Source: Escherichia coli
GTDB taxonomy: Bacteria; Pseudomonadota; Gammaproteobacteria; Enterobacterales; Enterobacteriaceae
Direction: 5' to 3' (one strand)
Assembly: GCF_003334255.1 (NCBI RefSeq)
Contig: NZ_QOWU01000080.1
DNA: 14,006 bases
A model generated the notes under the pieces. It saw nothing but the letters and a program-made list of their open reading frames with translations, had not been told where the DNA came from and made no database searches. Each line of letters opens with the position of its first letter. Position 1 is the first letter of the stretch. Both the position numbers and the translations under genes were made by a program. Shown here piece by piece: positions 1 through 14,006 of this stretch.

Positions 1-216
1 GACCCGCCACCCCACGATGTATCCGGCAAACACATCAATGATGAACGCCACATAGACGAAGCCCCGCCATGTGCTGACGTAAGTAAAATCAGCCACCCAC
101 AGCTGGTCAGGTCGTTCTGCCACGAACTGACGGTTTACGTGGTCGCCTGCGGCAACGGCTTTCCGGCTGATGGTCGTACGGACCTTTTTACCCCGGAGAA
201 CACCGGCAAGTCCCAT
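1..216 (-). pseudogene. IS3-family transposase OrfB (DDE integrase) internal fragment; runs off the window start and lacks orfA and the OrfB N-terminus
   Basis: Minus-strand translation of 1-216 gives MGLAGVLRGKKVRTTISRKAVAAGDHVNRQFVAERPDQLWVADFTYVSTWRGFVYVAFIIDVFAGYIVGWRV, matching the IS3-family OrfB core; an in-frame stop lies just upstream and no orfA follows. Confidence 0.6.
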
Positions 217-289
217 AACCGCCATGTCGCAGTCGTCAGTCTGCTACTCGAATGGCGTAACGTAGCCATTTTTCTGGCCCCACACGTAG

Positions 290-820
290 TCAGGCTTTCC
301 ACGTAGAATGCAGCAATTTTTCATCAGTCAGGCTCATAATCAACCCCACTTTTTTTTCTTTATACAGCAAGAAATCAGCACGTCCAGTACATCCCTCTTC
401 CGCTTCTTGCCAGGTGGCCACCTGAGTGCGGAACTCATCATCAAACACAGACTTATCAGGCCATACCACCAGAGTTTTACCACGATAACTAATCTCAAAA
501 ATAAACTGTCCCCCTAAAGAGAAAGGGGCATCAGGGTGCCTTAAAGTAGGGTTTTGCAGGCAACGTCCTTCACGTACAGCGTGAGAAAGTATCTCTACAC
601 AATCCACAATTCCCGGACCGGGAAAACCCAGACTCCAGTAAAGCTCGCGGCGCATCACCGGTTGTTGCGGAGACAACAGAGAAAAAGCGTAGCGGCTCAC
701 ACGAATCATTAGTGCAGCAGCAATAACATTAGCGTTAGTCGTATATTTTAATAAATCCTGGCGCGTCAGAGTGATATCACCATCTTGATCCCGTACGGTT
801 ACGGTTAATTCGCTCATCAA
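290..820 (-). CDS. Hypothetical protein (176 aa), last gene of the ABC operon; paralog of the 3210-3767 product
   Basis: Long ORF directly abutting the binding-protein gene. Shares the motifs SLLSPQ, RREL, FPGxGxxDCxE and GxFxFExSYRxK with the 185-aa ORF. Confidence 0.6.
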
Positions 821-1762
821 TTACTGCTCCATAGCCTGTGGTAAAACAATATTGCTAACGTCAATTTCGTTGCGAATCATTCCATTTTCAATCATAAATT
901 GGATATCTTCTTTCATGCTGGTTATATCGTCCTGATTCAGACGCTGAGTGAAGTGAGACCGATTATACAATTTCTGTGCATCCTCAACGCTAATGCCCTG
1001 TACTTTTGCGCCTAATGCTATGGCTTCCGACTGATTTTTTTCTATCCATGTACTTGCCTCATCATGGGCAGCAATGACGACTTTAATCCAGTTCGGGTGT
1101 TTTTTAACTACCTTATCACTGGATGCCATGACCAATTTAGGTACAACCAAACCACTGGCGGTCGTCAGTACTTTAGCTCCTTCCTGTTCTGCTTTAATCA
1201 CCATGGTGGCAGCCAATAGTGCGGCATCAACCTGACTACTTTGTAAAGCCGCAAATGCCTGTGGCAAATCCATTTGAACAAACTGAACATCGTTCATGCT
1301 TAAACCATTTTTCACCAAAGCAGCCACCAACGTCTGATGTAAAACCGTGCCTTTAGGCCCTGCAATCTTTTTACCTTTTAATCCGGCAATAGAATTAACA
1401 CCATTCTTAGCCCCTACAATGGCAAAAGTATCGGTAGGACGAGAAACACCAGCGATGATCATCACAGGATTACCCTCGCTATTAGACATTAAAACTGAAG
1501 AAGTATTCATTACCCCTGCAATATCAAGATCACCGCTAGCTAGCGCCTGAGCCTGTTTGGCTCCGGAAGTAATTTCGTGCCATTCCACGTTTAATCCCAG
1601 CGATTCAGCCTGCTTTTCCAACAGGTTGTGCTCCTTCATTACAATCATTTGCAGATTAAATGGTGATTTAACATAGCTGATATCCAGCGTTTTATCATCC
1701 GCATGGGCCAGTCCAGAACTCAACAATGCAGAAAACAACGTGGTCAGAAGTATCTTTTTCAT
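821..1762 (-). CDS. ABC transporter periplasmic substrate-binding protein, NMT1/THI5 (SsuA/TauA-like) family
   Basis: 313 aa with an N-terminal signal peptide (MKKILLTTLFSALLSSGLAHA) and overall NMT1/SsuA-like character; sits in an operon with ABC ATPase and permease genes. Confidence 0.8.
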   Translation of the reverse strand: MKKILLTTLFSALLSSGLAHADDKTLDISYVKSPFNLQMIVMKEHNLLEKQAESLGLNVEWHEITSGAKQAQALASGDLDIAGVMNTSSVLMSNSEGNPVMIIAGVSRPTDTFAIVGAKNGVNSIAGLKGKKIAGPKGTVLHQTLVAALVKNGLSMNDVQFVQMDLPQAFAALQSSQVDAALLAATMVIKAEQEGAKVLTTASGLVVPKLVMASSDKVVKKHPNWIKVVIAAHDEASTWIEKNQSEAIALGAKVQGISVEDAQKLYNRSHFTQRLNQDDITSMKEDIQFMIENGMIRNEIDVSNIVLPQAMEQ

Positions 1763-1786
1763 AGTTCATCCTTATTCATAAGCAGT

Positions 1787-2455
1787 TTATAAATGGGTCA
1801 GTATTCGTTGTTTTAATTCTGTGTGGGAAATATCATGATGGCGGCGGTATACCACCGCAATTCGTCCTTGACTCATAACTAAAATCTGCTGACCAATAGT
1901 TATCGCTTCATTGAGGTCATGAGTGACAAACAAACAACTAATGTTTTGATGAGTAATCAGTCGAATTAACATTTCTTGCTGTTCTGACCGCGTGATGGCA
2001 TCCAGGGCTGCAAAAGGTTCATCCATCAGTAATACTTGTGGTTTTTGCAGAAGAGCTCTTGCGATTCCTACTCGCTGCGCCATACCACCAGAAAGTTCAT
2101 GAGGCATCAGGGAATAACTTTCTCCCAGTTGAACCTGTTGTAATACTTCAGCAATTTTGGCTTGTTTAATTTTTCTGCTACATAAAAATGGCAAAGCTAA
2201 TGCCAGATTTTCAGCTACCGTTAACCATGGTAATAAACGTGGTTCCTGAAACACCATGGCACACTGTGATGCAGAGATGTTGACTGTTCCGCTATCCGGT
2301 TTAATCAAACCTGCTACAATACGCAATAAAGTGGATTTTCCTCCACCAGAAGGGCCGAGCAAGCAAATAATTTCTCCCGGCGGCAGCGAAAGTGAGACAT
2401 CGATCAATACCTGTTTTTGCTGATAGCTTTTATTAATATGAGATAATGCTATCAT
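1787..2455 (-). CDS. ABC transporter ATP-binding protein (NitT/TauT family)
   Basis: Walker A GPSGGGKST, ABC signature LSGGMAQRVGIARAL, Walker B LLMDEPFAALD, H-loop FVTHD. Confidence 0.9.
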   Translation of the reverse strand: MIALSHINKSYQQKQVLIDVSLSLPPGEIICLLGPSGGGKSTLLRIVAGLIKPDSGTVNISASQCAMVFQEPRLLPWLTVAENLALALPFLCSRKIKQAKIAEVLQQVQLGESYSLMPHELSGGMAQRVGIARALLQKPQVLLMDEPFAALDAITRSEQQEMLIRLITHQNISCLFVTHDLNEAITIGQQILVMSQGRIAVVYRRHHDISHTELKQRILTHL

Positions 2456-3213
2456 CAGGTTGTTACCTCCGGAAAACGACGACGTAATAGCAGCACCAAT
2501 GAGCGATAAAATAGCGTATCCAATAGCCAGCCAATTAAACCAATGGTTAAAATACCCACTATTACAGCATCAGTACGCATCATCTCTTGTGAATCAATAA
2601 TCAAGTATCCCAGTCCACTGCTGGCAGCGATCAATTCTGCGCCAATTAATGCTCGCCAGCTATAACCAAAAGCCAGACGAAAACCAGTAACCACAGAAGG
2701 AGTGGCGCTTGGAATTACAATCGCCAACAGATAGCGTAAAGGTGAAAGATTCAGGCTAATGGCCAATTCCTTATGGGCTGTACTGACGCGACGCAGTCCA
2801 TCACGAGTGTTAAGAAATATGGGAAACACCGAGGCCAAAACAATAATCGAGAGTTGTGTCGTCTCCCCAATACCCAACCATAAAATCAATAATGGCGTCA
2901 TGGCCAATGGGGGGATCATACGAAAGAGTGCCAAAGGCGCGGACAATAACTGTTCCAGCCATGAGTAACGAGCAACCAAACCGGCCAACATCGTTCCAAG
3001 ACAACAACTCAGACAAAACCCTTCAAACACTCGTAATAATGAAGTGGATATATGACGAGGCAATGCGCCAATTTGCCACATATTTACGGCGGAATAAAAC
3101 ACCGTTATGGGTGATGGTAGTAAATAAGCAGAGATTAACTCCAAACTTGATAACAATTGCCAGTAAATCAATAGTAATATTGGTGTCAGCAACGGTCGCC
3201 AATAGCGCATCAC
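2455..3213 (-). CDS. ABC transporter permease (NitT/TauT family)
   Basis: 252-aa hydrophobic multi-helix protein; its stop overlaps the ATPase start and its start overlaps the stop of the upstream 185-aa ORF, suggesting translational coupling. Confidence 0.85.
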   Translation of the reverse strand: MMRYWRPLLTPILLLIYWQLLSSLELISAYLLPSPITVFYSAVNMWQIGALPRHISTSLLRVFEGFCLSCCLGTMLAGLVARYSWLEQLLSAPLALFRMIPPLAMTPLLILWLGIGETTQLSIIVLASVFPIFLNTRDGLRRVSTAHKELAISLNLSPLRYLLAIVIPSATPSVVTGFRLAFGYSWRALIGAELIAASSGLGYLIIDSQEMMRTDAVIVGILTIGLIGWLLDTLFYRSLVLLLRRRFPEVTT

Positions 3214-3767
3214 AATACCTGTATTGAATCCATTGGTGAGACGGTTAACAGCGTATTAGCTAACTGATATTTAGCCACCATCCACTGTCGTTGAACTTCT
3301 GGTGTTGCATCTGGCTGCTTACTTGCACGCCCTATTTTCAAAAATTCAGTAGTTGGCTGCCCGCCTACCGGAGCTAATGATACTTTTTTACTACGATAAC
3401 TAAATTCAAAATAGAAACGTCCAGTAAGACCTTGCTGTGCTTCGGTTTGGTCAAAGTCGACATCTAATATAAAACGATTTTCCGACACCATGCGGGTTAC
3501 CAACTCAAAACAATCACGGGCCCCCCTCCCCGGAAAGGCTGTAAATAATGCTAATTCCCGACGTTGCAGGGGCTCATCCTGCGGTGATAGCAATGAAATA
3601 GCCCTTTGTAGTAACCGAAATCCCAGTACTACGCCACCAACAGCATCATACCCATGATAATTGAAGGCATCCTGAACCGAGAAAGAAAAAAGCTGATGAT
3701 TATCTGCAACGTTTAGGGATGGCATAACCCATTGGGATACAGGGATAAGACCTGGATTAGTACTCAT
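3210..3767 (-). CDS. Hypothetical protein (185 aa), first gene of the ABC operon; paralog of the 290-820 product
   Basis: ORF overlaps the permease start by 4 bp; shares conserved blocks with the 176-aa ORF (see finding). Confidence 0.6.
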   Translation of the reverse strand: MSTNPGLIPVSQWVMPSLNVADNHQLFSFSVQDAFNYHGYDAVGGVVLGFRLLQRAISLLSPQDEPLQRRELALFTAFPGRGARDCFELVTRMVSENRFILDVDFDQTEAQQGLTGRFYFEFSYRSKKVSLAPVGGQPTTEFLKIGRASKQPDATPEVQRQWMVAKYQLANTLLTVSPMDSIQVL

Positions 3768-3857
3768 GTCAACCGCCTTTCTCTTTTTATAGTAAGAGTT
3801 ATTCCCTCATGTCGATTCTAGATACAAATACAAACAACATCAATTCTCATTCCCTCT

Positions 3858-4143
3858 TCAGGTTATTTGCCTCGCTGTTTTTCTCACTGTCTCCGTTATG
3901 GTGTACACCACCTCTTCCAGTAACCGACACTTCGCCGAACTCAGGAAACCGTAGTACCTCACCATACGGAACCCCTGAGGTAGCCAGGAGGCTGCAAATC
4001 GGGGTGTGGCAGAATATGAGCTTTCAGAGTAACCATCCAGAATGAGTTCCCATGTCACACAACCTGGAGCACCAGAAAGTCCACACCAGAATGGTGAAAG
4101 AGGTTCTGAAAGCCGTCGCCAGAGCCAATAATCACCCTTATCA
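3858..4143 (-). pseudogene. Possible IS91-family (Y2 rolling-circle) transposase C-terminal remnant
   Basis: Minus-strand translation contains LPQGFRMVRYYGFLSSAKCRLL, resembling the conserved C-terminal block of IS91-family transposases as recalled (LPKGF.RIRHYGFLAN); ends abruptly at the IR at 4144. Confidence 0.3.
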
Positions 4144-4181
4144 GGGGTTCCGTGGGAATTTCTGCGATAACACCCGCTAAG
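4144..4181 (+). repeat. Tn3-family 38-bp terminal inverted repeat (left)
   Basis: GGGGTTCCGTGGGAATTTCTGCGATAACACCCGCTAAG. Confidence 0.65.
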
Positions 4182-4318
4182 CGATTCCTCCCTGACGGAA
4201 ATCACTTGTTTTCCGTCAGGTCCTGCAGTTGAAGAAAATTGAATCCATAAATCTGTGATTTTTTGCGTGACAAACCCTGTCGGAATGAGAAACTGTACGG
4301 AAACTTCAATTTTAAGGT

Positions 4319-4504
4319 TTGTCGTACATTCGCAGCCAGGGGATCATTATACCGGAAGAGCTCTTGTCCAGTGTATCACCACTACCATGGGGTCATATCT
4401 CACTCACTGGAGATTACCTGTGGAACGAAATTGACCATCCCCTTGAACGATACAGGCCACTTCGTACTAATCGCTTCAATCCAAAGAACTTCACTTTTCC
4501 TTAG
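4319..4504 (+). pseudogene. tnpA: Tn3-family transposase TnpA C-terminal remnant
   Basis: Translation ends PLPWGHISLTGDYLWNEIDHPLERYRPLRTNRF, resembling the extreme C-terminus of Tn3-family TnpA (LGWEHINLTGDYLW...RPLRP as recalled); stop codon lies inside the right IR, as in Tn3-family transposons. Confidence 0.5.
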
Positions 4505-4537
4505 CGTGTGTTATCGCAGAAATGCCCACGGAACGCC
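4500..4537 (-). repeat. Tn3-family 38-bp terminal inverted repeat (right)
   Basis: Reverse complement reads GGCGTTCCGTGGGCATTTCTGCGATAACACACGCTAAG. Confidence 0.65.
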
Positions 4538-4879
4538 GTTATGGCCGTGAATGTGCCGACGACCTGGATTAATTCTGGTATGAGTGAGTTTGACAGCCGG
4601 TTGTTTGCAGCCATTAACGATATGCTGCTGGATATGCTGGCCGCTGTTGCCAGAAGGGACTATGAACAACGGCGGGAACGCCAGAAACAGGGGATAGAGA
4701 AAGCAAGGAAAGACGGCAAATATAAAGGGCGTAAACCTAATCAAGCCAGACATGATGCAATTATCAGGTTGATAGAAAGTGGCAGCTCCTGGACACAGGT
4801 ACAGAAGGTGCTAGGGTGCAGCCGCGGCACAATCAGTAGCGCAATAAAACGTAAATCCCGGCAATCCTCCGGTGAGTAG
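4508..4879 (+). pseudogene. Serine recombinase (resolvase/invertase) C-terminal fragment; catalytic N-terminal domain absent
   Basis: Contains LLDMLAAVARRDYEQRRERQKQGIEKARKDGKYKGRKP followed by an HTH-like tail (SWTQVQKVLGCSRGTISSAIKR); convincing similarity begins around 4570-4580; no S-T-x-x-Q catalytic region upstream. Confidence 0.5.
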
Positions 4880-4994
4880 GGTAGGGTGAGCTCAATAAAC
4901 TGGCTGACGTTATTTATTAGGGAGGTGCTGAGGTGGATATTTTTAAAAAGCAAATTGAATGTTGTAACTAATGAATATCAAAATAAAAGGCCGC

Positions 4995-5174
4995 TTACGC
5001 GACCTCAGCCTTTTGCGGTTTTGGCTTGGTGATATACCACGATAGACAACCGACAATAAAACTCATGAACATTCCAGTAAAACGATCATCGATGCCTGGA
5101 AACAGGCAACCGACAAACATCGCAACAGGGAAAGGAAGAAGTAAACAGCGCCCCAAAATGCTCATAAAATCCAT
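4995..5174 (-). CDS. Small hydrophobic membrane protein (59 aa), unknown function
   Basis: ATG at 5174 is preceded by AGGAGG with a 4-nt spacer; product MDFMSILGRCLLLPFPVAMFVGCLFPGIDDRFTGMFMSFIVGCLSWYITKPKPQKAEVA. The six-frame track extends it to a GTG at 5210 inside a hairpin, which I consider unlikely. Confidence 0.4.
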   Translation of the reverse strand: MDFMSILGRCLLLPFPVAMFVGCLFPGIDDRFTGMFMSFIVGCLSWYITKPKPQKAEVA

Positions 5175-5192
5175 AAATCCTCCTTTGTTAAA

Positions 5193-5219
5193 GGGCAGGA
5201 AGCGGTGCACTTCCTGCCC
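5193..5219 (-). terminator. GC-rich hairpin, probable terminator of the toxin transcript (possibly bidirectional)
   Basis: 10-bp perfect stem GGGCAGGAAG / CTTCCTGCCC with a 7-nt loop, about 20 nt downstream of the toxin stop; followed by TTTAA on the minus strand. Confidence 0.5.
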
Positions 5220-5240
5220 TTAGTTACGTTTCCGCAGTCA

Positions 5241-5336
5241 TCAATCGATGAACTGACGGATCAGTTCCAGAACTGCAATCAGCGCGTTTGCAACGGCGAC
5301 CACAGCCCTGAGAACGATGATTAACAGGTTAATCAT
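5241..5336 (-). CDS. Candidate type I toxin: 31-aa hydrophobic peptide, DinQ/TisB-like
   Basis: Not in the ORF track (below size cutoff). Translates to MINLLIIVLRAVVAVANALIAVLELIRQFID; GGAG sits 6 nt upstream of the ATG; resembles DinQ as recalled (shared IIVL and ALIA.LELIR blocks). Confidence 0.5.
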   Translation of the reverse strand: MINLLIIVLRAVVAVANALIAVLELIRQFID

Positions 5337-5413
5337 CCGTTTCTCCAGGTTGATACTGGAGGAAGTTGCCGTTGCTTGCTCATACATCGCCTGTCACAAC
5401 GGCTCTCTCACAT

Positions 5414-5453
5414 TGTTGGATGTAGAGTACCTTCCCCCTGCCAGAGCACTGAA
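5414..5453 (+). repeat. Copy 1 of a ~40-bp repeat, within the putative toxin leader
   Basis: TGTTGGATGTAGAGTACCTTCCCCCTGCCAGAGC... is roughly 85% identical to the copy at 5658-5697. Confidence 0.6.
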
Positions 5454-5623
5454 CACAGCACCACCTGTTTGTTCAGCCAGGGCTTTAATTCGTTCATACC
5501 CAGATAGCGCAGGGTTTAGAAGCAAGGGAGGCACACTGTACAGCGCCAACACAAAGATTATACAGATGCACGCATAAAATTCATTTAAAGAAATGGCCAT
5601 TGACAGACAATCTGAAGTCAAAC

Positions 5624-5650
5624 TAGACAACTGGTGTCTAGTGCCATAAT
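5624..5650 (+). promoter_or_regulatory. Putative sigma70 promoter for the small RNA
   Basis: TAGACA (5624-5629), 15-nt spacer, extended -10 TGcCATAAT (5642-5650); alternative -10 TAATAT at 5647-5652 with a 17-nt spacer. Confidence 0.3.
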
Positions 5651-5656
5651 ATTGTG

Positions 5657-5748
5657 GATGTTGGATGTAGAGTATCTTCCTCCAGTCAGAGCCACCAACT
5701 CAGGACTGGAAAACACGAAAAAGCCCGATTACCAGTCGGGTTTTTTTG
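5657..5748 (+). ncRNA. Candidate ~90-nt small RNA (AgrB-like antitoxin), divergent from the toxin gene
   Basis: Promoter-like elements upstream and a strong intrinsic terminator at the 3' end; body contains repeat copy 2, which is imperfectly complementary to the minus-strand toxin transcript at copy 1. Confidence 0.4.
5722..5748 (+). terminator. Rho-independent terminator
   Basis: Stem GCCCGA / TCGGGT with loop TTACCAG, followed by seven T; A-tract upstream, so possibly bidirectional. Confidence 0.6.
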
Positions 5749-6149
5749 TGCCTGTCGTTCGACTGTTCTTCCGTTTTTTCCCTTCATTTGGGGGATTTTC
5801 TTTCAGTTTTTTTGTTAAGTCCAATGCTGCCGGTCGCGTTGGCCAACAGATCAATGCCGTTATCGGCGTTTCCATTAATCCTTTTTTTCAGTAAGTTGCA
5901 GCACAAAAGATGATTAAAAAGCTATCAGTTTTTTTGATGGATACAGTAGCGGCGGTACGCTGCGTGAAATCTGAGGTTTTCGGGTAGGATTGGTCGCGAG
6001 AATTTACGAGAGAGCGACGGGCGGTTTCTGCACTGAGACAAGATACAACCGTTCTTTTTTTTCCCCTTCACGCCGTAGCTGAGCGATCTCGTCTCTGTTA
6101 CGCTGAAGTTCAATGATAGTCGTAATATTTAACTCTTTACCTCTTTCGT

Positions 6150-6166
6150 GGTATACCAGGTATACC
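6150..6166 (+). promoter_or_regulatory. Tandem 8-bp palindromes GGTATACC-a-GGTATACC, candidate operator upstream of the EamA gene
   Basis: Two identical self-complementary octamers separated by 1 nt, about 17 nt upstream of the start codon and just 5' of the AGGAGG ribosome-binding site. Confidence 0.3.
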
Positions 6167-6182
6167 GAAAAAAGGAGGCGTG

Positions 6183-7070
6183 ATGAACAACCAAAACTAT
6201 TTTTTAGTCCGTTGTATGTACGTAATTCTGATGGGACTAGGTTTTCCTATCATGAGATATATGAGTTTAAACTTTGACACATTAAATAACAATGCTATCA
6301 GATTTATCTCTGGAGGTGTTATTTTTTGCATTGTCTGCTTATTAAAGTACAATAACCACTTAAAAAATATAAATATTAAAACAATACTACTGCTTTTTGT
6401 TCTTTCTATTTTCATGACATGTAACATGTTCTTTTTTATTAATGGAATAAAGCATACATCAGCCTTATCAGGGAGTATTTTTAGTATATTAGCAATGCCA
6501 TTAGGTATTCTTGTCGCCAGTTTATTTTTTATTGACGAACGAGAAAGAGCACTTAGCTATAAATTTATAACAGGTTCATTAATTGCAATTATTGGATCAT
6601 TTATTTTTGTTTTTAATGGTTACTCTTTGGATTCCGGCTCATTTAGTTATACAGGCTTTATATTTTTAACCATCGCAATTTGCATTCAATCGATACAAAA
6701 TGTCATTGTTAAAATTGTAGCACAATACCTTCCCGCAATTGTAATTAGTGCGTCAACAGCAACAATTTCAGGGTTAATGTTTTTATTATTAGCAATAAAA
6801 ACAGGCGTTATCACAGAATTATCAGTAACATCCAAAGAATTATTAATATATTTGGTTCTTGCTGGCATATATGGAATGATGACAGGTATGCTTATGGCAT
6901 TTTACATAGTAAAAACACAAGGGGTAACTATTTTTAATATAACTCAATTACTAATCCCCGTATCAACAGGAATTTTTGGATACATCACTTTAGGTGAAAA
7001 AGTTGATCTTATTCAGGCAACAGGAGCAGTGATCATCATTGCTGGCTGTATTTTTGCAACAAAGCGATAA
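6183..7070 (+). CDS. DMT-superfamily (EamA-like) integral membrane transporter
   Basis: ~295 aa, about 10 predicted hydrophobic helices in two repeated halves; AGGAGG 4 nt upstream of ATG 6183 (the track's 6180 start is a GTG one codon upstream); very AT-rich. Confidence 0.8.
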   Translation: MNNQNYFLVRCMYVILMGLGFPIMRYMSLNFDTLNNNAIRFISGGVIFCIVCLLKYNNHLKNINIKTILLLFVLSIFMTCNMFFFINGIKHTSALSGSIFSILAMPLGILVASLFFIDERERALSYKFITGSLIAIIGSFIFVFNGYSLDSGSFSYTGFIFLTIAICIQSIQNVIVKIVAQYLPAIVISASTATISGLMFLLLAIKTGVITELSVTSKELLIYLVLAGIYGMMTGMLMAFYIVKTQGVTIFNITQLLIPVSTGIFGYITLGEKVDLIQATGAVIIIAGCIFATKR

Positions 7071-7080
7071 TGAGGTATTT

Positions 7081-8076
7081 ATGTATAATGTTGGTATTAT
7101 TGGGCTAGGGCAAATAGCTTATTCAATCGATAATGACCCGGCAAGAAAGATTACCTGGTCTCATATAAATGCATACAAAAAGTCTAAAGATACGCAAGTT
7201 ATATCAATCTGTGACATAGATGAAACACAAGTCAAAAAGATATCACAGGAATGTGATATCTATTCAGGGTATACCGATTACAGAGAAATGCTCAAAAATG
7301 AAGACCTCGATATAGTTAGTATTTGCACACCGATAAATACTCATGTTCAAATAATAAAAGACTGCATAAAGCATAATGTCAAAGCTATATTTTGTGAGAA
7401 GACAATATCATACAGTCTGGATGATTCGAGTGAAATCGTTGAATTATGCAAGAAAAATAATGTAGTACTGGCTGTTAATCATGTCCGTCGATGGGATGAT
7501 TTTAATCAAAAAATAAAAAATATAATTACACAAGATAATTATGGCGATATTTATACTATTGACTGCTATGGTGGAACGGCACTCCATACCAGTACAAGTC
7601 ACTTAATTGACTTAATGTGCTTCTTTTCTGATTCAGAGCCAGAATGGAGCATTGGATGTAAACAACAGGATTATGTTCGTAATGTTCACGGTGTACATGA
7701 TTACGGGGGCACAGGGTTTATAAAATTTAAAAATGGAATTATTGGGATAGTAAAATCAAATTCATCTTCTGAATTTAATATTTGCTTTGAAATTGATATT
7801 GCATGTAAAAATGGAAGAGTTATTATAACTGACGCTGGAGATACATGTGAGTTTTATAAATTTACACACAGTAATAGTTCGAGTGGTAGTCATTACAAAA
7901 CGTTATCTCTCGTACATAAAATATATAAAAATCAAACTGAAAGAATGATCAATGCTGTAAATAATATCGTTATGGCATTAAAAAAAGATCAGCAAGTCAA
8001 ATCAACAGGTCAAACATCATTAGCTTCCATCAAAATAATCAGTGGTATTTTATCTGAGGAAAAAACATTATTCTAA
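7081..8076 (+). CDS. Gfo/Idh/MocA-family NAD(P)-dependent oxidoreductase
   Basis: N-terminal Rossmann motif MYNVGIIGLGQIA; GAGG 5 nt upstream of ATG 7081. The track's 7039 start overlaps the previous gene and lacks a ribosome-binding site. Confidence 0.8.
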   Translation: MYNVGIIGLGQIAYSIDNDPARKITWSHINAYKKSKDTQVISICDIDETQVKKISQECDIYSGYTDYREMLKNEDLDIVSICTPINTHVQIIKDCIKHNVKAIFCEKTISYSLDDSSEIVELCKKNNVVLAVNHVRRWDDFNQKIKNIITQDNYGDIYTIDCYGGTALHTSTSHLIDLMCFFSDSEPEWSIGCKQQDYVRNVHGVHDYGGTGFIKFKNGIIGIVKSNSSSEFNICFEIDIACKNGRVIITDAGDTCEFYKFTHSNSSSGSHYKTLSLVHKIYKNQTERMINAVNNIVMALKKDQQVKSTGQTSLASIKIISGILSEEKTLF

Positions 8077-8081
8077 TTTGA

Positions 8082-8113
8082 TATCCTCCATGTACAGAGA
8101 AACGTGGAGGATA
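8082..8113 (+). terminator. Hairpin after the oxidoreductase gene (terminator-like, no clear U-tract)
   Basis: 11-bp stem TATCCTCCATG / CGTGGAGGATA with one G-U pair and a 10-nt loop, 6 nt after the stop codon. Confidence 0.35.
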
Positions 8114-8126
8114 CCAGTAAATCAGG

Positions 8127-8160
8127 GGAAGCTTGTCCCCCCCAGAAAGAACAAGCTTCC
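8127..8160. terminator. Second hairpin between convergent genes
   Basis: Perfect 10-bp inverted repeat GGAAGCTTGT / ACAAGCTTCC with a 14-nt C-rich loop; could serve the minus-strand gene ending at 8170. Confidence 0.35.
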
Positions 8161-8169
8161 GAATACAAT

Positions 8170-8436
8170 TTATCGTCTCTTCGCCCACTCTTTTTCATCA
8201 TCGGTGAGTTGTTCTTTATGCAAATAATCACCAGGAACAGGGGGAGGGGTAACCAGTTTAGGACGTCCATTATCATCACGAACTGTCACCAGACCAACTA
8301 CTTCTCCATTTTCTTTAAGTGCCCATGCAGCCAGTTGATATAGTGTTGACTTTCCTGTTACACCAGAGACATTATCGTGACGAAAATACCAGTCTGTCGC
8401 AGGGATAATTTGTTTATAAGGTGATGATTCACTCAT
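8170..8436 (-). CDS. Hypothetical protein (88 aa)
   Basis: ATG at 8436 preceded by GAGG with an 8-nt spacer; the track's longer 133-aa version has no ribosome-binding site at its start. Product MSESSPYKQIIPATDWYFRHDNVSGVTGKSTLYQLAAWALKENGEVVGLVTVRDDNGRPKLV... Confidence 0.5.
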   Translation of the reverse strand: MSESSPYKQIIPATDWYFRHDNVSGVTGKSTLYQLAAWALKENGEVVGLVTVRDDNGRPKLVTPPPVPGDYLHKEQLTDDEKEWAKRR

Positions 8437-8688
8437 AGCTTTTTCCTCAAAAAAATCTCCGGTATAAAACCAGAGGCTTGTTATAGGGGTCAGTTTGGAG
8501 ATCGGAAAATTTTGTTCGTTAAGCACATTATTTAACCAATAGATATGCGTAACGGATTGATTTTGCGTCAACGGCTATCGCTTTTAAGTTATCGCCATTG
8601 CGGTATTGCATTTAGGTTATCCGATAGAGGTCAAATCCTCTGAAAATGCCGTATAGCACGGGAGTACACCCTACCGCAATAGCGCAAC

Positions 8689-8704
8689 CGTACAATATTG
8701 TACG
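8689..8704. promoter_or_regulatory. Perfect 16-bp palindrome CGTACAATATTGTACG
   Basis: Self-complementary; half-site resembles the TGTACA operator motifs near the phd promoter; lies in the divergent intergenic region. Confidence 0.3.
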
Positions 8705-8865
8705 TTTCCCAAACGCAGCCCATCAGGCGCGGAACTCATCGAGGCGCGGGAATAAAATCCCATTCAGATGCCGGATAGATTCAAGCAAGCCCACTTATCG
8801 TCAAAATCGGTGTTGCAAAAACGGGAGTGACCATAGATTCGTTTCCCAAACCGCCCCCTTTTATA

Positions 8866-8899
8866 TTGACCAGAAGTGTTGTACAGTTTAATTGTACAA
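8866..8899 (+). promoter_or_regulatory. phd-doc promoter with two palindromic TGTACA operator sites
   Basis: TTGACC at 8866-8871; two TTGTACA-containing palindromes centred about 13 bp apart (8879-8886 and 8892-8899), immediately upstream of the ribosome-binding site. Confidence 0.45.
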
Positions 8900-8916
8900 C
8901 TCAAAGAGGAAGCACT

Positions 8917-9141
8917 ATGTTTACATGTAACTATAGCCATGCTCGCGATAACCTGGCCTCGTTGCTCGAGCTGGCGGTTGATGAAAATCAGCCAGTTGAG
9001 ATTCAGCGCCGTAAAGGTGGCGCAGCTGTACTGGTTGATAAAGACGCTTTTGAACGATACCGTAAAGCGGCTCTTGATGCTGAGTTTGCTGAGATCATGC
9101 AAAGTCATGGGACGGCCTATACGGAGCTTTCTAAGCGATGA
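8917..9141 (+). CDS. phd: Phd-family antitoxin
   Basis: 74 aa, MFTCNYSHARDNLASLLELAVDENQPVEIQRRKGGAAVLVDKDAFERYRKAALDAEFAEIM..., closely resembling P1 Phd as recalled; GAGGA 6 nt upstream; stop overlaps the doc start (ATGA). Confidence 0.85.
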   Translation: MFTCNYSHARDNLASLLELAVDENQPVEIQRRKGGAAVLVDKDAFERYRKAALDAEFAEIMQSHGTAYTELSKR

Positions 9142-9524
9142 AATTCGTTAGTTCACAGGAAGTGATTGAGTTTCATGACCGCTTGATTTCGCGTGATGGT
9201 GGCGTGGCGGGTATGCCAGAACCCGGTCGCGCTGACGCGATCATTCATCGTGTTTTGAACATGTATCATTATGAAGGTGTGACAGATATTATGGATCTGG
9301 CTGCCGTGTATTTAGTTGCTATTGCTCGTGGTCACATTTTCAACGATGCAAATAAGCGAACAGCCTTGTTTGTTGCACAGGTTTTTTTAAAACGGAATGG
9401 TGTACATATTATTAGTTCACGTATTTCGTTTGATGAAATGCAAATTATCGCTTTGAATGCTGCAACAGGAGAATATAACTGGAAGATGGTTTCTGACCAT
9501 CTTAAAGCCATTATTCTAAATTAG
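9138..9524 (+). CDS. doc: Doc toxin (Fic/Doc family)
   Basis: 128 aa with the Doc-type motif HIFNDANKRTA and GMPEPGRADAII, resembling P1 Doc; translationally coupled to phd. Confidence 0.9.
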   Translation: MKFVSSQEVIEFHDRLISRDGGVAGMPEPGRADAIIHRVLNMYHYEGVTDIMDLAAVYLVAIARGHIFNDANKRTALFVAQVFLKRNGVHIISSRISFDEMQIIALNAATGEYNWKMVSDHLKAIILN

Positions 9525-9631
9525 ATATAGATATCCAATCAGCAGCATTTTACAATCTCCTGAGCAATGTAAAAATCATATATCTTTTTACTATATAATT
9601 TCTGGCGTATGTGCTCAATTCAGACCTGACA

Positions 9632-9693
9632 CCCTTCCGCTTCCTCGCCCACTCGCCCACTCGCTCACTACCGTTCGGTCGCTGCGGCGAGCG
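9632..9693. other. ColE1/pMB1-like plasmid backbone segment (region flanking ori; possibly a primosome assembly site)
   Basis: CCCTTCCGCTTCCTCGC...CACTCGCTCACT...CGTTCGGTCGCTGCGGCGAGCG resembles the pBR322/pUC segment TCTTCCGCTTCCTCGCTCACTGACTCGCTGCGCTCGGTCGTTCGGCTGCGGCGAGCG, recalled from memory. Confidence 0.4.
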
Positions 9694-9776
9694 TTTGTAA
9701 GTTTTTCAATACAGACGACGTTCTCCCTGGCTGATTAATATTGTGTAATAATACATATCGTTTTCAGGAATAATGG

Positions 9777-10034
9777 GGGGTTGAGGCCCAATCGTACGAG
9801 ATCGTACGCTAAGTTCATTTTTTGAGCAGAAGAGGGGGGGGGTAAAGAAAACGAGGGTTTTGTTTACTCTTCCCGTCAATGCCAGTAGCCATGCGGTTTC
9901 AGGGACTTTCAGTGTTAATAAACTCGGTAATCAAATCAACGTAAACCTGCCTAACAACGCCACGACTTTATTGACTTAAAATCATATAGTTAGCTTCTTA
10001 GCGTACGTTTCCGCTCCATTGGGCTTCAAACCCC
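9777..10034. mobile_element. 258-bp element bounded by gamma-delta (Tn1000)-like IRs; IS101-like miniature element, or a composite of IR remnants
   Basis: Left IR 9777-9813 GGGGTTGAGGCCCAATCGTACGAGATCGTACGCTAAG and right IR 9997-10034 (reverse complement GGGGTTTGAAGCCCAATGGAGCGGAAACGTACGCTAAG) are inverted with outer GGGG and inner TAAG; no ORF inside. Confidence 0.5.
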
Positions 10035-10120
10035 TATACCAGGCAAGACGCATTCGCCTTGCCCGTAAATATCTGAACGGTAAAAAGGTTATGGAAGAAA
10101 CCGGGGAAAATACGCCCCCG

Positions 10121-10399
10121 TCAGCGTAAGGATTTCTTTTGCAGCTCCAGAGACTCCAGTTTTTTACGCAAATCCTCTCTTTTTTTGGCATCTCTGGTGC
10201 CTGCCAGTTTAGCTCTCAACTCATCGATCTGAAGCTGTATCTCCAGCCTTTTACTGAACATTTTCTGTCTGGCATTAACATCAGCAACAATGCCGTTTTT
10301 TGTCTTCTCGGCCTTTTGTTGAAAAACATTGCTGTCCGCATGACTGGCGACCGAAGCAGAAAGCACACTAAAAAGCAGGACTGGCACACATTTTTTCAC
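10121..10399 (-). CDS. Small secreted protein (92 aa) with a signal peptide and a charged coiled-coil-like mature region
   Basis: GTG start with AGGAA 8 nt upstream; MKKCVPVLLFSVLSASVASHA signal-like N-terminus followed by a K/E/R/L-rich sequence. Confidence 0.5.
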   Translation of the reverse strand: MKKCVPVLLFSVLSASVASHADSNVFQQKAEKTKNGIVADVNARQKMFSKRLEIQLQIDELRAKLAGTRDAKKREDLRKKLESLELQKKSLR

Positions 10400-10501
10400 G
10401 GGATTATTCCTGACTCATTGACCATCAAATCACATTGGGGTAAACCGACGTATGATAAGAGATACTCTTCGGAGATATAACCCCCTGAGTATCAGGATGA
10501 A

Positions 10502-10539
10502 AAACGCAAGGAGATGTTTATGGGGTCCGCTTGGAAAAC
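10502..10539 (+). repeat. Tn3-family 38-bp terminal IR (Tn21/Tn501-like), left end of the tnpR-tnpA transposon
   Basis: GGGGTCCGCTTGGAAAACGGAAAATATCCCACGCTAAG; compare the Tn21 IR as recalled (GAAAACGGAAAATA...CACGCTAAG). Lies just beyond the tnpR stop. Confidence 0.6.
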
Positions 10540-10567
10540 GGAAAATATCCCACGCTAAGACTATTTT

Positions 10568-11158
10568 CTATACAGTAACAGTTTGCTGTTTCGCTCTAAC
10601 TCTCAGAATTGTTTGCCGTGTGGTTCGGAATTCCCTGGCAATAGCACTTATACTTGCCCCAGACTTAATGCGTTCGAGTACCTTCTGTTTTTGTTCTTCA
10701 TTTAATACCGGTGGGCGACCAAAACGTTTTCCTGCATCCCGTGCTCTTGCTATCCCTGAATAAGTTCGTTCAAGTAAAAGATCTCGTTCAAATTCAGCGA
10801 CCGCTGAAATCACTTGCATTGTCATTTTTCCTGCCGGACTGGTCAGATCAACACCACCTAATGCCAGGCAATGCACCCTGATGCCAGATTCGGTCAGTTG
10901 CTCCACTGTTTTCCTGATATCCATTGCATTACGACCGAGGCGATCCAGTTTTGTGACTATCAATACATCGCCACTTTCCAGACGATCAAGCAACCGGTTA
11001 AAACTAGGACGTTCACTGGCTGCTACTGAGCCACTAATTTGTTCTTCGATTATTCGTTGGGGTCTGACGTTAAAACCCGCGCTTTCGATTTCCCGACGTT
11101 GATTTTCGGTCGTCTGTTCCAGAGTGGAAACCCGACAATAGGCAAAAATTCGAGACAT
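10568..11158 (-). CDS. tnpR: Serine recombinase, Tn3-family resolvase TnpR
   Basis: 196 aa; N-terminal catalytic motif [22 protein letters not shown]-helix region, C-terminal HTH; divergent from tnpA. Confidence 0.9.
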
Positions 11159-11318
11159 AGTGAGATCTTCTGTACGAAATAGGTGTACATATTATAATGC
11201 ATGTCCGAAAGTAATTTCGCTGACTTTCGGATATATCTGTTTAACAATGTCCGAAACCGGTCGTTTTCGGTCACAACAAATCCATAACATATGAAAACTT
11301 TACACGAGGGAAGCATTC
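11159..11318. promoter_or_regulatory. res site region with divergent tnpR/tnpA promoters
   Basis: Repeated imperfect inverted half-sites (TGTCCGAAAGTA...GACTTTCGGATA; TGTCCGAAACC...TTTTCGGTCACA) and a palindromic ATTATAAT giving a -10-like hexamer on both strands. Confidence 0.5.
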
Positions 11319-13037
11319 ATGCCACGGCGACAAATACTGAGTAGTGAAGAGCAAGCTCGCCTGCTGGTTATACCAGATGATGAAATTATTCTGACCAGAA
11401 TGTGTTTTCTTTGTGATAAAGATATTGCTCTCATTAATAAGCACCGGCGTCCAGCTAATCGCCTGGGCTTTGCGGTATTACTCTGTTACCTGCGTGGGCC
11501 TGGATTTGTTCCGGACAAAAATAATGTTCCCCACTGTGGCGTTGTATCCAGAATTGCTTCAAGACTGAAGCTTCAGCCCGATTTATGGCATGAATATGCA
11601 GCCAGAGAGCAAACCCGCTGGGAGCATCTGGCTGAACTTTATCGCTACCTGAAATTATCTCCGTTCAGCCGAACTCTGCAAAAAGACTGCATTCGGCATC
11701 TGCATTCCTATGCCATGCGAACAGATAAAGGATTTACTCTGGCGGAGGAAATGCTCAGTTGGCTACATAACAATAATGTTATTTTCCCGTCGGTTGATGT
11801 GATCGAACGGACGCTTGCCGAAGCCGTCACACTTGCTGACAGATCTGTTTTTTCGGCACTTACGACACAACTGGGAAAGCAGCATAGATCTGCACTCGAC
11901 AGCCTGCTCATATCAGAAGGGGAACAACCTTCCCGACTTGCGTGGCTACTTCAGCCTCCCGGTAAAATTAACGGTAAAAACGTGCTGCAACATATCGATC
12001 GACTTAATTCTATCACCGCGCTGGAATTACCTGATGGTATTGAGCTTTCCGTTCACCAGAACAAATTACTCAAACTGGCGCGTGAGGGCCGAAAAATGAG
12101 CAGCAGAGATCTGGCAAAATTCACCGATATCAGACGTTACGCTACGCTGGTTTGTGTCATTCAGGAAGCCAGAGCAACATTGACTGATGAAGTTATCGAG
12201 CTACACGAACGCATTATGGGCGGTCTGTTCAGCCAGGCAAAACGCACACAAGCCGAGAGGCTTCAGTTAACAGGCAAACTTATCCAGAGCAAGTTAAGAC
12301 AATATGTTACTGTCGGTCAGGCGCTACTGCATGCCAGAAAGTCAGGTGAAGATCCCTGGGCCGCGATAGAAGATGTTATTCCCAGGCAGGAGTTCGTCAA
12401 CAGCCTGGAAGAAACACAGTTGCTGTCCCGTAAAGGTAATTTCGATCCTCTTCACCTGATCACCGAAAAATACAGCACACTTCGAAAATACGCTCCACGA
12501 ATGTTGTCAGCATTGCAGTTTGTAGCGACACCTGCGGCGCAGCCGCTCAGCGATGCACTGGATACTATAAGGGAAATATACCGTAAGCAGCTTCGTAACG
12601 TTCCGCCTACAGCGCCAACAGCATTTATTCCTGAAAGCTGGCGAAAACTGGTATTAACGCCTTCAGGCATCAATCGAAAATACTATGAGTTTTGTGTACT
12701 GAATGAACTCAAGGGGGCGTTACGTTCCGGAGATATTTGGGTAAAAGGGTCGCGTCGTTACAGAAATTTTGATGATTATCTTATCCCGGTCACTGAATTT
12801 GATAAATCCCGACAAAATGACCAGTTACAACTGGCTGTGCAGACTGATTGCCATGCATATCTTCAGGCCCGTATGACGCTTCTTGCATCTCGTCTGGAAG
12901 AAGTTAACGCAATGGCTCTTGCCGGTGAGCTGCCGGATGTTGATATTTCAGATAAAGGAGTGAAAATCACTCCGCTGGAGAACGGGGTTCTGAGGTGTAC
13001 TGGCAATAGCGGACACTACCATTTGTTCTTTTTTTAA
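11319..13037 (+). pseudogene. tnpA: Tn3-family transposase TnpA, N-terminal ~557 aa only; interrupted by IS insertion at about 12990
   Basis: N-terminus MPRRQILSSEEQARLL...RPANRLGFAVLLCYLR closely resembles Tn3-family TnpA; full-length TnpA is about 1000 aa. The last ~15 codons (LRCTGNSGHYHLFFF) are read from the IS end. Confidence 0.85.
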
Positions 13038-14006
13038 GCAGCCATCTGATGATATTTTTCCCTGAAGGCTGCCGGGGAGATATTCCCCAGACGAGAGTGA
13101 CGACGCTGACGATTGTAGAAAATCTCAATGTATTCCCGTATTACTGAGATGGCTTCATCCCGGTTATTAAAACGATAGTGGCTCAGGCTCTCATTTTTCA
13201 GCGTTCCCCAGAAGCTTTCCATCGGAGCGTTGTCGTAACAGTTACCTTTACGCGACATTGATGTTTTCAGACCAAACTGCTCCTGTATGACCCGGTAATC
13301 GTATGCGCAGTACTGTGAACCTCGATCAGAGTGGTGGATTAGCCCGGCAGGTGGGCGCTGGCTCCTGAGCGCCATAAACAGGGCTTTACCTGTCAGCTCT
13401 TTTGTCATGCGCTCTCCCATGGCGTAGCCGACAATTTCGCACGTATAAACATCTTTGATGCCAGCGAGGTACAACCATCCCTCCTGTGTGGCAACATACG
13501 TCAGGTCCGCCACCCAGACCTGATTTGGTGCTGTAGGAGCGAACGTCTGGTTCAGCAGATTTGGCGCAACTGGCAGATTGTGGTTCGAGTTCGTAGTCGC
13601 TCTGAACTTGCGTTTCTGCTTACAGCGTAGCCTTAGCTCCTTACGAAGACGTGCCAGTTGGTCACGACCAACGATGATGCCATTCTCTGCCAGCTCCGTC
13701 TGGAGCCGCCGGGTTCCATATGTTTCGCGAGTGCGGATATGTGCCACCTTAATCTCCAGTTTTAGCCGCTCATCACTTTGTTTTCTGTCTGAGGGTTCAT
13801 GCTGTACCCAGTTGTAATAACCGCTCCTGGATACACCAAATACCTGACACATCGCTTCAATGGGAAATTGTTGTCGCCATTGTTCGATTAACGCGTATTT
13901 TTCAGCGACTCCTGTGCAAAATACGCTGTTGTAGATTCAATCTGTCAATGCAACACCCCTTTCAATTATCTCTTTCGGTGTTTTGAACTTCAGTGTCTTT
14001 CTCGGT
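12991..14006 (-). mobile_element. IS3-family insertion sequence (3' part with intact orfB; orfA apparently disrupted or absent), runs off the window
   Basis: IS terminus at 12991 (TGAGGTGTACTGGCAATAGCGGACAC) resembles IS3 ends as recalled; orfB intact; only ~17 codons of an orfA-like C-terminus (TAYFAQESLKNTR) precede stops in every frame. Confidence 0.7.
13034..13852 (-). CDS. IS3-family transposase OrfB (DDE integrase)
   Basis: 272 aa with VSRSGYYNW near the N-terminus, WVADLTYV, HHSDRGSQY and CYDNAPMESFWGTLK (DDE catalytic core). Confidence 0.85.
   Translation of the reverse strand: MCQVFGVSRSGYYNWVQHEPSDRKQSDERLKLEIKVAHIRTRETYGTRRLQTELAENGIIVGRDQLARLRKELRLRCKQKRKFRATTNSNHNLPVAPNLLNQTFAPTAPNQVWVADLTYVATQEGWLYLAGIKDVYTCEIVGYAMGERMTKELTGKALFMALRSQRPPAGLIHHSDRGSQYCAYDYRVIQEQFGLKTSMSRKGNCYDNAPMESFWGTLKNESLSHYRFNNRDEAISVIREYIEIFYNRQRRHSRLGNISPAAFREKYHQMAA

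Follow-up and report, generated by a model that had tools for sequence, protein, structure and literature searches.

A predicted exported helical-hairpin gene of colicin K- and A-like plasmids within a transposon-bounded relic in Escherichia coli

What is a lone reading frame of 92 codons doing between mobile elements on an Escherichia coli plasmid? The frame, ORF92, lies at positions 10121–10399 of a 14,006-nucleotide stretch of DNA (contig NZ_QOWU01000080.1 of assembly GCF_003334255.1), which in its full length is referred to here as the window. RefSeq already carries the protein as hypothetical, and a search of the literature returned nothing on ORF92 or its accessions. Our overall reading, to which we give somewhat better than an even chance, is that ORF92 is a gene for an exported helical hairpin, native to colicin K and colicin A-like plasmids and present here in a relic of such a plasmid, and that its product is, as a guess, an envelope factor.

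A colicin-plasmid relic between transposon ends

The segment containing ORF92 and the elements around it are arranged as follows.

9777–10034, unstranded: putative miniature element of 258 bp with Tn3-type inverted repeats of 38–41 nt; left boundary of the relic
10035–10521, unstranded: 487 bp of relic backbone from a ColE1-like colicin K/A plasmid; homology stops abruptly at both ends
10037–10129, plus strand: 3′ remnant of ORF96 (last 30 codons and stop), convergent with ORF92 and overlapping its 3′ end by 9 nt
10121–10399, minus strand: ORF92 coding sequence, 92 codons and stop; RefSeq WP_032270727.1, 'hypothetical protein'
10400–10521, unstranded: conserved intergenic region separating the divergent ORF92 and exc2; native to ColE1-like plasmids
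10522–10559, unstranded: Tn3-family terminal inverted repeat, 38 nt (GGGGTCCGCTTGGAAAACGGAAAATATCCCACGCTAAG), abutting the exc2 ATG; right boundary of the relic
10568–11158, minus strand: serine recombinase (resolvase) of a Tn3-family element, lying upstream of ORF92 and co-oriented with it
11319–13037, plus strand: truncated Tn3-family transposase (model positions 2–538 of 954)
13034–13852, minus strand: IS3-family transposase, which cuts the Tn3-family transposase

The first-pass annotation had described a gene isolated between mobile elements, and this was borne out, with the miniature element ending at 10034 and the Tn3-family repeat starting at 10522. What that reading overlooked is the colicin-plasmid relic itself, which shares 95.8% identity with a colicin K plasmid and 87.6% with a colicin A-like one and in which both native neighbours of ORF92 are destroyed. 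On the left the miniature element removes most of ORF96, and on the right exc2 is cut directly after its ATG by the Tn3-family inverted repeat. ORF92 is the sole intact gene of the relic, which is a mild surprise.

The left boundary has several features of its own. Inverted repeat I1 of the miniature element is 41 nt long and 78% complementary; its repeats presumably resemble those of gamma-delta/IS101. Neither a transposase gene nor any coding capacity was found in 9777–10034. The same 258-bp unit recurs in about 250 plasmids of Escherichia, Klebsiella, Providencia, Enterobacter and other genera, unannotated in every record listed. At this copy the flanking sequences are AATGG and TATAC, with none of the 5-bp target duplication that serves as the Tn3-type criterion, and the left junction would therefore have arisen by recombination or deletion rather than by simple insertion. 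In pECOED, IS26 takes the place of the left side at the same breakpoint, and the counterpart of the gene at 13034–13852 is annotated there as 'IS3-like element IS600 family transposase'.

An E. coli plasmid of IncK2/Z type matches the window with 100% identity. The probable history that we infer is fusion to a colicin K-type plasmid, mediated by a transposon, and then deletions: loss of most of ORF96, and of exc2 after its ATG, would leave the 487 bp seen today.

Other loci of the window are recorded here as observations in their own right. An intact phd/doc-type toxin–antitoxin pair lies at 8876–9524 on the plus strand, separated by about 250 bp from the miniature element to its right; its Doc matches TIGR01550 at 85 bits. 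At 5661–5748, also on the plus strand, there is an Rfam match to the AgrB antisense RNA (68.8 bits; gathering score 40), and the record of the identical plasmid annotates dqlB, a DinQ-like type I toxin gene, in this region, which thus appears to be a plasmid-borne type I toxin–antitoxin locus. Two paralogous hypothetical proteins with 35% identity (E = 2e-19) are encoded on the minus strand at 290–820 and 3210–3767, on either side of an operon for an ABC transporter (substrate-binding protein, ATPase and permease); neither has an NCBIfam match.

In small plasmids the native order is the colicin operon, ORF96, ORF92, the intergenic region and exc2, then cer and the mob genes. There, too, ORF92 converges on ORF96 with a 9-nt overlap and diverges from exc2. 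Every small PLSDB plasmid examined encodes colicin K or a K-like pore former. ORF96 (96 aa; 2402–2692 in the colicin K plasmid L001 and 893–1183 in the colicin A-like plasmid L003) is 98% identical between the two backbones, with no family match and no signal peptide. The segment was found in 115 of 72,556 PLSDB plasmids, and among 5,426 complete E. coli genomes it occupies 125 places in 95, all on plasmids and none chromosomal. ORF92 is native to ColE1-like plasmids of the colicin K and colicin A-like kinds. That it lacks operon neighbours, as first noted, holds both in the window and in the native plasmids, whose ORF92 is flanked by genes of the opposite strand.

Coding capacity, protein family and expression signals

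The start of ORF92 carries a recognizable ribosome-binding signal.

10408–10411, minus strand: Shine–Dalgarno sequence AGGA, 8 nt 5′ of the GTG and invariant in four plasmid copies

The frame is intact and opens with GTG at 10399. Its start region has the same sequence in three divergent plasmid copies, and the N-terminus MKKCVPVLLF lines up with the N-termini of distant homologues. The reading frame is kept in three divergent lineages, represented by the window, L001 and L003, and the L003 allele has a 27-nt duplication that is in frame. Pairwise dN/dS values for ORF92 range from 0.19 to 0.49, and comparison of the window copy with colicin K plasmids revealed 7 synonymous and 5 non-synonymous changes with the frame undamaged. 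Between the most divergent alleles, however, the substitutions number 11, 8 and 13 over the three codon positions, a near-even spread which indicates that constraint is only moderate. An identical protein is encoded on 149 contigs, and the 90%-identity cluster of the protein has 307 member sequences.

An ORF on the opposite strand of ORF92 measures 113, 101 and 78 aa in the three lineages. Given this variable length, its two database members and their label, "hypothetical", its identification with the historical exc1 was rejected, and it appears to be a shadow ORF that is almost never called.

Could ORF92 itself be a chance frame, or might the DNA have a non-coding role, as a cer-type resolution site, a regulatory RNA or the control region of exc2? 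Frames of such lengths are common in the window, which contains 89 ORFs of at least 40 aa; the segment comes from the near-cer part of ColE1-like plasmids; and ORF92 is more variable than its flanks. The 30-nt cer core, however, is absent from the window and in native plasmids lies beyond exc2, so that overlap with a cer site or with Rcd RNA was rejected, and Rfam has no match in the relic segment. A non-coding function would not account for protein-level homologues whose identity is about 30% and whose signal peptides are conserved, and the insertion in the colicin A-like allele is in frame. We regard this explanation as exceedingly improbable and take ORF92 to be, by all sequence indications, a genuine protein-coding gene.

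The first-pass annotation had let its reading hang in part on conservation of the frame, and ORF92 is conserved, both in the 149 contigs with the identical protein and in homologues down to about 30% identity. An hmmsearch of 1.84 billion cluster representatives returned 35 proteins with full-length matches at E ≤0.001, some 20 of them distant full-length relatives with 27–40% identity. Since these relatives keep the length, the N-terminal hydrophobic export signal and the core motif, ORF92 belongs to a real protein family. In alignment A3, which contains 24 members including the window protein, the core reads KSxxTSxxIVAxVxxxQ...RLxLQxxIDxLRxxxGGTxD...L..L.KQ and is followed by a short C-terminal helix; the window protein carries RLxIQLQIDELRxxLAGTxD. 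Residues Q45, Q55, L61, R62 and L84 are near-invariant. We define the family by a length of about 88–130 aa, a signal peptide, the core and the short C-terminal helix, all of which are present in ORF92.

Profile searches of Pfam, NCBIfam, PHROGs, PADLOC and the PDB found no representation of the family. ORF92 matched 0 PADLOC families, and the best PHROG matches (E = 0.012–0.08) were different for each member. Searching 50,697 phage records by tblastn with two homologues gave no match, and a scan of IMG/VR gave no relative. The family is small, undescribed and carried as cargo on mobile elements, in line with the cargo status proposed at the outset: all 125 E. coli places are plasmid-borne, and the homologues are stand-alone genes on plasmids and prophages.

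The settings of the homologues vary. One in a Salmonella prophage lies between Q/HicAB and a holin gene, a classic moron position; those on large plasmids adjoin chaperone–usher fimbrial operons and AraC-type regulators; another is close to TraY/ParE. No neighbour is conserved across the plasmid and prophage contexts examined. A longer, 129-aa branch of the family (L016–L018, 6001–6390) begins with what is either a membrane anchor or a signal. Large E. coli plasmids often carry this branch (235 index blocks list it), always as a lone gene with long non-coding flanks, situated between chaperone–usher fimbrial genes.

Signals for expression were sought around ORF92. In the intergenic region, only 3 of about 122 positions differ from each of two divergent plasmids, and a promoter-like site for exc2 was found on the plus strand at 10429–10456. 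A sigma-70 promoter search of the ORF92 strand gave no convincing match; a TATCAT hexamer lying back-to-back with the exc2 −10 element was seen by eye. Downstream of the ORF92 stop there is a terminator-like hairpin whose stability does not exceed that of shuffled sequence (z = −0.12). In the window plasmid, transcription might reach ORF92 by read-through from the co-oriented resolvase gene.

The local copy might accordingly be an inert passenger, neither expressed nor selected, in a relic too young for the frame to have decayed. The two native neighbours have been destroyed, the ORF92 strand is without a promoter match, and the relic copies in large plasmids of IncK2/Z type are 99.6–100% identical, which points to recent common descent. 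In addition, the ORF92 copy of another large E. coli plasmid, of IncF type and 127 kb (L005, 5001–5319), is 91% identical but has acquired an in-frame stop (KKR*DL) along with numerous non-synonymous changes; it is a pseudogene, decaying outside the native context, where the stop indicates that the gene is dispensable. The promoter and terminator nulls, weak codon bias and the IncF stop together suggest that the local copy may be inert even though the family is real. Other observations argue against inertness. All 122 nt of native sequence upstream of ORF92, as far as the exc2 ATG, survive, and no part of the fragment is better conserved; the exact protein occurs on 149 contigs; and the 7 synonymous and 5 non-synonymous differences from colicin K plasmids have brought no damage to the frame. 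An inert passenger would moreover concern the local copy only and is compatible with a functional gene in the native plasmids. We consider it a doubtful explanation, with an appreciable chance nonetheless of being correct, and return to the reading of ORF92 as a gene for an exported protein.

Predicted export and fold of the ORF92 protein

The product divides into two parts, the sequence MKKCVPVLLFSVLSASVASHA and, after the predicted cut, DSNVFQQKAEKTKNGIVADVNARQKMFSKRLEIQLQIDELRAKLAGTRDAKKREDLRKKLESLELQKKSLR.

10337–10399, minus strand: signal peptide, codons 1–21 (MKKCVPVLLFSVLSASVASHA); predicted signal peptidase I cut between Ala21 and Asp22 (SHA/DS)
10124–10336, minus strand: mature part of 71 aa; in the AlphaFold model, helix 23–67, G-T-R turn 68–70 and helix 71–90

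For a Sec signal peptide cut by signal peptidase I we looked for a positive n-region, an uncharged h-region of about 10–15 residues and small residues at −3 and −1, which is a crude rule and not SignalP. ORF92 has K2 and K3, an uncharged hydrophobic core (VPVLLFSVLSASVA) with a mean Kyte–Doolittle value of 2.69, and S19-H20-A21 before D22. Among the 49 ORFs of at least 60 aa in the window it alone passed this rule, for an expectation of 0.135 per shuffled window. A hydrophobic N-terminal segment is present in 23 of the 24 members of A3, and the modelled helix begins at residue 23, just after the predicted cut. The first-pass proposal of a secreted protein with a signal peptide is upheld by these features: ORF92 is predicted to have a Sec-type signal peptide for signal peptidase I, with cleavage probably after Ala21. 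The lipobox L-[AS]-[GA]-C is absent and the only cysteine is residue 4, before the hydrophobic core; a bacterial lipoprotein, Lpp-like or otherwise, was rejected as an identity for this reason.

The mature protein has a calculated mass of 8.3 kDa and a pI of 10.1, and 42% of its 71 residues are charged (12 K, 7 R, 6 E and 5 D). The description of a lysine/glutamate-rich mature region is therefore roughly right, with the correction that the protein is rich in Lys and Arg more than in Glu. AlphaFold2 was run on a shallow and on a deeper alignment, with concordant results, and pLDDT exceeds 92 over residues 31–90. Heptad patterning is moderate, with hydrophobic residues at 7 of 13 and 3 of 5 a/d positions. 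Of the coiled coil first proposed, the all-helical character and some heptads remain, but what is modelled is a helix–turn–helix hairpin and not a classical long coiled coil.

Helix 1 has over twice the length of helix 2, so that about half of the longer helix lacks an intramolecular partner. Most likely, to judge from the model, the protein self-associates or binds another envelope protein through this free part. The course we propose is that the Sec pathway would export the pre-protein, signal peptidase I would cut it after Ala21, and a basic protein of 8.3 kDa would be released into the periplasm; there it would fold as a hairpin in which a GT(R) turn joins a first helix of 45 residues to a second of 20, with the free part of helix 1 mediating self-association or binding to an envelope protein.

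Structure searches with the ORF92 model retrieved generic hairpins only. The comparison with Lpp, whose C-terminal Lys cross-links to murein, is instructive in both directions. Lpp and ORF92 share a small helical mature part, heptad-like hydrophobic spacing, a signal peptide and a periplasmic location (predicted for ORF92), but ORF92 has no lipobox, is predicted to form a hairpin instead of a single helix, and ends in Arg and not Lys.

A small, all-helical hairpin with a predicted export signal would also suit a periplasmic stress chaperone of the Spy/CpxP/ZraP kind or an adhesin like FadA, and some plasmid homologues lie beside fimbrial operons and AraC-type regulators. That neighbourhood, however, is not conserved across the family, and no match to any such family was found in Pfam or NCBIfam. 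In particular, LTXXQ and Metal_resist were unlisted at E ≤10 for the window protein and at E ≤0.1 for the 24 members, which led us to reject a Spy/CpxP/ZraP chaperone. FadA of Fusobacterium, a secreted helical-hairpin adhesin, is 14% identical to ORF92, a match no better than those of dozens of unrelated hairpins. The suggested stress role thus found no family match behind it, the suggested adhesion role no adhesin family and no family-wide fimbrial setting, and we judge either identity to be highly unlikely.

Several further candidates were rejected. FlxA-like (PF14282) reached an i-Evalue of 0.34 for the window protein and is not among the families matched by other members. VirB5 (TIGR02791) scored 15.4 and 16.2 bits in two members against a cut-off of 132, and the PDB profile search returned no VirB5/TraC chain. 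Matches to TraP and to a bacteriocin-immunity PHROG were far below threshold and inconsistent between members.

Candidate roles in the envelope and their meaning

Three points suggest a link of ORF92 to the Tol system. One IMG record names a family member 'TolA-binding protein'. Colicins K and A, which the host plasmids encode, are Tol-dependent pore formers. In one prophage lineage (L010, 3517–3918; also L011–L013) a homologue lies 133 nt downstream of a gene for a 133-aa lipoprotein, with lipobox LSGC, that consists of nearly nothing but a TolA C-terminal domain (Pfam E = 1.8e-31); this gene is itself downstream of an AntA-domain gene, with the antiterminator Q gene further upstream, and its product could be a Tol decoy. 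ORF92 might then bind TolA or another Tol–Pal component and modulate Tol-dependent import of colicins or phages, or colicin release. Its IDELRAKL also locally resembles IDSLRGQI of CpoB, and the N-terminal coiled coil of CpoB/YbgF is, as predicted for ORF92, periplasmic and helical, with the short motif ID-x-LR-x-x-I; ORF92 lacks the TPR domain.

Comparison of profiles did not bear the resemblance out. With a CpoB query sequence validated against PDB 2XDJ, hhalign gave a probability of 7.3% over 16 columns of the coiled coil, and no Pfam hit to TolA_bind_tri was listed at E ≤10 for the window protein or at E ≤0.1 for the other members of the 24. ORF92 is too short for a TPR, and its identification as CpoB/YbgF, the 'TolA-binding protein', was rejected. 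The TolA-like neighbour is absent beside P0092, the homologue closest to the copy in that prophage, and in all other contexts with readable flanking genes. We therefore think a Tol-system binder very unlikely.

Other small envelope proteins of mobile DNA offer points of comparison for the envelope factor that we favour. The lipoproteins Bor of lambda and TraT of plasmids are products of 'moron' envelope genes of phages and plasmids. ORF92 resembles them as a small stand-alone gene on mobile DNA with an exported (here predicted) product; it differs in having no lipobox and no sequence or fold relationship to either. A second comparison is with the entry-exclusion genes of ColE1, exc2, which encodes a lipoprotein, and mbeD/exc1. 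As the native neighbour of ORF92, exc2 diverges from the same 122-nt region and has an envelope product, but the ORF92 protein is predicted to be soluble rather than lipid-anchored and is confined to a colicin K/A-like subset of plasmids. The wider distribution of exc2 is reflected in its 90%-identity cluster, with 912 members against 307 for ORF92; in the window it is exc2 that is destroyed and ORF92 that survives. Homology to Exc2 or MbeD was rejected, as NCBIfam gave no match to either and tblastn with Exc2 found exc2 itself only.

Comparison of the colicin K and colicin A-like plasmids shows ORF92 to be far more diverged than the genes on either side of it. For ORF92, dS is 0.278 and dN 0.087; the corresponding values are 0.055 and 0.015 for exc2 and 0.077 and 0.014 for ORF96. 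In the upstream region that the two plasmids share, just 3 of 122 positions differ. ORF92 thus appears as an island of divergence inside a conserved backbone, which we count as a mild surprise. An old allele in a young backbone is typical of genes that face other organisms, such as those for specificity, immunity or exclusion, and is a hint in that direction; the pattern fits simple allele exchange equally well.

As a stand-alone, moron-type envelope factor, the ORF92 protein would bind some component of the periplasm or outer membrane that colicins, phages or conjugative DNA use on entry. A role in exclusion or protection is the likeliest single function we can offer, but it is speculative, and we hold it to be rather unlikely as matters stand. 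Bolder, and a distinctly long shot, is the proposal that ORF92 stands for a new class of small soluble proteins, encoded by colicin plasmids and prophages, that serve specificity or exclusion in the periplasm; a fast-diverging hairpin would bind the import route of competitors (Tol, Tsx/OmpF or conjugative entry) and protect the carrier independently of the cognate immunity protein. If this were true, the divergence island at ORF92 would reflect an arms race.

For annotation, an isolated "hypothetical protein" becomes a member of a defined family of predicted exported helical hairpins with a known native context, its copy in a large plasmid becomes a probable relic of fusion with a colicin plasmid, and a widespread, previously unannotated putative Tn3-type miniature element is documented beside it. 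Should the guess of protection or exclusion prove right, colicin K and A plasmids and some prophages would carry a periplasmic factor that has gone unrecognised, and the finding would bear on competition among gut bacteria and on the defence of hosts by small mobilisable plasmids.

Follow-up and report, generated by a model that had tools for sequence, protein, structure and literature searches.

Probable nested insertion of IS600 and IS30 in a Tn3-family transposase gene of Escherichia coli

The stretch of E. coli DNA analyzed here (14,006 bp, referred to as the window) ends in what is very probably an ordinary nest of three mobile elements, i.e., a Tn3-family transposon with its transposase gene (tnpA) interrupted by IS600, and IS600 in turn interrupted by IS30 at a likely hot spot of the latter. 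IS600 appears to lack orfA because the window stops 77 bp into IS30. The relevant features are as follows (coordinates in the window, strand in brackets).

8486–8523 (+): terminal inverted repeat (GGGGTCAGTTTGG...CGTTAAG) of the Tn3-family transposon
10568–11158 (−): resolvase/recombinase-family gene (tnpR-like) from the ORF list, divergent from tnpA
11319–12990 (+): Tn3-family tnpA, codons 1–557, cut by IS600; assigned by NCBIfam transpos_Tn3
12988–12990 (no strand): TTC, left copy of the 3-bp target-site duplication of IS600, from comparison of the flanks with the empty site
12991–13929 (−): right-hand 939 bp of IS600 (IS600 positions 326–1264), an IS3-family element, from BLAST
12991–13019 (−): right inverted repeat of IS600 (TGAGGTGTACTGGCAATAGCGGACACTAC), imperfect, from alignment of both IS600 ends
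13034–13852 (−): IS600 orfB, an ATG-initiated ORF of 272 aa, from the ORF list and its translation
13888–13929 (−): last 13 codons of IS600 orfA (TAYFAQESLKNTR) and stop codon, severed from the remaining orfA by IS30
13928–13929 (no strand): GT, which reads AC along the coding strand of IS600; one of the two copies of the 2-bp IS30 target duplication, from comparison of intact and interrupted IS600
13930–14006 (−): terminal 77 bp of IS30, with the right inverted repeat at 13930–13955 and the last 22 transposase codons plus stop at 13937–14005

The interrupted tnpA gene and its transposon

The transposon contains tnpR and tnpA, and the sequences of both of its ends were read. The terminal inverted repeat forms part of a 238-bp inverted duplication (8484–8721), which matches positions 8592–8355 of locus L001 in reverse orientation (91.6 %). 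A 5-bp target duplication was sought around both ends of the transposon and was not found. The tnpR-like gene is annotated as "recombinase family protein" (WP_012605115.1) in a sister plasmid and in the related plasmid pPKF8-91kb.

A profile scan with the N-terminal 557 aa of TnpA yielded a match to NCBIfam transpos_Tn3 (540.6 bits, E 7e-162; profile positions 2–538 of 954) that spans residues 21–555 of the 557 codons preceding the insertion. In agreement with the original prediction, homology to TnpA stops at 12990, as indicated by this profile and by the BLAST matches to uninterrupted tnpA relatives, which end at the same position. The IS3-family terminus (TGAGGTGTACTGG...) likewise begins at 12991 as proposed, and the open frame of tnpA continues into IS600 for about 15 foreign codons until a stop at 13035–13037. 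Truncation of tnpA by an IS3-family insertion at 12990/12991 was thereby borne out. Removal of IS600 together with one TTC in silico restores an ORF of 994 aa, in accordance with the size of Tn3-family TnpA proteins (~1000 aa).

Identity of IS600 and of the IS30 inserted in it

IS600 belongs to the IS3 group of the IS3 family and was first described in Shigella sonnei. The element rebuilt from L001 comprises 1264 bp with TTC on both sides, and TTC is found on either side of IS600 in L007 as well. The IS600 segment of the window (BLAST span 12991–13931) is 100 % identical to this rebuilt element, which is the window lineage's own copy, independent support being provided by the intact IS600 of sister plasmid pDETEC45, located at the same tnpA site and differing from the window segment by a single SNP. 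Comparison with annotated copies establishes near-identity to IS600 (1 SNP per 1264 bp versus a PGAP-annotated copy); the PGAP label "IS3-like element IS600 family transposase" is used in the sister plasmid and in chromosomes, and the K-12 annotation names a 327-bp left part IS600.

The two ends of IS600 (TGAGGTGTACTGG... and TGAGGTAGCCTGAG...) form imperfect inverted repeats of the 5'-TG...CA-3' type as in the IS3 family, the right one being the only IS600 end within the window. The flanks read GGGGTTC-IS600-TTCCTTCC, as compared to the empty site GGGGTTCCTTCC present in pPKF8-91kb, and show the 3-bp target duplication (TTC) of IS3-family elements. The part of IS600 missing from the window amounts to 325 bp and comprises the left repeat, orfA and the A7 slippery site.

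The orfB gene was predicted to be intact and is indeed of full length: its product scores 353 bits against NCBIfam transpos_IS3 (cutoff 160), contains the Pfam domains HTH_21, rve (E 6.3e-26), rve_3 and rve_2 including the DDE/rve core, and differs from the sister-plasmid copy by a single A/V substitution. Upstream, the orfB frame stays open until it meets IS30 after 13929. When the rebuilt IS600 is translated, a 100-aa OrfA ending in the peptide TAYFAQESLKNTR is obtained, and orfB is open across TTAAAAAAAGC in the −1 frame. This is the two-ORF organization of the IS3 family, in which a slippery site of A6G/A7 type gives rise to an OrfAB fusion; the window itself holds the orfA tail and orfB only.

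Stop codons in all three frames upstream of the orfA tail, noted in the original prediction, are real and lie in the final 77 bp of IS30 (13930–14006) rather than marking a deletion, and its reading of the frame near 13940–13960, which it had conceded might be in error, was correct; the orfA remnant comprises 13 codons instead of the ~17 first counted. These 13 codons followed by stops, together with an IS3-family fragment at 1–226, had suggested a 5'-deleted IS3-family element that lost orfA and its left end, perhaps via recombination with the fragment at the window start. Such a deletion is highly improbable, since the break at 13930 coincides with the right inverted repeat of IS30 and the 3' end of its transposase gene, accompanied by a 2-bp duplication, and since the left part of IS600 is intact after IS30 in relatives. 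Moreover, the fragment at 1–226 represents an IS1203/IS629-like orfB devoid of nucleotide similarity to IS600; as a different element, it supports neither the proposed truncation at the same end nor recombination between IS copies.

The translation of the IS30 tail reads PRKTLKFKTPKEIIERGVALTD followed by the stop codon. ISApl1, the first guess from this C-terminal peptide, was discarded, as BLAST identified IS30 itself. All 77 positions of the tail are identical to the complete IS30 of L001 (1221 bp), which shares 99.8–99.9 % identity with the annotated IS30A and IS30D of E. coli K-12. In size and ORF content the L001 copy conforms to the IS30 family, with an intact CDS (WP_001254932.1) for a single transposase of 383 aa, and its 26-bp inverted repeats, beginning with TGTAGATTCAAT, agree at 23 of 26 positions. 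In the source molecule IS30 is visible for 77 bp; full-length IS30 and the left portion of IS600 are known from relatives (G8 and G6/7 plasmids).

IS30 is oriented like IS600, and the window ends within it. The insertion point is located 5 nt downstream of the A7 frameshift run of IS600. Intact IS600 reads ACGCTGTTGC at this position and the interrupted copy ACGCTGT-IS30-GTTGC, i.e., GT is present on both sides of IS30 versus a single GT in intact IS600, corresponding to a 2-bp target duplication.

Relatives and probable order of events

The closest relatives of the window, the two G8 and G6/7 plasmids, share the tnpA context and are 100 % identical over 11555–14006 (the last 2452 bp). Both contain the complete 1221-bp IS30, the GT duplication and then the left inverted repeat, orfA and slippery site of IS600, the whole being a simple nest (2487 bp) in which both target duplications are present. 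The original prediction had named an intact orfA and left inverted repeat just beyond the window as what would refute it; in substance this is what the relatives show, both features being present not directly beyond the window but 1.2 kb further on, with orfA split into 87 and 13 codons. At this tnpA site, sister plasmids have IS600 without interruption.

Elsewhere, the two closest plasmids lack 504 bp of the window (11051–11554) owing to a deletion, and neither collection searched contains a record combining this segment with the IS30 junction. An 11-mer near the deletion boundary (GGGGTCTGACG) resembles the Tn3 inverted repeat and was dropped as a candidate, since the similarity does not extend. 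The junction of IS600 orfB with IS30 occurs in 48 plasmids of PLSDB, and among 5426 complete E. coli genomes it is present in 1090; for the opposite IS600/IS30 junction the numbers are 36 plasmids and 1284 genomes, counts of identical junctions being inflated by shared ancestry. Its presence in many plasmids and genomes argues against an artefact at the IS600 orfB/IS30 junction.

From these states, the following order of events may be proposed for the source molecule. On an E. coli plasmid of IncK2/Z type, IS600 would have entered codon 557 of tnpA in a Tn3-family transposon by ordinary transposition with a 3-bp TTC duplication, inactivating the transposase of the transposon. Later insertion of IS30 into IS600 in the same orientation, duplicating 2 bp (AC when read along the coding strand of IS600), would have left orfB with the right inverted repeat on one side (within the window) and orfA codons 1–87 with the slippery site and left inverted repeat on the other (outside it). 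Beyond 14006, the source molecule is expected to continue with 1144 bp of IS30, GT, 325 bp of IS600 (TGCTTTTTTTAATAT... to ...GGCTACCTCA), TTC and the continuation of tnpA (CTTCCGGTG). Since IS600 is split by IS30, the OrfAB fusion transposase should no longer be made; both IS600 ends survive, and therefore the 2487-bp composite could still move in trans. IS30, the innermost element, would be the only one of the nest retaining a working transposase.

The far end of IS30 in the source molecule might instead adjoin something other than the left part of IS600, due to an IS30-mediated adjacent deletion or inversion or to recombination between IS30 copies, in which case IS600 would truly be without orfA locally. 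Precedents are provided by strain ATCC 8739, in which IS600 orfB-IS30 is joined to IS911 orfB, by the KpLE2 region of K-12 (IS911B[1–334]-IS30D-IS600[327–1]) and by IS911-IS30-IS600 chimeras among metagenome loci; furthermore, the exact source of the window is absent from the searched collections. Such a rearranged end is nevertheless unlikely in view of the simple nest in both plasmids that are identical to the window over its last 2452 bp.

Somewhat less remote, albeit still improbable, is the replacement of an intact plasmid-borne IS600 by a pre-existing chromosomal or plasmid IS600::IS30 copy via homologous recombination or gene conversion. Donors would be plentiful, as IS600::IS30 junctions are very common in E. 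coli, and at the sole SNP relative to the sister plasmid, position 576 counted from the right end, the copy of ATCC 8739 likewise has G. However, the latter differs at two other sites in the right part, and the left part (325 bp) shows no difference from IS600 of the sister plasmid, whereas the K-12 copy differs there at two sites. A donor-specific tract is not visible, and the flanks show the same level of background divergence (one SNP per 1.26 kb). The single difference in 1264 bp between interrupted and intact IS600 is too little to separate a fresh IS30 insertion from gene conversion; direct insertion of IS30 at a hot spot is the simpler explanation and is preferred here.

IS30 site preference and comparison with known systems

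The published consensus of IS30 hot spots is 24 bp long and near-palindromic. A survey of IS30 ends covered 130 loci from metagenome contigs and representative genomes (12 loci from the latter); at 101 of these an IS3-family element lies next to IS30. When the flanks are clustered, the six largest groups correspond to either side of the frameshift window in IS3-like elements, in IS600 and in IS911. An empirical weight matrix was built from 33 IS30 flank clusters without detectable IS3-family context, some of which may be unrecognized IS3-family sites, and ranked the IS600 site first of 16,743 positions (20.9 bits versus 14.0 for the runner-up). The A-run plus GC motif occurs in fixed register in 9 of 54 clusters versus 22 of 33,516 background positions (p about 1e-19). 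At homologous positions, IS30 is also present in IS3-like elements and in IS911A::IS30A of K-12, in the latter case with the same AC duplication and in the same orientation; moreover, IS911B and IS600 of K-12 both adjoin IS30D. Insertion of IS30 into nearly palindromic hot spots with 2-bp duplications, as well as interruption of K-12 IS911 by IS30A, have been described (PMC9333248).

The IS600 site is thus likely an IS30 hot spot. Given the preference of IS30 for near-palindromic sites, the IS3-family frameshift window (TTAAAAAA(A/G)GCnAC) would represent a strong half-site, through which IS30 may have been directed to IS600 by sequence, and the motif would be recognized directly by the IS30 transposase. 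With about even chances for and against, one may speculate that the programmed −1 frameshift window of IS3-family elements, among them IS3, IS600, IS911 and less closely related members, is a systematic target of IS30 and its close relatives (90–100 % identical), with the recoding signal (A-run plus GC) itself serving as the half-site. IS3-family elements could not easily mutate away from this target, since the recoding signal is needed for their transposase, and IS30 would act as a recurrent site-specific inactivator, seeding chimeric IS3-family/IS30 junctions that drive rearrangements. Earlier work on IS30 hot spots probably used some of these genomic sites, and the literature may already contain part of this proposal implicitly. 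In broader terms the point is a modest one; if such targeting is as general as suggested by the survey, one insertion sequence exploits a conserved functional signal of another.

In terms of annotation, the locus should be described as a Tn3-family tnpA pseudogene cut by IS600, itself cut by IS30, and not as a truncated IS3-family remnant. Across many genomes, IS600, IS911 and IS3-like elements carry IS30 at one and the same nucleotide of their frameshift window, which explains the frequent "orfA-less" IS3-family fragments beside IS30 in E. coli annotations; in such cases a nested IS30 should be looked for before a deletion is called.

The rebuilt element resembles known IS600 in length (1264 bp), TG...CA repeats, orfA/orfB overlap, A7 run, 3-bp duplication and HTH_21 plus rve domains; unlike the latter, the present copy is split by IS30 after position 325, precluding formation of the OrfAB transposase. 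The IS30 copy of L001 corresponds to IS30A and IS30D of K-12 with respect to length (1221 bp), 26-bp repeats, 383-aa transposase and 2-bp duplication, while the window contains only the last 77 bp of IS30 and the remainder is deduced from near-identical plasmids. The KpLE2 region of K-12 (IS911B / IS30D / IS600 (insM) / IS911B-1) displays the same joint between the left end of IS30 and IS600 orfA (99.4 % identity over IS600 positions 1–327), but represents a rearranged mosaic in which the other IS30 end adjoins IS911B at the IS911 hot spot and the orfB half of IS600 is absent. In IS911A::IS30A of the CP4-6 prophage of K-12 (NC_000913.3), the host element differs, i.e., a chromosomal, prophage-borne IS911 which is also truncated at its right end, whereas IS30 is likewise located just 3' of the slippery A-run.

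Structure of the interrupted IS600 element

The structure at the window end is real, ordinary and well understood: an IS600 element residing in a Tn3-family tnpA is itself split by IS30. The features involved are as follows.

Features of the window (strand and source where assigned)
1-226, minus strand: IS1203/IS629-like (IS3-family) internal orfB fragment, running off the window start
8486 (start): Tn3-type inverted repeat, GGGGTCAGTTTGG...CGTTAAG, with its inverted partner beyond the window
11051-11554: 504-bp segment with the resolvase gene 5' end plus 236 bp from the start of tnpA
12991-13929, minus strand: IS600 part (megablast of 12991-14006 against PLSDB)
13034-13852, minus strand: IS600 orfB, ATG-initiated ORF (ORF list, translation of 12960-14006)
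13888-13929, minus strand: orfA tail, last 13 codons, ending in a stop upstream of orfB (minus-strand translation)
13930-14006: IS30 end (megablast against PLSDB)

Alignment of the window to three sister IncK2/Z plasmids continues without a break up to 13931, and these plasmids carry the annotation "IS3-like element IS600 family transposase". As stated in the original prediction, orfB is intact; its long open frame yields a product assigned to NCBIfam transpos_IS3 (353 bits, cutoff 160) with HTH_21 and rve domains (Pfam). Past ~13930, translation of 12960-14006 gives stops in all three minus-strand frames, one of which terminates in PRKTLKFKTPKEIIERGVALTD*, foreign to the IS3 family. These stops had also been correctly read, but the orfA tail preceding them comprises 13 codons and not ~17.

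Plasmids NZ_CP060058.1 (E. coli G8) and NZ_CP060062.1 (G6/7) match at 100 % to position 14006, with an IS30 transposase annotated across the window end. Positions 11555-14006 are 100 % identical to the G8 plasmid (L001), in which a 1221-bp IS30 starts at the equivalent of 13930, its inverted repeats agreeing at 23 of 26 positions. Since GT is doubled around IS30 in L001, versus a single GT in the intact IS600 of the sister plasmid pDETEC45 (ACGCTGTTGC), the 13929/13930 junction represents a simple IS30 insertion with a 2-bp duplication, as is typical for this element (PMC9333248). Removal of IS30 and one GT from L001 restores an IS600 of exactly 1264 bp with imperfect inverted repeats (TG...CA), an orfA of 100 aa and, in the -1 frame, an open orfB. 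The IS30 insertion, which has the same orientation as IS600, is found 5 nt downstream from the A7 slippery run (TTAAAAAAAGC); judging from L001, codons 1-87 of orfA are separated from the window part by the 1221 bp of IS30 and lie beyond the window end, together with the slippery site and the left inverted repeat.

Extension past 14006, proposed as a check and carried out via relatives, was the right test, revealing IS30 followed by the remainder of IS600. Since the break marks an insertion and not the end of a deletion, the claim of a 5'-deleted copy devoid of orfA does not hold. The suspected recombination with the IS fragment at the other end of the window fails as well: positions 1-226 share no nucleotide similarity with IS600 and belong to an unrelated element, which is truly 5'-truncated (~80-100 codons into orfB).

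The split IS600 is unable to produce the OrfAB transposase. The interrupted orfA runs into the IS30 left inverted repeat, resulting in a predicted 122-aa product (L001 6163-6423 plus IS30 left end, minus strand). A 122-aa "IS911" ORF beside IS30, tabulated for a ColV-type plasmid fragment (PMC2212542), is probably the same kind of orfA/IS30 fusion.

The Tn3-family transposon

The 557 pre-insertion codons of tnpA match NCBIfam transpos_Tn3 (profile positions 2-538 of 954). The frame then enters the IS600 right inverted repeat for ~15 codons, those originally described as junk, and stops at 13035-13037. TTC is present on each side of IS600 (GGGGTTC-IS600-TTCCTTCC), the empty site in plasmid pPKF8-91kb reads GGGGTTCCTTCC, and deletion of IS600 plus one TTC yields an uninterrupted 994-aa Tn3-family tnpA. 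An inverted duplication of 238 bp (91.6 % identity; window 8484-8721 versus L001 8355-8592) opens with the Tn3-type repeat and probably delimits a ~6.6-kb transposon of the Tn3 family. A 5-bp duplication around this transposon was not found, the flanks being TTATA and TACAG. Given the repeat at 8486 with its inverted partner, IS600 in tnpA and IS30 in IS600, the locus reads as a three-level nest. The putative ~6.6-kb transposon would carry a phd/doc toxin-antitoxin pair (~8916-9524), tnpR, tnpA and an acyltransferase gene.

Origin of the IS30 copy

The G8 and G6/7 plasmids, elsewhere 100 % identical, are devoid of the segment 11051-11554, and the sister plasmids lack IS30; the content past 14006 is therefore deduced from relatives. 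No record in the collections searched combines 11051-11554 with the IS30 junction. Rearranged IS30 joints are known, e.g., from ATCC 8739, where IS600 orfB-IS30 adjoins IS911 orfB, but a non-canonical far IS30 junction in the present molecule is considered very improbable.

The window IS600 differs from the intact pDETEC45 copy only at 13566 (IS600 position 689, counted from the left end), an A/V change that alters OrfB from LPVAPN to LPVVPN. The window allele is shared with the chromosomal copy of ATCC 8739. This 1-SNP divergence equals that of the flanking DNA, and the left part of IS600 is identical to the sister copy, K-12 and ATCC 8739 copies differing at other sites. No donor tract is visible, but a single differing base gives this comparison almost no power. 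Direct hot-spot insertion of IS30 is favoured, acquisition of the interrupted IS600 by gene conversion being considered unlikely.

Recurrent IS30 insertion into IS3-family elements

Among PLSDB plasmids, 48 contain the orfB-side junction and 36 the orfA-side junction; among 5426 complete E. coli genomes, the numbers are 1090 and 1284, respectively, which is far too common for an artefact. Inheritance of one chromosomal arrangement around the fec/KpLE2 region accounts for much of these counts; despite inherited copies, independent insertion events are evident. One tnpA site in the plasmid lineage holds IS600 both intact and IS30-bearing, 1 SNP apart. Moreover, comparison of metagenome contigs (L020, L050, L070, L096, L135) with L001 places a 2487-bp IS600::IS30 composite in no fewer than three genomic contexts, which differ in the short direct repeats bordering the composite (GAA, AAC, GATA); two IS600 sequence variants are represented. 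Either a disabled unit was mobilised in trans, or IS30 struck IS600 separately at each site.

Representative genomes and metagenome contigs were surveyed for matches to the IS30 left end (L008-L139). This yielded 130 loci with 177 half-site flanks, grouped into 54 distinct clusters, these flank counts not being equivalent to independent events. IS30 adjoins an IS3-family element in 101 of the 130 loci, and the six largest clusters correspond to the left and right flanks of the frameshift window in IS600, IS911 and an IS3-like element. More distant IS3-family members (OrfA 31-43 % identical) carry IS30 at, or close to, the corresponding place at the end of orfA. IS30-like copies of Yersinia aleksiciae and Tatumella (90-94 % identical) also flank TTAAAAAAGGC-type half-sites.

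A weight matrix (half-site consensus T.AAAAAAGGC..C) was trained on 33 clusters without detectable IS3-family context, some of which may be unrecognised IS3-family sites. It ranks the IS600 site first among 16,743 positions of the rebuilt pre-insertion sequence (20.9 bits, with 14.0 for the runner-up). In fixed register, the A-run plus GC motif occurs in 9 of 54 clusters versus 22 of 33,516 background positions (p ~1e-19). Thus, recurrent, position-exact IS30 targeting of IS3-family frameshift windows is well supported and is the sole part of the locus with wider interest. It is likely to be at least partly known: the hot-spot nature of E. coli genomic IS30 sites is probably implicit in the literature, since a 1998 study of IS30 target specificity reportedly used such sites.

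Further independent events are seen in K-12: IS911A of the CP4-6 prophage (L003, 270206-272190) carries IS30A at the homologous nucleotide, with the same orientation and duplication as in IS600 (...ATATTAAAAAAGGCT[AC]-IS30-[AC]CGCGCTC versus ...ATATTAAAAAAAGCA[AC]-IS30-[AC]AGCGTAT in IS600), and IS911B is joined to IS30D at the same point in opposite orientation. At least two of the surveyed loci contain IS911-IS30-IS600 chimeras. The mosaics of K-12 KpLE2 (L006, 4507125-4509801; IS911B[1-334]-IS30D-IS600[327-1]-IS911B[454-]) and ATCC 8739 (L005; IS600[1264-324]-IS30-IS911[336-]) look like IS30-mediated or IS30-homology-mediated rearrangements between hot spots.
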